Under the pieces are notes generated by a model. The model was not told where the DNA came from. It did no database searches and saw nothing but the letters and a program-made list of their open reading frames with translations. 64,000 bases of DNA. It comes from a virus. Positions within the stretch are counted from its first letter, which is position 1. Each line of letters starts with the position of its first letter. Both the position numbers and the translations under genes were made by a program. The DNA is taken from positions 41,280 to 105,279 of IMG/VR virus record IMGVR_UViG_3300023178_000017. One strand, written 5' to 3'. Below are positions 1 to 64,000 of the stretch, piece by piece.

Positions 1-762
1 ATATGTAGATGGTGATCTGTGTTGATATGTGCTAGGTACACGATATGATCTTGGGTCTTGATATGTAGACGGCGATCTATGTTGATATGTGCTAGGTACA
101 CGATATGATCTAGGATCACGGTATGTAAATGGCGATCTATGGTTATATGTAAACGGTGACCTATGTTGATACGTAAACGGTGATCTATGTTGATAAGTCG
201 AAGGTTGTCTAGCGCCTCTAATATTAGGTTCTTGTGCTGATACAGGGTGTCTGTAACCTGCTGGTTGTTGTGCTGATCTAATATTAGGTTCTTGTGCTGA
301 TACAGGGTGTCTATAACCTGCTGGTTGTCTAGCATTACCAATTACTGGTTGTTGTGCTGATACAGGTGCTCTATATGCTGCTGGTTGTCTAGCATTTCTA
401 ATATTAGGTTCTTGTGCTGATCTGATATTAGGTTCTTGACCGCTTCTAATATTAGGTTCTTGTGCTGATCTAATATTAGGTTGTTGACCATTCGCAATAT
501 AAGGCGACTGGAAAGTAAACGGTTGCCTTGCGTTATTAGGTTGTTGAGCATTTGCAATATAAGGCGACTGGAAAGTAAACGGTTGCCTTGCGTTATTAGG
601 TTGTCTAGCATTTGCAATATAAGGTGACTGATATGTAAATGGATTCTGGAATGTAAATGGATTCTGGAATGTAAATGGATTCTGGAAAGTAAAAGGTGTC
701 TGCACAGGAACAGAAGCCTGTGTAATACCTTGAGCATTTGCTGGATAAAAACCTGTTGCCAT
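1..762 (-). CDS. Pro-punctuated repeat fibre protein B (3' end runs off the window); partner of 774..2549
   Basis: Not in the ORF track because it has no stop in the window. Hand translation from ATG 762 is open to position 1: MATGFYPANAQGITQASVPVQTP-FTFQNP x3-FTYQSP-YIANARQP-NNARQP...NIRSAQEP...STYQHRSP-FTYRDP-RSYRVP. Confidence 0.9.
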   Translation of the reverse strand, partial: MATGFYPANAQGITQASVPVQTPFTFQNPFTFQNPFTFQNPFTYQSPYIANARQPNNARQPFTFQSPYIANAQQPNNARQPFTFQSPYIANGQQPNIRSAQEPNIRSGQEPNIRSAQEPNIRNARQPAAYRAPVSAQQPVIGNARQPAGYRHPVSAQEPNIRSAQQPAGYRHPVSAQEPNIRGARQPSTYQHRSPFTYQHRSPFTYNHRSPFTYRDPRSYRVPSTYQHRSPSTYQDPRSYRVPSTYQHRSPSTY

Positions 763-773
763 TTTACTTTAGA

Positions 774-2549
774 TTACTTAGGTGATGGTTTAAAGAAGAA
801 GAAGTTGTGAGCTAATACACCATTTGCAAAGAAATTGTGATTGTCGCCAACGTTCTTCAAGTTATACACCTGTTGTGAATCTTTCTCCTCTATTTTAATT
901 ATTTCTAGTCCTATTTCTGTACCTAGTACAGCATCTGTCATGGTCATCAAATGATCACCGACTGCGATTTCTGAATTTACAAATTCATCTCCACCTTCTT
1001 CTTTGTGGAATTCTTTAAATTTCTCTAAGTTGATAACACCCCATTCACCATTCATTGTTCTAAATGGATGTTCTGAAGTTGTTTCAAGTATTCTACCGTC
1101 TGATAAATGTATCTCATGTATTGATACTTCTCTTGGTTGCATCAACTCTTCGACTACACCGATCTCTAATTTATTTGTCTCTTCGTTCCAAGTCATTACG
1201 TCTTGACCAACTTCTACTGTTTCAATTGGTACATGACTGCCATCGCCCAACCATATCATTGTGCCGGCAACAAAACATCCTTTGCCACCTCCAGGAATGT
1301 TACCAGGTATTGGACCAAACGGTTGATAGAAGTACACTGCTGGGAAGATAAATGGATATCTTGCTGTTTGTTGTGTAGTACTTGGTTGCCTTGCGTTATT
1401 TGGTTGCCTTGCGTTGTTTGGTTGCCTTGCGTTATTAGGTTGTCTAGCAGCAACTGGTTGTCTTGCCTGATACGTAAACGGCGCACGGAATGTAAATGGA
1501 GTCCTTGCGTTATTAGGTTGTCTTGCCTGATACGTAAACGGCGCACGGAATGTAAATGGAGTCCTTGCGTTATTAGGTTGTCTTGCCTGATACGTAAACG
1601 GCGATCTATGGTTATACGTAAACGGTGATCTGTGGTTATATGTAAACGGTGATCTGTGGTTATACGTATACGGTGATCTATGTTGATACGTAAATGGCAC
1701 CCTATATGATCTTGGATCACGGTATGTAAATGGTGATCTGTACGCATACGTAAACGGTATCTGATATGATCTTGGATCACGGTATGTAAATGGTGATCTA
1801 TGTTGATACGTAAATGGCACCCTATATGATCTTGGGTCTCTATATGTAAATGGTGACCTATGTTGATACGTAAACGGTGTTTGTGCGTTTCTGATATTTG
1901 GTTCTTGTGCAGACCTAATATTTGGTTCTTGACCGCTTCTAATATTAGGCTCTTGAGCAGCAACTGGATGTTGATAAGATGCTGGTGTTTGTCTATTTCT
2001 TATAAACGGAGTCTGAGCACTTACAGGGTGATTATACCCAGCTGGTGTTTGTGCGTTTCTGATAAACGGATTCTGTGCATTAACAGGATGTTGATAAGAA
2101 GCAGGTTGTTGTGCGTTTCTGATAAACGGATTCTGTGCATTTACTGGATGTCTATAGAATGCTGGTGTTTGTCTATTTCTTATAAACGGATTCTGTGCAT
2201 TAACAGGATGTCTATATGATACAGAGTTTTGTGCATTCGCAATATAAGGCGATTGAGCATTCGCAATATAAGGATACGGCTGTTGTGCATCTCTTATAAA
2301 TGGATTCTGTCTATTAGCAATATAAGGATACGGCTGTTGTGCATCTCTTATAAATGGATTCTGTCTATTAGCAATATAAGGATATGGTTGTTGTGTAGGT
2401 TGTTGACCTGATGCGTTATTCCACCCACTAGGAGTTTTAATGTAAATTTGATCTACATCTTTCCAAGTGTTTGAAGCAGTTTTAACCCATGCACCTTGGG
2501 TTGAATTCCAACCTGAGGGGGTTTTTACTTTCTGTGAGCCTGTCGCCAT
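774..2549 (-). CDS. Pro-punctuated repeat fibre protein A with C-terminal Hint (BIL-like) domain
   Basis: N-terminal WVK/YIK..GW motif, about 340 aa of 6/8-residue Pro-terminated modules, then the Hint domain and the tail FFFFKPSPK. Confidence 0.9.
   Translation of the reverse strand: MATGSQKVKTPSGWNSTQGAWVKTASNTWKDVDQIYIKTPSGWNNASGQQPTQQPYPYIANRQNPFIRDAQQPYPYIANRQNPFIRDAQQPYPYIANAQSPYIANAQNSVSYRHPVNAQNPFIRNRQTPAFYRHPVNAQNPFIRNAQQPASYQHPVNAQNPFIRNAQTPAGYNHPVSAQTPFIRNRQTPASYQHPVAAQEPNIRSGQEPNIRSAQEPNIRNAQTPFTYQHRSPFTYRDPRSYRVPFTYQHRSPFTYRDPRSYQIPFTYAYRSPFTYRDPRSYRVPFTYQHRSPYTYNHRSPFTYNHRSPFTYNHRSPFTYQARQPNNARTPFTFRAPFTYQARQPNNARTPFTFRAPFTYQARQPVAARQPNNARQPNNARQPNNARQPSTTQQTARYPFIFPAVYFYQPFGPIPGNIPGGGKGCFVAGTMIWLGDGSHVPIETVEVGQDVMTWNEETNKLEIGVVEELMQPREVSIHEIHLSDGRILETTSEHPFRTMNGEWGVINLEKFKEFHKEEGGDEFVNSEIAVGDHLMTMTDAVLGTEIGLEIIKIEEKDSQQVYNLKNVGDNHNFFANGVLAHNFFFFKPSPK
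804..1277 (-). other. Hint / bacterial intein-like domain (158 aa, no endonuclease)
   Basis: Block A CFVAGTMI (Cys425), block B TTSEHPF, block F/G VYNLKNVGDNHNFFANGVLAHN. The +1 residue is Phe. Confidence 0.9.
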
Positions 2550-2582
2550 TTAATCCTTTCTCGCTTTTTATCTATTTATCAA

Positions 2583-4880
2583 TTATGAATAAAGAATCCA
2601 TAGATCACCAACTGCTCCGTCACCTGAAGTAGGTGCAGAAGTTGATTGATATATGTTTCTCGCAACACCACCACTATTTGAAGCGTATGATGTTGAAATT
2701 TGTGATGCTCTAAAGTTTGCGTCTGTTAATGTTAACGAACCTGTAGAAGCACCAGTTGCAGTTGTTGTAGCAACTACAAACTCATCAGCACTTTCGTCCC
2801 AACCCATAAATGCGTTGTCGCCAGTTGAACCTCTTTCTAACACAAGACCAAGGTCATTTGAGTTAGCACCTGTGTTACCAGACCCTAATTCAATCAATGC
2901 ATCACTGATTGTTGTATTTGTAGAATCTACAGTTGATGTAGTACCATTAACTGTTAGGTTACCAGATAATGTTAAGTTACCAAATTGTACGTTACTTGTT
3001 GTAGCAACTGCCTGACCAATACTTATTTCACCTGAACTAATTGAGACACCAGTTCCTGCACTAATATGACTTCTAACTTCTGAAGCGCTTGGGCCAGTAT
3101 ATGTGATTACACCAGTAGATGAATTGTATGCTAAACTTCCATCACCACCTGAATCAGTAACAGAGATTGAACCTCTTGCATCTGAATCAGCATATTGTGT
3201 AATTGTTGTTGCAAGTGTTAAGGTACCATTTACATCATCGTATGTTGATGTGATGCCTGTACCTGCTGTTACTAAAGCATTTACTCTGTCATCAACTCTT
3301 TCGTCTGTGAAGTATAAGTTTGATGAACCTTCTGTTAACGAATCTGTATCTGGTAATAATGCATTAACTCTAGCATCTGCTCTAGCGTTTGTAAAGTAAA
3401 GGTTTGAACCTTCTGAAATATGAGCAGTTGTTGAAGGTATTGTAATAGCACCTGTACTTGAATCATATGCACCTGCACCAGAGTTTGTACTTAGAGATGC
3501 TCTTGCTCTAGCATCTGTATAGAATAAGTTTGTTGAACCTTCTGTAATGTCATCTGAATCACCACTTAGTTCACTTAATGCATCTGCTGTATCTACTTGT
3601 GCATCAACATAAGTTTTGACTGCTAACTGAGAAGGTACTAAAGTATCTGAAGCACTACCAAAATTAACATCTGTATCGATTGCATTTTGAACTCTAGCGT
3701 CTGCTCTTGCATTTGTAAAGTATAAGTTTGTAGAGCCTTCTGTTATTTCATCTGTATTGTCTTTACTTGCGACTTGTGAATCTACATATGCTTTAACTGA
3801 TTGTTGAGAAGGTATTCTTGTTTCACTATTAGACACCATATTATCTTCATCGATAAGAGCTGCTGTGATTCTAGCATCTGCTCTAGCGTCAGTGAAATAT
3901 AAGTTTGAACCTTCTGCTAAATCACCAGTGTCATGGTTAGCAATACTAGTAACTGTACCAGTTACGTTACCAGTTAAGTTTCCTTCGAATGTTCCTGCAA
4001 CAAAAGTTTCTGAACCGACTGTCCATTTATCGTTGGTCTCATCCCATAAGAATGTTTTTGCAGTTGAACTACCTCTAGTTACACTCAAACCAGCATCTTC
4101 TGTTGGTGAACCTGAAGTAAAGTTACTGTTTAATGCGATTGTGTTGTCTGCAAGGTTAATTGTCTCTGAGTTTACAGTTGTTGTTGTACCTGAAACTGTT
4201 AGTGAACCTGAGATTGTAACATCATCGTTAAGTGAAATAACACCATTTCCGTTACCACTCAATACTAAGTTAGTATCAGCTGATCTGGACACGATTTGAT
4301 CAACTGCAATATTGTTACTAAATGTGATGTTGTTTCCTGCACTGTTGGTAATATTGTTACCGTCTTCGATTTGAACTGGACCTTTAAGTGCAATAACACC
4401 TGATCCTGTTGCATCTAACTCTAAATCACCAGAACCACTTGTCTGTATAGACATGTTTTGGTTAGAGTCAGCACTAAAGACGATTGTACCTGAGTCATCT
4501 GAAATAACCTGTTGTCCGTTAACATATAAAGAACCAGGTCCAACGTATACGTCTTTCCATGTTCTACTTGATGAACCTAAGTCGTATGTGTTATCTGCGC
4601 TTGGTATGATGTTACCTGCAAATGTACCACCACCTAAGTATGATAATACATCTGAGTCGCCGTATTGGGCTGCACCTGCGATTGTTAGTGTGTTAGCAGA
4701 ATCATCGTATGTTAATGTGATGCCTGTACCTGCTGTTAAAAGTTGAGCGACTCTATCGTCTACTGACTCATCTAATGCTGATGCTGAAATTGAACCAACG
4801 TATGATCCAGAAGAGCTAATAACCTCTGTTCCACCGATTGACAGGCCGTTTTTAATATTAAAATTCTTTTCCCCTGCCAT
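2583..4880 (-). CDS. Tail fibre-like virion protein
   Basis: G/S/T/D-rich, with repeated TDxxTEGSxNLYFTxARA motifs and [12 protein letters not shown] segments; C-terminal APTSGDGAVGDLWILYS. Confidence 0.75.
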   Translation of the reverse strand: MAGEKNFNIKNGLSIGGTEVISSSGSYVGSISASALDESVDDRVAQLLTAGTGITLTYDDSANTLTIAGAAQYGDSDVLSYLGGGTFAGNIIPSADNTYDLGSSSRTWKDVYVGPGSLYVNGQQVISDDSGTIVFSADSNQNMSIQTSGSGDLELDATGSGVIALKGPVQIEDGNNITNSAGNNITFSNNIAVDQIVSRSADTNLVLSGNGNGVISLNDDVTISGSLTVSGTTTTVNSETINLADNTIALNSNFTSGSPTEDAGLSVTRGSSTAKTFLWDETNDKWTVGSETFVAGTFEGNLTGNVTGTVTSIANHDTGDLAEGSNLYFTDARADARITAALIDEDNMVSNSETRIPSQQSVKAYVDSQVASKDNTDEITEGSTNLYFTNARADARVQNAIDTDVNFGSASDTLVPSQLAVKTYVDAQVDTADALSELSGDSDDITEGSTNLFYTDARARASLSTNSGAGAYDSSTGAITIPSTTAHISEGSNLYFTNARADARVNALLPDTDSLTEGSSNLYFTDERVDDRVNALVTAGTGITSTYDDVNGTLTLATTITQYADSDARGSISVTDSGGDGSLAYNSSTGVITYTGPSASEVRSHISAGTGVSISSGEISIGQAVATTSNVQFGNLTLSGNLTVNGTTSTVDSTNTTISDALIELGSGNTGANSNDLGLVLERGSTGDNAFMGWDESADEFVVATTTATGASTGSLTLTDANFRASQISTSYASNSGGVARNIYQSTSAPTSGDGAVGDLWILYS

Positions 4881-5140
4881 TAGATAGTACCTCCGTCAAC
4901 TTGCGGTAATGAAAACTCACCCGTTGATGAGTTATAAGATAAATTCGTTTCTCCAGATGCTAATGAAATAGCACCTCTTGCTTTTGCGTTAGTAAAATAT
5001 TGATTCGTTGCACCTTCTGTGATGTCATCTGAGTCTAGTGCGGATACTGATCCAGCGGTAATTTTACCAGCACTAGTTATGACCTCTGTAGAACCGATGT
5101 TTAATCCGTATTCTATAACAAAATTATTTTGTGTTGCCAT
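4880..5140 (-). CDS. Small fibre-related virion protein
   Basis: N-terminus paralogous to 2583..4880; one TEGATNQYFT repeat; ends VDGGTI. Confidence 0.7.
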   Translation of the reverse strand: MATQNNFVIEYGLNIGSTEVITSAGKITAGSVSALDSDDITEGATNQYFTNAKARGAISLASGETNLSYNSSTGEFSLPQVDGGTI

Positions 5141-5228
5141 GGTTAGTGTGTCCTAATTGAGTGTATACAGTATTATTTAGTAGAGATTACTCTTCAAAAA
5201 GGTGGTTTAAACAAAATTTAAACAAAAA

Positions 5229-5969
5229 TCATACTTTAATTAATTGACGTGACCATTTGAATACAGTCGAGTTTGCAGAAGCAGGTGTAATCTTTAAAAC
5301 TACATTACCACTTTCAACTGCAACTGATACTGAATACAACGAACTATTTGTAACTATCTCAGCGTATTGTGTAAAGTAAGCAGTTGAACCGTCATGAATT
5401 ACAACAACTTCAGATGTGTGATAGTTTGTACCCTCTGTTGCTTGTAAAATATACTTAGCACTTCGATAATTTGATAAAGAAAACGAATCTAAGTCTGTTT
5501 CCGATGTTGTAGTGGTTGTTGTACCTGTATTACTATCAACAACCAAACTATCGATTGTTAATGTGTCTGAAGCAGTGATAGTAGTGCATGTTAAATCACC
5601 AACTTCTAAAGCTGCTTTAGCGTAACCTGTGCCTGAAGTGTTAACTGTTGTAGTAGGTTCTACTTCTAAACCGTCAAATAATTTCCATGTAGAATCACTA
5701 GCATCTCTAAAAAGACCTGTGAACTCATTGCCGCTGTCTGATAAACCATCATCGTAGTTACCATATAACCCTATGTCAACTGTATCTGAACTCGTGTTTG
5801 AGTTCGCAAGTTCGATCATTGAGTCTATAACAGACGTGGTTGTACTGTTAACGGTAGTTTGTGTACCATTAACTGTTAAATTGCCTGTGATTGTCGCATC
5901 GCCATCGACCAACAGGTCTTGACCTGTTTCTAGTCCTATGTCTGCATAAAATTTTGATTTTGTTGCCAT
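5229..5969 (-). CDS. Fibre-like virion structural protein
   Basis: [14 protein letters not shown] segment; C-terminal RSAKY..YHTSE..HDG domain shared with the next two genes. Confidence 0.7.
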   Translation of the reverse strand: MATKSKFYADIGLETGQDLLVDGDATITGNLTVNGTQTTVNSTTTSVIDSMIELANSNTSSDTVDIGLYGNYDDGLSDSGNEFTGLFRDASDSTWKLFDGLEVEPTTTVNTSGTGYAKAALEVGDLTCTTITASDTLTIDSLVVDSNTGTTTTTTSETDLDSFSLSNYRSAKYILQATEGTNYHTSEVVVIHDGSTAYFTQYAEIVTNSSLYSVSVAVESGNVVLKITPASANSTVFKWSRQLIKV

Positions 5970-6017
5970 AATAATCTCAAAAATATATTCTCAGTACTAT
6001 TTATGACTTTTTGGAAG

Positions 6018-6045
6018 TAAAAGAAAGGGGATCATGTGATCCCCT
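6018..6045 (-). terminator. Rho-independent terminator
   Basis: AGGGGATC-4 nt loop-GATCCCCT stem followed by TTCTTTT on the minus strand. Confidence 0.75.
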
Positions 6046-6065
6046 CTCAAGAAAGTTGCTTAGTT

Positions 6066-6476
6066 CTAAGCGCCTACTAAAGTCCTGTGGAATTTAATAG
6101 TTGTACTGTTTGCTGAGGCAGGTGTAATTCTGAGTCTCAAGTCGGAACCATTAATGTCAGCATCGAATGATGCAACACTAGTGTTTTTCAATGTACCGTA
6201 TTGAGTCATGGTTACTGCGCTTCCGTCATGTACTAATACTATCTCAGTTGAATGATAGTTAGAACCTTCTGACATTGCAATAACATATCTAGCAGCTCTA
6301 AAGTCAGCATGGGCAAAAGTGTCCAAGTCGACTTGAGATGTAGATGTTGTTGTTAATGCTGTAGACGTTCTATGTTTAGTATCCAACTCTTTAGAAGTAG
6401 TGATGACATCATTAGATGAATCGTAAGACAATACTCTAATTAACTCAGCGACTTTAAATGCATTTGTTTTAGCCAT
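6066..6476 (-). CDS. Virion structural protein
   Basis: RAARY..YHSTE..HDG..QYG domain, paralogous to the C-termini of 5229..5969 and 6487..7314. Confidence 0.7.
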   Translation of the reverse strand: MAKTNAFKVAELIRVLSYDSSNDVITTSKELDTKHRTSTALTTTSTSQVDLDTFAHADFRAARYVIAMSEGSNYHSTEIVLVHDGSAVTMTQYGTLKNTSVASFDADINGSDLRLRITPASANSTTIKFHRTLVGA

Positions 6477-6486
6477 TGTCTACTCC

Positions 6487-7314
6487 TTATGATAACCTAA
6501 TTTGGAAGGTTTTGAATGTTGTATTAGTATTTGCAGGAGTCACAAGCAATCTCATGTTTCCTGAATTTACATCTGAACTTAACGTGAATAATGAAGACGC
6601 TGAATATACATCGCCATATTGAACGAAGTAAGAATTCGAGCCATCATTAATCAATAATACTTCTGCTGAATGTGTGCCAGCTGATGCATGTGATGCCATG
6701 ATCACATACTTAACTGCCTTGTTGGCAATTGCGTTTGCTGATAACACCTGATCTGCTGTAGTAGCAGTAGCTGATAATGTAGTGAAGTAACCTTGAACAA
6801 GGTTAGCTGCACTAGTAATAGCGACTACTTCAACAACATCACCATTTAAAGCATTTTCCGTTAATGTGATAGTTGATGAGCTGGTAGCAGTATAGTCTGC
6901 ACCACCACCTACTAACTTAACACCGTTAATGTACACTTGTTCATAACCTGAGGTATATGAAAGTGAATTACCATTATCATCGTTACCTGTAATTGAAGTA
7001 CCAGTTGATGATATAGTGTAAGTGAATGTTTGTACACCCGAAGATGGTTGGTCTGACCAACTCAAAGTTCCTGAACCATCAGTTTTTAAAATCTGATTTG
7101 AGGAACCATCACTTGTAGGAAAAGAGAAAGCATCATTAACAGTTAAAGAAGCTGGATTCGATCCAACTTCTACAACAGCAGCTGAGCCGTCATTCTTCTC
7201 GGTATAAAATCTACCATGATAAGTATTGACAGCTAATTCACCTAGTGATAGATCACCTATACCAGGCAAAGCGCTTTGTGTAGAACTCCTTTTAAATTGT
7301 ATTAATGTTGCCAT
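6487..7314 (-). CDS. Virion fibre/decoration protein with Mtd-N-like N-terminus
   Basis: IQFKRS..P..L..GELAVN motif; shared C-terminal domain. Confidence 0.65.
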   Translation of the reverse strand: MATLIQFKRSSTQSALPGIGDLSLGELAVNTYHGRFYTEKNDGSAAVVEVGSNPASLTVNDAFSFPTSDGSSNQILKTDGSGTLSWSDQPSSGVQTFTYTISSTGTSITGNDDNGNSLSYTSGYEQVYINGVKLVGGGADYTATSSSTITLTENALNGDVVEVVAITSAANLVQGYFTTLSATATTADQVLSANAIANKAVKYVIMASHASAGTHSAEVLLINDGSNSYFVQYGDVYSASSLFTLSSDVNSGNMRLLVTPANTNTTFKTFQIRLS

Positions 7315-7342
7315 TGTTCTCTCCTATAGATTAGATGTTAAA

Positions 7343-8911
7343 TTAGAATGTACCACCGTCTATAGCAGTAACAGATACAGCACCTGAAGAGACTGTAAAG
7401 TTACTTGAGTCGAATGAAGCAATACCTTTAGCAGATGTTGTAGCATCATCGATTGCAACATCACCAGATGTTACAGTAAAGTATGAAGCTGAGAAAGATG
7501 CGATACCTTTATTAGCGTCTGTTGCATCTTCACCTGCTATTGTTATACTACCGTCAGCGTTTGTTACATCGATACCTTCGCCAGCTGAAAGAGCAGCAAG
7601 TTCCATATCTCCGTTAGAACCATTACCAATTAGTAATTGTCCTGCTGTAGGAGCTGCACCGTCTATAGAAGTAATTGAACCTGAAAGTGCAAGTCCTGAA
7701 ACTTCTAAGTTACCGAATACTGCGTTACCTACTGAACCAGAGAATACTGAAGATGTGTCTGTAGCGTCTTGGATAAATTTAAATTTACCGTCAGAATCAT
7801 CCATACCAAAGAAACCAATTTTAGCAGTAGAACCATTGTGCCACTTAAATTTGATACCTCTGTCTAGGTTGTCATCTGAAGCGTCATCACCGATTTCAAA
7901 CACTGGATCTGCAACTGAAGTAGTTGTAGAGTTTACAGTAGTTGTAGTACCGTTAACAGTCAAGTTACCTGAAACTGTTAAGTTACCTGAAGCGGCAATA
8001 TTTGTTGATGTAATGTCATCTGAAGTTAGTGTACCATCTACTTGTACGTTGTTAAACTGTACGTTTGATGATGTGCCAACATCCTGACCGATTGCTAATG
8101 TTACGCCGTTGCCTGAAGCAGTTGATGAAACACCAGTACCACCTAAAACAGAAAGTACTTCTGAGTCAAGGTCGATAGCAATAGATGTAGTACCATCTGA
8201 GATGTCTAAATCTTGTGCTGTTACTTGTGAATCAACATATGCTTTAACAGATTGCTGTGTAGGAACTTTAACGTCTGAATCAGAAGCCATGTTGTCTTCG
8301 TCAACTAAGAAGTCAATGTTTCCTACTTGAACTGCGTTAGCTTGAATTGCAGTAACACCTGAAGCGTTAACTGTTATGTCACCTGAAAGTGAAACGTTAT
8401 CAAATGAATCTGTACCATCATAGATCAAAATTTGACCTGATGAAGGAGCAGAAATATCTGAGTCTGATGCACCAGCAAGTGTTGAAGTTGTAGATACGAA
8501 AGAAAGGTTTCCTGAAGCATCTGTTGCAAGAACCTGGTTAGCAGAACCATCAGCTGATGGTAATGTAAAGGTTACTGAACTTGCAACTGAATCAGGAGCT
8601 TTCAGACCAACGAAGTTTGAACCGTTGTCTGAATCTTCTCTAAGTTGTAATGAAGCACCAGAAGTTGCACCGTTACCAACAATAAAGTTTGAAGGCGTTG
8701 GAGCATCACCGTCTACGATATCGGTATAATATTTACCGCCGATTTCGTGAATAACAGCTGATGAGCCTGAGTCTACTGACTCGATATACAATTTAGCAGA
8801 AGCACCGTCATTCGATCTATCCTGTACATACGCTAATTCGCCTTCGCTCAAGTCTGAGACTGTTGGCGCACTCGCTCCTGTACTTCTTTTAATTTGAATA
8901 ACTGTTGCCAT
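7343..8911 (-). CDS. Fibre protein with Mtd-N-like N-terminus
   Basis: IQIKRS..P..L.EGELA motif, fibre repeats, ends IDGGTF; AGGAGA RBS. Confidence 0.7.
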
Positions 8912-9050
8912 TTTTTTCTCCTAAAAAATGAATTGGGTTTAATATAAAATTTGCAAATTTCTAGTTCACATATCCCTAGAAGATCATTATCTATCTCGTC
9001 CTCTCACAATGAGGGTCGTGTCTCACTGAATGACACCTTGATTGTAATAG

Positions 9051-9058
9051 TATTTATA
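9051..9058 (-). promoter_or_regulatory. T4-type late promoter TATAAATA
   Basis: Exact gp55 consensus upstream of 7343..8911. Confidence 0.75.
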
Positions 9059-9061
9059 AGA

Positions 9062-9304
9062 CTAAAATGTTCCGCCGTCTATAACAGTGGTAGTAACCCA
9101 CTTATCAGACGATGCGTTATATGCCAATAGGCCGTTATCTGTTTCACTAGCATCTACATCTGATAGTTCTTGTATAGATTTAGCTGATAGATTGACATTA
9201 GTAGATGAGTTACCAATTGCAACTTGTTTTACTCTAAAGTTACCTTGACCTTGCACCTTTCCTGAGATGCCTGCTACTCTTCCTACTACACCTTTAATTG
9301 CCAT
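9062..9304 (-). CDS. Small virion protein
   Basis: LSDVD..G.L.YN...KW fibre motif; ends IDGGTF. Confidence 0.65.
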   Translation of the reverse strand: MAIKGVVGRVAGISGKVQGQGNFRVKQVAIGNSSTNVNLSAKSIQELSDVDASETDNGLLAYNASSDKWVTTTVIDGGTF

Positions 9305-9306
9305 AC

Positions 9307-9642
9307 TTAACTCCTAGTTACACCTGGCGTTATAATAGCTTGTCCTTCGACAACTCTACTAGTTTGACCACCAGAACTTGTTATGTTTAAGTCATACAGA
9401 TATCTGCCTGGATTTAGAGCAGTTGTTTGTGTATCTGTTAAAGACAAAGTGACCTGACCTGAAGCCTCTGAAATAGATGTAGAAAATGTTGCACTTACTG
9501 AAGAAGACGTATATGTTTTTCTCATTTGTGCAGCTGCTGAATAACCTGATAGGTCTAAAACTGAACCATCAGAGTTTGTTACATCTACTGTAATGCTGAA
9601 GTCTGAACCTTGATCTATGTAAAGATTTGCTATAATTGCCAT
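9307..9642 (-). CDS. Conserved T4-like virion protein (BppU-N-like adaptor)
   Basis: ANLYIDQGSDF..L.GY...AQMRK..GRYLYD..RVVEG motif pattern. Confidence 0.6.
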   Translation of the reverse strand: MAIIANLYIDQGSDFSITVDVTNSDGSVLDLSGYSAAAQMRKTYTSSSVSATFSTSISEASGQVTLSLTDTQTTALNPGRYLYDLNITSSGGQTSRVVEGQAIITPGVTRS

Positions 9643-9647
9643 ATTAC

Positions 9648-9655
9648 TATTTATA
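9648..9655 (-). promoter_or_regulatory. T4-type late promoter TATAAATA
   Basis: Exact consensus 5 nt upstream of ATG 9642. Confidence 0.75.
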
Positions 9656-9659
9656 CGGA

Positions 9660-10589
9660 CTAATTATTTAATTGGGAATATGGGACTTTTGTATGTATTT
9701 TTTCTACTGTAGTTGGATCAGTTTTTACGTATGCTTCTTCTAATTGTTTTACAGTACCGTCTGCATCTTTAACATAAACTTGTTTAACTTCTGCTACAGG
9801 ACCTATAGGTCTTCTGCTAGAATATGTTATCTGATATGTAAATGGTGATCTATGTTGATATGTAGTTTGTACAACAATGTTACCACTTCTTGTATTCTGA
9901 GCATTTGCAATATATGGTGAAGGTTGAGAAGCAGAAACCCTATATGTATCTGGCGATCTATGTTGATACGTAAATGGTATTCTATGTTGATAGAACGATG
10001 GTGATCTATGTTGATACGTAAATGGTGTTCTACCTGTTGTAGGATATGTTATAGGTTGCCTATGTTGATATGTTGTTGGTGTTCGCCCTGTTGCCTGATA
10101 TGTTGAAGGCTGTCTTGCATCTCTAATAAATGGATTCTGTCTATCAACAGGATGTCTGTAAGTTGTAGGTGAAGGTTTATTTCTTATAAACGGATTCTGT
10201 TTATTTACAGGATGTCTGTAATTAGCTGATATACGATAGCTACCAATTATCGGATTCTGTCTGTTAACAGGATGTTGATAAGCTGCTGGTTGACGTTGAT
10301 TTGCAACATAAGGTGATGGTCTATTTCTAATAAACGGATTCTGTTGTTGTGCAATGTATGGTGATTGAAATGGACTTCTTGCGATAGCAGCTGTCTGTGC
10401 GTTTGCTATGTAAGGAATAGGCACTCTAGTATTAGCAACTGTCTGAGCGTTTGCTGATGCACGGGCATTAGCAATGTACGGCACAGGCGTAGTACCGTTA
10501 GTAGAATTTTGTCTATTAGCAATATAAGGATACGGCTGTTGTCCTGGCGTTGCGTTTGAATTGCTATATGTTACTTGTACGGTTGGCAT
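9660..10589 (-). CDS. Pro-punctuated repeat fibre protein D; partner of 10591..12255
   Basis: Same module vocabulary (YIANAQ, FIRN, YQHRSP); C-terminal VKQVYVK..AYVK motif. Confidence 0.85.
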   Translation of the reverse strand: MPTVQVTYSNSNATPGQQPYPYIANRQNSTNGTTPVPYIANARASANAQTVANTRVPIPYIANAQTAAIARSPFQSPYIAQQQNPFIRNRPSPYVANQRQPAAYQHPVNRQNPIIGSYRISANYRHPVNKQNPFIRNKPSPTTYRHPVDRQNPFIRDARQPSTYQATGRTPTTYQHRQPITYPTTGRTPFTYQHRSPSFYQHRIPFTYQHRSPDTYRVSASQPSPYIANAQNTRSGNIVVQTTYQHRSPFTYQITYSSRRPIGPVAEVKQVYVKDADGTVKQLEEAYVKTDPTTVEKIHTKVPYSQLNN

Positions 10590-10590
10590 T

Positions 10591-12255
10591 TTATACTATT
10601 ATTGGCCCCCCACTACCTGCATTATATGCTGCTCTTAAACTTATGGGGCTTGATGACCAAGAACCGTTGAAGTATGAAGCTATATGAAAATATGTATAAT
10701 AAGTGTCTGTGCCTTTTGTTGCTTTTATTCCAAAATAAACATCATTTGATGTTAATTGTACTGGATTACCTGTGCTGTCGTATACACCCCACTTAAAAAA
10801 TCTAGCAGTGCGAGTACCATTAAATCCACCCCTTGAAGTTGAACCAGACCAGAAATTATAATATTGGCCTCTGGTTTTTCCACAAACATGTGGATAAAAT
10901 CCATAACTGTTTCCACCTCCTCCGTAACAATTTGTTTGAGCTTGAGTACCTGATACCGATTCACCACTTGCATAATATGCTACATCAAAATTCCAAGTAT
11001 CGTCAATTATACCATTAGCATTCAAATCGGTAATAGGCATATAAAATCTATAATAAAAACTCCAACCACTATTACTAAAAGAGTTATAATGACCATACGA
11101 TATTCTAAAAGCCCCTAAAGGATTTGTCTGAACAGTATTATTGTTAGCTGCAAAATCAAATTGCATATAACAACCACATTCGGTATGATTAAAACCAGGA
11201 TTACCAGTTGCTAATTGAAGAGTATTCCAACTTGGTACACTAAACATAGAAGCAGTTCCTGAAGGTGGGTCAGAATTTATATAATTCGTACTACCACCAA
11301 AAGGATATACATCCCAAACAGGATTACTTATACCTGAGCCCCAAGGTTGAGGGTTCGGTTGATTAGCTAAAGTTGCACTTGTTGCTGTTGAACTTCCAGA
11401 CAGTGCTGATTCGCCTACAATACCTTCATATGATGTTGGTACCTGAGCAGTCGATGGTGACTGATATATGTAAGGCGTTTGGCCTTGTGCTGAATAAGTC
11501 GAAGGCGATTGATAAATGTAAGGCGATGGTCTTTGCGCCTGATACGTAAACGGATTTTGATAAATCGATGGCACCCTATATGTTTGAGGACTTCTTTGTT
11601 GTGCTTGATAAGTTGAAGGCACTCTATAAGGTACAGGTTGTTGATTTGACTCCTGTGCGTTTATATTTGCTGGTGACTGGTGTTGATACGTAGTAGGTTG
11701 TTGTGCCTGATATGTTACAGGATTTCTGTAACTTCTTGGGTCACGATATGTACTAGGTGATCTATAAGCATAACTTACAGGATTTCTGTAACTTCTTGGG
11801 TCACGATATGTACTAGGTGATTGATGTTGATACGCAACTATAACCTGTGCATTTCTTGGGTCTCTATAAGTTGAAGGACTTTGATGTTGATACGTAAACG
11901 GTGTTTGTGCGTTTGCAGGATACGGATACGGATTCTGTCTATTAGCAATATAAGGTGATTGTGCATCGGCCTGATAAGTATACGTTTGTTGTGCGTTTCT
12001 TATAAAAGGATTTTGTCTCGATCTTATGTTAGGTTGCTGTGCGTTTCTTATAAAAGGATTTTGCCTATTAACAGGATTTCGATAAATTATTGGTTGTTGA
12101 TTCTGATAAGTCGAAGGAGACTGAAACGTATAAGGAACAATCGATGGTTGTTGTCTTATATTTGGTTCTTGAATGTTAGCAGGTTGCCTTGCTATGTAAG
12201 GTTGCTGAAAACTACCGCCATTTAAATTGTGTTTAATGTAAATTTTATCTGCCAT
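10591..12255 (-). CDS. Pro-punctuated repeat fibre protein C with aromatic-rich C-terminal head domain
   Basis: N-terminal KIYIK, about 260 aa of modules, then about 270 aa of non-repetitive W/Y/F/G/C-rich sequence. Confidence 0.85.
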   Translation of the reverse strand: MADKIYIKHNLNGGSFQQPYIARQPANIQEPNIRQQPSIVPYTFQSPSTYQNQQPIIYRNPVNRQNPFIRNAQQPNIRSRQNPFIRNAQQTYTYQADAQSPYIANRQNPYPYPANAQTPFTYQHQSPSTYRDPRNAQVIVAYQHQSPSTYRDPRSYRNPVSYAYRSPSTYRDPRSYRNPVTYQAQQPTTYQHQSPANINAQESNQQPVPYRVPSTYQAQQRSPQTYRVPSIYQNPFTYQAQRPSPYIYQSPSTYSAQGQTPYIYQSPSTAQVPTSYEGIVGESALSGSSTATSATLANQPNPQPWGSGISNPVWDVYPFGGSTNYINSDPPSGTASMFSVPSWNTLQLATGNPGFNHTECGCYMQFDFAANNNTVQTNPLGAFRISYGHYNSFSNSGWSFYYRFYMPITDLNANGIIDDTWNFDVAYYASGESVSGTQAQTNCYGGGGNSYGFYPHVCGKTRGQYYNFWSGSTSRGGFNGTRTARFFKWGVYDSTGNPVQLTSNDVYFGIKATKGTDTYYTYFHIASYFNGSWSSSPISLRAAYNAGSGGPIIV

Positions 12256-12256
12256 A

Positions 12257-14164
12257 TCATATCACAAACCATAAATGTCCAACTTCTTTACCTGTACCAC
12301 TTGGTGTACCAGATAGTGAAGAAGCACTAACAACTTCATAATCTAACTCAACATCATCGCCGTCTAATTTAACACCGTTTGATGTGTTCACTGATAAAGT
12401 AGCAACACCATCTAATGAATCACCTGAAGAACCTGCGTTATAAGATTTCGCAAGACCTGAACCAGCAGATATGACACTATTTACTCTATCATCTGTAAAG
12501 TATTTATTAGTTTGTTCTGATATAGAATCGGTACCTGTTGAGTTATCTGCAACTTGTAAATCACCATTAGAATCAAATACTAGTATTTGACCAGCAGATG
12601 CACTAGATGTACTACCTACATCTGTTAAATCAGATATAGCAGAGTTCATTGTTGTGTTTATTGATACATTGCCTTTAGCAGTCTGTGTGACTGAACCTGT
12701 AACTGCACCAGTCAATGAAAAGTCTGAATTATCTAAAACTAAATCTAAAGTATTATCTGAGTCATCATAGGTAACTGAAAGACCTGATTCAGTGTTTGAA
12801 CTAATCATTGTACCGACTGTGTCAGCAATTCTTTCTACAATGTCATCAACTACAAAACTAGAACCGTTGTACTTAAGAACACTATTAGTATTTGCGCCAC
12901 TTGTATTTACATCTGAAAGATCATCGATACTAGCAGCTGCGATTCTAGCGTCTGCTCTACCGTCTGTATAATAAAGATTAGAACTTCCTTCTGTTAAATC
13001 ATCAGTGTCATGGTTTGATAAACTTGAAACTGTACCTGTAAGATGTCCTGTTGATACATTTAAAACTGTTGTTGAACCGTCTGCTGTAATTGTAGATAAT
13101 CTTGCAGTAGCATCGGTACCATTTGTACCGTTATCGATGATTGTTTGACCACCACTTGATAGAACATCACCTTTTAGATTACCATTAAAAGTAGTTGCAG
13201 TCATGTCTGTTGCATGAATGTTCTGCCATTTTAGTATACTACTTCCAAGTTCGTGTGTGTTGTTAGCACTTGGTAAAACATCTGAGTCTATTGAACCTGT
13301 GAATGATATTGTATCACTAGATGCGTTACCTAAATCGATGTTACAATTCAGTGATGATAATCCATTAACTGTTAAAGCGCCAGTAGTTGTAACTGTTGAG
13401 GCATTTAAATCACCGCCTGTAAGTGTTGCAGTTCCATCACTCAATGTACCCACGTTGACTGTTGCGCTAAAGTTTGCATTTACACCACCAGTAATACTAC
13501 CTGAGTTGATACTCATGGTGCTATCAGTAATTGTAGGCGCAGTCATTACACCGCCTGTTGTGATTGTTATATCATCTTCTGCAAATGTTTTACCTGCAAG
13601 TTGAATGTTGAAACCAGTCTCTAATTCTGTTGTGTTATTTGTGTTTGAAGCATTAAGAATAACACCATTTGAGTTGTTGTTAAAGATTGAGTTTGTATCT
13701 GATAACTGCCAGTATGAAGCACCTGTACTTGCTAATGCAGTACCTAAGTATGAACCTGTGTAAGAATATAGAACGAATCTATCGCCATTTGATAAACCAG
13801 AACCGTATGTAGCACCTTGTAAGTTAATTCTTCCATAACTACCATCTGAATTTTGGCTAGTGATCTGATAGTCTATACCTTCTATTAAGTGAGAACCGTT
13901 GACAAAGACCTGAATTCGGTCTTGTACAAATTTCATCACATTGTTAAACTGATCAGCGCCTTCGAAATGCGTTTCACCACCAGTTGCAATATACACATAC
14001 TCTTGGAAGTAAAATGCTTTATCTTCTACACTATTAACAGCGTCAACTAAAGTTGCTTGAGCAGTAGTTCTAAGACCACTAATATCACCCACGTCATTAG
14101 CCAACACATTATATTGTTGTCTAAAATTTTCTATAGTACTGAAACTGTCTACTGTTTTAGCCAT
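12257..14164 (-). CDS. Tail fibre-like virion protein
   Basis: Fibre repeats (TDDLTEGSSNLYYTD, LSDV); C-terminal PSGTGKEVGHLWFVI. Confidence 0.7.
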   Translation of the reverse strand: MAKTVDSFSTIENFRQQYNVLANDVGDISGLRTTAQATLVDAVNSVEDKAFYFQEYVYIATGGETHFEGADQFNNVMKFVQDRIQVFVNGSHLIEGIDYQITSQNSDGSYGRINLQGATYGSGLSNGDRFVLYSYTGSYLGTALASTGASYWQLSDTNSIFNNNSNGVILNASNTNNTTELETGFNIQLAGKTFAEDDITITTGGVMTAPTITDSTMSINSGSITGGVNANFSATVNVGTLSDGTATLTGGDLNASTVTTTGALTVNGLSSLNCNIDLGNASSDTISFTGSIDSDVLPSANNTHELGSSILKWQNIHATDMTATTFNGNLKGDVLSSGGQTIIDNGTNGTDATARLSTITADGSTTVLNVSTGHLTGTVSSLSNHDTDDLTEGSSNLYYTDGRADARIAAASIDDLSDVNTSGANTNSVLKYNGSSFVVDDIVERIADTVGTMISSNTESGLSVTYDDSDNTLDLVLDNSDFSLTGAVTGSVTQTAKGNVSINTTMNSAISDLTDVGSTSSASAGQILVFDSNGDLQVADNSTGTDSISEQTNKYFTDDRVNSVISAGSGLAKSYNAGSSGDSLDGVATLSVNTSNGVKLDGDDVELDYEVVSASSLSGTPSGTGKEVGHLWFVI

Positions 14165-14360
14165 TTATTTTCTCTTCTATCTTTCTAAGAAGTTCCTTAA
14201 CTTCGGTTACTTCTTGTCTTAAACTATTTATTTCCTTTTTCTGAGAAGCAATGATTTGTCTTCTTCTCATTACCAATTTAAACTGTTCAACATCTGTATT
14301 GATAATTGCTTGTGAACTTTCTTCTCTAATTAGATTTGAATGTCCTTCAACCTTTATCAT
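14157..14360 (-). CDS. Conserved hypothetical protein following the VrlC-like gene
   Basis: [18 protein letters not shown] plus coiled coil; ATGA overlap with the upstream stop supports the 14360 start. Confidence 0.7.
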
Positions 14361-17300
14361 GCTAATGCTATACATCTAAGACCAGAAATTATTGGTACTT
14401 GAGATGTGTTTGTAGCCTGTCCTACAATCTTAATTATAAAACCTGTAAATTCAGGTAAGTTGTCTGCTGTGTATTCGTATTCTTTAAAGTTTCTAGCGTC
14501 TTGATCAATAGCTGTGTCAGGACCACCAGTTGAGTTAAAGAATTCAAATCCTAAATCATCTACTGGTGTATCTTCATCGTTTTTGATGAGTTTGTATAAA
14601 ACTTTAATGTCTGAGTTAGGTGGTCTAAAGTTATCTGATAAAACTTTCAATGATGTAGCAGGATTCTTTAAACTTACCAATCTTGTTGTGTATACCATTG
14701 CGTTGTTATCGCCATCTGGTTCTGTTGATGGTACGTAAACTTCACCATCTGATAGATCGGCAGCAGAATCAATATCATTAATTCTGTTCATAATACCTAG
14801 ACAACCAATTGTACCTGTATCAATGTAAGGTGATACGTTTGGATTTGATGATCTCATTTGTAGTAATAATCTAAATGATCTCTGGTTACCCATTCTCTCT
14901 AATTCGTTGAGGGGTGATGCAACAACACTTGGTCTACTGAAGTAAACGTTATCGTTTAATTTAATAAAGTCATTTGCAGTTCTTCTTACATATTCAGTAT
15001 CTAAGTTTGAATCTTCTGGTGAACCCATACCTGTTCTATTAATACTTGAGAATATTTGAGTATTATTAAATGTTATAGAAGGTATCATTGTATGAATTGC
15101 ATCATAATAGATGTTTCTTGTACTTCTAACTTGACTACCACCGCCATCTACACTTTGAGTTGCAACAAAACTTGTGCCGCCTTCTAAGTCATAAGATGAC
15201 ATTACAGATGTTCTAGGTAGAACATTAAATGAGTCTATACTATAATCTTGTAGACTCTCGTGTGTACCGTTAATAGCTGCAACTGGAATACCACCCAATG
15301 TGTTTTCAACATTGGTGACACTTACTGTAAATGTTTGACTGTCGATTGTGACTGTAATAGTGTCGTTCACTGCGTAGTCACTACCTGGATCAGTAATCTT
15401 AATTGAGTTTACTGCATCTAAATCTCCAGCGTCTACAACTACTTTGACTTTAAGACCTGTACCTGTACCACCTGTTACAACAGCATCATTACTTCCACCA
15501 GTCTCGTATGTCTGTGCTGTTACGGCAGCACTAATAGCACTTGGTGTGCCAATCTCTACTACGCCATCTTCTTTATCGCCTTTCACGCCTGCTATTGTTA
15601 CGTGTGAAGTTGTTTCGTACATACCGTGTGAGTAGTTTAATATCTTAACATAACTTTGACCAGCAAATGTTTGAACTGGATTCTCTTGTAGTTTTACATC
15701 TCCGATAAAATCGTTTTCAAACACAACTTCTGCAACTTTTGAGGTATCGAATTGTGCAATCTTAAGATTGAACTTGAGATCGTCTGTTTGTTCTGCTGTC
15801 CATGTTGATGCGTTTTGTGATAAGAACAATGAACCAGCATATGGTTGTCCTGAAATTGTTTCACCAGTAATTAAATCGTTTTCGCCCATTCTGGATATGA
15901 AACATTCGTATTCGTTTGAGTTTGATAAAACTACGAAACAGTATTCTTTACCTTTCTCTAGGTATACAGGCGAATCAAATGTAAATGTTGTAGCACTTGA
16001 ACCGTCTTCTGAAATATTAACTTCGTTTGGATTCTTAGATACTGTTGAGAATGGTAATACTAACTGACCTGGATAACCATTCACCATGTTTCTAACTTGT
16101 ACTGACACTGGTAGTGCATCGTCTTTAGTTCTAAAGAATAGATCAACTGAAGACAACATCATGCCACCATCCATATCTACTAAGAATGATTCTGCTAATG
16201 GATCGACCCACTCTGTCTCACGCAATTCTCTCTCATCGAATATTCTAGGAATTCTAGGATCAACGTCCCAAAAATCTCTAGGGTCATCAATAGGCGGTGG
16301 TGACGGTATCGGCGTACTTGTTGGTGTCGGCGTTGGTGTCGGTGTCGGTGTAGGCGACGGTGTAGGCGCAGGAGTTGTTGTCGGCGCTGGCGTCGGCGTA
16401 GGTGTCGGTGTAGGACTTGGTGTAGGCTCTGGAGTCGGTGTTGGACTCGGTATAGGTGCCTCAGTAGGTTCTGGTGTAGGTGTAGGTGCTGGAGTTGCAG
16501 GTGGTTCTGGACTTGGCTCAGGTGGTGTACCTGTACCAGGTGTTACGTTTAATAACTCACCTCTTCTTACTATTTGTCTCTCAGCAGATAGCCTTTCAAT
16601 AACTACTCTACCATTCCTTGTTGATACAATTTCAGTTTGTGAAGCTTGTAATAAACCTTGTGCTTGATAGATTGCATTACCTCGTGATGCTGGGTTAGAA
16701 AGGTTATTTGAACTTGATGTAATAACCATTTCTCTAGCACCAGTTGGGAATCTCTGGAATCTATCGTTAGGTAAACTGAATGTTGCTCTTAATCTACCGT
16801 TACCATCTGTTTTTACTATTTGATCGTATGATGTACCACCATCTTTACTGTACAGTGTACTGAATGGTTTTACATATGAGTTTACATCGATACCATCAAA
16901 GAATACGTAATGGTTTGTGTTTGGTTTTAAGTTAACTGCATCTATTTCAATGTCTCTTGGTCTACAGAATGGTACAATTGTGACACTAACAATTCTATCG
17001 TTACGTGTTTCAACTAACTCTTCTACAACCGATGTTCTAACACCTGTTCTGATCTGAGACTCAGGTGTTTCTGTTACATTTCTTGTAACAGTAGTATTAG
17101 GTGTATATTCACCACCTTGTGAAGGATCACCGTTCCAAGCTGCTGGAACACTTGATAATGTCTCTGTCTCTACAACTGTAGGTTCACCTACCCATGTAGT
17201 CTGCCATGCGTTCCAAACAGTGCCTAATGCGTTTTCGTTCTCTGCTAATATTGCATCGAAGTTGCCTTCTCTGTTAACTCTTACTTCTGGTAATTGTTCT

Positions 17301-20300
17301 GTGTCTTGCCAGATGTCTGTCTCTGGACTTAGTTTAACGTGACCAATAAATGCAAACACAGCGTATGGGTTAACATTTAATGACCTAGATGCCTTATTTT
17401 GATTAACAAATGATCTTTCTGTATATGGTAATGTGATAATATCACCAGACTTCTTATAGTTACGTGACAATGCTGAGTTAGCAATGATATCAAAGAACTG
17501 AGTATGGTGTTTAGGTCTTAATTGACCTAGTTTTGTATCGATAGCACATTCATAGTCTGGATGTGAAACATCACCAATCTTATGACCTCTAAAGTTATCT
17601 ACTAAGAAGCCTGATTTATATCTGTCAAATCCGTCTGCATCTAAAATTTGTTTTGATTGTGTATCTTTTTCTAATAAAGATAGTGCTGTAATTCTTTCAA
17701 TGTTTGTAAGTCTTTGGTTTATTCTACCAATATCTTTCATCGTATATCTACGATGATCAAATTGTTTTAAATTGATTTCTTTTAAGTTTGATGTGTAAGC
17801 AGGTATGAACAATTCGAACATTTCAATTGCATCATCTAACTGATTTGGTTTTTGAGGACTAATATCAGGATAACCAATAGAAACTTCAAACTTACCATTT
17901 CTAGTTAAGAATACTTTATCAATTCTAGGTACATAGAAATCTATATCTGCTGTCACTGAAGATGTAGGCATTGGACATGAAATTGTTCCATTGTCGACAT
18001 CGTTAAACACCCTTGATGTGTATACAAATGGTGCAGCTGTTACTTTTGTATTATCTGATAAGTTTAATGGATCGTTCTGATCATAAGCATTTGTATCATC
18101 ATCTTGGAAATTAGTGCCAGGTAAAAAGTCTGTTGATGGTCTAAAGTCTACTGCATCTGATAATTCGAACTTACCGTCTGGTTCAAAACCACCTAAGTCT
18201 ACTTTATTTGGTGAGTAATTTGGTATATCTTTGTACTCAACATCAGCACTGTTATAAGAATTTACTGAGTAGTAATCTCCTGTACCACCTCTACTAAACA
18301 TGTCAAAGATAACAGTCACAGGATTGTTAGGTGCTGATCTACCTTGTTTTAAAACTAGTTTTGAGAAGTCATAATAACCATCTCTTTGGCCATTGTCTAA
18401 GAAATAGTTGTTCTTAATGTTTGGTGAACCTGCACTTAAGTTTGATAGTACAGCGATACCTGAACTTGTTTGGCCAACAATTGTCTCACCGTCAATGAAA
18501 GGTATATCATTTAAGTATACAAAGTATGATGTGTTTGTATCACCACCCCAATTGATCAATAATGCTCTTGCTGTTGATGATTGACCTACAATCTCTTCTT
18601 TTAATGCAAAAGAACCTGAACTTATTGTTACAGTTGCGTTTGGTGGTGTTGCCTGACTATTTGAACCTGAAGTTGTGCCTGGAACTGCCTCTAAAACTGC
18701 ATGTATTTTATAGACATCTGGTACACATAGATTCAATTCTTTGTGATCGTATGCAAGACCATAGAAAGGTTTATCACTATTAGATGATCTAAATGAAACT
18801 GATCTGAATTTTTCTAAAGCTTTTGACTTTACAGCAGGTGCTGTTCTCTTAACAGTATAAGTTGCTAATATTTGAGCACCTGATCCTGAATCACTGAATG
18901 TAACATCTAATGAAGTACCTGGTGTACCAAAAGTTACATCGTCTGCGACTAACACGTCACCTAATGCTACGACATCACCAGTTCCGTTTAGTGATAATTT
19001 AGTAAATTGATATTTGTCATCACCAAAGTCTGAGAATGTTTCGTCTGACTCTTTTGTCAAAGTGATTGTACCATTTGACATTGAGAACAGTCCTTGTTTT
19101 CTGACTTCTACTGTTCCTGTTGGTGTTACATCTGAAACGTAATCTCTAGGCCATGCAAATATATTTGATGTCTGATCTTGGTCTGCAAGTTTTGCTCTTT
19201 TTCTGATAACTGCTACTTGTGTTGCCGCTGAAGGTGTCACTGCACCACCAGCTGTTGTAACTACATTTAACGATGTATCGTTAGTAACAACTGAAACTCT
19301 ATGTTCTGTACCATTAACAACGATATGATCACCAACTTTTACTTCTTTAGTAAACTGTGAACCAACACCTTGTAATTCATTTGTTGAGCCATTAAATGTA
19401 CCTAAACCAGATATTACTGATATATCATCTAATACTACATCGGCACTAAAGTCTAGTCCTACGCTAGCAGGTGAAACTTGACCGACTGAGTGAGATTGAC
19501 TTACATTAAAGACCTGAACACTAGTTGATGCTACTGCTGATGCAGTTCCCTTACCTCTAACTGATACATTATTACCTGATACAAATTGTCCTACTACATC
19601 ATGTAGATAAATGTTATTACTATCGACATATGCAACAATACCTGTTGCGCCTGTAATATCGTCTGTTAGTTTATCACCGTTAGCATATAATGTTGAGGTT
19701 GCTGTTGTAACTCCAACTTTAGTAAACATTTTAATATCAAATAGATATAATTGATATTCATCTGTAGCTGACTCATCAAAATGTCTAACTCTTGCAAAAC
19801 CAATATTCTCTGCACTACCACTTAATGCTGATGCAGAAGATTTAGGTAGACTGTAAAGTTTGATTGGTTCGAAAGCATTTGTTGAAGCTGAATCACCAAT
19901 TTCTGGCATTCCATAAATGTTGTTGATTTTTAATTTATTACCTATTCTAACTGGTGTTGATGCGTTAGATAGTTCTGCTGTTGTTCTTGCTTTATTAATT
20001 GTTAGGTTTGATGTACCTGCTTTTTCAATTTCGTATCCTCTAACATAAGCTTTACCAGCAGATATCTGCATGATAAACTTCTCTTCTTGTCCGCCTTCTG
20101 CTATTGGATAAAACCCTTTGTTATCTGAAGTTTTTAAATGTTCTCTGAAATTACTAGTAAATGGTCTTACAACAAAATCGCCATTGGCATCAAAGGTTCT
20201 TCGTGCCATAGTATTTTCTATTTCAGAATAGATTGGTCTATTGATTGATAGTTCAATGATACCATTGTTAACTCTTGCTAATTCAATGAAGTTAACACTT

Positions 20301-21124
20301 GTAGTATCTGTTAGTGCTACTTTAGATAATGTAAGATCAAATTTTAATCTATCGGCACCAGGCGCATTATCGTTTGATGAGCCTTGTGCATTGTCTAAGA
20401 GACTATTATCTTCTGTTGATGATATGATAGTTTCATTGATAGAAAGACCAACTCTATATGAAGGATTACCTGCATATTTTTCTAATACGATAAGTTGTTT
20501 GTCTACCTTTACAAAGAAACCTCTTGTAAAAACTACACCTTCTGAAATTTCTGCAATTGAAGCACGACCAGTTGGTGTTGATGATTGTGATAATGTTTTA
20601 AAGTAGTTGTTGTTTGTTGCTACAGCAGAAGTTGATCCAAAACCGTCAGCTGAGAATTCTACTTCTCTTATTTCTTCTGAACCTTTGAATATAAAAGAAC
20701 CATCGCTGTCTGTACCTTGTGATAATGCTTTTACAAATAGTGTTATAGAATCATCTTCAGTTTCAGCAGTTGATGAAATAACTTTTGCTACTACACCTGT
20801 TGTTAAACCTTGAATGAGTTTGCCGTGAAAACTAGTTCTATAAGATTCTACGTTTAGATCGCCGTTTGCATTTGGATTTGAATTTTGTACTTTGACAAAA
20901 TAGATGTCCATGTCAATGTTTGACTGAGCACCTGAAACAATAGAACCTTCTTTAAAGAAATGATCACCAAATTTCTCTACCTGATCTTGTAGAATAGATT
21001 GAGTTTGAGTTAACTCTCTCGCTTGAATTGGTCGACCAGCACGATACAGAACTTTATGAAATTTCTTGTCTGCATCGTAATCATCGTAATATGGTGTAAT
21101 ATTTAGATCCGTTTTCTCTGACAT
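14357..21124 (-). CDS. Large virion structural protein, VrlC/DUF4815-like
   Basis: N-terminal LN..PYYDD...KVLYR.G.P.QARELTQ.QSILQ motif; RYTMKDIG; DPLAESF; lies next to gp8. Confidence 0.85.
16292..16528 (-). repeat. Pro/Thr-rich (PT)n linker in the VrlC-like protein
   Basis: [19 protein letters not shown]...[17 protein letters not shown]; locally GC-rich hexamer repeats. Confidence 0.85.
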
Positions 21125-21162
21125 AGTTTTAAATTTTATTTAATGTTGTTTAAAACAACTAA

Positions 21163-22686
21163 TTACATTTCAATGATCAGTTTGATATCTTCAATCTGAT
21201 CGGCTGCCCTTGACACAGGACCTCTATTCTCAACATAGAGAATATCACCAGTAAATCTTCTCATCTCTGGATGATCTGCATCTACACCAGCGGCATTCAC
21301 TGAAGTTACAATTGAACCAGAAGCATTGATGTAAATATCATCATTGTTTTGGAACAATATAAACTCACCACCGCCATTTGCTATCGGTTGATAACTTATA
21401 ATATTACCTGACTTAGATACAACTCTACCAACTGCTGTTGATGCGTTGTTTGTTGTACTATCTGTTATAATATCATCTACTGATATACCTGAAGCACTAC
21501 CAACTGTAATTCTATTTGTTACAGTCATTGTTGATAGTGTTGAAATAGCACCGTCTGAGTCTTGTAAAGGATTTTTAATTAGACCAATTTGTCTAAAATC
21601 GTTGTCTGTTGGGAAATCACCTGAGCCTTCGCCAAACTCTAATCTTGAGTTTACTACTACGAAGTTACCGCCTAGTTCGTCAACTGGATTTGCACCATGA
21701 CCACCAATTGGTGACATTACAACGTGAACTTCTGCACCTGAACCTGATGCTATAGGTGTAGCAGCTGAGTCATCTACGATGTTTGCATCGATAGTATCTA
21801 ATGATGCACGTCTGTAACCTGAACCGTATGATGATGAATCTTTAAAATATGCATCTACTAATTCACCTGAGTCAAATGATAATGTTACAACAGCACCTGA
21901 ACCGTCACCTTGGACTGGAATGTCACATGTGAATGTACTTGAACCTCCACTTGTCGCAGTATAACCTGAACCAGCAGATTTAACAATATATCTAAACACT
22001 GCACCGTCAACCGCATCGTTTTCTACATCCCATTGAGCAGAACCGTCATCGGTTGCTGATGAACCGAATCCACCGTTTGTACCGATACCAGCAATTCCTG
22101 ATTTAGCACCGAGAGTCTTTACAGGAATAAAATCGTTAGTTACAAATTTAATAACATCTGAGGCAGTAATTTGATACATAAATTTCCACATATATCCGTC
22201 TGAGGTAGTTTCAGGATCAGTGGTACTAACTGAAGTTGGTTGGTCTGTTGAATTAACAGGATTTACACCGCTATAAGGTGTTTTTAAACACTTATAGACT
22301 TTATATTCGTCTGTAATTATATAACCCTTACCATCAAACCAGTTCACTATTGAACCGTCTGAACTTGAAGGTACTGCTGTACCTACACCGTAATCGTCTC
22401 TATACTCGTCATATACTGTACCTGATGTCCAGTCATATCTTACAAGTCCGTGTGATACATCACCTGAAGAAACTTGTTTAAGAGCAATCATATTTGATTG
22501 TGCTCCTAATATTTCCTCTACTGAATTGTTTGGACTTGGTGGGTTATTATCGTCAATTGATGAATCATCAGCATCTACCCATGCGTGTGATCTACCAATG
22601 AATATGTAATTTTTAGAATCGCTGAAATCTGCAACAAATTCTTTTGCATTGTGCGTTCTAAAATTCTCTAAAATTATTGCTGCCAT
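21163..22686 (-). CDS. gp8: Baseplate wedge subunit gp8
   Basis: RYDWTSGTVYDEY, VYKCL, DGYMWKFMY, C-terminal RAADQIEDIKLIIEM. Confidence 0.9.
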   Translation of the reverse strand: MAAIILENFRTHNAKEFVADFSDSKNYIFIGRSHAWVDADDSSIDDNNPPSPNNSVEEILGAQSNMIALKQVSSGDVSHGLVRYDWTSGTVYDEYRDDYGVGTAVPSSSDGSIVNWFDGKGYIITDEYKVYKCLKTPYSGVNPVNSTDQPTSVSTTDPETTSDGYMWKFMYQITASDVIKFVTNDFIPVKTLGAKSGIAGIGTNGGFGSSATDDGSAQWDVENDAVDGAVFRYIVKSAGSGYTATSGGSSTFTCDIPVQGDGSGAVVTLSFDSGELVDAYFKDSSSYGSGYRRASLDTIDANIVDDSAATPIASGSGAEVHVVMSPIGGHGANPVDELGGNFVVVNSRLEFGEGSGDFPTDNDFRQIGLIKNPLQDSDGAISTLSTMTVTNRITVGSASGISVDDIITDSTTNNASTAVGRVVSKSGNIISYQPIANGGGEFILFQNNDDIYINASGSIVTSVNAAGVDADHPEMRRFTGDILYVENRGPVSRAADQIEDIKLIIEM

Positions 22687-22705
22687 TTTTTTGTAACTCC
22701 TCGGT

Positions 22706-22724
22706 TATTTATAAACTATTTATA
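22706..22724 (-). promoter_or_regulatory. Tandem T4-type late promoters
   Basis: TATAAATA at 22706-22713 and 22717-22724, upstream of gp8. Confidence 0.7.
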
Positions 22725-25700
22725 ATGCTGCTAGGGTTGAATTGGTAACTTTTGATGAAGAAACATAGGTAGAATGAGCTATATTAGTTCGTCTGTTCGC
22801 ATATAGAGGTAATTCTGCTATATACATTAACCCTAATAGGTTATCTAACTGACTAATTCTTAGTCCTTCACTCTCGCTAGTTTCATCCAACATGAAACCT
22901 CCGCCACTTTCTAAAAGTATTCTATCACCAAAGTCTGGTTCTGTATTGATATTGTTTACAATATTTGATGCGTTGCCAGATTCTTGGTGGATATGATATG
23001 CTATCTTATAAGTTTGTTGATACGCAATCTTATTTAGTGATCTAAATGTAGACCCTATAGGAGCAAAACTATGTAAGTTACTACCTGAACCTAATCTTTC
23101 GTCTGTTATTGGATTGCCATCTTCAAAAATCATTCTATCACCATTTTCCATATAGAAGTATGGTTCGTACATTTCTGCCGATCTTTCAGTTACGAAATAC
23201 TCTGGCATTTCTGGTACAGTTTCATCTTCTAATTCAACTACTAAACCACTTATGTCTTCATAACCACTTGTTGCTGGGTTGTATGAATCAGGATCATTAG
23301 GGTCACTTAATTCGTAAATCTTTGCATGATCTTCAAATACGATTCTTGGACCAACCTCATCTCTGTTTTGTGGTTCATGGTTTAGATAGTTTCTTGGTTC
23401 TTCACTTCTAAAGAGATTGCCGTCTTCTAATGCTATTCTTTCATCTAAGAACTCTGCAAATTGGAACACTGTACCTTGATCTGAAGGTCTAGCACCAATT
23501 GGTGACACCGCATCTTCTTTAGTCATAATCAGATAGTCTCTATCAGTGTTGTATAAGTTCAATACTGATACTACGCCATCTAATCTTGGTGATCTTTGAT
23601 TTGATATTGTTATTTCTTCTGCAACTGGATCATGTGATATATTTTGATATTGTTTCTGTGATACAGGATCAATTGCTGAAATACCACTGTACCTCGATCT
23701 AAGTTTAGACTTAAGTACAGCACTAATTAATGTTCTTACTGAGTTTATATTTAAATGTCTGTTTCTATGTGACGAATCTCCATACTCAGTTAATGGTTCT
23801 GTGATTGCGCCGTCTGTTCTTGGGTCTGTACCTGTTGTAGGTATGCCCGCTTCATCTAAGTTGATTTGCATTGCTAAATCTTCTAACTCAGATGCTGTAG
23901 TATGGAATAATACTAATGTTTCTTTCTTAGTAGATGCTTTAGCCTCGAATGCCTGTTCATTTTCAATATAGTAACCATCTTCTGTTAATATTTTGAACTT
24001 TCTTTGTTTTACATTGATAAGATTAGGGTCTTGACCTGTATCTAAGTAACCTAGTGTTGCATCATCTGGATCTGCATCTTCTAATAATAAATGTTCTGAA
24101 GCATAAGTTGTAAGTAGTATAGTTGGTACGAATGTTGTATTCTGAATACCAAGTGTGTTTTTAGGATCGACTGTAAATCTTCCGTCTCTATCGTCTTGTA
24201 CGATGTATCTATCAAGTGCAACTTCACCAAAGAAAATGTGACCAGATGGATGGACTAAATCTTTAACTGCCGATCTATACGCATTGATTGATTCACCAAC
24301 TTTAATCACATATGAATGTGATTGATAGAATAGACCATCGTGTATGTTAGTTGTATCGCTAGATACATAACCTTTATTGCCGAAGAAGTTATCGTTTATT
24401 ACACCTTCACCAGCATATTCACCTCTTGCTTCGTATGGGTCATATCTCAATACTTCAAAGTATTGTCCGTTTGCATAATCAATAAATTCGTTTTCAGCAA
24501 ATGTACCACTTACATTTGTAAACTTAAGTAAATTTCTTTGTTCATCAAATGATATTACCTCACCTGTTGCACCAGATTTTCTGCCAGTAAACGTTACACC
24601 TTTTGTTAAATCAGCTACAGCAGTTGGATTACCAATCAACATATTGTAATATGAATCACCGCCTAAAACTGCATGTTCATCAAAGTTATAACCTTGTGAT
24701 GTGATTCTGATCTTGCCAACACCACCGACCTTAGATGACCAAGCAAATAGACTTGCACCTTCACCTGCTGTGACTGTTGATTGTTTAATTGTGCCTTCTG
24801 TACCAGAAGAAGAACCTGTTATGATATCTGAAGTTACAAAGTGACCTATATTAGATTCAGTCTTTTTAATTACAAGTCTTTTGTTCTTTGAATCAATACG
24901 TGATATAACACCGTTTGCAGTAGCAGCCTGATTGGTTACAGTTTCACCAACTGTAAAACTATCGTAGTTATCTACATAAATGTAACCACCTGGAAATACT
25001 CTAGGTAGTGTTTGATATCCTGTACCACCTGAAGTAATTGCTATTCTTCTAATTCTCTGATCATTATCTGGATTATTACCATCTTCGATCATGACAACTG
25101 AACCATTGACGCCAGTTGTTGTTTGTTCTAAAGTAACTCTAGTAAACTCTGATATTAATTCAACTCTTTCACCACCAGCAGGTGTTGGTGATGTGTCAAA
25201 TACCACTCTATCTAAAAAAATTGTATAGTTTTGTCTGCTCTGTTCTATACCATCTACAAACACTTTAACTTGTAGACCATTCAGTGCGATAGGTTTATTA
25301 TTTAAATCTCTTGCACCTAAACCACCAAATGTAGTTTGACCAGCAGTTGCAGTAAATTCGTACTGATCAAATGCTGTAGCGTTTTCTAAAATAAGTTCGT
25401 CACCAGTAGCAGCTATTATCGCTTCTGCACCAGCACCCTCTGTACCTGCTTCTTCAAATACAATAATATCGTTTGCTGAATAACCTGTACCTGCATTTTC
25501 AATGTATATGTGTTCTATTGGACCTCTAGTCAATTCTGATACAGTTGCTACTGCATCTATTTCACTAGCATCTACTTTTGAACCTGTGAATCTAATTTGA
25601 TCGTTTAGATCATACATTGATCCAACTCTTGCACGTTCAAATAATAACCCACCGCCCATCTCTGATTCGGTATTTGGGTTACTTTCTGTATAACCAGAAG

Positions 25701-26805
25701 AGGCATTTCCTGATTCGTATCTTAAACTACCTGAATTGTCTTCTAATTGAAAATAAGTGCCTGAGTCATCTTTTTTGACTTGAGATATGATACCTGTTAA
25801 AGTACCTGTATAAATTGTGACACCATCTCTATCTACAAGTTTAACTTGTTTGTTTGGTTGAAATGTGCCTCTGTGTGTTCTGGAAATTGTAAGTTGATAC
25901 TGTCTGTCTATTTCAGATATAATACCAACCTTTTCAACGATTGCTTCAGCAACTACTAAAGTTGCATCATCATCGCTGTATTGTAATATTTTGTCAGTCT
26001 CTTTTGGCACTTGGCCAACTGACATGATGACATTACATTGTCTTTCTTCTTCGTACTCTGACTCTGAAGCAAAGAATGTTTCTTCTATAGGATATCTAAC
26101 AGAAGAAGATTCACCATATAGAATTCTCATTAAGAATTGTATGGACTTTTCAGTACCTTTCTCTTTGTATAAAGTACCTATGTTCTTTAATGTAAGTCTA
26201 GGATTTTGTGTGTCTCTCAGATTAAGAGACGGTATAAAATCTTTTTGAAAGTATTTTAAAAATGTTTCTAATGTTCTATCAATATCAGAATAGTCTAGTA
26301 ATCTATTTGATGCGACAATACTATTTTCTTTGTATGTTTTAACAACACCTGTTTGATTGCCTGATCTACCAACAATAGTTTCACCTACTGTGAAACCATT
26401 TCCTGATATTGTATCAACTAAAAATGTTTTATCATTTATAACTCTAATCTTAGCGATTGAACCACTAGATTGACCATAAATGTATTCATCTTTAGTAAAA
26501 GGGTCTGATTGAATATCAGACAATGATGAGGCGTTGAGAAGTATCTTTGATGAGTCTGCTTCTGGATTGCCTGCAAAAGTATTCTTTTCAAAAAGGATGG
26601 CACCCCTTTCTTTCTGAGTGCCGTCCTCTAATCGAATGCCGTCTAGTGCTTGAATACTATCAAGCACTAGAATTTCGGACTCTAAGTACTCAAAATACGC
26701 CTCTAAAAAACTTTCAAATACAGGTGCATCTTCTCTTAAATGATCTGGTAAGAGAGATGGTAACCTCGTTGATAGTCTGTCATAGACGTGATTTTGATGA
26801 GACAT
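22720..26805 (-). CDS. gp7: Baseplate wedge initiator gp7-like
   Basis: FLEAYFEYLE, YKEKGT..SIQFLMRILYG, YQSHSYVIK..VHPSG; lies between gp6 and gp8. Confidence 0.8.
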   Translation of the reverse strand: MSHQNHVYDRLSTRLPSLLPDHLREDAPVFESFLEAYFEYLESEILVLDSIQALDGIRLEDGTQKERGAILFEKNTFAGNPEADSSKILLNASSLSDIQSDPFTKDEYIYGQSSGSIAKIRVINDKTFLVDTISGNGFTVGETIVGRSGNQTGVVKTYKENSIVASNRLLDYSDIDRTLETFLKYFQKDFIPSLNLRDTQNPRLTLKNIGTLYKEKGTEKSIQFLMRILYGESSSVRYPIEETFFASESEYEEERQCNVIMSVGQVPKETDKILQYSDDDATLVVAEAIVEKVGIISEIDRQYQLTISRTHRGTFQPNKQVKLVDRDGVTIYTGTLTGIISQVKKDDSGTYFQLEDNSGSLRYESGNASSGYTESNPNTESEMGGGLLFERARVGSMYDLNDQIRFTGSKVDASEIDAVATVSELTRGPIEHIYIENAGTGYSANDIIVFEEAGTEGAGAEAIIAATGDELILENATAFDQYEFTATAGQTTFGGLGARDLNNKPIALNGLQVKVFVDGIEQSRQNYTIFLDRVVFDTSPTPAGGERVELISEFTRVTLEQTTTGVNGSVVMIEDGNNPDNDQRIRRIAITSGGTGYQTLPRVFPGGYIYVDNYDSFTVGETVTNQAATANGVISRIDSKNKRLVIKKTESNIGHFVTSDIITGSSSGTEGTIKQSTVTAGEGASLFAWSSKVGGVGKIRITSQGYNFDEHAVLGGDSYYNMLIGNPTAVADLTKGVTFTGRKSGATGEVISFDEQRNLLKFTNVSGTFAENEFIDYANGQYFEVLRYDPYEARGEYAGEGVINDNFFGNKGYVSSDTTNIHDGLFYQSHSYVIKVGESINAYRSAVKDLVHPSGHIFFGEVALDRYIVQDDRDGRFTVDPKNTLGIQNTTFVPTILLTTYASEHLLLEDADPDDATLGYLDTGQDPNLINVKQRKFKILTEDGYYIENEQAFEAKASTKKETLVLFHTTASELEDLAMQINLDEAGIPTTGTDPRTDGAITEPLTEYGDSSHRNRHLNINSVRTLISAVLKSKLRSRYSGISAIDPVSQKQYQNISHDPVAEEITISNQRSPRLDGVVSVLNLYNTDRDYLIMTKEDAVSPIGARPSDQGTVFQFAEFLDERIALEDGNLFRSEEPRNYLNHEPQNRDEVGPRIVFEDHAKIYELSDPNDPDSYNPATSGYEDISGLVVELEDETVPEMPEYFVTERSAEMYEPYFYMENGDRMIFEDGNPITDERLGSGSNLHSFAPIGSTFRSLNKIAYQQTYKIAYHIHQESGNASNIVNNINTEPDFGDRILLESGGGFMLDETSESEGLRISQLDNLLGLMYIAELPLYANRRTNIAHSTYVSSSKVTNSTLAAL

Positions 26806-26807
26806 AA

Positions 26808-27290
26808 TTAGCTAACTGTTACTGTGCCTCTACCGCCAGATGCTAGATGGTACCATAACGAACCAATACCAATTAAAACAACTGAAGTATCAGATTCTAA
26901 TGAAACTGAATCAGTAGTTGTACCAGTATTCCAACCTGTTGCGTTAACGTTTAAGTCTTGAGCAACGTTGTCATCTTTTCTGACAATAATTTTAAGTTGA
27001 CCTTCATGTGAAGGAGCATCTAAAGTCATAGAAACTGCTGTACCACCACCGTAACCAGTGAAGTCAACAATTGATACTGCTTCTGATGCTTCAATCTCTG
27101 TTGAAGATTCATCCAATGTTTCAACATCGTTAAATGCTAAAAATGATGGAACATTATTGAATAACCTTTTTAAGGTCATGTTCTTGTTTATAGGTGTTCC
27201 TGAAGGATCGTCAACGATGTGAAGTAAATCACCTTCGTTAATTTGTGCTTCACCTATTAAACTAAGCGCTGTTATTTTTTTATCTGCCAT
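26808..27290 (-). CDS. Hypothetical virion protein
   Basis: MADKKITAL start; strong AGGAGG RBS. Confidence 0.65.
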   Translation of the reverse strand: MADKKITALSLIGEAQINEGDLLHIVDDPSGTPINKNMTLKRLFNNVPSFLAFNDVETLDESSTEIEASEAVSIVDFTGYGGGTAVSMTLDAPSHEGQLKIIVRKDDNVAQDLNVNATGWNTGTTTDSVSLESDTSVVLIGIGSLWYHLASGGRGTVTVS

Positions 27291-27361
27291 TCTCTTTTCC
27301 TCCTATAATCCAATTGAATGGGAAACTACTCACGGTAAATTCCGTGACCACTTTATGCATA

Positions 27362-29233
27362 TTAATAATTTGTGTTGGATGTAGAAGTGTATCCTACACC
27401 AGCACTACTCTCACCACTTGCGATGGTGTCTACTTCGCCGTCTACGTTTATATCATCGACACTGATATCAATTAGAGAACCTCTAACTGCAACAACATCG
27501 TTGCTAGAAGGTAGAACTGTGAAGTCGATTGAGGTATCACTATTGGTTGTACCAGTGATAGTGATGGCATCAATCGTAATCTTTCCTGTACCATAATCTA
27601 TGGTACCTGCCTCGTAATCTTTTATAGTTCTAACACCAGAAGCTAAAACATATCTTCTGATCTTACCTGATCCGTCATCATCAAAGAAATGATCGTTGAC
27701 TGAATCGCCTTGTACTTTGAAACCAGATGATACTAAAATACCACCACCTGCTTTATTGTGTCCGTCATGAGGATGGTAGAAACCATTTCCAAATTTAATT
27801 TCTAATCCTTTTTGTTTGTTTAATTCTACCTTTTGAGATTTTCTCAATCTAATGTTTGTTGAGTTAGATAGAATCGATCCCTCTGATTCATCAATTGCTT
27901 TGACTAATTTTGAATGTCTAAAGATTGAATCAAAGTTACTTAAATTTGTATTGTCGAAATTTACGATAGCAGCTCTAACTACTGATTTCATTTCTCCAAT
28001 TGAGAGTTGAGTAGCACGTGAATCGTATTTAAATACAGTTGTTACCAGAATCTTAACAATGTCTGCATCAACAATTACTGGTTTAACTGTAACCATGTTT
28101 AATGCATTTAGTTTTTTGATAACATCTGCTTTTTCAAACTCAGACAAATAATCTGAGTTTTGTGGTTTAAGTGACAAGAAGACTTTACCATAATCAGGTG
28201 GATCGTTATCTTCACCACCCCAAACTGCAACTGCATCGGCGTTTGGATAGTATTCACTTACTTTTGCTTTATAGTCGTTCAATGTGACCAATCTGTTTTG
28301 TGATGTGTAGAATTTTGTTGCTTTAAATTTAATAGAATCTATTGATTCTTTTTCAGCACCACCTGTTGCTTCAGTTACAGTTGTAACAGTAGCACTTATA
28401 AAACCATTGATTGGTTGTGTAAGTGTAAATCTTTTGGCACCCTCAGCATGTTCTAAATCAACTACTACATAAACTGCATTGATGATATCACCATCTAATA
28501 GTTGATTACCAAGAACACCATCACCAAAATAAAACTCTACAAATCCTTCTTCGTTTTCTTGTGTATAAAAAACTTTAGATGATGAAGATATCGTAGAAAT
28601 ACTTTTAGCATCTACATACGTTTCTTCAACACCGTTTGAAATAACAGTGACTACTAATTTACTTTTATCAACTCTTTCATTTGATAAAACAAACTTTGAG
28701 TTTTTAATTTGTGAATCAAAAACAAATTGATCTGTTACGTATTGACCTTGAACAAGTTCTATATTATTCCAATTGAAACTTTTATTTGATCTTGTAGGAG
28801 TGATTGATGATGTGCAAACAAAATTGTATGCTACATTGTCATAGATAGTTGTGAATTGTTGACCTCTTGATAATGTCATATCGCTTGGTGTAGGGATTGT
28901 ACCATCTGCGTTAACAACATTATCCATTTGCATATTGACATAAGCAGCTGATGCCTTCTCAGATGCAGGTACAAAACCTAAATCTTTAGCACGTGATACA
29001 ACGTTCTTTCTCAGTTGTGCTGAATCTAAGAACATTTCTGAAGCTGCTATGTTTGTATTGATTGCACCGATGTGAGATGCATATGCTAACATGTCAATAA
29101 GAACTGACATGGTCGAACCTTCGAAGTTATAGTCTTTGAATAACTCTTGTCCTTTTAAATATGATTTAATATTACTTACGATATCATCAAAATCTTGATC
29201 TGTTGTATTAATTTGTGAACTCTTTACTGCCAT
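27362..29233 (-). CDS. gp6: Baseplate wedge subunit gp6
   Basis: DFDDI..YL...F.DYNFEGS, FLDSAQLR, QNRLVT..DY, WGGEDNDPPDYGKVF. Confidence 0.92.
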   Translation of the reverse strand: MAVKSSQINTTDQDFDDIVSNIKSYLKGQELFKDYNFEGSTMSVLIDMLAYASHIGAINTNIAASEMFLDSAQLRKNVVSRAKDLGFVPASEKASAAYVNMQMDNVVNADGTIPTPSDMTLSRGQQFTTIYDNVAYNFVCTSSITPTRSNKSFNWNNIELVQGQYVTDQFVFDSQIKNSKFVLSNERVDKSKLVVTVISNGVEETYVDAKSISTISSSSKVFYTQENEEGFVEFYFGDGVLGNQLLDGDIINAVYVVVDLEHAEGAKRFTLTQPINGFISATVTTVTEATGGAEKESIDSIKFKATKFYTSQNRLVTLNDYKAKVSEYYPNADAVAVWGGEDNDPPDYGKVFLSLKPQNSDYLSEFEKADVIKKLNALNMVTVKPVIVDADIVKILVTTVFKYDSRATQLSIGEMKSVVRAAIVNFDNTNLSNFDSIFRHSKLVKAIDESEGSILSNSTNIRLRKSQKVELNKQKGLEIKFGNGFYHPHDGHNKAGGGILVSSGFKVQGDSVNDHFFDDDGSGKIRRYVLASGVRTIKDYEAGTIDYGTGKITIDAITITGTTNSDTSIDFTVLPSSNDVVAVRGSLIDISVDDINVDGEVDTIASGESSAGVGYTSTSNTNY

Positions 29234-29652
29234 TACCTTACCCTACTTACGGTTAATTCTATGTTTTGTGCTCTTGATGCATTTCTGATTGTATAAAAAA
29301 TTCTAACATTCATCTCATTAGTATCTTCATCATTCAATCCAATTTTAACGTTGTAGACTCTTGGTTCGTACAACTCAATCATTTCTGCTAATCTTTTAGC
29401 AAATTTTTCTTTTGATCTCTCAGTACGCAACTCAAATAGTTGATCTCTAAGAGAGGCACCAAAGTTTGGTTTAAAAGGTCTTTCAAATTTATTTGTTAAG
29501 ACTATGTTACGGACCGATCTTTTAATTGCATCTGTATCTTTTTTAGTCATTATATCACCAGTAATTGGGTGAGCAACAAAAAGAGCATCAAGATCAGAAT
29601 ATGATTCTTTTACTGCATTAACTTTGGCATTTGGTTTTAGATACTCGGTCAT
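29233..29652 (-). CDS. gp25: Baseplate wedge / sheath initiator gp25
   Basis: AIKRSVRNIVLT...ERPF.PNFG, YEPRV. Confidence 0.9.
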   Translation of the reverse strand: MTEYLKPNAKVNAVKESYSDLDALFVAHPITGDIMTKKDTDAIKRSVRNIVLTNKFERPFKPNFGASLRDQLFELRTERSKEKFAKRLAEMIELYEPRVYNVKIGLNDEDTNEMNVRIFYTIRNASRAQNIELTVSRVR

Positions 29653-29657
29653 CTAAC

Positions 29658-29665
29658 TATTTATA
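29658..29665 (-). promoter_or_regulatory. T4-type late promoter TATAAATA
   Basis: Exact consensus just upstream of gp25. Confidence 0.75.
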
Positions 29666-29680
29666 CATTTCCTTTAGTGA

Positions 29681-31243
29681 TTATGTTGATACGATTGAAA
29701 TTAATCCTCTATTTGGTGCTGTGTCGAAAATCACCAGTCTCAAAAGTGCATTTATTGAGTAATCTTCTGGTTCAACTATCTTGCCACTCACATATACTGA
29801 GAGATCGTTTACACTTACATCACTAGGTATACTAAATTCTGTTTGTCCTGAAGATGCAAATTCCTTATTAGTTGCTACTGCGTATACAGTCTTGCCTTCT
29901 CCAGCAGGACTATCAAGTGTGATAGATCCATCTTCATTTTCAGTAAAGTTTGATGTTCTCTGACCATCAACTAAAACGTATTTGTTTCCACCTGTGCCTT
30001 CTGGTGTAAACGTAGTCTGCGACCCATTTGATTTTAACAATCCACCAGTCAATGCTAAAAGACTAGCATCTTTGATTGTTTCTGGATGAATAGGTTTTGG
30101 TAAAGTCGCATTACTTATGTTGATTGCAAAAGGGAATCCTATTAGATTGAGTAAATCACAAAATGTAAATGTTAAGAATTCAAAGATTTTTCCTAGACCG
30201 ATTGCATCAAAGAACTTCTTCACAATCTTTACCCATTCCATTAATAACTTCTTCTGCCAATTTTGTTTGAAGTCTTCTAATGCTAGTTTGAACTCCATAA
30301 TTTTCTCTTCTAAAGATGCAACATTCTCATCAATAAACCCACCAATAATACTTCTAACATTAAAACCGAAAAGACTAATATCTTCGATAGCACTTAATAT
30401 GTCTGCATTAATTCTTGCTAACTCTTCTTCGAGTTTTTCTCTTGCTTCGCCTACTGCATTTTGGACTTTCTCTACTAACTTGTCTCTTTTTTCTCTTAGT
30501 TTTGCAATTGCTTTTTCAATCTCAGCACCCACATCTAAAGTAAACAATGCAATTAGATTAGGCAGTCCAAGTAAATCCCATATTTCATCGAACATGTCAA
30601 TCAACTTACCAAAGATACTATGTAAACCGTTTGTTAGTAGTTCTTGTATTTTAGTTTTGATATACTGCCATGTCATCTTTGCTTTCCACTCATTACATAA
30701 CACACCAAAGTCTGCTTTGAATCCTTGAAACTCTTCGGCAACCTGTGCAAAAAACTTATCAACATCTTCTGCAATTTGAGTCTTGATTCTGAGTTGTTCT
30801 TCTTTAGTAAATATCTTTAGAAGATTGATTTCGATGCCAAGAACAGTTATATTAAAATCAAAAGGAATAAGTTTTGAGATAATTTCCATTATCTTCGTTG
30901 GAACATAGAGATGTAATTCCTGTAAGAGTTCAGTGATGGCATCTTTTGCTTCTTTTTGCCAATTACGAATAGTGCCTTTTTGCCAATACGGAGATAGTAT
31001 GTCTGCTATCTTTTCCATGAACTCAGAGATTTCATCTGATATTTTTTGTAATTCTTTTGCTACGTCTTCTGTTATCTCATCTTTCTTTTCCACTAAAAAA
31101 GATTTAATTTCACTTGGTATTTGTGCAATCTTATTGATTGCATTGAGTAACTCTTCTTTTGTAGGAAGATTAAAGATATCACCTGGTGGGCATGGAAATG
31201 CCGAGGGGATTTGTGGTACATCATATGTTGGTGCTGTAGTCAT
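29681..31243 (-). CDS. Hypothetical protein: amphipathic helical region plus C-terminal beta domain
   Basis: 520 aa ORF translationally coupled to gp5 (TAATG overlap). Confidence 0.7.
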   Translation of the reverse strand: MTTAPTYDVPQIPSAFPCPPGDIFNLPTKEELLNAINKIAQIPSEIKSFLVEKKDEITEDVAKELQKISDEISEFMEKIADILSPYWQKGTIRNWQKEAKDAITELLQELHLYVPTKIMEIISKLIPFDFNITVLGIEINLLKIFTKEEQLRIKTQIAEDVDKFFAQVAEEFQGFKADFGVLCNEWKAKMTWQYIKTKIQELLTNGLHSIFGKLIDMFDEIWDLLGLPNLIALFTLDVGAEIEKAIAKLREKRDKLVEKVQNAVGEAREKLEEELARINADILSAIEDISLFGFNVRSIIGGFIDENVASLEEKIMEFKLALEDFKQNWQKKLLMEWVKIVKKFFDAIGLGKIFEFLTFTFCDLLNLIGFPFAINISNATLPKPIHPETIKDASLLALTGGLLKSNGSQTTFTPEGTGGNKYVLVDGQRTSNFTENEDGSITLDSPAGEGKTVYAVATNKEFASSGQTEFSIPSDVSVNDLSVYVSGKIVEPEDYSINALLRLVIFDTAPNRGLISIVST

Positions 31244-32289
31244 TATGAATTAAGTTTAACAGTCTTACCATTTATGTCAACGAGAGGTGCGGTGATAGTC
31301 GTTGATATACTTGATGAGATTTTCATTGCTTTATCTGAATGTATGTCTGCTTTTCCATCAATATCAATTTTAGCATCACCACCGATATCGATGGTAGCAT
31401 CTCCTAAAATTTTAACATTACATTTACCGCCAATGTATACATTATCGTCTTTACATATGACCGTATAATTATCGTTGACAACTCTATGTACTTCTGTTCC
31501 GTCTTTGTGTATCTCGTAGAAAGTACCTGATCTATGTGAGACTGCTAATCTCTCACCACCCACTGAGTCATCCATTTCTATCATGTGACCTGATTCTGTG
31601 TGATGAACTTTATTAAAAGGATACAATGTCTTTGAACGATCTGGTTTAAAATCACCTAAATTTGGTAGATCATCAAATTGAGTATAGATTGCACCGCCCT
31701 TAGCAAATCTGTTAAGATCGGATTCATTTTCATAATCTTTGAGAGGATAATATGGTCTTGTACCATCAAACAATTCGCTATCAGATGATTCTTCTATTTT
31801 ACTTCCTTTACCTTTGTAATCTATCTCTAATGCTTTTGGTAATCTTGGAGAATGTTCGATCTTTAATGTTAGTTCGTTGCCTCTTGACGGCAATTCTGGT
31901 GGGTTTAGACCGTCTAATGTACCAGAGTAATCTGTTCTTCTAGGATCATTGAAGCCTTTGTCGACTGATCTATCTAACAATTCACCTGTGATAGTTTCTT
32001 TATAACCAGTCTGGTTAATACCCATGTTAACACCCATGACTACGAAGTCTTGCATGTCATCATCTCTAAACATACCAAACACGGTAGAACCTTCGACTAA
32101 TGAATGACCGTGACCAAAACCTGAAAATCCTATAGCAGTCGTTGGTAGAATAACTGTAGACCAAGGCAGATCGGCAGAAGCTAATTGAGTTTTGTTATCC
32201 GTATGTACACTATGTACACGAACTCTAACACGACCTATCTGTAATGGGTCGTTTCTATCTTCAACTATGCCGTAAAAAAATCTAATCAT
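31243..32289 (-). CDS. gp5: Baseplate central spike gp5 (OB fold + beta-helix, no lysozyme domain)
   Basis: G.VEDRNDPLQIGRVRVR, LPWS, YPFNKV..TESGH.IE.DD..GGER, HRSGTFYE. Confidence 0.9.
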   Translation of the reverse strand: MIRFFYGIVEDRNDPLQIGRVRVRVHSVHTDNKTQLASADLPWSTVILPTTAIGFSGFGHGHSLVEGSTVFGMFRDDDMQDFVVMGVNMGINQTGYKETITGELLDRSVDKGFNDPRRTDYSGTLDGLNPPELPSRGNELTLKIEHSPRLPKALEIDYKGKGSKIEESSDSELFDGTRPYYPLKDYENESDLNRFAKGGAIYTQFDDLPNLGDFKPDRSKTLYPFNKVHHTESGHMIEMDDSVGGERLAVSHRSGTFYEIHKDGTEVHRVVNDNYTVICKDDNVYIGGKCNVKILGDATIDIGGDAKIDIDGKADIHSDKAMKISSSISTTITAPLVDINGKTVKLNS

Positions 32290-33766
32290 CGTTTATTGGT
32301 CCTTCATAGTTATCAAGTGCTTGGATATCTTCTATTTTGTTTTTGTAACTTTCAGGAACTACCATTAGATTCATCATACCTCTATGTTGAGATGGTGTTA
32401 CATTATGTACTATTTTAGTAATTAGATATCTGTTGTCATTTAAAATATTCTTATCGCCAGACACTTTATGTTTAGGTAGAATTAGTGTTACAATCTGTCC
32501 TGCCATTATATCAGTTCTCATAGGTATAGTTACTGAAATGGCAAATTGAGATAAAAGATTCAACATAGCATTTCTTTCTAAAATTGCATTGTCTCTGAAT
32601 TCATTTCCAACTGGTTGTGTCTTTGCTGAATTTGTAGTATCGTCAATTAACTTAGCCTCGTCTGAGTATGCATTTGTAGGATTTACTCTATACTCGATGT
32701 GACCACCTGACAAATATGTTTGATGTAATGGATAGTCAACAAAGATTTCTTGCGCTTCAGCTGTATCACGTGAAACATCTGTACCTTCATGTGTTACTTC
32801 AAAATCGCCTGTACGTATCATTGCAAATCCTGAAAGATGAGAGTCTTTGTTTTTTTCAAAATTTTCTTTTAGATCAAAATAGTATTCAGCATCAAGTTTT
32901 CTGACAGGATCGTATGTTATTAATTTTGAAGAATATGCGCCGTCCTCTAAACCTCGAAATGTATTTCCGCTCTCTTGTGTATAAAAACTTAATATCTGAG
33001 TCGATAATCCTTCTGGACTTTCTGGTGCGTATTTTTCTTGGTCTATATCTGCGTTTCTAGGATAAAAAGTAAATGGTATCTCTTGTTCAAACTGACCATT
33101 TAACATCGAACCTAATGACATGAATTTAAAACCGCCATTTAGAGAACTGTATAAGAAACAACTATTTTTGTAAGGTCCTTTTATTTCAGGATCGGCATTG
33201 TCTACACAATAATTTATTGTTTTCATAATAGACCAATTTGTTGGAACTATTTGTTGTACACCTTTTGTTTTTTCCCACCATTCTATTTGATATTGTCTTG
33301 GTAGTTTTTCAAATTGAGCATCTTTGTTTAAAACCTTCAAAAGTATTTCAGACATTGAACCCCTCAACACTCTATTGATTCTAACTTTTCTACACGTAAA
33401 TAATTTTGGATCGACAAAATTTAATACATAAGTTTTAAGTTTTAAATCTACATCGTCTACATCTGATACGCTGAAAACTCTAAAAGTTCTGTAGATAGAG
33501 TTCTCTTCTGTTGTGAATCCATCATCTGATACAACCGTTTTAACACGGTATTTGATAGTTAAACTTTCTTGACCTGTAATTTTATAATCTTCTAAAATTC
33601 CTAAACCATCTGCAACTGAAACACGACCAGAGAGAAAAGGACTATCGATAGATTCAAAGATGGTAATATCAGTAACTAAATTTCTGATATCTACTGATTC
33701 TTGTTCTTGGTTGGTTAACATGACCATTTCGACAGTTAACTCACCTGGTAGGAAGTTTTGGCTCAT
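32282..33766 (-). CDS. Baseplate hub protein, gp27-like
   Basis: IFESIDSPFLSG..ITGQE N-terminus; lies between gp53 and gp5. Confidence 0.65.
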   Translation of the reverse strand: MSQNFLPGELTVEMVMLTNQEQESVDIRNLVTDITIFESIDSPFLSGRVSVADGLGILEDYKITGQESLTIKYRVKTVVSDDGFTTEENSIYRTFRVFSVSDVDDVDLKLKTYVLNFVDPKLFTCRKVRINRVLRGSMSEILLKVLNKDAQFEKLPRQYQIEWWEKTKGVQQIVPTNWSIMKTINYCVDNADPEIKGPYKNSCFLYSSLNGGFKFMSLGSMLNGQFEQEIPFTFYPRNADIDQEKYAPESPEGLSTQILSFYTQESGNTFRGLEDGAYSSKLITYDPVRKLDAEYYFDLKENFEKNKDSHLSGFAMIRTGDFEVTHEGTDVSRDTAEAQEIFVDYPLHQTYLSGGHIEYRVNPTNAYSDEAKLIDDTTNSAKTQPVGNEFRDNAILERNAMLNLLSQFAISVTIPMRTDIMAGQIVTLILPKHKVSGDKNILNDNRYLITKIVHNVTPSQHRGMMNLMVVPESYKNKIEDIQALDNYEGPINDD

Positions 33767-34491
33767 GATGACATTACTTGTTCAAATTTTTTGACTATTC
33801 CATTTATTAAACTTGGTTTTATAATTTTAATTGTTCTTTTTTCTTCGTTATGCTCATACTCGTGATCATAGTTACTTACAGCAACGTAATCAGTTGTTGG
33901 TACATTTGTTCTTGTACCATCAGCTTTTTTATAATAGCTTGGAGCATCTCTATGATCAATTACACTCTTTGGTGTAAAACTAGCACCAGATATTTTACCT
34001 GTTAGCGTTTCAGTTGTAGTGAATCCTTTTCCATCCACTACGATTTGTTTTTTCTCAGGCATTAAATGTATAATATTGCCTTTACCAGAAATACTGGTGA
34101 CATCTTCACCTAGTAAAAACTTGGTGACTGCGCCAGTAGCTGCATTACGTGATACTATATCTGTAGAACTATTGGCTGTTATAACTAGACCATTGTATTT
34201 TGTGTTTATATACTTTTCAAAAGTGGCGTTGTCTTTATGCCAGTCGTAATAGTTCTCAAAGTCATTGACCAAGAAAAATGTCCAATGCAAGTCGCCACTG
34301 CCATACAGTTTAGTAGCTAAAATATCTGGTCTCTCACCATCAACTATTTCATATTTTGTATATTCAACAATTGCGTTGACTGCTTCTTGTTCTATTTTAC
34401 TTTTTCTAAAAAAGTCTTTTATACGAACAACCTTACCTGAGTCTAAGGTTACTTTGATTTCGGGAAAATTTTTAAAGAATTGTTTTGCCAT
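33763..34491 (-). CDS. gp53: Baseplate wedge gp53
   Basis: Y.I.DGERPD.LA..LYG...LHW LysM-like motif; C-terminal NEEKRTIKII. Confidence 0.9.
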   Translation of the reverse strand: MAKQFFKNFPEIKVTLDSGKVVRIKDFFRKSKIEQEAVNAIVEYTKYEIVDGERPDILATKLYGSGDLHWTFFLVNDFENYYDWHKDNATFEKYINTKYNGLVITANSSTDIVSRNAATGAVTKFLLGEDVTSISGKGNIIHLMPEKKQIVVDGKGFTTTETLTGKISGASFTPKSVIDHRDAPSYYKKADGTRTNVPTTDYVAVSNYDHEYEHNEEKRTIKIIKPSLINGIVKKFEQVMSS

Positions 34492-34496
34492 AATTA

Positions 34497-35621
34497 TTAT
34501 CCGTTAGGGTCTGGTGCAAGGTCTGTCTCTGTATCTCTTATAGAATCTTTTAGTAGTCGGCCGCCACCGCCTGCTCTAACTACATTGTAATTCTGTTGAT
34601 GTAAAATTCTAATTTCTTGAAACTGAAGTGTTAAAGTGGTTTTGATTGGCATACCGTCTTCATATGCAGAAAACTTTTGACCGCCAGTATGATCTACCTG
34701 TGCGTTTGTACAAACTGATGGTAAAAATCCGTCAATTTGATCGCCAAGAGGACCACTAAAACTTATATCAAACACATTAGGATAATTAAAGAAATTTCCT
34801 TCTTCATCAACATTTAGACCTGCTTTTTTTGCATCTTCCTGTTCTTTATCACCAGCAAAGAGTTTTCCTGTTGTTACAGCTGGTAACATTGCATATCTAA
34901 ACGTTGTAATAATTTCTTTTACTTGACTTGCTTCTTCTTCTGATCTTGGTAAGAAGTCAAATGTAAAATCCCATGTTCTAAAACCTAGACCTTGTAGTAA
35001 CAATTCTTTTTGAGGATTTGATGCTCGACCTTGTTTTAAATTTGTAAGTCCACCTGACAACTCATTCAACATATTGATGGCAAACTCTTTACCTACTTTC
35101 ATACCTTGATCTTTCATAGTACCTAAAAGGTCGCCTGAACCAAAGGCGTCTGCTATTTTAGAAATTGCTCTTTGAAATGTTCCTATGCCTTCTTCTGAGT
35201 ACTGTACAGCTGCTTGTGAAATTAAAGTATCTGGTATATACAAAGCAATTTCATCTGGCATTGTAAACTTAGTTTCTTCATCACCAATATTAACTCTTGT
35301 ATCGGCACCATCTTGTCTTGGTCTAATATCAAAGACTAAGTAGTTAGCTAACTCATCATGATAAGGATAGACCAAACCTTTCTCCGCCATTTTAGGTGCT
35401 TGTTTAGCGTCTGTATTGGCTAATGCAACTCCAGACAAAGATTTTTCAAGACTTGTTCTTCTTTTATTGATTCTGTTTTCTGCTTCTTCAACTTGATCTG
35501 CTAATTGATCAATAGCAGTGTTATAGTTGATAGCTTGTATTTTAGCTGCTACCCCTTTTAAAGAGTTTATTGAACCTTGAATCTTATTGAATTTTTTGAT
35601 GAGTTTATCGATATATGCCAT
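34497..35621 (-). CDS. gp48: Baseplate tail tube cap gp48
   Basis: IALYIP, NP..ELL.QG..FR.WDFTF.F.PRS..EA..V..II..FR, LTLQFQE. Confidence 0.85.
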   Translation of the reverse strand: MAYIDKLIKKFNKIQGSINSLKGVAAKIQAINYNTAIDQLADQVEEAENRINKRRTSLEKSLSGVALANTDAKQAPKMAEKGLVYPYHDELANYLVFDIRPRQDGADTRVNIGDEETKFTMPDEIALYIPDTLISQAAVQYSEEGIGTFQRAISKIADAFGSGDLLGTMKDQGMKVGKEFAINMLNELSGGLTNLKQGRASNPQKELLLQGLGFRTWDFTFDFLPRSEEEASQVKEIITTFRYAMLPAVTTGKLFAGDKEQEDAKKAGLNVDEEGNFFNYPNVFDISFSGPLGDQIDGFLPSVCTNAQVDHTGGQKFSAYEDGMPIKTTLTLQFQEIRILHQQNYNVVRAGGGGRLLKDSIRDTETDLAPDPNG

Positions 35622-35625
35622 GTGT

Positions 35626-35633
35626 TATAAATA
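35626..35633 (+). promoter_or_regulatory. T4-type late promoter (divergent gp48/gp4 junction)
   Basis: TATAAATA on + upstream of gp4; CATAAATA on - at 35652-35659 facing gp48. Confidence 0.7.
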
Positions 35634-35656
35634 CCTTGAAAGTCTTTTAGTTATTT

Positions 35657-36109
35657 ATGTCAAAAAAACCATATAGTGGAAGGTTTAAACCCAAGAACTA
35701 TAAAAAATATAAGGGTGATCCAACAAGGATATTTTATCGATCTCTATTAGAGAGACGATTCATGGTCTATTGTGATAACAATGAAAGTATCATTGAATGG
35801 GGTAGTGAAGAACTTATCATACCTTATAGATCACCTTTAGACAAAAGAGTACATAGATATTTTCCAGACTTTTATATTAAGTATGTGAATAAACATGGTC
35901 AAGTGATAAGAGAAATCATAGAAGTTAAACCGCACAAACAATTGTTTCCACCAAAAGAACCTACTAGACGTACTAAACGATATTTAACAGAAGTAAACAC
36001 ATACATAATAAATCAGGCGAAATTTAAAGCAGCTCAAGAATACTGCGATGACAGAAAGTTGAATTTCAGAATACTAACAGAAAGGGAGATTTTACCTAAA
36101 AACAAATGA
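35657..36109 (+). CDS. gp4: Head completion nuclease gp4
   Basis: YSGRFKPKNYKKYKGDPT, W.SEE..IPY.SP.D...HRYFPDF, EVKP. Confidence 0.93.
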   Translation: MSKKPYSGRFKPKNYKKYKGDPTRIFYRSLLERRFMVYCDNNESIIEWGSEELIIPYRSPLDKRVHRYFPDFYIKYVNKHGQVIREIIEVKPHKQLFPPKEPTRRTKRYLTEVNTYIINQAKFKAAQEYCDDRKLNFRILTEREILPKNK

Positions 36110-36708
36110 AGAAGCTTTACGTTTTTGATTTAGACGGCGTCTTAATCGATTCTCTACCAAATATGAAACTATCGTGGGGTATTGTACAATTAAACCACAG
36201 AATAGAAATTCAATTCGAAGAATATGCCAAACATATTGGTAAACCATTTAATGATATACTAGAAGAAATTGGTATACACCATGATCACGTTAGTATTAAA
36301 AAGACTTACGATGAAATGTCTAACACTATGTTAGATAAAATAGAAATATATCCAAAAACATTCGAAGTATTAGAAGAACTAAAAAACAGAGGTTGTAAGA
36401 TTGCAATCTGCACATCTAAAGATGGCGTTAGAGCAAAAACAGTATTAGAGTCATTAGGATTTCCTGAGTTTGACTTTATCTGTTCACCTAAAAAAGGCCT
36501 CAGAGGAAAACCTTCTCCTGATCAACTACTAAATACTATTGCATTTTGTAATATCGATCCCAAAGATACAGTTTACATCGGCGATATGCAAAGTGATTGC
36601 GAATGTGCTCAGAGAGCAGGCGTAGATTTTATACATGCAAATTATGGATATGGACAAGTGAAATGCGAAGTCTCAGTGAACCAAATAGAACAACTCCTCT
36701 CACTGTAG
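36106..36708 (+). CDS. HAD-family phosphatase (Gph-like)
   Basis: Motif I FDLDGVLIDS, TSK, KPSPD, YIGD...D. Confidence 0.9.
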   Translation: MKKLYVFDLDGVLIDSLPNMKLSWGIVQLNHRIEIQFEEYAKHIGKPFNDILEEIGIHHDHVSIKKTYDEMSNTMLDKIEIYPKTFEVLEELKNRGCKIAICTSKDGVRAKTVLESLGFPEFDFICSPKKGLRGKPSPDQLLNTIAFCNIDPKDTVYIGDMQSDCECAQRAGVDFIHANYGYGQVKCEVSVNQIEQLLSL

Positions 36709-37415
36709 GGTTTATACCTGCAAGGTGGCACTCGACTCGTTTTGAGGGTAAACCTCTAGCACTCATCAATGGCGTACCAATGATTCAAAGAGTCTTTGAT
36801 CGGGCTTGCATGTCAAAAAGACTTGACACTATTGTTGTACTAACAGACGATGAACGTATTAGTCAATACTGTTCAATCAAAGGTATTCGTTGTATCGTTG
36901 TTAATGAAGAATGCAAGACTGGTACAGACAGGTGTTCAAAAGTCTTAGAGTTAGTAGACGGTACACATTTTGTAAATATACAAGGTGATGAACCTTTGAT
37001 CAATCCAGATGCGATTGATAAATTAATAGACTCACACGATGACAATATTGGAGTAACAAATGCTTATGTCGAAGTTAAAGATGATTACAAACTTCACGAT
37101 AGAAACGTTGTTAAGACTGTTCTTGGTCTTAATGATACTGCCATTTATTACTCTCGCTATGGTATACCGTTTACTCAAAAAGTAGAAGTGCCATTCAATC
37201 AACAACTAGGACTGTATATGTTCAGTAGAGAAAAATTGGAAATGTTTCCAAAATTGAAAGTTGGTCCATTAGAAAGTGCTGAATCTGTAGAGATGTTAAG
37301 ATTCTTAGAAAATGGTTATGATGTAAAAATGGTCAAAGTCGATGATGAGGGTTTATCAGTAGACACACCAGAAGATTTAACAAGAGTGGAGAAATTTATA
37401 AATGCGTTTAATTGA
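36663..37415 (+). CDS. kdsB: CMP-Kdo synthetase-like cytidylyltransferase
   Basis: IPAR..STRF.GKPL, TGTDR, VNIQGDEP, LE..E.VE.LRFLENG, VDTPEDL. Start uncertain; the track gives 36597. Confidence 0.88.
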   Translation: MRSLSEPNRTTPLTVGFIPARWHSTRFEGKPLALINGVPMIQRVFDRACMSKRLDTIVVLTDDERISQYCSIKGIRCIVVNEECKTGTDRCSKVLELVDGTHFVNIQGDEPLINPDAIDKLIDSHDDNIGVTNAYVEVKDDYKLHDRNVVKTVLGLNDTAIYYSRYGIPFTQKVEVPFNQQLGLYMFSREKLEMFPKLKVGPLESAESVEMLRFLENGYDVKMVKVDDEGLSVDTPEDLTRVEKFINAFN

Positions 37416-38271
37416 TGATGTAGTAGAAACAGGTATTAGCAAACACGAGAAGTTTAAACACTTCTTTTTAGCTAACGATGATCAACAAGGAACTATTCTT
37501 AATGAAATGAAAGAATGTTTCGAATGGATTTGTGAAAACAGACGTAAACCATATCTAACAACTTATGGTGAACTTAAAGATAAACATCTGGTTGGTGCAG
37601 GTAATTATAACTACAGTCATTTAGTAGACTACGCTACTTATCTAATTAAGGGTATCGTATCAGACGTACCTAATTTAACAAAAGAAAACGGTCACTTGTT
37701 AGAAGGAGAATTCTACAATCACTTCTATCATGCTTGTAAGATATCTTGGTTGATCAGCCAAGAACGAACAGTAGGTCTTTACTCAACATTACAAAGTAAA
37801 ATGACAAAAGAAAACCAAATCTTTTTCCATCCAGGTATGTCACGTGTTCATGCTTATTTACAAATGGAAGCATTAGACAAAAAGGTCATCGTTTGGGACA
37901 ATTACAACAAATTTGATACTGAACCTTTATCATTCGATCAATGGATGGATGTGTTCTCTAATACGCAACGTGATAAGTTTGGTGCAAATGTTGATGGTGA
38001 AATTTTAGAAATGCATGTAGGCGAAGAAAGAAGCGATCTTATCGCAACGATGTCATCGATGAGAGATATGTACAAAAGAGAGTTGCCTGTTTTGAAAGGC
38101 AAGTGTGATGATGAAATAACAGAATACTTTAGAACAGAAGGAGAAGGCGTAACCGTAGAAACGAAGAACGATTACGTATTTCAGAAGCAAGATTTGAGAT
38201 ACTTCTTAGAGTTATTTCCAGCAACACAACATATCGTAGAACATGAGTCGTTTACCATCAGAAGAGATTAG
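37402..38271 (+). CDS. Hypothetical protein with ParB/Srx-like motif (paralog 1)
   Basis: ISQERTVGLYSTLQ...IFFHPGMSRVHA resembles ParB box I/II; clear paralog of the next gene. Confidence 0.6.
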   Translation: MRLIDDVVETGISKHEKFKHFFLANDDQQGTILNEMKECFEWICENRRKPYLTTYGELKDKHLVGAGNYNYSHLVDYATYLIKGIVSDVPNLTKENGHLLEGEFYNHFYHACKISWLISQERTVGLYSTLQSKMTKENQIFFHPGMSRVHAYLQMEALDKKVIVWDNYNKFDTEPLSFDQWMDVFSNTQRDKFGANVDGEILEMHVGEERSDLIATMSSMRDMYKRELPVLKGKCDDEITEYFRTEGEGVTVETKNDYVFQKQDLRYFLELFPATQHIVEHESFTIRRD

Positions 38272-39085
38272 AACTGACTATCATATTCATGATGTCGACC
38301 TAGAAGAAGCATTTTACAATTGTATCAGTGTACCAAGACTCTGTACTTATAGAGATTTAAGTGATTGGGGATTTGGTATAAGAGATTACACTGATCATAA
38401 TCTATGTTTATTTGTCGAAGCACTTCTACGAGACATAGAAAACGAATGGGAACCTGGCGATCTCATATCCGCAAAACAAAATCAGACCAAAGCATTTCAC
38501 GCACTTAAGATCGGTTATCTAATTAACGAAATAAAGACAACTGGACTCTATTCGCCTATTCAAGGGTTGTACAAACGGCCTTTTACGCACTTCAAAGCAC
38601 CTAAGTTGCCATCAACACAAGGAATTTACATACATCCAGGAACTGCTCGAGTATATGCAATCCGGCAGACACGTAAGTTTGACGAACCTGTGATCATTTG
38701 GGATAATACAGGTGAATTTTCACGTTTTAAAGAGTTAAATTTCAATGAATGGTTGAGTATGTTTAAAACGGAAAGTCTAGCAAGAAATATTTCTAATATT
38801 ATCATCGAAATGCACGCTGATGAGTCAATTAGGGGTATTTTAGACACTTCCAAAGAAATTCGAGACTCCTATTTGCGTTCCAAGCCGATCCTTAGGGGTG
38901 ACGTGAGATATAACATTCGTGAATTATTCGACCTCTCAGGCGAGACAGGAGGCGTTGTAGTCGAAACAAAGGGTACATACGTCTTTAGTTTTGAAGATTT
39001 ACGTTACTTTTTAGAATTACACCCCCAAAACAATAGAATAATAGACACGGAAAATTTTACGATCAGCATAAATAATAGCAAATGA
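38243..39085 (+). CDS. Hypothetical protein with ParB/Srx-like motif (paralog 2)
   Basis: INEIKTTGLYSPIQ...IYIHPGTARVYA; shares WDN, EMH and VETK.YVF..DLRYFLEL.P with paralog 1. Confidence 0.6.
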   Translation: MSRLPSEEIRTDYHIHDVDLEEAFYNCISVPRLCTYRDLSDWGFGIRDYTDHNLCLFVEALLRDIENEWEPGDLISAKQNQTKAFHALKIGYLINEIKTTGLYSPIQGLYKRPFTHFKAPKLPSTQGIYIHPGTARVYAIRQTRKFDEPVIIWDNTGEFSRFKELNFNEWLSMFKTESLARNISNIIIEMHADESIRGILDTSKEIRDSYLRSKPILRGDVRYNIRELFDLSGETGGVVVETKGTYVFSFEDLRYFLELHPQNNRIIDTENFTISINNSK

Positions 39086-39678
39086 GTCTATTAAAGAGAT
39101 TAGCTGAAGAAACACCTAGCGGATTGCGAAGACGATCAGCTGATGCCATGAAATGGCTGACGAAACGAATTCGAAGACTAAAAATATCCTCAGATAGATT
39201 CTATACGAACACACGTCAAGGGACACAAAAAACTGCTAGACTTCTTGACGGTAGAATGTACTGTTTCTTTTACATAGCAAAGTATGAAGAAGTATTGCCT
39301 TACTATGATACTTTTCCATGCGTATTGATGATAGAGATGAACTATGCAAATAAGACTTTTCTAGGTTTAAACTTGCATTACATACCACCTCGTTATCGTG
39401 CTAGATTGTTAGATGAATTATTCAAGTATACTAACAATCAAAACTACGATGAAACAACTCGTATACGTATGACTTATAAAATATTAAGTAGCGTCACACG
39501 TATGAAATATTTCAAACCTTGTTTAAAGAAATATAGGATGGACCATATTCAAGGCACAGCAATGGAAATTCTGCCTGAATATTGGGACATAGTTGCAATG
39601 TTACCACTTGCACAATTCGAAAAAGATACAGTCACAAAAGTTTATGCAGACAGTTTAAAGGTATTAACATCATCATAG
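39082..39678 (+). CDS. gp2: DNA end protector gp2
   Basis: GRMY.FFY.AK....LPYYD.FP, GLNLHY.PP..R..LL; CATAAATA late promoter at 39067-39074. Confidence 0.88.
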   Translation: MSLLKRLAEETPSGLRRRSADAMKWLTKRIRRLKISSDRFYTNTRQGTQKTARLLDGRMYCFFYIAKYEEVLPYYDTFPCVLMIEMNYANKTFLGLNLHYIPPRYRARLLDELFKYTNNQNYDETTRIRMTYKILSSVTRMKYFKPCLKKYRMDHIQGTAMEILPEYWDIVAMLPLAQFEKDTVTKVYADSLKVLTSS

Positions 39679-39686
39679 GATAAAAA

Positions 39687-40433
39687 ATGGCAGAAGATTA
39701 CAATGTAGACAAATACGGAGAAACCGTAACTACAGCTAAGAAACGAAGAAAACAAAGAGAAGAATTAAACATAGATCGTCTTAGATTTAATTTTGATCAA
39801 GGTGCTAGATCAAATAGATTTCTTGTAAATCTATTTTTACCTGAAAAATTATCAGGTTTTAAGTTCGAAGGTATTAGATGTATCAGCGCCACATTGCCTG
39901 GTAGAACATTAGAAACAACAGAGTTTTCAGAATATGGCGCAACAAGAAAGATGCCATTTCAAACACAACATGACGAAGCTACATTTACATTTTTATGTGA
40001 CTCAACGTTTGCAGATAGATTTATAATAGATGCTTGGCAATCCATAGTCTACACAGGTTCAGAAAGTACAGGCAATTCTGCAATGCCTATTTTCTCTTAC
40101 TATAATGATTATGTTGGCCAAGTAGAAATTACACAATTAACAAGAAAAGGAGATAGTGCTTTAAAATATACATTGTACGAAGCATATCCCGTAGCATTTG
40201 CAGCTCAAGAATTATCTTGGGAATCTACAGATGAAATTATGAAATTTGAATGCACTATTGCTTACAGAACGTTTGATGTTTCATATGAAAAACCGTCAAA
40301 CGTTAGCGGTCTAAATAGAGGAATAAGAGGCATTAGTGCTTTAAGAGATTTACTCGGAGTTTTTGGTAATAAGAGTAAGACTTTAAATAGATTTGAAAAT
40401 AGACTGAGAGACTTAAGTGGTCTCTTTGGTTAA
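39687..40433 (+). CDS. Tail tube initiator, gp54/gp19-like
   Basis: ARSNRF.V, C..ATLPG, Y.LYEAYP, LSW...D..MKF..T.AYR tail-tube fold motifs. Confidence 0.75.
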   Translation: MAEDYNVDKYGETVTTAKKRRKQREELNIDRLRFNFDQGARSNRFLVNLFLPEKLSGFKFEGIRCISATLPGRTLETTEFSEYGATRKMPFQTQHDEATFTFLCDSTFADRFIIDAWQSIVYTGSESTGNSAMPIFSYYNDYVGQVEITQLTRKGDSALKYTLYEAYPVAFAAQELSWESTDEIMKFECTIAYRTFDVSYEKPSNVSGLNRGIRGISALRDLLGVFGNKSKTLNRFENRLRDLSGLFG

Positions 40434-40447
40434 TTAGGAGATAAATT

Positions 40448-41155
40448 ATGGAATTACCAATACAGGCGGCGCCTAAGTTTACGACTACACTGCCTATTAG
40501 TCAACAAGAAGTGACTTACAGACCATTTCTTGTTAAAGAACAAAGAAATTTGTTATTGGCAAAAGAAAGTGATAGTCAAAAAGAAATATTTAAGGCGCTA
40601 GAAGGAATAGTTACATCTGTTTCAGACGGTTCTGTTGATGTCAAAGAGTTAACAACAACAGATATAGAATATTTGTTTTTACAAATAAGAACAAAGTCTA
40701 TCGGTGAAACGGCTAGTGTAACATTCAATTGTGTAGAAGATGAATGCGATGGCGAGATACCATCAAAGTTAAATCTTTTAGACGTAGAAGTTGTAGGCAA
40801 CTACAAGGCAGAAGATAGAGTTCAACTCACAGAAGAATTGTTTGTTGATTTAAAATATCCATCTGCCCAGCAGTTAATCGACATCACTGATACAAAAGAT
40901 GAAGAACTGCAAAACAAAAAAATGATGAGGATGTCCATGAGACGAATTATCGACAGCGAGAATGTTTATGAATTAGATGAATATCCTGATTCAGAAATAG
41001 ACAAGTTTGTAGATAGTTTAACTGTAGACCAATTTAGTAAAATTACTAAATTCTATGAAGACATTCCAACATTGTCGCTTACAACAAAAACTGTCTGCCC
41101 TAAATGTAAGGATGAAAGAGTTAGACAGATTAAAGGCTTACAGAATTTTTTTTAG
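40448..41155 (+). CDS. gp26: Baseplate hub assembly protein gp26
   Basis: LP, YRPFLVKEQ..LL.A.E, DIEYLFLQIR.KS.GE, C..C, ends GLQNFF. Confidence 0.88.
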   Translation: MELPIQAAPKFTTTLPISQQEVTYRPFLVKEQRNLLLAKESDSQKEIFKALEGIVTSVSDGSVDVKELTTTDIEYLFLQIRTKSIGETASVTFNCVEDECDGEIPSKLNLLDVEVVGNYKAEDRVQLTEELFVDLKYPSAQQLIDITDTKDEELQNKKMMRMSMRRIIDSENVYELDEYPDSEIDKFVDSLTVDQFSKITKFYEDIPTLSLTTKTVCPKCKDERVRQIKGLQNFF

Positions 41156-41352
41156 TAGCCCTTTCACATGATAACTTTATAAGTTATTATAAAACAAACT
41201 TTACTTTGATGCAGTATCATAAGTACAGTTTAACAGAACTTGAGAATATGATTCCATGGGAAAGGGAAATTTACCTAAATCTTCTGAAAGAACACATTGA
41301 AAAAGAAAACGAGAGAATGAGACAGGCGAATAGTAAACGTAAAAGGAATTAA
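41152..41352 (+). CDS. gp51: gp51-like baseplate hub assembly catalyst (probably a -1 frameshift extension of gp26; first ATG at 41209)
   Basis: Hand translation LVALSHDNFISYYKTNFTLMQYHKYSLTELENMIPWEREIY...; absent from the ORF track. Confidence 0.8.
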   Translation, partial: LVALSHDNFISYYKTNFTLMQYHKYSLTELENMIPWEREIYLNLLKEHIEKENERMRQANSKRKRN

Positions 41353-41353
41353 A

Positions 41354-41737
41354 ATGAGCGAAGTAGACAACAGAAACGAAGTCAACATTGATCTCGAAAA
41401 GTATACTGATCTAATGTTAAAGTTAGATGATGCTAACGACAAGATCAAAGAAATGGAAGAGATAACCAAAGACCTCAAAAAGGCAGCTATCGAAGCAAAG
41501 CCTAAAGAGAAGTTTTCACTTGGTGCTCTTTTCATGGATGACAATGCAATTAACGAAAAATCAATTATAGGTTTCATATCATTTGCAATGATGGTTGCTT
41601 TTGGTATTGTTGACCTAATCACAGGTCTTAATGGCGTAGACTTAGTAATATCAGACACAATCTACACATCATTTGTTGTGGTAACATTAGGGTCATTTGG
41701 TATTGCAGAAGCTGGTAAAGCATTCGGGAAGCAATAA
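41354..41737 (+). CDS. Membrane protein (coiled coil + 2 TM segments)
   Basis: Hydrophobic segments IIGFISFAMMVAFGIV and IYTSFVVVTLGSFGI. Confidence 0.7.
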   Translation: MSEVDNRNEVNIDLEKYTDLMLKLDDANDKIKEMEEITKDLKKAAIEAKPKEKFSLGALFMDDNAINEKSIIGFISFAMMVAFGIVDLITGLNGVDLVISDTIYTSFVVVTLGSFGIAEAGKAFGKQ

Positions 41738-41740
41738 TAA

Positions 41741-43822
41741 ATGGCGACATTAGCATTACCAAATCCAAATCCTGGTGGCGGAAAAACATCTAAAGCATTA
41801 CCTGTTACAATCATAGATGCTGAATTCACAGTAGTCAATGAAAAAAATGGTAAAAATGGTAAGAAAACAGATGATACCAACACCGTAAAAAATCAGAAAG
41901 AATTCTTTAAGAACTTCCAAGAAACTATGAAGAAGGCGTTTGAGCCTTTTAAAGAAGGTACTGATCAAATTAAGGGTGGTGTTAATGAATTGTTTGGCGG
42001 AGGCGGTGCTATGTTTACACCTCTGAAAATGTTGTTCGATAAACTCAAAGCAGTCTTTGATATTATAATGGGTCTTGGCAAGATTCTTGCAGTTCCTTTA
42101 AAAGCTATCTTTAAAAAGAAAGACAAAGATGATGATAAGAAACGTAAGAAAGAAAAGAAAAAAGACATAAAGGATAAAGACAAAAAAGACGCTAAAGCAA
42201 GAGGCGGATTATTAGGTGGTATTGGTCGTTTACTATTGCCAATTCTAGGTTGGGGTCTGTTACTTGGTGCTTTAGTTCTTGGAATCATGGCGTTGTGGAA
42301 CTATTTTAAGAAAGGTGAGTTTGTCACTGGTCTTAGAAACATGGGTTACAATATTTCTATTGGTATAGCTAAAGTTTTTGGTAAAGACGAGCTCGTTGAA
42401 CAACTTCAACAAGAACAGATAGCAATGAATTTATCGTCTAACAAGTACATGGATGATGTTGGTGAATATCTAAAAACAACAGCGAAAACCAATCTCGAAA
42501 CAATGAAACGAACAGGAGCATCCGAAGAAGAAATTAAGGCTGCAGAAGAAAGACTTCGTAAAGGTGAGTATACAGATGAAGAAATGTTATTTGGTTTAAA
42601 AGAAGCTTTTGATAAATTGGCAAGAGATGGTATTATAGGTCCTGAAGAACTTGAAAAGTATAGAAAGAATATGTTCGCAGACGAAAGAACAGGAGTCATT
42701 GGCGATGTCATCACAAGAGAATATGATCCAGAAGGACAAGTTTTAAGAGCAACAGAAGAGGTAGTCGATAGAATTAATGAACAACAATTAGACTCTAGTA
42801 CCGAGATTGGCAAACAAAATGTTGAAAATATCAGTAAAGTTATAGAAGAATCTAAGATAGATAATGTAGATGTTGAGGCCAGAAATATTGATGACAATTT
42901 AATTATGCCTGATACTTTTGATGGTTATTTAACTCTATCAAATCCAGATGGTTCACCAGTAACAGAAGACCAGTTCTTAAACGATGCATCTTTCGACAAA
43001 TATCAAGCTCTTAGATATAGCACTGGTTATCAAGTTGGAGCAGATGGCAATGTAATGATTCCAATACACGATCAAACTTTCTCAGTGGCAGCAAATGACA
43101 ACAATCTTGGAATGTTCACAGGCGCAGGTGATCTTAGTTCACCATTTGAAAAAGTAGAAGGTGGTGGATTTAGAATTAAAACTGTTGAAGAATTGGCGGA
43201 AAACCTTGGTACTCAAAATATGAATCTGTCACTTATGTCCGCAAATAGTTCACCATATGGTGGTTTTGGTATGAGTAGTTTAGATGATGAATCTGACGAA
43301 TCGAAACTAAGGAGAGCACAACAAATTATTGACAGGGCTGAAGCACAAATAGACAAACAAATAATGGATAGCGTTAATCTCCAATCATATGAAGGTGCTG
43401 TTGAACTTACACCTGATCCAGATACGACATATGGTGAAGGTGTATTTGCAGCATGGCAAGAAGAGGCAGATGCTTTGGGTCCTCAATTCTTAACTATGTT
43501 GAAAGATATGCAAAACTTTAATGATTGGTATGCAAAAAATGGTGATGCATGGGATTGGACAACCTCAACAGACGAACAAGGAGAATTTGATAGTTTTAAA
43601 GATTCTCAAAGAGAAATTAATGACACTATAGAATCAATTGCAGCTAATACAGGCATAACCATAGAGGAATTATATGAAGCTCTAGGAAATTACGCTTCTG
43701 CTAATGATATTAATGCTACTAGCGTTATTCAAACTAATAATACCAATTACTCTCAAGGTGAATACGGCAATAGAGTTTCACACTTGAATTCTGCCTTATT
43801 TCCCAAAACAGCTAGTGATTAA
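41741..43822 (+). CDS. Tape-measure-like protein (gp29 position)
   Basis: Helical N-terminal half with a G/L-rich TM segment; follows the tube and chaperone genes. Confidence 0.55.
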   Translation: MATLALPNPNPGGGKTSKALPVTIIDAEFTVVNEKNGKNGKKTDDTNTVKNQKEFFKNFQETMKKAFEPFKEGTDQIKGGVNELFGGGGAMFTPLKMLFDKLKAVFDIIMGLGKILAVPLKAIFKKKDKDDDKKRKKEKKKDIKDKDKKDAKARGGLLGGIGRLLLPILGWGLLLGALVLGIMALWNYFKKGEFVTGLRNMGYNISIGIAKVFGKDELVEQLQQEQIAMNLSSNKYMDDVGEYLKTTAKTNLETMKRTGASEEEIKAAEERLRKGEYTDEEMLFGLKEAFDKLARDGIIGPEELEKYRKNMFADERTGVIGDVITREYDPEGQVLRATEEVVDRINEQQLDSSTEIGKQNVENISKVIEESKIDNVDVEARNIDDNLIMPDTFDGYLTLSNPDGSPVTEDQFLNDASFDKYQALRYSTGYQVGADGNVMIPIHDQTFSVAANDNNLGMFTGAGDLSSPFEKVEGGGFRIKTVEELAENLGTQNMNLSLMSANSSPYGGFGMSSLDDESDESKLRRAQQIIDRAEAQIDKQIMDSVNLQSYEGAVELTPDPDTTYGEGVFAAWQEEADALGPQFLTMLKDMQNFNDWYAKNGDAWDWTTSTDEQGEFDSFKDSQREINDTIESIAANTGITIEELYEALGNYASANDINATSVIQTNNTNYSQGEYGNRVSHLNSALFPKTASD

Positions 43823-43986
43823 TCTTTATATTTCTGTTTTCTAGGAATTACCTTAGTCTTATCTTTATGAACTTGGGTCTTGCCATGATCTGGCGTTACC
43901 TTACGAGTGAAGATATTATCCCACGCCTGAGCAAACTGATCGTTTGAAATGACCTGTGGTCTTCTTTTACTACCTTTTCCCGACAT
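43819..43986 (-). CDS. Small basic hypothetical protein
   Basis: MSGKGSKRRP..F...WD.IF motif. Confidence 0.6.
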   Translation of the reverse strand: MSGKGSKRRPQVISNDQFAQAWDNIFTRKVTPDHGKTQVHKDKTKVIPRKQKYKD

Positions 43987-44980
43987 GTCGCACCAAATCA
44001 ATTAAACGATTGGCAAATGCCCACTCGTTATCGTACCATGCAACAAGTCTAAAGGTTCTTGAATCTAAGAACTGAGTTTGATTCCAATCAACGATACATG
44101 ATCTCGTATCATGGTTGTAGTCTGAACTAACTAGTGGTTCTTCTGATAATCCAAAGAACTCAGGACATTGCACTTCTCTTAATCTGAGATTATCTCTAAT
44201 CTCTGCCTTTGTTGTAGGTCGTTCTGTTCTAAATGTAAAGTCTAACATAGAAACGTTCTGTACAGGTACACGTGTTGCAAATCCTGTAAGTTTGCCTTCT
44301 AAATGTGGTAGTATCTTAGCAACTGTTTCAGCTGCACCTGTTTTTGTAGGTATGATATTGTTTGCACCTGATCTTGCTCGATACTTATCTTTATGGTGAG
44401 AGTCTACTATAACTTGGTCGTTGGTGTATGCATGAACTGTATTCATAAAACCATGTTCAAGTCCAAATGTCTCATCAATGATATCTGCTAACCATGATAT
44501 ACAGTTTGTAGTACATGATGCATTAGAGAAGACTCTATCGGTGTCTTCGATTGTTTTGTGATTGATACCATAGACAATGGTCTTGTCTACGTTAGAAGCA
44601 GGTTGTGCTATGATTGTTTGCCATGGCATATTTCGAAACCGATCTCCGTCTGTAAATGCACCTGTACATTCTATAAGTACATCACAATTCCATGGTACAA
44701 GACTAGGGTTTCTTTTAGAGTGATACTCAATGTTTAAATGATTTGAATTAGCAACAGGATAATTCTTATCTTGTATTCTAAAACCACCTTCAGGCAATGC
44801 AAAGACATCTTTGTTAAATCTACCGTGTGTAGAATCGTACTTAAGTAAATGTATATTGGAATGTATATCACCTAAATCATTTACTTGACAAACTTCTACG
44901 TCATAATCATTTCTCTCGTAGATCGCCCTTAGGACGTTTCTACCTATTCGACCGAATCCATTTATACCTACTCTAATCAT
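43970..44980 (-). CDS. gap: Type I glyceraldehyde-3-phosphate dehydrogenase
   Basis: GINGFGRIGR, LKYDSTHG, NASCTTNC, VHAYTNDQ, IIPTKTGAA, RVP, WYDNE. Confidence 0.92.
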   Translation of the reverse strand: MIRVGINGFGRIGRNVLRAIYERNDYDVEVCQVNDLGDIHSNIHLLKYDSTHGRFNKDVFALPEGGFRIQDKNYPVANSNHLNIEYHSKRNPSLVPWNCDVLIECTGAFTDGDRFRNMPWQTIIAQPASNVDKTIVYGINHKTIEDTDRVFSNASCTTNCISWLADIIDETFGLEHGFMNTVHAYTNDQVIVDSHHKDKYRARSGANNIIPTKTGAAETVAKILPHLEGKLTGFATRVPVQNVSMLDFTFRTERPTTKAEIRDNLRLREVQCPEFFGLSEEPLVSSDYNHDTRSCIVDWNQTQFLDSRTFRLVAWYDNEWAFANRLIDLVRHVGKR

Positions 44981-45063
44981 AATCTATTTGTCCAAATCAA
45001 CCACCAACGAAAGTATTTTCTTCCCTCACCATATGCAGCTGATTTAAGTTTATTGTAGATCAC
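44977..45063 (-). CDS. 28-aa peptide bridging rpsU and gap
   Basis: GTG overlaps the rpsU stop (TAGTG) and TGA overlaps the gap ATG; MIYNKLKSAAYGEGRKYFRWWLIWTNRL. Confidence 0.5.
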   Translation of the reverse strand: MIYNKLKSAAYGEGRKYFRWWLIWTNRL

Positions 45064-45296
45064 TATCTACGTCTATAACCCTTTTGTTGAGACCTCTTAG
45101 CCTCTAACTTACGCTTTCTTTTGATAGCTTGATTCTTCTCGTTTCTCTTCACTGAAGGTTTGACATAATGTTCTCTGTCTCTCACTTCTTTGACGATGCC
45201 TTTCTTGTCACATAGTTTTTTAAATCTACGTAACATACGATCAAAAGGTTCAACGTTCCTAGTCTTAGGGTGTTGCCTTGGTTTTACACTTGTCAT
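45063..45296 (-). CDS. rpsU: Ribosomal protein bS21
   Basis: [12 protein letters not shown]...[16 protein letters not shown] signature. Confidence 0.93.
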
Positions 45297-45302
45297 AGTT
45301 AT

Positions 45303-45332
45303 ATTATATTAAAAATTGTTAGTTACTGTCTA
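45303..45332 (-). promoter_or_regulatory. Sigma70-like promoter of rpsU
   Basis: TAGACA-18 nt-TATAAT, with 6 nt between the -10 box and the ATG. Confidence 0.65.
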
Positions 45333-45342
45333 GTGACTTTTT

Positions 45343-45500
45343 AAAAAAAGGTGTAGTCGCCCCAAACTGTTACAGCAGCCCGCTCTACACGAGATATCCC
45401 GCTTTTTCACGATATCCTTACCCATACTGAGTTCCCCCATTTCCACGGTCTCAGTCAAGTAGTCGCTTTCATAGGACACATAATAAAAAACGACTACTCC
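45343..45500 (-). ncRNA. Candidate structured RNA (four stems ending in a terminator)
   Basis: Stems AGTAGTCG/CGACTACT, ACTGAG/CTCAGT, GATATC/GATATC and GTGTAG/CTACAC, then a T7 run. Confidence 0.5.
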
Positions 45501-45513
45501 CTATTCCAAGAAA

Positions 45514-46413
45514 TTAGCTATCAGCTAACTTCTTAAAGTAATCCATCGCATCATCATCTGAACTTTCTCCGACAGATGCTTCTGCTGATGAGATTACAGG
45601 CTCATTTGCAACCGCTTCAGTGTTGACATTAGACCAAGGCACTTCTTCTAGGTCTTCTGCAACTGATTCAGCAGTTGATGTTGAGACGTTACCTGAGAGA
45701 CCTAGAACTCTGTCTAGTTTCTCTTTCAATTCATCATAGGATTTGAATTGATCAGGTGATATAATCTCGTTCAAAGAATTCAGTGAAGAATATATAGTAT
45801 TCAACTGAGCTTCATCGTCAAACAGTGGCATTTGAGTATCGAACTCTGACTTGTCATAGTTCCAATAACCATCAACCTTTCTGATTTTGATTTTGAAGTT
45901 CGCACCTTCTTCTCTGAGATCAAAGGGGTTAATAGCACTCTCATCTTCAAAAGCAGGTGAGATTGCTTCTTTCAACATTTCGAAAATCTTCTTACCATAT
46001 CTGTATAAGAAAACTTTACCCTCGTTGTGAGGATTCTTAGGGTCTGAAACAACATAGATGTTAGACACATAATGAAGTCTACGCTTCTGTTTACGTGCAA
46101 TCTCTTTGTTGGCTTCGATGCCTGTATTCCACAACTGACTGTTGTAGTCTGACACAGGGTCTTTTTTACCTAGAGTTGTCAAAGACTTCTCTATGTACCA
46201 CCCACCAGGTCCTTGGAACCCATGGTCGAAGTAAGATGCCCATGGCATTTCTTCTCCTTCAGGTGTTGGTAGGAATCTGATGATTGCATATCCGTTACCA
46301 GATTTATCTAATTCTGGTTTCCAGTACTTATCATCATCGTAGGATTTTGTTTCACCTTGAGTTGGTGAGGCAGTTTCCATTGCTGCCCTTAGTTTATCTA
46401 ATGATGTCGACAT
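45514..46413 (-). CDS. gp32: Single-stranded DNA-binding protein gp32
   Basis: WKPELDKSGNGYAIIRFLP, HGFQGPGGWYIE.SLTTLG, YGKKIF, NYDKSEF; acidic tail. Confidence 0.96.
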   Translation of the reverse strand: MSTSLDKLRAAMETASPTQGETKSYDDDKYWKPELDKSGNGYAIIRFLPTPEGEEMPWASYFDHGFQGPGGWYIEKSLTTLGKKDPVSDYNSQLWNTGIEANKEIARKQKRRLHYVSNIYVVSDPKNPHNEGKVFLYRYGKKIFEMLKEAISPAFEDESAINPFDLREEGANFKIKIRKVDGYWNYDKSEFDTQMPLFDDEAQLNTIYSSLNSLNEIISPDQFKSYDELKEKLDRVLGLSGNVSTSTAESVAEDLEEVPWSNVNTEAVANEPVISSAEASVGESSDDDAMDYFKKLADS

Positions 46414-46462
46414 TGTATTCTCCTATAGTATCGCATTGTATTAGCATTGTATCGCATTGTAT
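46411..46462 (-). repeat. Four ATACAATG copies in the gp32 leader
   Basis: CATTGTAT on + at 46411, 46434, 46445 and 46455; the copy at 46411 contains the start codon. Confidence 0.8.
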
Positions 46463-47220
46463 TAATCTAAAGATTCTTCGTCTGGTATTTCGAGTTCGAG
46501 TTCAATGAAGTCATTTTCGAAGCCGTGACCAAGAATCCACCTATCACTACTTTCATAGTAATCAAGTTTATTATACTCTATTTTTTCGTTTTCATCTAGT
46601 GAGTTTTTCCAATAAAAATCAATATCTGGAAACTTCTTTAATAAAGCAATAAACTGAGAACGTTGTGCTGTGTACACACGTTCCTCTTTGGTATATTTAG
46701 GTAAATAATTGTATCTACCTTCATAAACATTACCTGGATTATCATATTGTAAAGCATCAAATCCAAGTAAGCATACCTCTTTATGACCTTGTGTTATAGC
46801 ATGACCTACAGCACATAAACCTGTAAACATGTTCTTGAGCAGCGGAATATTATACATAACTATGTTGTTTCCGTGAGAGCTGGATATACCCACGAAGTCA
46901 ACATACGAATCATTACCTTGTATTATAAATCTATCGTGTTTCTCTAAGTCAACATCTACACGGATATCATTGTGCGAATATTCAAATCCTGTTCGCATCA
47001 ATTCAAGCATTTCAATGCCATGTATCTCCCATGAACCCACTGCTATCTTATGATCATGGTAATAATTATTTAACAACACCTCTCTTTGAGGTGCTAAGTC
47101 ACTCACAAACAGTAAATCAGGAATGCAATCTTGGTAAATAGCATTACAACCCCACCAGTGATCTAACTCATTAAGATCATAGTTGAGTCTACTAGGTCCG
47201 TTACCTACTATTGTGAGCAT
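46462..47220 (-). CDS. GT42 (Cst-II)/Maf-like CMP-sugar glycosyltransferase-fold protein
   Basis: IVGNGPS, GCNAIY and TG..A...A...GHKEV.LLGFD parallel the Cst-II/Maf motifs. Confidence 0.6.
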   Translation of the reverse strand: MLTIVGNGPSRLNYDLNELDHWWGCNAIYQDCIPDLLFVSDLAPQREVLLNNYYHDHKIAVGSWEIHGIEMLELMRTGFEYSHNDIRVDVDLEKHDRFIIQGNDSYVDFVGISSSHGNNIVMYNIPLLKNMFTGLCAVGHAITQGHKEVCLLGFDALQYDNPGNVYEGRYNYLPKYTKEERVYTAQRSQFIALLKKFPDIDFYWKNSLDENEKIEYNKLDYYESSDRWILGHGFENDFIELELEIPDEESLD

Positions 47221-47801
47221 AATTTAATTAATAGTTTTTTAAACTTATCGTAATCGTATGATAAGAATACTTTGTATTTGTCTATCTTGTTCTGTATATC
47301 AGGATAGATTATAGTTTCTGATATAAGTTTTCTCCAGTCTGTACTATAGTTTGTTATTGAATCTAGTATAGACATTGTTTCAATTGATATGTTATTTGCT
47401 AAGTATTGTTTCAGAAGCCACGGATGACTTCCATTTTCTACCTTCAAAACCTCTTGTATTTTCTTCTTTTCCAGGATCTTTCCTACCTCTGTTTCGAACA
47501 TATACTTTAGCTTTTGATTACGTTTCTTCCATTCAGTGTAACGTTTGTGTGCATCTGGTTCTAATAGATCACCAACCCAATAGTCTTTGAATGAAAGATT
47601 CGCAATATAGAAATCTTGTAAGTCTCTATTATACTTACGTGCTAGTTTACCAAATTGAAACCTATCGTTACGTTTAAGAAATGATTTGAGATCAGCTTTG
47701 ACTTTACCATTGTACTGAATGAAGTTATAACTGTCGGTATAAAAGTGTAACTTTATACCAAGATACAACTGATAAGCATCAAAACTATCTCTACTATTCA
47801 C
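47208..47801 (-). CDS. gp59: Helicase loader gp59
   Basis: Y..YL.IKLHF....Y.F..Y.GK....F.KR.DR..F.KL.RK. Confidence 0.88.
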   Translation of the reverse strand: MNSRDSFDAYQLYLGIKLHFYTDSYNFIQYNGKVKADLKSFLKRNDRFQFGKLARKYNRDLQDFYIANLSFKDYWVGDLLEPDAHKRYTEWKKRNQKLKYMFETEVGKILEKKKIQEVLKVENGSHPWLLKQYLANNISIETMSILDSITNYSTDWRKLISETIIYPDIQNKIDKYKVFLSYDYDKFKKLLIKLCSQ

Positions 47802-48094
47802 TACTTAACGATCTTACTATCTGGTGTTACAATTGAACCTGTAGCAAGTTGGTGTGCTTCAGTAACCTTATCGTTTGATTTACATACGAAGACAACTGTA
47901 CTGAAAGTTGCTTCGGTTGGATTCTCTTCACCTGTAACTGCAATCCCTTTAGCAAATCCCATTTGACCTGTTTCAGGATTAGATAAAATCATACGAGGGT
48001 CATCGATCACTAGACCTTTGTCTGACCATTCTCTCATTTTACCAACGTATTCACCGCTAACGGTTACAACTGATACTACATCACCTTTTTTCAT
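47801..48094 (-). CDS. Hypothetical protein
   Basis: 97 aa ORF with GGAG RBS. Confidence 0.7.
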   Translation of the reverse strand: MKKGDVVSVVTVSGEYVGKMREWSDKGLVIDDPRMILSNPETGQMGFAKGIAVTGEENPTEATFSTVVFVCKSNDKVTEAHQLATGSIVTPDSKIVK

Positions 48095-48103
48095 AATATA
48101 CTC

Positions 48104-48337
48104 CTAGTTAAAAAAAGAAGAAAGAGACGCTCTCGTTGTTTTGCCTCTCTCTATTAGTTTAAGACCTTTTGCCTCTGCCTCTAGTTTCTCTTTAAGAGGA
48201 GTTGAAAGAAGTCTTTTTGCACCTTCTGGTTCTATGTTATTTGTTTCACATACTTTAAGTATGGCACTCATAACATCTGCCTTGTTTCCTATTAGTAGAC
48301 GTTCTACTTGTTCTGTAAATTCTTTTTTGCCTATCAC
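48104..48337 (-). CDS. gp33: Late promoter co-activator gp33
   Basis: F...VE, AI...CE.NNIEPE....L.S.PLKEKLEAEA..L.LI. Confidence 0.85.
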   Translation of the reverse strand: MIGKKEFTEQVERLLIGNKADVMSAILKVCETNNIEPEGAKRLLSTPLKEKLEAEAKGLKLIERGKTTRASLSSFFN

Positions 48338-48675
48338 GATAATGGTGCTCCTTGAACTTCATCGTAATCAAAGTTCTCAATCCAATCCATCATGACTCTA
48401 TAGTATGCATAGTATGTTGGACTATGACCATTCATATCCATACCTTGTCCATCTTCTGAATAAGGAGTTTCTAAGTAATCAATAAGTGCTTGACATTCGT
48501 CTAAGTGAACTTCGGTAAGTTCGTCTTCACTTCCTATTTCAAGATACTCTAACATACTGTCATATGCATTATCGTATGCTTGTTGATGAATCCAATCATC
48601 TGCTTTATGAAATATCTTACCCCAATTCCAATCTTGTTTTAGAGTAAACTTCTCTTCGTTATAAAAATCTGCCAT
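48334..48675 (-). CDS. Acidic hypothetical protein
   Basis: Coupled ORF within the operon. Confidence 0.7.
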   Translation of the reverse strand: MADFYNEEKFTLKQDWNWGKIFHKADDWIHQQAYDNAYDSMLEYLEIGSEDELTEVHLDECQALIDYLETPYSEDGQGMDMNGHSPTYYAYYRVMMDWIENFDYDEVQGAPLS

Positions 48676-49133
48676 TAGAATATCTCCTTATCTGTTTCTT
48701 CTACTACAATTGGACCATAGAATAGATATTCACAATCATAGGTATCCCAATCATTGTCCATGAACCAACCAGTTCCTTCGTCTTCAATATTTTCAATTAA
48801 TGTTGATCTTTCATCATCATCGCCATCAAACTCTAGTATTTCAACATCGAATGAACAACCATCCCAACATTCTAAGAACTCATTTTCTTCAAATACTTGT
48901 GGTTCAAACCAATCAGAATCTCCTTGAGTCATTGCATCTGTTAGCATTTCGACTTCATCTTCATTCGTTGGTGTGATTAACCACTCACCGTTTCGCCACA
49001 TGGTTTCTGTTTTGATACGCTTTTTGGCATCTTCACCATAGGCATCTGCCCAATACTCTAACTCATATACACTCTTTTTGTTTGCACATGAGATTTCATA
49101 AGTCTTACCGACTTCAATTTTCACTTCACTCAT
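48675..49133 (-). CDS. Acidic hypothetical protein
   Basis: AGGAG RBS; coupled to the next gene. Confidence 0.7.
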   Translation of the reverse strand: MSEVKIEVGKTYEISCANKKSVYELEYWADAYGEDAKKRIKTETMWRNGEWLITPTNEDEVEMLTDAMTQGDSDWFEPQVFEENEFLECWDGCSFDVEILEFDGDDDERSTLIENIEDEGTGWFMDNDWDTYDCEYLFYGPIVVEETDKEIF

Positions 49134-49141
49134 AATTACTC

Positions 49142-49735
49142 CTACGTAAATTTACTTTCTCTGAACCAGAGATTCATAGCATACTTCTCACCATACGTAA
49201 CTGGTAAACCAGCGTGTTGAGAGATTTCTGCCCTTTTATTAGTTCGTGGTTCACAATTGAACCACACTATCATTCGACCTTTTTTAGGTTGAACGTTAAT
49301 ACCAAACTGATTAAATCCTGTTTCACCACCTTTGTAGCCATCGTTTAGATAACACAATGCAGTTAACATTCTTTGACCACCTCTGTCCCAATGTTTTGTT
49401 TTTTCTTCTTCTGTAAATGCATTATAATCGAATGCATCGTAGTGATAATGATATTGTTCGCCTTCATCATAATATACAACTTGAAAACTCTCAGCGTTTT
49501 CTAATGGCATCTTTACTGTTTGTGCTATACGATCTCCAACTCTTTGTGTAATCTCACTATGATCATGTTTTAACCATGCATATGAATTAGTTCTTGCATG
49601 ATGCATACCTGCAATAGTAGATGCCTTTTTCATTTGACTTACAGATTGTGTAATGAAATGAGCACATTCTTCTTCTGTCAAAAAATTATCTACGATTGAA
49701 ATCCATGGTTGATCATACTTTGCTATATTAATCAT
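49142..49735 (-). CDS. Prolyl 4-hydroxylase-like 2OG-Fe(II) oxygenase
   Basis: DNFLT.EEC, HYD, GGQR..T.L.YLN...GGET.F, HAGLPV..GEK.A.N.W.RE. Confidence 0.9.
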   Translation of the reverse strand: MINIAKYDQPWISIVDNFLTEEECAHFITQSVSQMKKASTIAGMHHARTNSYAWLKHDHSEITQRVGDRIAQTVKMPLENAESFQVVYYDEGEQYHYHYDAFDYNAFTEEEKTKHWDRGGQRMLTALCYLNDGYKGGETGFNQFGINVQPKKGRMIVWFNCEPRTNKRAEISQHAGLPVTYGEKYAMNLWFRESKFT

Positions 49736-50412
49736 ACGCCGTATAAATTCTCATATCTCTTTCTGAGATCCCATAATTGTTCTACGTAATTTTGTGGGTC
49801 ACCAGAAAACAACTGAAATCCTGCTTGACCTTCAACAGCAACGAGAGCATTAACTTCTGGAACTTCTATGCCTGTTAACTCTTCTACCATGATAGCGTAT
49901 GCTGTCATTTGAATCATCCAAGGTGTAACTTGATCATCTGTCTTCATCTTAGATGATGTTTTGAAATCGATAATAGATAACACGTCTTCAAATAAACCAA
50001 CACAATCAACTCGACCTGCCATTTTAAGATTGACAGAATATAATGGTGCTTCAAGTGCTAGAGGTACAATACTATCTAATACAGGTCGAATACCTTTAAA
50101 CATACCTTCTTGGATAATATCATCAAACTCTATGAACTCTTTTTCTCTTCGAAGATAGTCTTCCACTAATTGGTGAAATGCCGTACCTCGTCTAGCAGCT
50201 CTATTAGATATAGCATCTGCTTTATCTTCACCAATTCTCTTACGCCACAATTGAATGTGTTCTCTTGTAAGTAAACTTGTAACTGTTGTGACACTTGGAT
50301 ATTTTTGACCTTGACCATCTACATAGAATCTTTTACCGTCTTCTTGTATTGTGTCTAAGCTGATACGCTCTAGATCATCAAACTCCAGTAATCTGGTCTT
50401 AATTTTAGTCAT
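49732..50412 (-). CDS. PD-(D/E)XK exonuclease (T4-like exonuclease A type)
   Basis: YPSVTTV, RGT.FH...E, AGRVDC, IIDFKTS, Q..AYA.M..E. Confidence 0.85.
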   Translation of the reverse strand: MTKIKTRLLEFDDLERISLDTIQEDGKRFYVDGQGQKYPSVTTVTSLLTREHIQLWRKRIGEDKADAISNRAARRGTAFHQLVEDYLRREKEFIEFDDIIQEGMFKGIRPVLDSIVPLALEAPLYSVNLKMAGRVDCVGLFEDVLSIIDFKTSSKMKTDDQVTPWMIQMTAYAIMVEELTGIEVPEVNALVAVEGQAGFQLFSGDPQNYVEQLWDLRKRYENLYGV

Positions 50413-50423
50413 ACTCTATCCTA

Positions 50424-50723
50424 TTATGATTTGTTCTGTTTGTCGATATGCTTTCTGACAATCTGTTCACTTTTTCTTCTCTTAAGTGACTTGTTGCCGT
50501 GACTATCACCTAGTGGTGAGGCTGGGTGTGCTTCACCGATTTTAGATAAGACTTCACCAAAACCACCAACATTATGTTTAGTCACACCACCAATAATACT
50601 TGGTGCTGATATCAATTGTTTGATGTTGGGGTTGTTTTCGAAAAACTCTTCTCGTTCAGCCAACTTAAGAAACACATCATATGTTTCTCCAGTATCGTAA
50701 TTATGTACTGTATACATTGGCAT
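50424..50723 (-). CDS. FmdB-like small protein
   Basis: MP.Y.....TGE..., GF.EVLSKI..AHP. Confidence 0.6.
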   Translation of the reverse strand: MPMYTVHNYDTGETYDVFLKLAEREEFFENNPNIKQLISAPSIIGGVTKHNVGGFGEVLSKIGEAHPASPLGDSHGNKSLKRRKSEQIVRKHIDKQNKS

Positions 50724-50935
50724 TATAATTGTCCTGCAAAATGAAGAGTTTTCTCTACCTCTTCTATTACGTCTTTTTCTTTATACCAAAGACCACTATA
50801 CATTTGTGTAGAGTCGTAGTCTGGTTGAATGTCTGATCTCCATTCTACAACATAACGTTTATAACCGAACGGTCTCTCTGAAAAAATACGAACACTACCT
50901 TCGCCTGTACTATAGTTTCGAACTAGAACTCTCAT
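50723..50935 (-). CDS. Hypothetical protein
   Basis: Coupled to genes on both sides. Confidence 0.65.
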   Translation of the reverse strand: MRVLVRNYSTGEGSVRIFSERPFGYKRYVVEWRSDIQPDYDSTQMYSGLWYKEKDVIEEVEKTLHFAGQL

Positions 50936-51471
50936 GCTGTCATAAACCTTGGGACTGGTCTGTTAGTCCACTTTGCAAAATCTTTTTTGTATTTATTGTA
51001 GTAATTTTGATACGCTAGAATGACGTTTGCATTTTTGACATCATCTGGCATTGCAGGTGGTGGTGCTGTAAAACGTCCATCAGGAAGATTATCTGGTGTA
51101 TCAACTAGAATGTCTCTAAGCAATTCGTCTGTCTTATGAACTTTACCATATCGATGTGTGTACTCATCACACAAAGCACAAAAGAGTCTGTACAAGTATT
51201 CATAATTGCCTTTTGATTTACGAGTCCAGACAGCAGTAGGGTGATTGATATGTGAAGCTTTGTAAATCATTGCTTCTTTATAAGCACCATTTAATCGCCA
51301 TCTACGAATGTTTCTACCATTCTTAGTTTTATCCATATACTCAACACCATCTAACATACGATGAGCAGTTGACATAAGTTGAGCATATTCTATGATCATT
51401 TTGACCACGTGTTTGTCGCAGTGCAGTTTAGCACATGTAGTAGGTTTAGTGTCTAAGTAAAATAAATTCAT
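50932..51471 (-). CDS. Pyrimidine-dimer DNA glycosylase (DenV)-like protein
   Basis: MN.FYLD..P..CA..HCDKHVVKMI.E.AQL.STAH, H.NHP, EYT.RYGK.H. Confidence 0.75.
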   Translation of the reverse strand: MNLFYLDTKPTTCAKLHCDKHVVKMIIEYAQLMSTAHRMLDGVEYMDKTKNGRNIRRWRLNGAYKEAMIYKASHINHPTAVWTRKSKGNYEYLYRLFCALCDEYTHRYGKVHKTDELLRDILVDTPDNLPDGRFTAPPPAMPDDVKNANVILAYQNYYNKYKKDFAKWTNRPVPRFMTA

Positions 51472-51480
51472 TCTTCCATC

Positions 51481-52047
51481 CTATCTGTAAAACAAGTGGT
51501 TGTCAATAGTGGTTGTCCTATTTAAACTATCTGCCCAATAAGGATAAACAAAATCTGCATGATAATGAGTAGCGCCTTCTGTTATATCTGTCCATTCACC
51601 ATCATAGACTCGCCTTGCAAGTAGCAAAGATTCAATCCATGTTTTACTATCTTCAGGATAATCCGATTTACCATCGCAGAACCAACTGAACTGACATTGA
51701 TTAAGAACTGGCACCATATTGCCTTTCCAGTTTTCACGCCATTTCGCTTGATACACCACATCACATATTGTATCAGGATATAATGTACTCTCTACACGAT
51801 TCAATACTACGTGTGATACTGCAATCTTACCTACCATAGATTGATTGCCTGATTCAAAGTAAATGTTTTGTGCTAGACAATACACTTCATTGTTCTGATC
51901 AGATGCATGGACTTTCATAGATGCAAACATTATGAAAAGGCCCATTATAAAACCAACTGTTACTGAACTTAAACCAATGAGAAGCCGAATGATCAACTCC
52001 CGTTCTGCTTGTTGTCCGTGGACTCCATACCTATGTCTGTTATTCAT
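51481..52047 (-). CDS. Cell wall hydrolase (SleB / Hydrolase_2) with N-terminal TM anchor
   Basis: CLAQNIYFES, AV..VVLNRV, CQFSW.CDGK, GATHYHA..V.P.W, H.FY; ATGA-coupled start at 52047. Confidence 0.88.
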   Translation of the reverse strand: MNNRHRYGVHGQQAERELIIRLLIGLSSVTVGFIMGLFIMFASMKVHASDQNNEVYCLAQNIYFESGNQSMVGKIAVSHVVLNRVESTLYPDTICDVVYQAKWRENWKGNMVPVLNQCQFSWFCDGKSDYPEDSKTWIESLLLARRVYDGEWTDITEGATHYHADFVYPYWADSLNRTTTIDNHLFYR

Positions 52048-52175
52048 TTCCAAAACTCCTTCTCCCATATGAGAGGTATATTTTTCTTAGTTCGTTTCTC
52101 CTCACTTACCACACAACCGACATACGTGAATAGTCCCATGATTGTGAGAAAGATTATACCAATGAAAATATCCAT
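52044..52175 (-). CDS. Small membrane protein (43 aa)
   Basis: Hand translation MDIFIGIIFLTIMGLFTYVGCVVSEEKRTKKNIPLIWEKEFWK. Confidence 0.55.
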   Translation of the reverse strand: MDIFIGIIFLTIMGLFTYVGCVVSEEKRTKKNIPLIWEKEFWK

Positions 52176-52176
52176 T

Positions 52177-52350
52177 TTAGAATCCGCTAGTCCAGTGAGC
52201 GTACTCCTCTGAACAGTTTACCTCACCACAAACACATGTGCCTTCAGGCAACGTATCTTCAGGTGACGGTGCAAAATCGTTAATATGGTGTTCTACACCA
52301 TGATCATCCACAAATGTGGTGATAATTTCTTTATTATTAGTTATACTCAT
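52177..52350 (-). CDS. Small protein with CxC-x4-C-x5-H motif (57 aa)
   Basis: Hand translation ends CVCGEVNCSEEYAHWTSGF; GGAGG RBS. Confidence 0.6.
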   Translation of the reverse strand: MSITNNKEIITTFVDDHGVEHHINDFAPSPEDTLPEGTCVCGEVNCSEEYAHWTSGF

Positions 52351-52501
52351 TTGTATCCTCCACGTCTTTAATAAACCATAACATTAGTAGGAATCCTACC
52401 ATTATAACACTTAAACTATCTAATGGTAAGAGGGTTTCGTGATTGTTCTCGATACCCCCAGCACCACCTAAAACTAAAATTAAACCTAGTATCAATCTCA
52501 T
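52337..52501 (-). CDS. Small two-TM membrane protein (54 aa)
   Basis: Hand translation MRLILGLILVLGGAGGIE...VIMVGFLLMLWFIKD. Confidence 0.55.
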   Translation of the reverse strand: MRLILGLILVLGGAGGIENNHETLLPLDSLSVIMVGFLLMLWFIKDVEDTNEYN

Positions 52502-52504
52502 AAC

Positions 52505-52837
52505 TTACCTCAAATAATCAGGACCATATTTTCTCATACCAAACACATCGTAGCCATCGAATAGATTACCACGTGGTGCATTCAGAGCAGGTTTTGCCCA
52601 CCCAGCAGATTTAAGAACATCACCAACTTTGAAAGACACGCCTTTCTTGGTTGTGAACTCAGTCAGGTTAATGAAACCCCAAACACATCTTTGGTATTCA
52701 TTGTTTTGGATTATCTTAAGATACTTACGACCTATCTCATAATTCCAGTGATAGTCTGTAAGGGTAGGGAATTGATTAAGGTGTTCTGATTTAAGATCAT
52801 CACACAATTTATCGCATAGATAGATTAAGTCTTTCAT
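52505..52837 (-). CDS. Conserved phage hypothetical protein
   Basis: GRKYLKI, GDVLKSAGWAKPA..PRGN motif; AAGGAG RBS before 52837. Confidence 0.7.
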   Translation of the reverse strand: MKDLIYLCDKLCDDLKSEHLNQFPTLTDYHWNYEIGRKYLKIIQNNEYQRCVWGFINLTEFTTKKGVSFKVGDVLKSAGWAKPALNAPRGNLFDGYDVFGMRKYGPDYLR

Positions 52838-52891
52838 ATTGTCTCCTTTTTTAATCATCATGGTTATCCTTACATTTTTTGGGGGTCATTG

Positions 52892-53140
52892 TCAACCCTT
52901 AACGTCAAGATAATGTCTCAAGGCAATACGTTCATTCTCAGTCAAATCAGTGACGGATTTGATACGAGACCATGGTGTTCCTATTGTAGTTAACTTATTG
53001 CCACATACAACGGCTGCATTCCACATCAAATCGTCTTTGGGATATAGTTTGTTTTCTTCACATAATGTAATCATGTGACGACCATACGCTACGAGTTGTT
53101 TGACAGCTTTACTGTCTTCGTAACACGAATAGTTAGACAT
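52892..53140 (-). CDS. Hypothetical early protein
   Basis: AGGAG RBS before 53140; upstream promoter. Confidence 0.65.
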   Translation of the reverse strand: MSNYSCYEDSKAVKQLVAYGRHMITLCEENKLYPKDDLMWNAAVVCGNKLTTIGTPWSRIKSVTDLTENERIALRHYLDVKG

Positions 53141-53168
53141 AGTAATTCTCCTATTTAATATAAGAGAC

Positions 53169-53198
53169 ATAATACTAAAAAATGGAGGTTATTGTCAA
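53169..53198 (-). promoter_or_regulatory. Sigma70-like early promoter
   Basis: TTGACA-18 nt-TATTAT. Confidence 0.65.
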
Positions 53199-53443
53199 AT
53201 ACCTTTTTGGATATCGTTAAGTATTTGTATTTGTTTTTGGATCATTTCTGAACGATTAGGCCAATAGATATAATCCTTGTCACTATCTTTCATTAAATTT
53301 TCCAATAGAGGTCTGATAAAGTTATCCATCTTATCAATAACTTCATTTGCTGTTGTTGTTTTTTCTACGATCTTAGTATCTACAGAAGCAAGTTCTTCTG
53401 CATCCATAGCTGTAAAACCGAAATCGTTATATTCTATACTCAT
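53195..53443 (-). CDS. Conserved hypothetical protein
   Basis: DFGFTA.D..EL, PLLENL.K...KDYIYWPNR; TATAAATA at 53449-53456. Confidence 0.75.
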   Translation of the reverse strand: MSIEYNDFGFTAMDAEELASVDTKIVEKTTTANEVIDKMDNFIRPLLENLMKDSDKDYIYWPNRSEMIQKQIQILNDIQKGI

Positions 53444-53451
53444 ATGGGTAT

Positions 53452-53640
53452 TTATATCTTATTCCACACTCTTTCGTGGACAAAGTATATGATCATCTTG
53501 GCAAAGAACTCAACACCACCGATACTCAATGCGATTGATATATCACCAATAAAGATGTATGCGATGAGTATCGTTGTTATGGTGGCGGTTATTCTCCAAC
53601 TAAATGTTTTAGCTAGAGACTTCTTTATTGAGTCTGGCAT
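53452..53640 (-). CDS. DUF2061-like membrane protein
   Basis: S..KSLAKTFSWRI..T, K..IYF.HER.W. Confidence 0.8.
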   Translation of the reverse strand: MPDSIKKSLAKTFSWRITATITTILIAYIFIGDISIALSIGGVEFFAKMIIYFVHERVWNKI

Positions 53641-53980
53641 TTCTTATTTTAGTGGCACTGATACTTTCTATTTCAGCACCTAGTGTTTCTTGTTCTATCT
53701 TGTAACCAACATCACGACCATATGTTATGTGTGTAATGTTAGGAACTCTTAAAATTGTAAAATCATCTAGTACACTAAAACCCTCTTTTGCTAATGCAAC
53801 AACGATTTCATTTTCTCGTTCTTCAAAATCAAAAGGGTTACTATCTGTACCGTCTTGTTCTCTAAGTAAGATAACTACTTGACCAGTTTTGGCAATTGCT
53901 CTTTTAAATAACTCTGTATGCCCTTGGTGCCACGGTTGAAATCTTCCAAGGAGTTGTGTAGTTGGTTTAGTCCAATCCAT
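53609..53980 (-). CDS. HIGH-family nucleotidyltransferase
   Basis: GRFQPWHQGH, NPF...ER, YGRDVGY, ISATKIR. Confidence 0.85.
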   Translation of the reverse strand: MDWTKPTTQLLGRFQPWHQGHTELFKRAIAKTGQVVILLREQDGTDSNPFDFEERENEIVVALAKEGFSVLDDFTILRVPNITHITYGRDVGYKIEQETLGAEIESISATKIRNARLNKEVSS

Positions 53981-54312
53981 TTTGTAATCCTTAAATCATA
54001 TTTATCTGGTTCTTGAAAAACTTTGTTGGTGTCTTCAAATCTACTTTCTTCGATTGTGTCCATCCATATGGTGAAATCAGCGTCTATCACGTCTCTCATC
54101 TTTGGTAGTGGACAAACAAAATCAAATATACCGAAGTCATAGAAAGACATGCGATATGCCTGTCTAAGTCTTCCTTCATCCGAGAAATCCCAATCGTCTG
54201 CTTTTTCTCTTAACGTATCAGCATTAAAATGCGGAATTAAAAAGTGATAGGAAAGTTCTCTAGCTAGAGTTGTCTTTCCCGATCCTGGTAACCCCATGAT
54301 CAATATTTTCAT
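53875..54312 (-). CDS. Adenylylsulfate kinase-like P-loop kinase
   Basis: GLPGSGKTT, NAD.LR, DFS.EGR.RQA, FVCP, FQEP. Confidence 0.75.
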   Translation of the reverse strand: MKILIMGLPGSGKTTLARELSYHFLIPHFNADTLREKADDWDFSDEGRLRQAYRMSFYDFGIFDFVCPLPKMRDVIDADFTIWMDTIEESRFEDTNKVFQEPDKYDLRITKWIGLNQLHNSLEDFNRGTKGIQSYLKEQLPKLVK

Positions 54313-54727
54313 ATATTACAATGTGACGTTCCTTATCGTCTGTTTGTTCGATCATCTTCAAAGTTATACCGTTACCTACGGTAAACTTGCTATTATATAG
54401 TACGATGAATTGTGAATCTTCATCTGGATTAATGTCTGTATATTTTGGGTTTCTTCTTGGATTAAACCAATACAATTTGCTCTTTTGTTGAGTATCAGAT
54501 ATTTTTAATACAGATAGTTCTAGTCTATCTTCTAGTTCATCTACCCATACATCATTGCATTCGTATCTACATCCAAGATAAGATGAAAAGAGAGGAGGTA
54601 AGTCCAAACGAACAGCACCCTCGATGTTCGAAAGTTCTGATTCGTAGTTTGGACTTATTTGTTCTGGTAATATATTTCTAACTATCGACCTAGAAATATC
54701 CACCGTCCCTGTGATCATCGGAATCAT
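54260..54727 (-). CDS. Hypothetical protein
   Basis: ORF within the operon; start uncertain. Confidence 0.6.
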   Translation of the reverse strand: MIPMITGTVDISRSIVRNILPEQISPNYESELSNIEGAVRLDLPPLFSSYLGCRYECNDVWVDELEDRLELSVLKISDTQQKSKLYWFNPRRNPKYTDINPDEDSQFIVLYNSKFTVGNGITLKMIEQTDDKERHIVIYENIDHGVTRIGKDNSS

Positions 54728-55946
54728 CTGAACCGTCCTTTACATCTGTTTCACTAGCGGCAATAAATTCGCCTGCATCTTGTAAAGACTGAATGTAATC
54801 TTGTGTTGCTAGAACGAATTTAGAAATCATTTCTTCTTTAGTTAATGATGTAACGATGCCCTCAAAGTTTAGAGCATCAGCGGTTTCAGCGATGGTTTTT
54901 TTAGTCATTGATTTTAACTCTGACTCAGAAGGTATTACGATTTCTTCGAATTCTTCTTCTGCTTCATCTAACTCTTCGTCTAAGGACTTTTGTCTGAGTT
55001 CGTTTTTTTCATCAACAGCGGCCTGCAAATCTTCTAACGAGTCATATGACTTGATTGGTTTATCTAGTCTTGCTTCGATTGTTTTACCTTCTTCTATTTG
55101 GACTTTAAGATTAGGTGCATTGCCACCTGTAATCGTTGGTCCTGAGAATGTAGGTTTTGTTTCTTCGTCTTCTTCTGCGACTTTAAGTGTAGGTAAGTCT
55201 TCACCTAAGTCTGTAATTTCCTCATCAATCAGATCATGAGCGGCTGCCATGTCTTCATCTTTAACAGTAGGTTTAACTTCTGCTTCTGATTGAACTGACT
55301 CTACTTCTTTTAGGAACTCTTCTGTACCTTTTGCATCTTCTGGTACATCTAATGTAAACTCTTCTGGTTCAAATAATTTTGCTTCAGGTTCTTCTTCTTT
55401 TTGAGCTCGACCAGCTCGAATCATTTCCCATGCTTTTGATTTTGGTTTAGGTTCTGGTGCAGGCGTAGGCGCTGGTGCTAATGCAGGCGGTTCTACGTCC
55501 ATAGAAGTGACATTGCTTTGTACACCTTGTAGTGCTTCTAGTTTTGCTAAAGCAATCTTTAATTCTTGTTCAGCAGTTTTTCTTGCAACTCTCTCATTGA
55601 CTATCTCTTGTTCTTTTTCTGCTTCACGTTTTGCAAGTTCTTCTTGTTTAGCAGCCAGTTCTGTTTCTGCTAATTCTTGTAAACGTCTTTGTGCTCTTTC
55701 GAGTTCTGTATTGTAGTCAATTGATGCTTTGTTAAATTCGTCTCTAACAACAATAAGTGCCTCTAGTTCATTAGATTTAACTAGACCTGCCTTAAGTTGT
55801 GATTCTAATAATGCTGGAACAACTGATAGAATCTTTGGGTCTATCTGTGCTTTGTAGTTTTGAATACGCTCACGAATTCGTTCTGACTCAGATTTCTCTG
55901 CGACTTGTTCTTGAGCGAATGCTGATTTCACTTCATTTTCTGCCAT
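54690..55946 (-). CDS. Acidic coiled-coil hypothetical protein
   Basis: 418 aa, E/K-rich, PAP linker; GAGG RBS. Confidence 0.75.
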   Translation of the reverse strand: MAENEVKSAFAQEQVAEKSESERIRERIQNYKAQIDPKILSVVPALLESQLKAGLVKSNELEALIVVRDEFNKASIDYNTELERAQRRLQELAETELAAKQEELAKREAEKEQEIVNERVARKTAEQELKIALAKLEALQGVQSNVTSMDVEPPALAPAPTPAPEPKPKSKAWEMIRAGRAQKEEEPEAKLFEPEEFTLDVPEDAKGTEEFLKEVESVQSEAEVKPTVKDEDMAAAHDLIDEEITDLGEDLPTLKVAEEDEETKPTFSGPTITGGNAPNLKVQIEEGKTIEARLDKPIKSYDSLEDLQAAVDEKNELRQKSLDEELDEAEEEFEEIVIPSESELKSMTKKTIAETADALNFEGIVTSLTKEEMISKFVLATQDYIQSLQDAGEFIAASETDVKDGSDDSDDHRDGGYF

Positions 55947-56066
55947 AATTTTTTTATCCTCAAAATATCCATGGAGTCGGACTCGACCAGAAAGTTTACA
56001 TATCGGAAAGTATTATAAACTCTCCCTTTAATTCTATGTATAGTCCCTGCCGACTAATATATTTAT

Positions 56067-56585
56067 TTAAAATTGAACTGTAGGAAAAGCTTTCTGAGCA
56101 AGTTCCTTAGTGATATTTTTAAAGGGGTTAACCTTATCTTTCACTAGTTCCATCATTTCTGCCTCTTTAGCAGGAATGCTTTCAAGTAGTTCTATCCACA
56201 TTGTTTCACGTCTAAGTTGTGGTACTTGTTCTGTAGTAAAGTATTTGAACTTTCTAGTTTCAAACTTTAACTGTGACTCTGATAGATCAGGACCTGGTGC
56301 ATCGTTAGGTTTGTAAGGTGTTTTACCTTCAGGTAGTGTTGACTTGATGTTGTCGCTGAACAACCATTGTAACACATATCTTACAGCACCGTTTCTGTCC
56401 TGAAATGCTCTCAATCCATTAACTGCATTATCTTCGTTATCTTCTGCCACTAAATTAGCTTGGCATAGAATCTCAAAGCAGTCTGCATTTTTTGTAAGGT
56501 TAATCCTCTCAGTCACCAACTCCATTTTAGGTTTGTTTGGTGCACCTTTTGGTCGACCTCTTCCTCGTTTTTTCTCTGTACTCAT
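56067..56585 (-). CDS. Conserved T4-like hypothetical protein with N-terminal AT-hook-like motif
   Basis: KRGRGRPKG; LPEG.TPYKPN; RRE.MWI.LLE. Confidence 0.75.
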   Translation of the reverse strand: MSTEKKRGRGRPKGAPNKPKMELVTERINLTKNADCFEILCQANLVAEDNEDNAVNGLRAFQDRNGAVRYVLQWLFSDNIKSTLPEGKTPYKPNDAPGPDLSESQLKFETRKFKYFTTEQVPQLRRETMWIELLESIPAKEAEMMELVKDKVNPFKNITKELAQKAFPTVQF

Positions 56586-57418
56586 AATATTGCAAAATCT
56601 CCTGCATGATCTAGTAGTTGATTGAGTCTATGTTTCTGCAAGTATGGTAAAACATTACCAATAACAATTGCAGTTTGTTTATACTCATCTAATATAGATT
56701 GTTCTATATCATCTGGTATAAAACTCAAATCAATCAACGTTTGATTTCTTAAATAGTTACGATAGTATTTATCATCGGATTCAATACTAATCCTAAGATA
56801 TTTTTCTAACATATTTTTTCTTAATGGTGTCTGTCTGATACCTTGATCTAAACAATCATCGTTAGATAGAATGTTTGGTATGCCATCTGACTTATCACCT
56901 TTAAGAATGTGTTCTTGTAGAAACAGACTAGGGTCTTCACACTGTACAAACTTGTTTAAGTTTGGAGACCACTGAGTTACGTTCTGATCATGTAACTGTT
57001 GAAAGTCTTTATCACCTGACACAATCAGTACAGGTTCAGTGGCGTGTTTGACTAGTACAGCAATGATATCATCTGCCTCACATCTTTCAACGTACATGTA
57101 TCTGTAAGGAAAGTTATCACGTATTTCCTCTTTAACTTTCTGTAACGTATCAAAGATTAAAGTCCAATCTCTATCGTCTGCTTCACGTGACTTCTTACGA
57201 TTTGCTTTATACAAAGGGAAGAAATCTCTACGCCATGGATTACCTGCATCTGTACAAAGAACTATTTCTCCATACTCGTCAGCATATCTTTTCTGGTAAT
57301 TTCTAAGAGAATTAAGAATCATATGACGTAGCATATTCTCATTAATCTCGTCATTGTTACTCTTTAGTTGTGCCATCAACCCAGCAATGATGGTCTGAGT
57401 AAAGTCTATTAATATCAT
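56582..57418 (-). CDS. rnh: T4-type RNase H (5'-3' exonuclease)
   Basis: WRRD.FP.YK.NR, EADDII, SGDKDFQQL, GD.SDGIPN. Confidence 0.93.
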   Translation of the reverse strand: MILIDFTQTIIAGLMAQLKSNNDEINENMLRHMILNSLRNYQKRYADEYGEIVLCTDAGNPWRRDFFPLYKANRKKSREADDRDWTLIFDTLQKVKEEIRDNFPYRYMYVERCEADDIIAVLVKHATEPVLIVSGDKDFQQLHDQNVTQWSPNLNKFVQCEDPSLFLQEHILKGDKSDGIPNILSNDDCLDQGIRQTPLRKNMLEKYLRISIESDDKYYRNYLRNQTLIDLSFIPDDIEQSILDEYKQTAIVIGNVLPYLQKHRLNQLLDHAGDFAIL

Positions 57419-57425
57419 GTTATAA

Positions 57426-57455
57426 ATGGTACATTATAATGTGTGTTACCGTCAA
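57426..57455 (-). promoter_or_regulatory. Sigma70-like promoter of rnh
   Basis: TTGACG-18 nt-TACCAT, 7 nt before the ATG. Confidence 0.55.
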
Positions 57456-57462
57456 TAGGGTT

Positions 57463-57894
57463 TTACTGTCTAAACTTTCTACCCTTGTTCGCTTCTATAT
57501 CTGCTAGTCTTTCTTGGTGTTTTTTCTTTGCTTTGTTTCTTATTCGTTTGAGTTGTGTTTCTGACTTCCATTTGGACTCGTTGAGTGCTATGTACTTATC
57601 ACACCCCTCCTGCATCTGTAGAAGAAACTGGATGAATCTTTTCTTTTGGGGCTTAGTCATGAATGAGTATCCTTCAATCAATTGTTCCTCGTCACTCTGG
57701 AGTTCTTCCAGCTGGGGGTTGAATTCCTCTCTAATCATTAAGACTAATCTCTTTTTGAAACCTAGTTGTTTTAGATACTTGTCCATTTTGAAATTGGACT
57801 TGTAATTATTATCCATGAAGCAATCGATTTGGTACTCCACCTCACCCATGGCGTTGGCGACCTTTCGTTTCATTGCTTCTTGTATTTTGTTCAT
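57463..57894 (-). CDS. Hypothetical protein
   Basis: D.QL.EGYS motif; coupled start. Confidence 0.7.
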   Translation of the reverse strand: MNKIQEAMKRKVANAMGEVEYQIDCFMDNNYKSNFKMDKYLKQLGFKKRLVLMIREEFNPQLEELQSDEEQLIEGYSFMTKPQKKRFIQFLLQMQEGCDKYIALNESKWKSETQLKRIRNKAKKKHQERLADIEANKGRKFRQ

Positions 57895-58529
57895 TACTTA
57901 AAATTAATATTACCTGCTACGCTTACTCGTACAGCATCTTCTTGGTAGAATGCAAACACCGTATGTTTTAACCATGACGGAAACATTAAGATATCGCCAG
58001 GTTCAGGAAAGAAATTGTATTCTGTCCAGTTAAGAAAGTTATTTTCTCCATAGAGTAGATCAATACTTCCACCTAACTTTCTCTGGCCTTCTTCTATCTG
58101 TGCCCTATCATCATACTCATTTTGTTGTACAGTGCTGTAGTCAATGGTATTTTTGGTATATAGAACAAATGAGAATGCACCATTGTGCATGTGTGGTGGA
58201 TTATACTCTCTTGCCCTTTGGAAGTTGACCCATAATCCGTCTAATGCGAAGTGATCTTTTGTCCATGTAGCGTCTTGTTCTTTGAATACGCCATTGTAAT
58301 ACATGGCTGCTACACCTAATATCTCATCGATAGCGGCTTGCGACATATCTTCTTGTATGACCATTTGTTTTTTGACACGACCAGCTAAACGACCTGAAGC
58401 ATCTTTTTCTTCAGGAACATCCTGATTCTCATACTTATCTAAACGTGATTGAAACTCACTTAATATACTATCATCAATTTGTCCCACAAAGATTGGTGGT
58501 CCAAATGGAAAAAAAGTTTGACCTTTCAT
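57894..58529 (-). CDS. Putative 2OG-Fe(II) oxygenase
   Basis: WVNFQ..EYNPPH.H.G..S.V.Y, FPSWL.H.V, R.SVAGN. Confidence 0.85.
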   Translation of the reverse strand: MKGQTFFPFGPPIFVGQIDDSILSEFQSRLDKYENQDVPEEKDASGRLAGRVKKQMVIQEDMSQAAIDEILGVAAMYYNGVFKEQDATWTKDHFALDGLWVNFQRAREYNPPHMHNGAFSFVLYTKNTIDYSTVQQNEYDDRAQIEEGQRKLGGSIDLLYGENNFLNWTEYNFFPEPGDILMFPSWLKHTVFAFYQEDAVRVSVAGNINFK

Positions 58530-59071
58530 AATCCTTCTCCCTCATACATTGTTTCTACATGTATGTTATTTTTATTTGCAATTGCAATCTGTTCATCCCA
58601 CCATGTTGATGGTTTAACAGTACAGTGAGCATTTTCTCCTGTTTTCAATGTAGCGAAAGCTGGGCGACAACTAATGTTGAAGTAAACACACTTCGTTGCT
58701 CGTGCAAATATTTTTTCTAGTTCTTCTTGTATGTGATTCTCAGGTATATGTTCCATGACATCTGTACAGATGACAGCATCGAATGGTCCATCTGGTAACT
58801 CTTGCCACATTTCTACTCCTGGATCATAACACTCAGGAATAAAACCCCATACTTTTTCTGGATGAATAAACACTTTTGGATCGGCAAATGGATTGTAATA
58901 GTATTGATAACCTTTACCACAACCAAAGTCTAATGCATTCTTAACATCATGTGTTTCGAACATTAACTTAATAAGTGGTGCATGTTTACTTAATGACCAA
59001 CCTGCCCATTGTTCTTCACTGTCTTCATGACCTGATCTGTATAAATCGATTAGCCTTTCTCGTTCATTCAT
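58526..59071 (-). CDS. Class I SAM-dependent methyltransferase
   Basis: LDFGCGKG, YDPG, FD.VICTDV.EHIPE, NAH.TV...WW. Confidence 0.85.
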   Translation of the reverse strand: MNERERLIDLYRSGHEDSEEQWAGWSLSKHAPLIKLMFETHDVKNALDFGCGKGYQYYYNPFADPKVFIHPEKVWGFIPECYDPGVEMWQELPDGPFDAVICTDVMEHIPENHIQEELEKIFARATKCVYFNISCRPAFATLKTGENAHCTVKPSTWWDEQIAIANKNNIHVETMYEGEGL

Positions 59072-59396
59072 TGTGTAGTTTGATGAATGCTTCTGCATCT
59101 ATAACAATTAGAGGTTTGTGATGATTACGTTTTATAACCACAACTGGTTCGTAACCTTTACAGTTTGCCTCTGCCTGTTTGTATGCTTCCCATACATTCA
59201 CCTTCTCCTGATTCTTACATTCTATACTATAGGAAAATTTTTGTCTAGTCTGTTTTCCCATAATCACATCTTCACCACTAGAACCCATTGGTCTAGATTC
59301 GATATCTTCGGGATCGGCTTTAAGGTGTTCGACTAGTTTTTCTACAACCCACTTTTGTAGGTTTCTACCTTTTGCTTTTGCTGACGCTGTTTTCAT
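59064..59396 (-). CDS. PD-(D/E)XK nuclease, Holliday junction resolvase-like
   Basis: SAKAKGR.LQ, MG..GED, SIECKNQE, KRN. Confidence 0.75.
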   Translation of the reverse strand: MKTASAKAKGRNLQKWVVEKLVEHLKADPEDIESRPMGSSGEDVIMGKQTRQKFSYSIECKNQEKVNVWEAYKQAEANCKGYEPVVVIKRNHHKPLIVIDAEAFIKLHNE

Positions 59397-59535
59397 AATC
59401 TAATATTTCTTGGCTCACTTTAGTTTCCCATACCCATGGTATAAGACCATGTACGATGAGAATACCTGCCATTCTCCATGCATGTAGAAGATGTTGAAAA
59501 TAATTCATGTGTGTGCTTCGTAAATGGCTAAACAT
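59365..59535 (-). CDS. Small hypothetical protein
   Basis: HL....MNYFQHL..A....VHG.IP motif; start uncertain. Confidence 0.6.
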   Translation of the reverse strand: MFSHLRSTHMNYFQHLLHAWRMAGILIVHGLIPWVWETKVSQEILDYENSVSKSKR

Positions 59536-59548
59536 GGTTGCTCTAAGA

Positions 59549-59935
59549 TTAGCCAACATTAATTGCAAAGATTTTCTTTTCATCTTGTTCTACTTTATTT
59601 AAGTCAAAGTTAATAGAGACACCACAACCACATGAAGCCTCTTCTTTAGGATTTATAAATTTAAATACTTCATTGAGACCTTCTTTGCGAAAGTCGAGTG
59701 TCATTCCTAGTAAATAGGGTAATGAGAGTTTGTCTATAACGAACTGCAATTCGCCGTAATCTACTACAACGTCTCCGTCAGCATCAGGTCTATCGCTAGT
59801 AGAATCAAAAATATACTCAAAGCCAGCGCAACCTCCGCCTGTAATCCCAAGCCGTATATAACTAAATCGTTCTTTTTCTTTTTTCGAAAGAAGTTTTTGA
59901 ATAGCTTCATCTGTTACCTCTATGATAGTTTCCAT
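59549..59935 (-). CDS. iscA: A-type Fe-S cluster carrier (IscA/SufA/HesB)
   Basis: GGGCAGFEY, F.F.NP, SCGCG.S. Confidence 0.9.
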   Translation of the reverse strand: METIIEVTDEAIQKLLSKKEKERFSYIRLGITGGGCAGFEYIFDSTSDRPDADGDVVVDYGELQFVIDKLSLPYLLGMTLDFRKEGLNEVFKFINPKEEASCGCGVSINFDLNKVEQDEKKIFAINVG

Positions 59936-59943
59936 GTAGGTAT

Positions 59944-60609
59944 TTATTCATCAAAGCGTTTGTCTTCTTTCATTTCCTCGACATGAAGGTCTTCTTCATC
60001 GGCAGTTAGGTCTACACGTAGATGAGATTTATCTCTAATACATTCGTAAGGAATGTAGAAGTCTTGGTCTTCAGGAATGTAGAGGTGATTGATCATTGAT
60101 CTGTTACATGTATCGATTGCATCGTACACGTTCTCAACGATTGCTTCACCACCAAGATTGAATGATGTATTGAATATAATTGGTACACCAGTTCTCTCGT
60201 AGAAACCTTTGATAAGGTTGTAGTAATTTGGATTTTGTTCTTCTGTAACAGTCTGCATTCTGCATGTGTTGTCAGCATGAACTAAAGTTGGAATATCTTC
60301 TAGTGCTTTCTCTTTACACTGAATAGCAAAGGACATCCAAGGTGACTCAGGTAGTTGTAACATTTCAAAGTAATCATTTGCATGTTCAGCCATAACTGTA
60401 CAAGCAAAAGGTCTGTAATGTTCTCTCTTCTTAATTGTGTTAACAATGTTCTTAGCATTTGGATGTCTAGGGTCAAATAGAATAGATCGGTTACCTAATG
60501 CTCGAGGTCCCCATTCTGAATGATTCTGAAAGATTGCAACGATTTGCTCGTTGTCAATGAGTTGGTCTAAAACTGGTTCGAGTGTTCTATGAATCTGAGT
60601 ATTAAGCAT
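59944..60609 (-). CDS. Carbamoyltransferase C-terminal (YrdC-like) subunit
   Basis: EWGPRALGNRSIL, KKRE.YRPFA, H.D.TCR.QTV, NTSFN..GE.IV. Confidence 0.9.
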   Translation of the reverse strand: MLNTQIHRTLEPVLDQLIDNEQIVAIFQNHSEWGPRALGNRSILFDPRHPNAKNIVNTIKKREHYRPFACTVMAEHANDYFEMLQLPESPWMSFAIQCKEKALEDIPTLVHADNTCRMQTVTEEQNPNYYNLIKGFYERTGVPIIFNTSFNLGGEAIVENVYDAIDTCNRSMINHLYIPEDQDFYIPYECIRDKSHLRVDLTADEEDLHVEEMKEDKRFDE

Positions 60610-61732
60610 TGAGTGTTCTCCATAAATCTAAGGCAACACCAACTGCTGTACCACCATCATGTGGGATTGGATCAACAAAGAATTGATGATCAGGAAATGC
60701 CTGTAGATATTTGTAGTTGTTTGTACAATTCAATGAATACCCACCAGAAAGAACAATGTTCTTTACATCTGGTTTCATATCGATTGCTCTTTGAATTACA
60801 GTCTTAGCATGTTCTAATGAATCGTGTTCGAGTCTTTGTGCTGATGTATGTTTTGTATGAACGTTAGGTAACATCTTACTGTACGATGCCATACCCATAA
60901 CTTTACCAGCTGCACGACCTAGTTTATCGCAACCTAAAGCATACGACATATTAGAGAAGTTCATACCCATAGAAGGCATGGCTGTAAAAACACAAGGGAC
61001 ACCGTCTATTTCGACTTCCTCGTCTTGTAAACATTTAAGACAGTCTTCATCCCATCCAGAAAAATAAGTGCCTTGGAGTTCATCCAACGTTCTGTGGTTA
61101 GATAAACGTTTCCATAAAGGAGTGATCTTATCGCCTTGATGATGCCAAATACATTCGATCTCTTGGTAACCTGGCCATTCTTCATTGTAGGTGTTTGCAC
61201 CACCACCGTCCCAAGTGATCACTAAACTTTCTTCGTAAGGTGATAGATGAGAACCACAAACGGCATGATAGTAATGATGTTGTGTTATATCCATGTGGAT
61301 GTTTTCTTTAGGTGTCTCTAACTGATTAGAGATAGCGTTTTTGATTTCTTCGTCATTGCCTACGTTCTCAACAATCGTAGGAAATACTTCACTGCCAAAT
61401 TCTTCTTGTATTTCATCCCACCTTTTGTTTGACATCTGTTGTGCCGTGATTTTTTGTATCACATCTTTTTGTAACAGACGATCCTCTGCAAAGAAGTCAC
61501 TGAATTGTGGATCAAAGGTACGTCTATCAAACGTAGCAAAAGCGGCATGATCACAATCATATAACCCTTTGTGTTCGATTGCCTGTAGATTTAATTCAGA
61601 TAAAGGAAGTTTTTGCGGATCCCAATACTTTGATCTGCGAACTCTATCTTCTTCGTGGACTTGTGTGACTTCGCCGTCTTCAACGACTGCGACTGACGTG
61701 TCATGGGAAATATTAATACCAAGAATTTTCAT
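60602..61732 (-). CDS. Carbamoyltransferase N-terminal (Kae1-like, NodU/CmcH family) subunit
   Basis: ILGI..SHD.S, EEDR..R.K, HH..HA, DGGG, GKVMGMASY, LSGG..LNC..N, P...DGGTA.G. Confidence 0.9.
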   Translation of the reverse strand: MKILGINISHDTSVAVVEDGEVTQVHEEDRVRRSKYWDPQKLPLSELNLQAIEHKGLYDCDHAAFATFDRRTFDPQFSDFFAEDRLLQKDVIQKITAQQMSNKRWDEIQEEFGSEVFPTIVENVGNDEEIKNAISNQLETPKENIHMDITQHHYYHAVCGSHLSPYEESLVITWDGGGANTYNEEWPGYQEIECIWHHQGDKITPLWKRLSNHRTLDELQGTYFSGWDEDCLKCLQDEEVEIDGVPCVFTAMPSMGMNFSNMSYALGCDKLGRAAGKVMGMASYSKMLPNVHTKHTSAQRLEHDSLEHAKTVIQRAIDMKPDVKNIVLSGGYSLNCTNNYKYLQAFPDHQFFVDPIPHDGGTAVGVALDLWRTLNA

Positions 61733-61747
61733 AATAAATTTTTTACC

Positions 61748-61924
61748 TTAAGGATGTATATCGTATTCTTTCTGGAGTTTATCGACTGTTAAGAGTCTAC
61801 GATCTAAAAGATCACCCACCATTTCAGAGCGTCCTTCTTTTTTGCCTTGCTCGTGTGCATACCAATATAGTCCTGCAATGAAAGCTATGTGAAAGACGAG
61901 GAGTGAAAAGGTGTTCATATCCAT
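61748..61924 (-). CDS. Small membrane protein (58 aa)
   Basis: Hand translation MDMNTFSLLVFHIAFIAGLYWYAHEQGKKEG...; GGAG RBS. Confidence 0.6.
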   Translation of the reverse strand: MDMNTFSLLVFHIAFIAGLYWYAHEQGKKEGRSEMVGDLLDRRLLTVDKLQKEYDIHP

Positions 61925-61925
61925 A

Positions 61926-62120
61926 TTATACTCCTATATAGTCATCCTCATCGTCTTTACTTTTCTTTTTGGTAAATTTATTTTTAAGTTTGCTTACATA
62001 TCCTTCTTCGTATAACCAACTGACTGAGAATCCAACCACACCTATGATAAGACCCCAAAAGAGTATGGCGATCATCAAATGAAAAAGAAATGTGGGAACT
62101 GTCCATAAAAATTCTAACAT
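61926..62120 (-). CDS. Small membrane protein
   Basis: Long hydrophobic N-terminus; AAGGA RBS. Confidence 0.65.
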   Translation of the reverse strand: MLEFLWTVPTFLFHLMIAILFWGLIIGVVGFSVSWLYEEGYVSKLKNKFTKKKSKDDEDDYIGV

Positions 62121-62132
62121 AATTAATTTCCT

Positions 62133-62228
62133 TTAAAAAGAAGGTGGGGTTGTGTCGCACACATCAATCGTGTAATACTTGTGGATTTTGTGATACTTGA
62201 CACTCACCCTCACCCGAGCTTTCGCCCT
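62133..62228 (-). terminator. Structured intergenic element / terminator
   Basis: GGGC-GAAA-GCTC hairpin, then a long imperfect stem GGTGAGGGTGAGTGTC...GACACAACCCCACC followed by TTCTTTTT. Confidence 0.5.
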
Positions 62229-62245
62229 ATTCTTACCAGTATAAC

Positions 62246-63646
62246 CTACTTGTTGAGATTCTTCAAGTAGGTTTCTTTATAATCTTCAAGGTTCATACTA
62301 CCCATGGCTCTGTTGTGTTCTGTTCGACACATCACAAAGTTATCGTAAGTAGTATAACCACCGTCTGAGTGTGAAACAATGTGGGCTGCTTCACAATCAT
62401 CCATTGTGACTTTGTCACCAGTGATGGCACAAATGAAGTTTTGGTCTAAGAGTTTTCTCACTTTCTCTTCGTAAGTATAAGTTCTCTTCTTATCCTTCGC
62501 AACGATGTATTGTGTCGGTGTAAACTCTAAGAGTAACCAATGCACGACTTGTTCGATCTTTCTCTTGTGATGCGGTGCACCAAGATAACCTTTAAACGAT
62601 TCTGAAATGAAACGTGGTTTCTGATCAATGTCGGTAGGATTCATCATCTTACCGTATTTGCCTGCATGGTTGGTTAATGTCGCAAAGGCCTTCTTGTAAT
62701 CGACCAAATAACTTTTAGGGTCATCAATCGAAAAAGTTCCTACTTCGTCTAGTAACCAGTAGAACAAAAAGGTCAACAATTTAAAGTCTTGTTGTGACAG
62801 TCCTTTGCCGAACTGTTGCTTGTGTATGACTGCCATGATTCTTAGGTAGTCTAACACTTTGTAGAGTTCGATCTTCAGTGACTCAATATCACCGTCAAAC
62901 TCTTCGTACATTTTTCGAACTTGGGCATCCGAAGATTCACCAAGTTTTGTTTTCTGTGTCAAACGAAACATAATTCGTGCCACTAACTCATCGGTCTTCA
63001 ATCTCAAATTGTTGAACTCTAAGAGTTTGAAGTGACCTGATGCTGTTCTTTCGAACAACTCGTGTGTGGTATTCCAAATACCATCGACAACACGAACGGC
63101 TTCACGTATGACATTAGCGACATCAATGTCACCAAATGAGTTACACATTTCTTGGTGATTGACATCGGTTGCAATGTTAAGAGTTCTGAATATGTAACCC
63201 TTAACAAAGGTGTCTAATATAGGATAGATCACCACTGTGACTTTCTTGTCAAGCATGGCGTCTTGTTCTTCCTGTGGAAGTTCTCTGAATTTCAACCCTC
63301 GCACTGTAAAGGCCTTCTGACCTCTACCTGTGATGTAGTTGATGATTGCTCTTTTTCTATGACCGCCGTCAATAGACTCGTAAGCATAACCTTCAGGATT
63401 ATCAGGCGAAGCACAAACAGTAATCTCACCGATATTAATATTATCGATGATGCTTGTGATAATGCCTTCTGATTTCTCGGTGTCTGTGGTTACTTCTAAC
63501 CTCTGACCTACTGGTTGAGTGTCAACCATACCGATAACGAATGAAGAACCATCGTCTAACGTATAACCGTCAAACAACAACTCTCGTAGTGTAAGAACAA
63601 TTTTTTCTGGTGGTAGTTCTAACTTCACCTCTTTTGGGTACAACAT
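62246..63646 (-). CDS. DUF262 (ParB-like) + HNH protein, GmrSD-like nuclease
   Basis: N-terminal QR, IDGGHR..AI and F..LN motifs; C-terminal CAITG..EAAHI.SHS.GG.T..DN...C..HN. Confidence 0.75.
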   Translation of the reverse strand: MLYPKEVKLELPPEKIVLTLRELLFDGYTLDDGSSFVIGMVDTQPVGQRLEVTTDTEKSEGIITSIIDNINIGEITVCASPDNPEGYAYESIDGGHRKRAIINYITGRGQKAFTVRGLKFRELPQEEQDAMLDKKVTVVIYPILDTFVKGYIFRTLNIATDVNHQEMCNSFGDIDVANVIREAVRVVDGIWNTTHELFERTASGHFKLLEFNNLRLKTDELVARIMFRLTQKTKLGESSDAQVRKMYEEFDGDIESLKIELYKVLDYLRIMAVIHKQQFGKGLSQQDFKLLTFLFYWLLDEVGTFSIDDPKSYLVDYKKAFATLTNHAGKYGKMMNPTDIDQKPRFISESFKGYLGAPHHKRKIEQVVHWLLLEFTPTQYIVAKDKKRTYTYEEKVRKLLDQNFICAITGDKVTMDDCEAAHIVSHSDGGYTTYDNFVMCRTEHNRAMGSMNLEDYKETYLKNLNK

Positions 63647-63711
63647 AATTTTTCTCCTTAATTGACGTATATTGTCATGATGTTGTGTATTGGCGTAATT
63701 GCCATGATTCC

Positions 63712-63740
63712 ATTATACTCAGTTTTACTCCGAGTGCAAG
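63712..63740 (-). promoter_or_regulatory. Sigma70-like early promoter
   Basis: (C)TTGCAC and TATAAT upstream of the DUF262-HNH gene. Confidence 0.55.
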
Positions 63741-64000
63741 GGGGTTTTTGCTCGTATTTCTAAATTTAATGATAATCTTTTTTGATGGGATGAAGGATGA
63801 GCCTTGTGTTGCACGTGAGACTCAAAGATATACATATCGCCTACCTTCGGTTCGTAATAAATCTCATCGTGTCCAAACACAAACGAGATTCCGCATCCCT
63901 GTACCGTAGAAACATAGAGAGCCGCATTATACGTTGCTGTCGAGACATGATCGTGGTAGTGACCACCTCCATGAAACTTGTTATCTGTTAAAAAGGCATG
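63725..64000 (-). CDS. 2OG-Fe(II) oxygenase (5' end outside the window)
   Basis: Hand translation ...HYHDH..YNAALYV...PKVGDMYIFESHVQH...RLSLN; not in the ORF track. Confidence 0.75.
   Translation of the reverse strand, partial: HAFLTDNKFHGGGHYHDHVSTATYNAALYVSTVQGCGISFVFGHDEIYYEPKVGDMYIFESHVQHKAHPSSHQKRLSLNLEIRAKTPLHSE

What the first reader, a model, noticed from the sequence alone, without database searches (positions are those of the whole stretch)
10..2066. Protein-level 'reverse complement': two adjacent genes encode an antiparallel-matched peptide zipper
Seen: cut protein A (774..2549) and protein B (1..762, unlisted) after each Pro. B read N->C and A read C->N give the same length string over all 33 visible modules (228 aa): 6,6,6,6,8,6,6,8,6,6,8,8,8,8,8,6,6,8,6,6,8,6,6,8,8,8,8,6,6,8,6,6,8. 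The partners follow a consistent, largely reciprocal code: FTFQNP/FTFxxP with NNARxP, YIANxxQP with FTYQARQP, (N/F)IRxxxxP with xTY(Q/N)HRSP, AxYxxP with RSYxxP, and VxAQxP with xTYxDP. The single odd 8-mer in A (FTYAYRSP) faces the single odd 8-mer in B (VIGNARQP). This is not a DNA inverted repeat, and A is not self-complementary. Inference: A and B form a long antiparallel heteromeric beta-ribbon fibre (about 75 nm for the visible part if fully extended), with register set by a peptide pairing code. Every repeat expansion in one gene must then be mirrored in the other. I know of no described phage fibre built this way.
Basis: partly seen in the sequence, partly recalled or inferred. Interest (0 to 1): 0.97.

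Follow-up and report, generated by a model that had tools for sequence, protein, structure and literature searches.

The report
Mirror-coded two-protein phage fibre shaft
Two neighbouring genes of an uncultured marine T4-like phage encode proline-punctuated repeat proteins that match unit for unit, in length and in complementary type, when one is read backwards; about 50 related gene pairs keep this match although their repeat numbers differ widely, which points to a two-protein antiparallel fibre held in register by a pairing code that I could not find described.

Summary
With the full sequence of B (376 aa, recovered from the parent record), both arrays are exactly 334 aa. 47 of B's 48 module boundaries (array start plus each Pro) coincide with those of A read backwards. 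The blind length prediction for the unseen part (6,6,8 x3, then 10,8,10,8,10) was met exactly; the predicted YVK end domain was not.

In 54 distinct homologous gene pairs from IMG/VR (about 23-71 modules), a median 90% of B's Pro boundaries mirror the cognate A, against 49% for non-cognate A. Facing modules follow a near-binary, reciprocal code: an aromatic 'knob' type always faces a small 'hole' type. Near relatives differ by matched, mirrored insertions and replacements. 99.4% of Pro spacings are even.

There is no DNA inverted repeat. Best reading: A and B pair antiparallel into a long shaft at the distal end of a tail fibre of a pelagimyophage-like virus. A carries a variable tip end, here a non-splicing Hint domain.

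Binding itself is untested; both folding attempts were uninformative. No paper describes this. The scan had already found the same phenomenon on other, related phage DNA, with the same verdict.

The parts
774..2549 (-). Gene A, the long chain, 591 aa
   Evidence: ORF. Differences between near orthologues fall on the third codon position (12/7/48) and synonymous changes outnumber non-synonymous (44:12).
2385..2549 (-). A residues 1-55: conserved N-terminal domain (KVKTPxGWN..WVKT..WKxVxQIYxKTPxGWNxASGQ). Inferred proximal attachment end.
   Evidence: Many invariant columns in 40 homologues.
1383..2384 (-). A array, residues 56-389, 334 aa. N to C: (10,8)2,10, then (8,6,6)5, 8x3, (8,6,6)3, 8x5, (6,6,8)2, 6x4.
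1278..1382 (-). A residues 390-424: aromatic-rich then Gly-rich tail ending GGGKG, just before the Hint Cys.
   Evidence: Hint-less homologues end at the equivalent point.
804..1277 (-). A residues 425-582: Hint / bacterial-intein-like domain (Cys425, TSEH 491-494, His581-Asn582; the +1 residue is Phe).
   Evidence: Six Hint-clan Pfam hits, all below their cut-offs; best is PF14890, E 5e-8, 33.3 against 35.8 bits. PDB 2LWY, a bacterial intein-like domain, E 2e-4. Landmarks.
1..762 (-). Gene B, the short chain: N-terminal 254 of 376 aa. The rest lies 369 nt beyond the window start (L001:1132..2262, -).
   Evidence: Third-position excess 113/110/448.
1..693 (-). B array, residues 24-254 of 24-357 (334 aa in all); the exact mirror of the A array.
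2583..4880 (-). Upstream fibre gene (765 aa) with conserved C-terminus ..GDGAVGDLWILYS. Syntenic partner of the pair and inferred carrier fibre.
   Evidence: PHROG structural and minor-tail hits. Present directly upstream of A in 47 of 49 loci.
10591..12255 (-). Second long chain 'E' (554 aa): array plus an orphan globular C-terminal domain.
9660..10589 (-). Second short chain 'D' (309 aa), the mirrored partner of E. It ends in the VYVK..EKIH motif.
   Evidence: Mirror score 117 bits against 31-38 for module shuffles and 15 for parallel.

Best explanation
A and B are partner chains of one elongated assembly. Their 334-residue arrays lie side by side in opposite directions, module against module.

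Each module is a short extended (beta-type) segment ending in Pro. The Pro of one chain lies opposite a Pro of the other. An aromatic 'knob' module (xT[Y/F]...) always faces a small-residue 'hole' module (xxA / xIR / YIAN...). This sets a single register over the whole length.

The conserved ends (A's N-terminal domain and B's C-terminal RWDG..QQWPxxP tail) form the proximal junction to the upstream fibre protein. The variable ends (A's C-terminus and B's N-terminus) form the distal tip. In this phage A's C-terminus carries a self-cleaving, non-splicing Hint domain.

The stoichiometry may be AB or, by analogy with trimeric fibres, (AB)3, that is six strands. Repeat slippage changes the length, and selection retains changes that are matched in the partner.

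Shown: the mirror, the code, the co-variation, the synteny and that both frames are coding. Inferred: physical pairing, beta geometry, polarity and the fibre role.
For: - Exact mirror over the whole of both arrays, including the part predicted blind.
- In 54 distinct pairs, a median 90% of B's Pro boundaries are mirrored in the cognate A, against 49% in non-cognate A. The cognate ranks first for 48 of 54. The best parallel offsets share far fewer boundaries.
- More than 35 different architectures. Array spans correlate at r = 0.94.
- Module-type table over about 1,500 facing pairs: VxAQ faces xTYRx in 122 of 123 cases; xTF faces NNAR in 61 of 63; TYxAR faces YIAN in 179 of 183; xIR faces TYxHR in 248 of 284. 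The table is reciprocal, and TY types never face each other.
- Position 3 is aromatic against non-aromatic in 1416 pairs and not in 109. Among 10-mers, xTY..[QT]G faces YPYIA in about 297 of 357.
- A facing-residue matrix trained without the window gives one peak of +442 bits at the expected register for A/B. It gives nothing for A/A, A/D, E/B or any parallel offset.
- Matched indels and replacements between near relatives at mirrored places: L033/L032 and L025/L041.
- 99.4% of 4,795 Pro spacings are even, which indicates a two-residue periodicity.
- Covariation peaks sit at antiparallel, same-parity corners (hole 5 and 7 with knob 1; hole 1 and 3 with knob 7) in both gene orientations.
- Position in the fibre / host-recognition cluster of a T4-like myovirus, with conserved synteny.
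- A second pair type follows the same code.
Against: - There is no direct evidence of binding.
- Both arrays are strongly cationic (+33 and +32 net), so pairing must overcome like charge.
- Uncompensated differences exist: L023 has +44 aa in B only, and L071 has -18 aa in A only.
- The residue covariation could partly be hitch-hiking of co-duplicated super-repeats.
- Many loci are related, so the counts are not independent events.
- Short-read assemblies of repeats can be wrong, and contigs from public runs do not span the arrays.
Confidence: 0.68

Rival explanations
1. The pairing is real, but B is a dedicated templating chaperone rather than a structural partner. It zips onto A during folding, much as downstream-encoded tail-fibre chaperones or donor strands do, and is absent from the virion.
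For: B lies immediately downstream of A (11-nt spacer), the usual place for fibre chaperones (my own knowledge of T4 gp38 and lambda Tfa). B has no domain other than the array and short conserved ends.
Against: A 1:1, full-length, module-exact complement is an expensive chaperone. B's C-terminal tail is as conserved as A's N-domain, as expected for a permanent junction. In the second pair type the short chain ends in a folded-looking motif.
Confidence: 0.13
2. A and B do not touch. Each lies, in opposite orientation, along a common third partner with dyad or antiparallel symmetry (another fibre protein, a polyanionic glycan, or nucleic acid). The mirror reflects that shared ruler.
For: Both arrays are highly cationic and rich in Arg, Asn and Gln, which suits a polyanionic ligand. 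The neighbouring genes are conserved.
Against: A shared ruler would favour like modules at like places, not strict knob-against-hole complementarity with reciprocity. Array length varies 3-fold between phages while the neighbours stay conserved. No third array protein lies in the locus.
Confidence: 0.08
3. The mirror is a DNA- or RNA-level relic or constraint (an ancient inverted duplication, or a hairpin between the two coding regions), not a protein property.
For: Reciprocity of the code is also what a reverse complement would give. The best reverse-complement offset (+9 nt, 33%) is the top of 801 offsets.
Against: In-register identity is 19%, and 33% is only 3 sd above background, about the excess that alignment of the CC of Pro codons would give. 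Only 13 of 83 Arg codons are AGG, so an AGG-to-CCT antisense origin is not established. The genes are in direct orientation and share parallel DNA homology (69% over 330 nt). The same module types occur in both genes. A relic cannot explain matched changes between near relatives. Substitutions are mostly synonymous.
Confidence: 0.03
4. Coincidence produced by palindromic tandem blocks.
For: 8(668)n, 8n and 6n are palindromic, so much of a 47-module match is automatic once the block numbers agree (my analysis).
Against: Block-number null P is about 3.5e-7 for this pair alone. The match is replicated in about 50 pairs of differing architecture with a cognate-specific signal. The type code is independent of lengths.
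Confidence: 0.01

Closest known systems
Needle (D10-D11) of the T4 long-tail-fibre tip, gp37 (PDB 2XGF; described in PMC6957217)
   Same: A thin distal fibre segment of a T4-type phage in which extended strands run out to the tip and back. D10 is made of residues 811-881 and 1010-1026, so the chain returns. The tip is at the turn. The gene sits at the end of the fibre gene row.
   Different: gp37 is one chain per subunit and a homotrimer, stabilised by seven His-bound iron ions. Here the outgoing and returning strands are two separate genes, the arrays are 334 aa of Pro-terminated 6/8/10-aa modules, and there is no HxH motif. There is no sequence match to any PDB chain. Length is highly variable, with a module-level pairing code.
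Streptococcal antigen I/II (SpaP/SspB) stalk (my own knowledge; lead from earlier notes)
   Same: Two different repeat arrays (Ala-rich and Pro-rich) pair antiparallel over tens of nanometres to present a tip domain.
   Different: That is one polypeptide folding back, an alpha-helix wound with a polyproline-II helix, with 82- and 39-aa repeats and no module-by-module code. Here there are two genes with an even-numbered (beta-type) periodicity.
Spectrin alpha/beta antiparallel heterodimer and antiparallel coiled-coil arms (SMC/Rad50) (my own knowledge)
   Same: Long antiparallel side-by-side pairing of two repeat arrays whose lengths must match.
   Different: Those are alpha-helical, with 106-aa repeats or heptads, and have no knob/hole module alphabet. 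They are not phage proteins.
Bacterial intein-like (BIL) / Hint domains (PDB 2LWY; Pfam clan members PF14890, PF07591, PF13403)
   Same: The C-terminal 158 aa of A carry Cys1, TxxH and a terminal His-Asn.
   Different: This applies only to the C-terminal appendage. It is present in only 20 of 54 homologous long chains, so it is not part of the pairing device.
Perutz 'polar zipper' and negative design of beta-sheet edges by Pro (my own knowledge)
   Same: Gln/Asn/Arg-rich antiparallel strands, with Pro at regular even spacing as expected if the imino nitrogen must always point the same way.
   Different: These are concepts, not a family. No natural two-gene, register-coded example is known to me.

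Membership tests
Hint / bacterial intein-like domain (A residues 425-582) | N-terminal nucleophile (Cys/Ser) at the cleavage junction | tested here: met
   Cys425 follows GGGKG.
Hint / bacterial intein-like domain (A residues 425-582) | Block B TxxH motif and C-terminal His-Asn | tested here: met
   TSEH at 491-494; His581-Asn582.
Hint / bacterial intein-like domain (A residues 425-582) | Profile match above the curated threshold | tested here: inconclusive
   Six Hint-clan Pfam families hit, all below their cut-offs (best PF14890, 33.3 against 35.8 bits, E 5e-8). PDB 2LWY E 2e-4.
True (splicing) intein | Cys/Ser/Thr at +1 of the C-extein | tested here: not met
   The +1 residue is Phe583, and only 9 residues follow. 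It is therefore a cleaving, non-splicing domain at most.
T4 gp37-type needle | Sequence relationship to gp37 or another solved fibre chain | tested here: not met
   phmmer of B against all PDB chains gave 0 hits at E <= 1. A gave only intein hits.
T4 gp37-type needle | HxH iron-binding motifs along the needle | tested here: not met
   No HxH in either array. The motif's role is described in PMC6957217.
T4 gp37-type needle | Outgoing and returning strands antiparallel with the tip at the turn; trimeric | not testable with these tools
   The mirror and the variable A-C-terminal / B-N-terminal end fit this. The oligomeric state is unknown.
Collagen-like triple helix | Gly at every third residue | tested here: not met
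   No run of four or more G-x-y triplets. Gly is 1-3% of the arrays.
DNA inverted repeat / palindrome | Reverse-complement similarity between the two arrays | tested here: not met
   19% in register; best 33% against a background of 24.7%. blastn found only same-strand matches.
Two-stranded or six-stranded antiparallel beta shaft (proposed) | Two-residue periodicity | tested here: met
   99.4% of 4,795 Pro-to-Pro spacings are even.
Two-stranded or six-stranded antiparallel beta shaft (proposed) | Physical contact of A and B in the mirrored register | not testable with these tools
   Folding tools gave no usable model; see Tried and rejected.

The most novel reading that the evidence does not exclude
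A natural protein 'duplex'. Two separately encoded chains zip antiparallel over 150-540 residues under a readable, reciprocal module alphabet, knob or hole in three lengths. Register and length are therefore written in sequence much as in nucleic-acid complementarity. The contiguous inner DNA segment (A's 3' part plus B's 5' part) encodes a self-contained distal fibre cassette that can be exchanged by a single double crossover.
Probability: 0.55. Interest if true: 0.95.

Novelty: categorically new. Interest (0 to 1): 0.9.

Why it matters
All phage fibres I know of are parallel homotrimers, or single chains that fold back. A shaft built from two complementary genes, with a module-level pairing code and freely variable length, would be a new principle of fibrous-protein architecture.

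It is directly testable by co-expression, cross-linking and cryo-EM. It also offers a natural rule set for designing register-specific beta-type protein pairs and nanofibres.

The genes sit in the host-recognition cluster of an abundant group of ocean myoviruses. Their nearest cultured relatives infect OM43 and SAR11 (about 40% identity in gp6). The device may therefore bear on how these phages reach and recognise very small, dilute hosts.

Tried and rejected
- Complex prediction, A 1-150 with B 264-376, both with 40-row alignments: no verdict (ipSAE 0.00, partner pLDDT below 50). Not evidence either way.
- AlphaFold2 on an artificial read-through fusion of a Hint-less in-frame pair (L035, stops read as Gly), with 10 other read-through fusions as a paired alignment: mean pLDDT 33, pTM 0.23. 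Uninformative. The second AF2 job was not spent.
- tblastn of A against 50,697 cultured-phage records: no match.
- PDB sequence search of the arrays: nothing. ESM Atlas: only chance-level hits.
- Five literature searches, including the literal motifs: nothing on this architecture.
- Search for natural single-chain A-B fusions: none. The five longer relatives are E-type long chains (array, globular domain, Hint) with no self-mirror.
I used the search for related loci instead.
- Public runs: the stretch occurs in salt-marsh and marine metagenomes, and identical short pieces occur in two RNA libraries. Contigs are fragmented in the arrays, so they neither verify repeat numbers nor prove transcription.
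- The tip domain of E has no relative among 1.84 billion representatives, so it was not folded.
- My early 'third class with a 300-nt gap' was partly an artefact. In L017 B starts at an upstream GTG. Other such loci do carry a roughly 145-aa variable C-terminal domain on A.
- Antisense origin of the Pro pattern: considered and rejected.
Full report
**Anatomy**

The window is bases 41280-105279 of a 105-kb IMG/VR virus record. Gene A (window 774..2549, minus strand, 591 aa) is followed after 11 nt by gene B. Only 254 codons of B lie in the window; the parent record gives the whole 376-aa protein.

A has four parts:
- a conserved 55-aa N-terminal domain;
- a 334-aa array of modules that each end in Pro;
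- a 35-aa aromatic-then-glycine tail;
- a 158-aa Hint / bacterial-intein-like domain (Cys425, TSEH, His-Asn). This domain is followed by Phe, so it can cleave but not splice.

B has a 23-aa head, a 334-aa array and a conserved 19-aa tail (VNRWDG..QQWPASPITS). The arrays are about 15% Pro, 12% Arg and 11% Gln. They have Ala, Asn, Tyr, Thr, Ser and Phe, almost no acidic residues, and no Lys, Leu, Met, Cys or Trp. Net charge is +33 and +32.

Between near orthologues, differences fall on third codon positions and are mostly synonymous. The annotated frames are therefore the translated ones, although all frames are open in these repeats.

**The observation**

With the full B, its module lengths read N to C are: 6x4; (8,6,6)x2; 8x5; (6,6,8)x3; 8x3; (6,6,8)x5; then 10,8,10,8,10. 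A gives the same string when read C to N.

47 of B's 48 boundaries (array start plus each Pro) coincide at one rigid offset. The exceptions are three YP dipeptides in A and one Ser in place of Pro. The predicted YVK end domain is not there.

The blocks are individually palindromic, so the real information is about nine repeat numbers. Under independent draws from the family's own distribution these agree with P about 3.5e-7.

**Not a nucleic-acid effect**

The two genes are in direct orientation. In register, B's array is 19% identical to the reverse complement of A's. The best offset (+9 nt) reaches 33% against 24.7 +/- 2.9%, an excess about equal to what alignment of the CC of Pro codons would give.

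The arrays also share ordinary parallel homology: 69% DNA identity over 330 nt. The same module types occur in both proteins but with swapped repeat numbers (5,3,3 in A against 3,3,5 in B). Parallel alignment mismatches these numbers and antiparallel alignment fits them.

**Family evidence**

A search of IMG/VR returned 75 loci. Nearly all have the same adjacent A-like and B-like genes.

- In 54 distinct pairs, with about 23 to 71 modules, a median 90% of B's Pro boundaries are mirrored in the cognate A at one rigid offset. The figure for non-cognate A is 49%. The cognate ranks first for 48 of 54.
- At least 35 different architectures occur.
- Array spans run from about 150 to 540 aa and correlate at r = 0.94.
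- Near relatives differ by matched changes at mirrored places. L032 differs from L033 by [10,8,10] and [8] added in both genes. L041 differs from L025 by a [6,6] block replaced with YPYIAN-10 / YIAN-8 / YPYIAN-10 in A. In B the facing [6,6] block is replaced with TYARQG-10 / FTYQNRQP-8 / TYARQG-10. The A change is 32 modules from A's N-end and the B change is 31 from B's C-end.
- Two uncompensated differences also exist (L023, L071). They may be polymorphism or assembly error.

**The code**

Over about 1,500 cleanly facing module pairs from 50 distinct pair lists, the type table is almost free of exceptions and is reciprocal between the genes:

| Module type | Faces | Count |
|---|---|---|
| VxAQxP | xTYRxP | 122 of 123 |
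| xTFxxP | NNARxP | 61 of 63 |
| xTYxARxP | YIANxxxP | 179 of 183 |
| xIRxxxxP | xTYxHRxP | 248 of 284 |
| AxYRxP-type | RSYRVP-type | 71 |

TY types essentially never face TY types, and YIAN never faces YIAN. Reduced to one position, residue 3 is aromatic on one side and not on the other in 1416 of 1525 pairs. Among the 10-mers, xTY..[Q/T]G..P faces YPYIA... in about 297 of 357 cases.

A facing-residue log-odds matrix trained only on the IMG/VR pairs was applied to the window. It gives one peak of +442 bits at the expected register for A/B. It gives no positive score at any other offset, in parallel, or for A/A, A/D and E/B. B/B shows a weak partial self-complement of +53.

**Hints on geometry**

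99.4% of 4,795 Pro-to-Pro spacings are even. This is the signature of a two-residue repeat, that is extended beta-type strands with every Pro in the same phase.

The mirror places Pro opposite Pro. In that register Tyr or Phe at position 3 lies opposite Ala or Gly, and the enriched contacts are Y:A, Y:G, H:R, I:R, F:Q and T:Q.

Within fixed type pairs, covariation is strongest between residues at opposite ends and of the same parity (hole 5 and 7 with knob 1; hole 1 and 3 with knob 7). It is absent for 1-1, and this holds in both gene orientations. The rare xIG variant faces a Tyr-5 variant in 3 of 4 cases. This fits antiparallel cross-strand neighbours, but hitch-hiking of co-duplicated super-repeats cannot be excluded.

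Strict knob-against-hole packing is easier to rationalise if three AB pairs surround a thin core, as in the gp37 needle, than in an isolated two-stranded ribbon. I cannot decide between these two.

**Context**

The phage is a T4-like myovirus. Its gp6 is 41% identical to that of OM43 phage Melnitz and about 39% identical to those of pelagiphages Mosig and HTVC008M.

The pair closes the fibre / host-recognition cluster, which lies between the VrlC-like giant protein and the neck genes, as described for pelagimyophages in PMC7029224. In almost all loci the gene order is:
1. a fibre gene of variable length with a conserved C-terminus ..GDGAVGDLWILYS;
2. A;
3. B;
4. a 534-aa protein with a weak GT8 match;
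5. a 189-aa unknown, two 2OG-Fe(II) oxygenases and a 282-aa unknown between them;
6. gp13/gp14-like neck genes.

A's N-domain and B's tail are conserved. A's C-terminus is variable: a Hint domain in 20 of 54, a short aromatic/Gly tail in about 25, and a roughly 145-aa variable domain in about 9. I infer that the conserved end is proximal and the turn end is the distal tip.

**A second pair type**

Window 10591..12255 and 9660..10589 encode a second pair type. The long chain has an array plus an orphan globular domain that has no relatives among 1.84 billion representatives. In other phages this type is followed by a Hint domain.

With gapped mirror alignment, 12 of 14 distinct pairs of this type score 91-172 bits, against 21-69 for module shuffles and 11-16 for parallel. 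The window pair scores 117, but the non-cognate E/B pair reaches 92. The same code applies, with weaker specificity.

**What is not shown**

Binding, stoichiometry, secondary structure, virion location and Hint cleavage are all inferred. The two folding attempts were uninformative.

The like charge of the two chains is unexplained. Arg-aromatic stacking, a polyanionic ligand, or modification by the neighbouring enzymes are possibilities.

**Comparison and novelty**

No solved chain resembles the arrays, and no cultured phage has the genes. The 418 metagenomic relatives carry no informative name; the few that are labelled are 'hypothetical protein' or a bare gene locator. Five literature searches found nothing.

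The closest functional analogue is the out-and-back needle of T4 gp37. The defining features I could test (sequence relationship, HxH iron sites, single chain) are not met. I therefore say it may work like a very long, two-gene needle, not that it is a member of that family.

Earlier notes of this scan report the same phenomenon on more than ten other, related phage genomes, with follow-up verdicts like mine. I used them as leads only (gp37 needle, antigen I/II stalk, second pair, IG/AY covariation) and re-tested what I could.

Noticed in passing
L164:6278-7882 (-), directly downstream of B (outside the window, G000:C1 about 39277-40881): A 534-aa protein with a weak C-terminal glycosyltransferase family 8 match (E 6.8e-5, below the cut-off). 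It follows B in 64 of 67 loci. Possibly a fibre-modifying enzyme or chaperone.
   Followed up: partly
L164:4953-5690 (-) and L164:3441-4136 (-): Two 2OG-Fe(II) oxygenases (PF13640, a family I recall includes prolyl-4-hydroxylase homologues, and PF13759) are syntenic with the pair in 56-63 of 67 loci. The arrays are rich in Pro, Arg, Asn and His, residues I know as substrates of protein hydroxylases. This is speculation only.
   Followed up: partly
window 1..2384 (both arrays): Both arrays are strongly cationic (+33 and +32; family median +7.4 per 100 aa) with almost no Asp, Glu or Lys. This is unexplained for two chains that are proposed to pair.
   Followed up: partly
window 9660..12255: A second long/short pair obeys the same mirrored code (117 bits against 31-38 for shuffles). 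The C-terminal 264 aa of its long chain are an orphan domain with no relatives in 1.84 billion representatives, as expected of a hypervariable receptor-binding tip.
   Followed up: partly
L023 against L024; L069 against L071: Near-identical phages in which only one partner gained or lost a super-repeat (B +44 aa; A -18 aa). These are mismatched pairs that are either real polymorphism or repeat mis-assembly.
   Followed up: no
L017:6632-6916 (upstream of the called B start): In this locus B starts at a GTG (VPIGNRQQP = MPIGNRQQP), 95 codons upstream of the first ATG. ATG-only gene calling truncates the array.
   Followed up: yes
window 2583..4880 and homologues: The fibre gene upstream of A varies from about 475 to 1317 aa (complete copies). 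It always ends in RN[IVM]YQSTSAPxxxDGAVGD[LM]W[IV]LYS, a likely docking motif for the A/B proximal end.
   Followed up: partly
window 1..2549, other frames and the + strand: All six frames are open across the arrays, for example 1256..1963 (-) of 235 aa and 1203..1628 (+) of 141 aa. These are by-products of the stop-poor repeats. Codon-position statistics support only the annotated frames.
   Followed up: yes
L165:1758-1770 (Hint region of A) in run X10: A 2024 marine metagenome holds a 95-99% identical variant with in-frame 6-nt and 3-nt insertions in the Hint domain. The gene is therefore present in independent samples and years.
   Followed up: no

What the first reader, a model, noticed from the sequence alone, without database searches (positions are those of the whole stretch)
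804..1320. Non-splicing Hint domain at the predicted fibre tip, next to the partner's N-terminus
Seen: an intact Hint domain (Cys1, TxxH, terminal His-Asn) follows the linker PGGGKG. The +1 residue is Phe and only 9 residues follow it. Established: canonical splicing needs Cys/Ser/Thr at +1, whereas BIL and Hedgehog Hint domains cleave or transfer the N-terminal thioester to another nucleophile. Inference: antiparallel pairing places B's N-terminus (ATGFYP) beside A's Gly424 thioester. The Hint domain may therefore ligate A to B into a covalent hairpin, attach a small molecule to the tip, or act as a self-removing chaperone.
Basis: partly seen in the sequence, partly recalled or inferred. Interest (0 to 1): 0.85.

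Follow-up and report, generated by a model that had tools for sequence, protein, structure and literature searches.

The report
Self-excising intein-like domain on phage fibre
A repeat-rich fibre protein of an uncultured marine T4-like phage carries, just before its last nine residues, a small intein-like (Hint/BIL) domain that most likely cuts itself out after translation; most related phages have the same protein without it, so it looks like an optional self-removing insert rather than a device that welds the fibre's two chains together.

Summary
Residues 425-582 of the 591-aa protein A (window 774-2549, minus strand) are a complete Hint domain. It has Cys1 after a Gly linker, a block-B TxxH, a terminal His-Asn, Phe at +1 and a 9-residue tail. 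The fold model is confident. Its best structural matches are the Tetrahymena BUBL1 BIL2 domain, mini-inteins and the C. thermocellum BIL domain.

In 80 related viral loci sharing A's conserved N-terminal domain:
- 25 carry the Hint.
- 33 lack it and end in the same Gly run followed directly by a short tail, an "empty site".
- 22 mostly carry a globular C-terminal domain instead (two of them are cut or doubtful ORFs).

Partner gene B follows both Hint+ and Hint-less A genes. Its N-terminus shows no Hint-specific feature.

I read the domain as an optional type-A BIL-like element that excises itself through a thioester and Asn cyclisation. It may re-attach the Lys-bearing tail. Covalent A-to-B ligation is not supported.

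This scan has already noted terminal Gly-Hint-Lys modules on phage fibres in at least 77 other genomes. I found no paper describing them.

The parts
774..2549 (-). Gene for protein A, 591 aa: conserved N-terminal domain, 334-aa repeat region, linker, Hint, 9-aa tail.
   Evidence: ORF list; translation checked.
2388..2549 (-). N-terminal domain of A, residues 1-54. It is Lys-rich and 78-88% identical across relatives. It is presumably the end that attaches to the virion.
   Evidence: Alignment A5. The scan found 180 viral-contig loci encoding it; 80 were kept.
1386..2387 (-). Repeat region of A, residues 55-388. It consists of Pro-delimited 6/8/10-residue segments whose length order mirrors that of partner B.
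1278..1385 (-). Aromatic and Gly-rich linker, residues 389-424, ending in GGGKG. Gly424 is the residue whose carbonyl would become the thioester.
   Evidence: Gly-1 is invariant in the family.
804..1277 (-). Hint (type-A BIL-like) domain, residues 425-582, 158 aa, 17.8 kDa. No homing endonuclease.
1275..1277 (-). Cys425, the Hint residue 1 nucleophile.
   Evidence: invariant.
1068..1079 (-). Block-B TxxH motif, T491-S-E-H494.
   Evidence: Thr and His invariant.
804..809 (-). Terminal His581-Asn582 (block G), the site of Asn cyclisation.
   Evidence: invariant.
774..803 (-). C-extein tail of 9 residues (+1 Phe, Lys at +5 and +9) plus the stop codon.
   Evidence: All 23 distinct Hint+ tails contain Lys and none starts with Cys, Ser or Thr.
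1..762 (-). N-terminal 254 codons of partner gene B. B is 376 aa in full and continues below the window to G000:40911. It is a repeat protein with no Lys and no Cys.

Best explanation
The Hint domain is an optional, self-excising type-A BIL-like element. It is inserted between the terminal Gly run and the short C-terminal tail of fibre-like protein A.

Proposed steps, inferred from the family's known chemistry:
1. Cys425 attacks the Gly424 carbonyl (N-S acyl shift), giving a thioester.
2. Asn582 cyclises and frees the 9-residue tail.
3. The thioester is resolved in one of two ways. Hydrolysis would leave mature A ending at Gly424. Aminolysis by the freed tail, through its alpha-amine as proposed for type-A BILs or its Lys epsilon-amine as in BUBL BIL2, would leave mature A as Gly424 plus tail.

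Either way the 17.8-kDa domain leaves. Mature A then resembles the Hint-less orthologues that most related phages encode. The domain is not needed for A:B pairing and does not join A to B. Its catalytic residues may be conserved for the same reason as in inteins: a dead copy would leave a bulky domain on the variable end of the fibre.

Shown here: the domain, its residues, the empty-site alleles, the distribution and the synteny. Inferred: that processing happens, and which nucleophile resolves the thioester.
For: 1. The Hint is complete, with a confident fold, and is closest to BIL domains and mini-inteins.
2. Gly-1, Cys1, TxxH and His-Asn are invariant across relatives only 30-53% identical in the Hint. 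A's N-terminal domain stays 78-88% identical.
3. There is presence/absence polymorphism at one site. Of 80 loci with A's N-terminal domain, 25 (18 distinct proteins) carry the Hint. Another 33 (21 distinct) end in a Gly run followed directly by a 3-17 residue tail.
4. Hint-less C-termini align across the junction of N-flank plus tail of Hint+ alleles, including a Gly run followed by Phe.
5. len(A) minus len(B) is 199-218 in Hint+ loci and 41-49 in 13 of 14 Hint-less loci with a B partner (one outlier at 89). The difference is about the size of the Hint.
6. B and the downstream cassette are present in both types.
7. On a tree of flanking sequence the Hint label needs at least 3 gains or losses on well-supported branches.
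8. +1 is never Cys, Ser or Thr (F12, G4, L2, M2, Y2, K1). All 23 distinct tails hold a Lys, against 3 of 12 Hint-less tails.
9. Literature: type-A BILs have His-Asn, lack a +1 nucleophile, mostly cleave, and can splice by aminolysis after Asn cyclisation (PMC4031507, PMC7664689). BIL2 of BUBL1 forms a Lys isopeptide (PMC8616854).
Against: - No protein-level data exist. No cultured phage in the collection searched carries this protein, so processing itself is untested.
- A simple stop codon before Cys425 would remove a purely parasitic element. Its long persistence, with Hint divergence down to 30%, therefore hints that either the tail must be re-attached or the domain has a use.
- The block-F position that is Asp in most class-1 inteins is Asn or His here. 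The consequence is unknown.
- The flank tree was a quick search. Fibre genes also recombine, so the count of gains and losses is rough.
- The Lys-in-tail contrast is not corrected for relatedness.
Confidence: 0.6

Rival explanations
1. Adaptive self-removing cap or chaperone. The Hint is kept because it helps. It might hold A's distal end soluble or in register while the A:B repeat pairing forms, or block premature assembly. It then cleaves off at Gly424. This would be a functional analogue of the S74 intramolecular chaperones of phage fibres.
For: - Catalytic residues have been conserved over a long time and no nonsense-mediated loss is seen.
- One clade of 11 loci is uniformly Hint+.
- The same subfamily caps other tail-like proteins. 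P0045, for example, has tail-protein PHROG hits and two terminal Hints.
- 73 of 297 Hint ends in the representative set are terminal with a tail of 30 residues or fewer.
Against: - Most orthologues with the same B partner do without it.
- A cap that only needs N-terminal cleavage would not need the invariant terminal Asn or a tail.
Confidence: 0.2
2. Thioester transfer in trans. The Gly424 thioester is captured by an amine outside A's own tail. Candidates are a Lys of another virion protein (for instance the Lys-rich N-terminal domain of another A copy), a host-surface amine or a small molecule. The result would be a covalent link at the fibre tip, in the manner of the BIL2 domain of the Tetrahymena BUBL (BIL-ubiquitin-like) locus or of Hedgehog.
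For: - The top structural match is BIL2, which conjugates its N-extein's C-terminal Gly to Lys of other proteins (PMC8616854).
- A Gly-Gly-type acyl donor sits on a flexible linker.
- Lys is almost absent from the repeats of A and B but conserved in A's N-terminal domain and in every tail.
Against: - Hint-less orthologues function without any such chemistry.
- No conserved acceptor has been identified.
- A thioester is unlikely to survive on free virions.
- No sterol-recognition-like region follows the Hint.
Confidence: 0.08
3. The Hint ligates Gly424 of A to the alpha-amine of B's N-terminus, making a covalent antiparallel hairpin.
For: - The mirrored segment order places B's N-terminus at A's Hint end.
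- Aminolysis of a BIL thioester by a free alpha-amine is the mechanism proposed for type-A BIL splicing (PMC4031507).
Against: - B follows Hint-less A genes just as regularly.
- B's N-terminus varies. It is Met-Pro in most loci and Met-Ala here, and the motif seen here recurs in Hint-less loci.
- The invariant terminal Asn and the Lys-bearing tail have no role in this scheme.
Confidence: 0.05
4. Uncleaved, permanent tip domain. The Hint stays on the fibre and serves as a binding or structural module.
For: The same slot holds globular C-terminal domains in most of 22 other loci. In the second repeat pair of this window, the 554-aa protein has a 270-aa C-terminal domain in that position.
Against: - Only the catalytic residues are invariant while the surface diverges to 30% identity.
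- The loci with globular domains lack B and have a different small downstream gene, so the slots are not equivalent.
Confidence: 0.07

Closest known systems
Type-A bacterial intein-like (BIL) domains (Amitai 2003; Dassa 2004; C. thermocellum BIL, PDB 2lwy)
   Same: Hint fold, Cys1, block-B TxxH, C-terminal His-Asn and no nucleophile at +1. It sits in a variable region of a surface-type protein. It is the best sequence hit in PDB and a high structural hit.
   Different: The host is a phage fibre-like repeat protein. The C-extein is only 4-29 residues and always holds a Lys. Natural empty-site alleles exist. Activity is untested.
BIL2 domain of the Tetrahymena thermophila BUBL1 locus (PDB 6tmm, 6y75)
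   Same: It is the best structural match, E 2.6e-11 and TM 0.72. It has Cys1 and a terminal Asn. Its N-extein ends in Gly. It forms a Lys epsilon-amine isopeptide (PMC8616854), which would explain the conserved Lys in the tails here.
   Different: The N-extein here is not ubiquitin-like. Sequence identity is only 23-24%. No acceptor protein is known here.
Class-1 mini-inteins (Ssp DnaB, Npu DnaB, cyanophage-like gp41-1)
   Same: Same fold and blocks A, B, F and G. There is no endonuclease. Alleles of the host gene without the element exist at the same site.
   Different: +1 is Phe and is never Cys, Ser or Thr in 23 distinct alleles. The insertion lies in a poorly conserved C-terminal tail, not in a conserved active site.
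Hedgehog C-terminal autoprocessing (Hog) domain (PDB 1at0)
   Same: Gly-Cys-Phe cleavage site, thioester at a C-terminal Gly, and Hint fold (E 7.9e-7).
   Different: No sterol-recognition region follows the Hint. A terminal His-Asn is present. Similarity is weaker than to BILs and inteins.
Peptidase S74 intramolecular chaperone domains of phage fibres and spikes (K1F endosialidase, T5 pb1). This comparison rests on my own knowledge.
   Same: A C-terminal domain of a phage fibre that removes itself after translation. The likeness is functional only.
   Different: The fold and chemistry are unrelated (Ser-Lys dyad). No sequence hit was found. S74 domains drive trimerisation, and nothing of the kind is shown here.

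Membership tests
Hint superfamily | Hint beta-fold with blocks A, B, F and G | tested here: met
   AF2 model pLDDT 88.4. Foldseek gives 63 PDB matches at E<=0.001; every listed match is an intein, BIL or Hedgehog domain. PF14890 scores 38.9 bits against a cut-off of 35.8.
Hint superfamily | Nucleophile at residue 1 and block-B Thr-x-x-His | tested here: met
   Cys425 and T491..H494. They are invariant in 14 relatives.
Type-A BIL domain | C-terminal His-Asn | tested here: met
   H581-N582, invariant in the family. 297 of 316 C-termini in the wider representative set end in His-Asn.
Type-A BIL domain | No Cys, Ser or Thr at +1 | tested here: met
   +1 is Phe here. In 23 distinct alleles it is F12, G4, L2, M2, Y2, K1.
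Type-A BIL domain | Autocatalytic N- and C-terminal cleavage, with minor splicing | not testable with these tools
   This needs expression and mass spectrometry. The literature basis is PMC4031507 and PMC7664689.
Type-A BIL domain | Type-specific sequence motifs of Amitai et al. 2003 | tested here: inconclusive
   The best PDB sequence hit is a BIL (2lwy, E 4.8e-6), but mini-inteins score almost as well. No BIL-specific profile was available.
Class-1 intein | Cys, Ser or Thr at +1 for trans-esterification | tested here: not met
Class-1 intein | Element-free alleles of the host gene at the same site | tested here: met
   33 of 80 loci end in the Gly run plus tail without a Hint, and they align across the junction.
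Hedgehog Hog domain | Sterol-recognition region following the Hint module | tested here: not met
   Only 9 residues follow Asn582.
BUBL-type BIL (BIL2) | Transfer of the N-extein Gly to a Lys epsilon-amine | tested here: inconclusive
   Lys is present in all 23 Hint+ tails against 3 of 12 Hint-less tails. +1 is Lys in 157 of 297 Hints of the wider subfamily. The chemistry is untested and relatedness is not controlled.
BUBL-type BIL (BIL2) | Ubiquitin-like N-extein | tested here: not met
   The N-extein is a Pro/Gln/Asn/Arg/Tyr repeat followed by a Gly linker.
Pretoxin HINT (PT-HINT) | Toxin domain downstream of the Hint | tested here: not met
   The PF07591 hit is below its cut-off, and only 9 residues follow the Hint.
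Peptidase S74 intramolecular chaperone | S74 domain sequence or fold | tested here: not met
   No such Pfam or PHROG hit. The fold is Hint.

The most novel reading that the evidence does not exclude
The Gly-Hint-Lys module performs Lys-directed 'isopeptide splicing'. The Gly424 thioester would be attacked by a Lys epsilon-amine, either of the mini C-extein or, in trans, of another virion or host protein. That would give the fibre tip a branched or cross-linked end. It would be a BUBL-like, ATP-free conjugation chemistry used by phages, and the Hint+ and Hint-less natural alleles would offer a ready test system.
Probability: 0.15. Interest if true: 0.75.

Novelty: new variant of a known kind. 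Interest (0 to 1): 0.5.

Why it matters
The biological role of BIL-type Hint domains is still unclear more than twenty years after their discovery. Maturation of phage fibres through thioester chemistry appears in no paper I could find. This locus offers natural Hint+ and Hint-less alleles of one protein with the same partner gene. That gives a direct experimental handle on three questions:
- Does the element splice, cleave or conjugate?
- Does the conserved tail Lys act as the nucleophile?
- Does the element cost or benefit the phage?

The result also removes a tempting but unsupported idea, the covalent A-B hairpin, from the separate and more striking finding that A and B have mirror-image repeat architectures.

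Tried and rejected
- Complex prediction on A residues 317-591 with B residues 1-94, both given as alignments, returned no answer (score 0.00). It counts neither for nor against binding.
The context of the metagenomic proteins P0001-P0015 could therefore not be read directly, and I used the search for related loci instead.
- Searches of the cultured-phage collection gave nothing useful. megablast of window 1-6000 found no match. tblastn of whole A found no match. tblastn of the Hint alone found only distant inteins in helicase and terminase genes. One call failed on a frame error.
- The first IMG/VR scan, using patterns from the single sequence, found only distant inteins. Patterns from a family alignment were needed.
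- Literature searches for Hint or intein-like domains on phage fibres returned only inteins in terminases and unrelated papers.
- Read-through or frameshift fusion of A to B was rejected. An 11-nt spacer separates them and they are in different frames. The gap varies from -1 to 51 nt in relatives.
- Recent foreign origin was not supported by composition. Hint GC is 0.371 and window GC is 0.364.
- The Hedgehog-type sterol transfer, pretoxin-HINT and S74 chaperone readings failed their defining features (see the membership test).
- The weak Pfam 'Cementoin' hits in the repeats are below the cut-off. I took them as a repeat-composition artefact.

Full report
WHAT IS THERE. The window is the right-hand 64 kb of a 105-kb IMG/VR viral contig. 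The phage is T4-like: downstream in the direction of transcription lie the terminase, sheath, tube, portal and prohead genes. Its large terminase is 57% identical to that of 'Phage C48C1' and about 46% identical to those of cyanomyophages. No cultured phage in the collection carries the protein studied here.

On the minus strand, 774-2549 encodes protein A, 591 aa. Its parts are:
- a Lys-rich N-terminal domain, residues 1-54;
- 334 residues of Pro-delimited 6/8/10-residue repeats;
- a 36-residue aromatic and Gly-rich linker ending in GGGKG;
- a 158-residue Hint domain, Cys425 to Asn582;
- a 9-residue tail that starts with Phe.

Eleven bases downstream, in another frame, starts partner gene B. 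B is 376 aa and its last third lies below the window.

The Hint assignment rests on several lines:
- Pfam Intein_splicing is above its gathering score when the domain is scanned alone (38.9 against 35.8). All 14 relatives tested hit the same model. Within the repeat-rich full protein it is just below the cut-off.
- The best PDB sequence hit is the C. thermocellum BIL domain.
- The AlphaFold2 model is confident, with pLDDT 88.4.
- The best structural matches are BIL2 of the Tetrahymena BUBL1 locus, then mini-inteins, the Cth BIL domain and, further down, Hedgehog.
- In relatives only 34-51% identical, the invariant positions are Gly-1, Cys1, Phe2, the Thr and His of block B and the terminal His-Asn, plus a few structural residues.

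THE FAMILY, AND THE KEY RESULT. Protein searches found relatives in Tara and ENA marine metagenomes. Pattern scans of IMG/VR found 24 related loci. All show the same order: the N-terminal domain (where the ORF is complete), repeats, a Gly run, the Hint, His-Asn, and a tail of 4-13 residues. Gene order downstream is conserved: A, then B, then a roughly 510-aa protein with a GT8-like half, then proteins of 183, about 240 and about 280 aa. In this genome the 245-aa member and a further 231-aa gene are 2OG-Fe(II) oxygenases.

I then searched with A's N-terminal domain alone, which is 78-88% identical across relatives. The scan found 180 loci and 80 were kept. The A proteins in them have three kinds of C-terminal end:
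- 25 loci (18 distinct proteins) carry the Hint.
- 33 loci (21 distinct) have no Hint and end in an aromatic patch, a Gly run and a 3-17-residue tail.
- 22 loci (13 distinct) mostly carry an unrelated globular C-terminal domain. Two of these are cut or doubtful ORFs, and one globular-ended locus (L179) was counted with the 33.

The Hint-less short ends align across the junction of N-flank plus tail of the Hint+ proteins. Several read 'Gly run then Phe', exactly the -1 and +1 context of the Hint. The +1 Phe is therefore host sequence, not an adaptation of the domain. The Hint-less alleles look like empty sites, or equally like the product the element would leave after splicing.

Length bookkeeping agrees. 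len(A) minus len(B) is 199-218 in 13 Hint+ loci. It is 41-49 in 13 of the 14 Hint-less loci with a B partner, with one outlier at 89. The difference is about the size of the Hint.

On a quick tree of flanking sequence, made from the last 200 residues of the upstream fibre protein plus A's N-terminal domain, one clade of 11 is uniformly Hint+. Elsewhere Hint+ and Hint-less alleles are interleaved. At least three changes are forced by well-supported branches. The careful tree search did not finish, and fibre genes recombine, so this count is rough.

The Hint tree broadly follows the flank tree within the main clade. Hints are only 30-53% identical to the one here. This suggests long residence with selection on catalysis. 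GC content shows no sign of recent import.

WHAT THIS SAYS ABOUT THE A-B LIGATION IDEA. The geometric premise is reasonable. Cutting B at each Pro gives 47 segment lengths that equal those of A read backwards. Reverse order beats forward order and shuffles in 11 of 13 related pairs. The two lengths co-vary tightly. B's N-terminus therefore plausibly lies at A's Hint end, although this remains an inference.

The ligation itself is not supported:
- B follows Hint-less A genes just as regularly.
- B's N-terminus is Met-Pro in most loci and Met-Ala here. The motif seen here recurs in Hint-less loci, so nothing about it tracks the Hint.
- B has no Cys, and in 8 of 13 loci no Lys.
- The scheme leaves the invariant terminal Asn and the tail without a role.
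- A complex prediction gave no answer either way.

MOST LIKELY MECHANISM. The residue set is that of a type-A BIL domain: Cys1, His-Asn, and no +1 nucleophile. According to the literature these domains behave as follows (PMC4031507, PMC7664689):
- They form the N-terminal thioester.
- They cleave the C-terminal junction by Asn cyclisation.
- They yield mainly cleavage products.
- They can splice when the freed alpha-amine of the C-fragment attacks the thioester.

I therefore expect the 17.8-kDa domain to leave A. That would give either A(1-424) or A(1-424) with the tail re-attached (masses).

One detail points to a variation. All 23 distinct Hint+ tails contain a Lys, usually as the last or next-to-last residue, against 3 of 12 Hint-less tails. 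In a census of 163 representative proteins with 420 Hint domains of this subfamily, +1 is Lys in 157 of 297 cases. Many proteins end simply in His-Asn-Lys. The closest structure, BIL2, is reported to make a Lys epsilon-amine isopeptide with the C-terminal Gly of its N-extein (PMC8616854). A Lys-directed resolution of the thioester is therefore a live possibility. The statistics are not corrected for relatedness, and the chemistry is untested.

SELFISH OR USEFUL. The presence/absence pattern, the empty sites, and the fact that only catalytic residues are conserved fit an intein-like passenger that must stay active to be harmless. Against a purely parasitic reading, a stop codon before Cys425 would delete it unless the tail matters. 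One whole clade also keeps it. I give 0.6 to 'optional self-excising element, outcome cleavage or tail re-ligation'. I give 0.2 to an adaptive cap or chaperone role, and small shares to trans-conjugation, A-B ligation and an uncleaved tip domain.

COMPARISON AND NOVELTY. The domain meets the tested features of a type-A BIL. It fails the +1 criterion of class-1 inteins, the sterol-recognition region of Hedgehog, the toxin context of PT-HINT and the fold of S74 chaperones (see the membership test). New relative to described BILs:
- the host, a phage fibre-like protein;
- the Gly-Hint-Lys arrangement with a minimal C-extein;
- the natural empty-site alleles.

The held literature has no description of this. 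Earlier agents of this scan have noted terminal Hint domains on phage fibres in at least 77 other genomes, with similar conclusions. The class is therefore recurrent in the scan's data.

LIMITS. The tree is a quick one. Alignments of repeat proteins are only approximate.

Noticed in passing
window 1-2549 (B continues to G000:40911): The repeat regions of A and B are both 334 residues long. Their 47 Pro-delimited segment lengths are exact mirror images. Reverse order beats forward order in 11 of 13 related pairs, and len(A)-len(B) is nearly constant across a two-fold range of lengths. This suggests an antiparallel heterodimeric fibre of a kind I do not know.
   Followed up: partly
window 9660-12255, minus strand: A second repeat pair is present. 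The 554-aa protein (10591-12255) has similar repeats followed by a ~270-aa C-terminal domain with no Pfam hit, at the position where A has the Hint. Its 309-aa neighbour (9660-10589) is the shorter partner.
   Followed up: partly
G000:C1:36440-40881 (just below the window; L002:12441-16882): A conserved cassette lies downstream of B. It comprises a 534-aa protein with a GT8-like glycosyltransferase half, a 183-aa protein, two 2OG-Fe(II) oxygenase-family proteins (245 and 231 aa) and a 282-aa protein matching phrog_7084. It follows B in every related locus examined, which suggests hydroxylation or glycosylation of the Pro-rich repeat proteins.
   Followed up: partly
proteins P0008-P0163: There is a large metagenomic subfamily of near-identical-type Hint domains. 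It includes arrays of up to 7 tandem Hints joined by 0-5 residues (P0016, P0018). It also includes ~755-771-aa proteins ending in two tandem Hints and a single Lys. +1 is Lys in 53% of 297 domains, and 73 domains are terminal.
   Followed up: partly
loci L141, L152, L157, L164, L185, L190, L196 and similar: A-orthologues with a globular C-terminal domain instead of the Gly end are not followed by a B partner. They are followed by a ~86-100-aa ORF, possibly a fibre chaperone. The C-terminal slot of A therefore switches between two architectures.
   Followed up: no
window 2583-4880, minus strand, and all 80 related loci: The fibre gene upstream of A ends in a strongly conserved C-terminal motif directly before the equally conserved N-terminal domain of A. 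This is consistent with a docking pair.
   Followed up: no
window 342-737, 1256-1963 and others: Long alternative-frame ORFs lie inside the repeat genes on both strands. They are by-products of the nucleotide repeats, not genes.
   Followed up: no

Follow-up and report, generated by a model that had tools for sequence, protein, structure and literature searches.

Mirror-ordered, proline-punctuated arrays in two adjacent phage genes: candidate chains of an antiparallel two-protein fibre shaft

Background

To our knowledge, the known fibres of bacteriophages are parallel homotrimers. Fos/Jun-type coiled-coil zippers employ a periodic code that sets both partner and register, and orthogonal pairs can coexist in one cell. 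The stalk of streptococcal antigen I/II is a single folded-back chain, with an alpha helix lying against a polyproline-II helix.

In the needle of T4 gp37 (D10-D11), large residues are packed tightly against small ones, as with G921 against F970 of another subunit (PMC6957217). LtfC of phage DT57C receives into its sheets short beta strands from the N-terminus of the fibre protein (PMC10713586).

Here we describe two adjacent genes, C and D, of an uncultured marine T4-like phage (myovirus), the products of which probably combine, as two chains, into a hetero-oligomeric shaft of a virion fibre, antiparallel and of beta type. No description of a mirror-coded two-gene array was found in the literature or databases searched. 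The window analysed was a stretch of 64,000 nucleotides (positions 41,280 to 105,279 of IMG/VR record IMGVR_UViG_3300023178_000017). Coordinates below are those of the window unless marked otherwise, and all features given lie on its minus strand.

Results

Gene C (10591..12255, 554 aa) encodes the upstream 'long' chain and gene D (9660..10589, 309 aa) the downstream 'return' chain; the open reading frame list and translations place both on the minus strand exactly where an earlier note on this DNA had put them. A single base separates the stop codon of C from the start codon of D. Each protein begins with an 18-residue N-terminus followed by an array (residues 19–261 in both; 11473..12201 in C and 9807..10535 in D), which leads into a C-terminal globular part in C and into a conserved 48-residue C-terminal tail in D. 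Within the arrays, prolines occupied odd positions without exception (36/36 in C and 32/32 in D, 68/68 together) and Tyr/Phe occupied even positions with a single exception (33/33 in C and 28/29 in D, 61/62 together), an unbroken parity suggesting that each array is a single continuous extended strand.

The N-terminus of C (residues 1–18, 12202..12255) displays a strand-like KIYIK motif, and the C-terminal tail of D (residues 262–309, 9663..9806), which is 45–54% identical among other C/D-type partners, carries VYVK and AYVK motifs; under an antiparallel model the two would form one shared end. The C-terminal part of C (residues 275–554, 10594..11433), all-beta in the model and a putative distal tip, is weakly conserved (24–29% in other C/D-type loci). 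Directly upstream of C lies a gene for a conventional fibre-like protein of 635 aa (12257..14164), a placement conserved in C/D-type loci, and directly 3' of D a gene for a 111-aa protein with an LtfC/collar-like beta-sandwich fold (9307..9642). A T4 gp8-like gene is also found near C/D, and psbA was not found in the IMG/VR record (58% complete). The window holds another array pair (pair 1), consisting of gene B (774..2549, 591 aa, array at residues 55–389, C-terminal Hint domain) and gene A (1..762), which is cut by the window edge and in full encodes 376 aa (genome 40911..42041, array at residues 23–357).

According to the earlier note, D read from N- to C-terminus mirrors C read from C- to N-terminus. 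All 18 module pairs quoted there were recovered as a contiguous run, D residues 86–219 (9933..10334) opposite C residues 62–195 (11671..12072), and this was the best-matched core of the pair (0.68 bits per residue); the four boundaries lacking a proline among these modules agree with that note. Module lengths in D from N to C (8, 8, 6, 6, 8, 6, 6, 8, 6, 6, 8, 10, 8, 10, 8, 8, 8, 6) were identical to those of C read from C to N. The match extends past the listed modules: D residue i faces C residue 280−i in a single ungapped antiparallel register that reaches from Pro19 to Pro261 of either chain. When proline positions were cross-correlated without gaps, a test independent of hand-placed module boundaries, 23 Pro-Pro coincidences were obtained at this register, compared to 15 at the second-best offset, 17 at the best parallel offset and at best 18–21 in non-cognate pairs. 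C/D is less regular than A/B, with only 23 of 32–36 prolines coincident and a negative score for D220–265 opposite C60–15.

With a residue-pair matrix derived from foreign gene pairs only, C/D scored 124 bits, and module-shuffled versions had a mean of 30–35 and a maximum of 52–65 bits (z 14–22). C/D had also been proposed as a second pair under the pairing rule of A/B. This was borne out by a matrix derived from pair 1, with which C/D reached 107 bits, higher than A/C (91), C/B (84), A/D (71), B/D (59) or any of 200 shuffles (maximum 46 bits). Best parallel scores were below 17 bits, as against 107–124 antiparallel. The rare pairing of IG with YAY was likewise seen to recur, the same deviation of G opposite Y occurring in both pairs (A G142/B Y270; D G116/C Y164).

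The suggestion that module order serves as a barcode held in part: cognate chains score highest, but non-cognate chains share perfectly complementary blocks of 72–92 residues. A and B are each also complementary to themselves over about 160 residues. Modules by themselves are thus not exclusive, specificity is not absolute, and discrimination would therefore operate via full-length register and end domains.

No DNA inverted repeat was found between the C and D genes, and a DNA or RNA reverse complement was rejected as the origin of the pattern on this ground; such an origin also fails in that complementary codons would not set Pro against Pro.

More than 140 related loci were found, marine viral contigs being a frequent source of the mirror-coded family. 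C/D shares the features of this family, namely adjacent same-strand genes, Pro-punctuated modules of even length and a single ungapped antiparallel register that sets most prolines against prolines and outscores non-cognate pairs and shuffles. Exactly two adjacent same-strand array genes were present in 127 of 148 related loci, and the mirror rule was obeyed by 67 distinct pairs of neighbouring genes from public viral contigs, most with a fraction of 0.8–0.96 of prolines in register. In dozens of related pairs, compensating changes have preserved the rule. Across 44 non-redundant pairs, the median fraction of prolines in register was 0.89 for cognate and 0.49 for non-cognate combinations, and the cognate partner was uniquely best in 40. 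Array spans of partners, ranging from 215 to 582 residues, co-varied (r = 0.92); the loci are related to one another, so that covariation counts are not fully independent. Pro-Pro spacings family-wide were even in 3648 cases and odd in 176 (commonest 8, 6 and 10), and the period is therefore 2, not 3.

Comparison of two loci, L100 and L116, revealed replaced blocks in both genes that face each other and are both longer by 16 residues, the new 10-residue units standing opposite the complementary 10-residue type. Swapping partners between relatives reduced the match from 0.92–0.96 to 0.55–0.62. Covariation and synteny are, like mirror register and parity, direct observations. C/D is a conserved subtype in its own right, having distinct end domains and neighbours, and in five other contigs carrying both subtypes, cognate scores (161–554) exceeded non-cognate ones (53–171). 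In the commoner subtype, proximal overhangs were constant (54 and 19 residues) over paired spans of 196 to 538 residues, and the distal overhang varied from 14 to 205; only an antiparallel arrangement would therefore bring the conserved termini together at one end. None of the loci contained an array open reading frame self-complementary over its whole length. No single-chain fusion of both arrays was found among longer proteins with the conserved N-terminus of B, which counts as weak evidence.

Coupling of G with an opposite aromatic residue was enriched family-wide (odds ratio 28, uncorrected for phylogeny) but not strict. Mutual information between facing modules showed strong odd-odd coupling and no clean antidiagonal; since module class dominates these maps, they do not single out a unique residue register.

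The 111-aa protein encoded after D matched PHROG 3304 (E 4e-22) and scored 24.4 bits against Pfam LtfC, under the cut-off of 27, so the LtfC match is one at fold level only. Its AlphaFold2 model (pLDDT 84) returned DT57C 8hqz chains Q/T and T5 7qg9 chains J/L as Foldseek ranks 1–4 (E about 3e-8, TM 0.70–0.76; matched chains of 137–140 residues). An LtfC-like gene followed the D-type gene in 8 of 10 C/D-type loci with matches to the neighbours of the subtype. The 111-aa protein is a candidate for docking the proximal fibre end.

Pfam and PHROG profiles contained no family for C or D, and a phage genome collection yielded only weak compositional matches. Word-indexed and full HMMER searches of two very large protein sets with the C tip recovered only the tip itself; among PDB sequences, D matched nothing but CFAP276, and that by composition, and in the ESM Atlas only unnamed clusters were matched. 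The ESM Atlas monomer model of D was poor (pLDDT 0.47), and AlphaFold2 prediction of the C-terminal part of C from a nine-sequence alignment (pLDDT 44) allowed no fold to be assigned. Complex prediction for C(1–290) with D returned a score of 0.00, which was counted neither for nor against binding. Cementoin (PF10511; cut-off 27 bits) scored 24.1 bits for B and 14.8 for A, neither C nor D gave a score, and a Cementoin/trappin transglutaminase-substrate repeat was rejected, all scores being under the Pfam gathering threshold.

Discussion

Going by their sequences, C and D most likely interlock head-to-tail as a long, slender fibre, with sequence fixing both partner and register. A fibre is proposed because of synteny with fibre genes, the LtfC-like fold encoded by the gene beside D and the T4 gp8-like gene nearby. 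Each chain would supply an extended strand of about 242 residues, beta-type and without breaks, and the pair would run antiparallel in a single fixed register (D residue i against C residue 280−i). Proline would face proline, and on the other face aromatic residues would meet small ones (Y-A, Y-G), along with H-R, I-R, Q-T and N-S pairs. The order of 6-, 8- and 10-residue modules would set the register and favour pairing of C with D over pairing with A or B. From these patterns we infer that the chains touch directly and are in beta conformation, as well as their polarity on the virion and any higher assembly: the conserved end, made of the N-terminus of C and the C-terminal tail of D, would be virion-proximal, possibly docked to the LtfC-like protein by strand donation, and the variable C-terminal part of C, beside the D N-terminus, would be the distal tip. 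The higher assembly could, for example, unite three heterodimers in a form like the out-and-back T4 gp37 needle.

There is a slightly better than even case for a wider reading, in which the arrays are a natural and readable code for pairing protein strands. Three module lengths and two complementary classes would specify which two gene products pair, and in which register, in an antiparallel beta duplex hundreds of residues long. The code would evolve as complementary modules are inserted into both genes in concert, and would allow one phage to make two largely orthogonal fibres with a shared alphabet.

Several other explanations of the same patterns were weighed. The chains might pair antiparallel and in register but adopt another extended conformation or a higher-order bundle, such that facing residues are not cross-strand neighbours; strong odd-odd mutual information without a clean antidiagonal and disordered monomer predictions fit this. 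We regard it as unlikely, since parity with period 2, kept strictly along hundreds of residues, fits beta structure and rules out both polyproline-II and collagen (period 3), a proline every 6–10 residues excludes alpha helices, and the register found opposes residues of the same parity, as antiparallel sheets require. Contact between C and D would be dispensed with altogether if both lined a third component in opposite directions, using it as a shared ruler. The upstream trimeric fibre would be one candidate, and a conventional fibre gene does precede every pair. Yet cross-chain preferences for Y-A, Y-G, H-R and E-F amount to 2–3.4 bits and resemble direct complementarity of size and charge, the G/aromatic swap recurs, and array length varies 2.7-fold with the upstream fibre genes not obviously scaling along; we hold this explanation to be quite improbable.

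A very improbable third account is that the proteins are a disordered, sticky Tyr/Arg/Gln-rich adhesive, cement or condensate scaffold, the mirror being a by-product of module spread between adjacent paralogues. The composition is indeed of low complexity, with P, Q, Y, R and N accounting for 56%, A and B have their sub-threshold Cementoin matches, and the predicted models are of low confidence. Against it stands the lack of a DNA inverted repeat between the genes, and unbroken parity, constant end overhangs and mirrored block changes imply selection on exact register. We know of no recombination process that writes complementary, non-homologous modules reversed into a second same-strand gene.

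If the antiparallel two-chain fibre is real, a shaft of two gene products that is antiparallel and module-coded would be a novel fibre construction. Given the 2.7-fold range in array length and how common the family is, the two-gene design may serve to tune fibre length and swap distal tips. The code would be readable from sequence, giving exact and inexpensive predictions of facing residues, of swaps that break pairing and of double changes that restore it, and could, if the model is right, become an alphabet for designing long orthogonal beta heterodimers.

Among described architectures, a parallel homotrimeric beta-helix or beta-spiral shaft (adenovirus, T4 gp5/gp12 type) was rejected on the parallel scores below 17 bits and the presence of two genes. 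A collagen-like or polyproline-II fold was rejected as well, three-residue periodicity being absent and the arrays having no G-x-y runs. The T4 gp37 needle resembles the proposed duplex in being long, thin and all-beta, with out-and-back strands and antiparallel neighbours; C/D has the antiparallel exact-register feature of this type at the sequence level only, and with two chains rather than one. In gp37, outward and return strands belong to one chain, whereas in C/D a second gene encodes the return strand. The gp37 needle is distal in the T4-type fibre, requires helper proteins and spans a few dozen residues, compared to arrays of 240–580 residues with a proline every 6–10 in the C/D family. 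It is also a homotrimer with seven irons bound by histidines, whereas the C/D arrays lack both HxH and Cys; HxH motifs were absent from all four arrays (A, B, C and D). No sequence similarity of C/D to gp37 or solved fibre tips was found with Pfam, PHROG or the PDB search with D.

With regard to docking, C/D resembles T5 and DT57C in that an LtfC/collar fold is encoded after D and the proximal ends bear the KIYIK, VYVK and AYVK motifs, and by this analogy C/D may dock onto the LtfC-like protein. The T5 and DT57C fibres differ in being parallel homotrimers with a coiled-coil start, whereas C/D comes from a T4-like myovirus. Antigen I/II shares with C/D two differing repeat arrays, one of them proline-rich, arranged antiparallel in a very long thin stalk with a distal head, but C/D consists of two gene products and both arrays are beta-type with period 2. 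Fos/Jun zippers are alpha-helical, heptad-based and mostly parallel, whereas C/D has period 2, is Pro-rich and antiparallel and is built of units of 6, 8 or 10; if the proposed pairing is true, C/D would represent a natural beta-strand counterpart to coiled-coil zippers.

Antiparallel register of the paired arrays

Proteins C (10591..12255, minus strand, 554 aa) and D (9660..10589, minus strand, 309 aa) are encoded by adjoining genes with one base between the C stop codon and the D start codon. The window covers bases 41280-105279 of a linear IMG/VR virus record of 105 kb (CheckV completeness 58%) and also contains a T4 gp8-like baseplate gene and a long minus-strand series of fibre-like genes. 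The other array pair is B (774..2549) and A; A is truncated by the window edge, and its full 376 residues were taken from the genome record. Upstream of the fibre block, a 2255-aa protein (14357-21124, minus strand) carries a DUF4815 domain (237 bits) and a short tandem 6/12/18-nt repeat tract at 16300-16438. The opposite strand has a 693-aa ORF (41741-43822, plus) with no tblastn match in a 50,697-record phage collection, which is unusual in a T4-like genome.

All 18 mirrored module pairs quoted for C/D in the earlier note were found, contiguously, in D residues 86-219 and C residues 62-195. Ungapped cross-correlation of proline positions, which avoids boundaries placed by hand, gave 23 Pro-Pro coincidences for antiparallel C/D (next offset 15, best parallel offset 17) and 47/52 for A/B (next offset 33), with 18-21 in each of the four non-cognate combinations. 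D residue i faces C residue 280-i, and A residue i faces B residue 412-i. The C/D register spans Pro19-Pro261 in both proteins, which makes the arrays equal in length (243 residues with both end prolines). Prolines occupy odd positions throughout (36/36 in the C array, 32/32 in D), and Tyr/Phe even ones (33/33 and 28/29, respectively); i+j being even, odd positions therefore face odd and even face even.

Pairing specificity

A residue-pair log-odds matrix was built from the A/B register alone, and the best local ungapped antiparallel alignment was scored. C/D reached 107 bits, followed by A/C (91), C/B (84), A/D (71) and B/D (59); parallel alignments stayed below 17 bits, and 200 module-order shuffles of D gave a mean of 26 and a maximum of 46 bits. 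C/D thus outscored every non-cognate combination (59-91 bits) and every shuffle (≤46 bits), as the mirror pairing claimed earlier predicts. A matrix derived from 35 foreign gene pairs ranked them alike (C/D 124 bits, non-cognates 61-89, shuffle z-scores 14-22). The lead of C/D over non-cognates is modest.

The earlier note had also suggested that module order acts as a barcode against mispairing. Module order does yield a unique full-length register, with cognate segments of 200 (C/D) and 349 (A/B) residues, but individual modules are common to the chains of both pairs and locally compatible with non-cognate chains, since non-cognate matches form perfect blocks of 72-92 residues and a stretch of ~160 residues within A, and likewise within B, is self-complementary. 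These stretches (A residues 116-274; B residues 137-297, window about 1659-2141) are each their own antiparallel complement, with 23/23 prolines in register and scores of 177 and 191 bits; C and D, with self-complement scores of 35 and 50 bits, have no such stretch. Partial homodimer pairing of A or B chains looks possible from this sequence pattern.

Conservation of the pairing pattern across the family

Scanning IMG/VR for the patterns of C and B retrieved 148 loci. In 127 of them the array ORFs numbered exactly two and lay side by side on one strand. In 67 distinct pairs, mostly 0.8-0.96 of the smaller protein's prolines faced prolines in an ungapped antiparallel register. Among 44 non-redundant pairs the median was 0.89 for cognate versus 0.49 for non-cognate partners, and the cognate was sole best in 40. 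Array spans measured independently per partner (215-582 residues) were correlated between partners (r = 0.92). Pro-Pro spacings were even in 3648 cases and odd in 176; 96% of prolines shared one parity, and 99% of tyrosines had the opposite one.

Between loci L100 and L116, block 268-332 of the upstream protein and the facing block 250-320 of its partner (register i+j=580) are both replaced, adding 16 residues to each, and new YPYIAN-type 10-residue units face new GTYARQGQTP-type units; judged from the sequences, this is a compensated change between close relatives. In three independent comparisons, exchanging partners between such close relatives brought the match down from 0.92-0.96 to 0.55-0.62. 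Facing pairs enriched were P-P, Y-A, Y-G, H-R, I-R, F-Q, Q-T, N-S, E-F and E-L. The recurring deviation noted earlier, glycine opposite an aromatic residue, held as a family-wide enrichment (odds ratio 28, p = 4e-8, phylogeny uncorrected) but not as a strict rule.

Two loci (L145, 806-2317; L077, 6001-7467) have a complete array ORF of ~490-500 aa with no partner ORF detected within the retrieved DNA; a frameshift may disrupt the partner, or it may have fewer than the 12 regular modules required for detection. No single-chain fusion of both arrays was found among the array ORFs of the loci or among longer proteins with the conserved B N-terminus. Neither Pfam nor PHROG has a family for C or D, the upstream chain's 43 database relatives all lack a functional name (three are named, each 'hypothetical protein'), and large protein searches found relatives of the C-terminal tip of C solely in viral contigs. 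No isolate phage in the phage genome collection carries C/D-type array genes, and full-text literature searches returned no description of the array family.

Two subtypes and their neighbouring genes

C/D represents a subtype distinct from the commoner B/A. In B/A, the N-terminus of the upstream chain is 54 residues long (70-91% identical between loci), and the downstream chain has a conserved terminal tail of ~20 residues; these overhangs are constant at 54 and 19 residues over paired spans of 196-538, and the opposite end of the upstream chain (14-205 residues) frequently carries a Hint domain. In C/D, the upstream N-terminus has only 15-33 residues, the downstream tail 46-71 (45-54% identity to the D tail) and the weakly conserved C-terminal part of the upstream chain 194-232. 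For either subtype, only an antiparallel arrangement would bring the conserved termini of the chains to one end. In five other contigs with both subtypes, cognate pairs scored 161-554 versus 53-171 for non-cognates, with a matrix that includes these pairs (slightly circular).

The C/D neighbourhood is fixed: a small virion protein, a conventional fibre gene, C, D, a 111-aa gene and an 80-aa gene (9062-9304, minus strand, PHROG 13853), which follows the 111-aa gene in every C/D-type locus examined; beyond it lie more fibre genes, then B, A and a GT8-like gene. The 111-aa protein matched PHROG 3304, 'L-shaped tail fiber protein assembly' (E 4e-22), and scored slightly under the threshold of Pfam LtfC. 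The best four Foldseek matches of its AlphaFold2 model (pLDDT 84) were 137-140-residue chains of the DT57C baseplate (8hqz) and T5 tail tip (7qg9), with E about 3e-8 and TM 0.70-0.76, generic Ig-like folds being far behind. In DT57C, LtfC is a collar that holds the lateral fibres and takes short beta strands from the fibre-protein N-terminus (PMC10713586). At its proximal end C carries KIYIK, and D carries VYVK and AYVK; these segments resemble the donated strands and, by analogy, would dock onto the 111-aa LtfC-like protein.

Immediately after its array, B has a Hint/intein-like domain (residues 425-591; 777-1277, minus strand; Pfam Intein_splicing 33.3 bits, cut-off 35.8). The domain recurs in most database relatives and, among the loci, in at least 28 proteins of the upstream type. 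It would adjoin the A N-terminus if the chains run antiparallel; conceivably B cleaves itself there, or its array is transferred to A to give a covalent hairpin. Just outside the window (genome 39277..40881, minus strand; L157:78-1682), the gene following A encodes 534 aa that include a GT8-like glycosyltransferase region (23 bits, against a cut-off of 24.3). In 34 related loci a homologue comes after the downstream array gene; modification of the Tyr/Thr/Ser-rich arrays is a possible role.

Proposed fibre architecture

As period-2 parity holds over hundreds of residues, each array is best read as an extended, beta-type strand whose two faces differ chemically: P, Q, T, R, N and I lie on one, and Y, A, S, F, G, V and H on the other. 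Collagen and polyproline-II are ruled out by the period of 2, and helices by the proline frequency. In the antiparallel register, residues of one face meet residues of the same face, which is the arrangement of antiparallel sheets, and large residues lie opposite small ones. Given this parity, same-face facing and large/small complementarity, C/D is most likely a two-chain antiparallel beta ribbon, which would be ~70-80 nm long at our own estimate of ~3 Å per residue, its aromatic face probably buried through bundling.

The nearest solved analogue of C/D is the T4 gp37 needle, in which each chain of the trimer goes out and back and glycine must face a phenylalanine of the neighbouring subunit (PMC6957217). 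The return strand belongs to the same chain in gp37, whereas in the C/D ribbon proposed here from sequence it would be a separate gene product.
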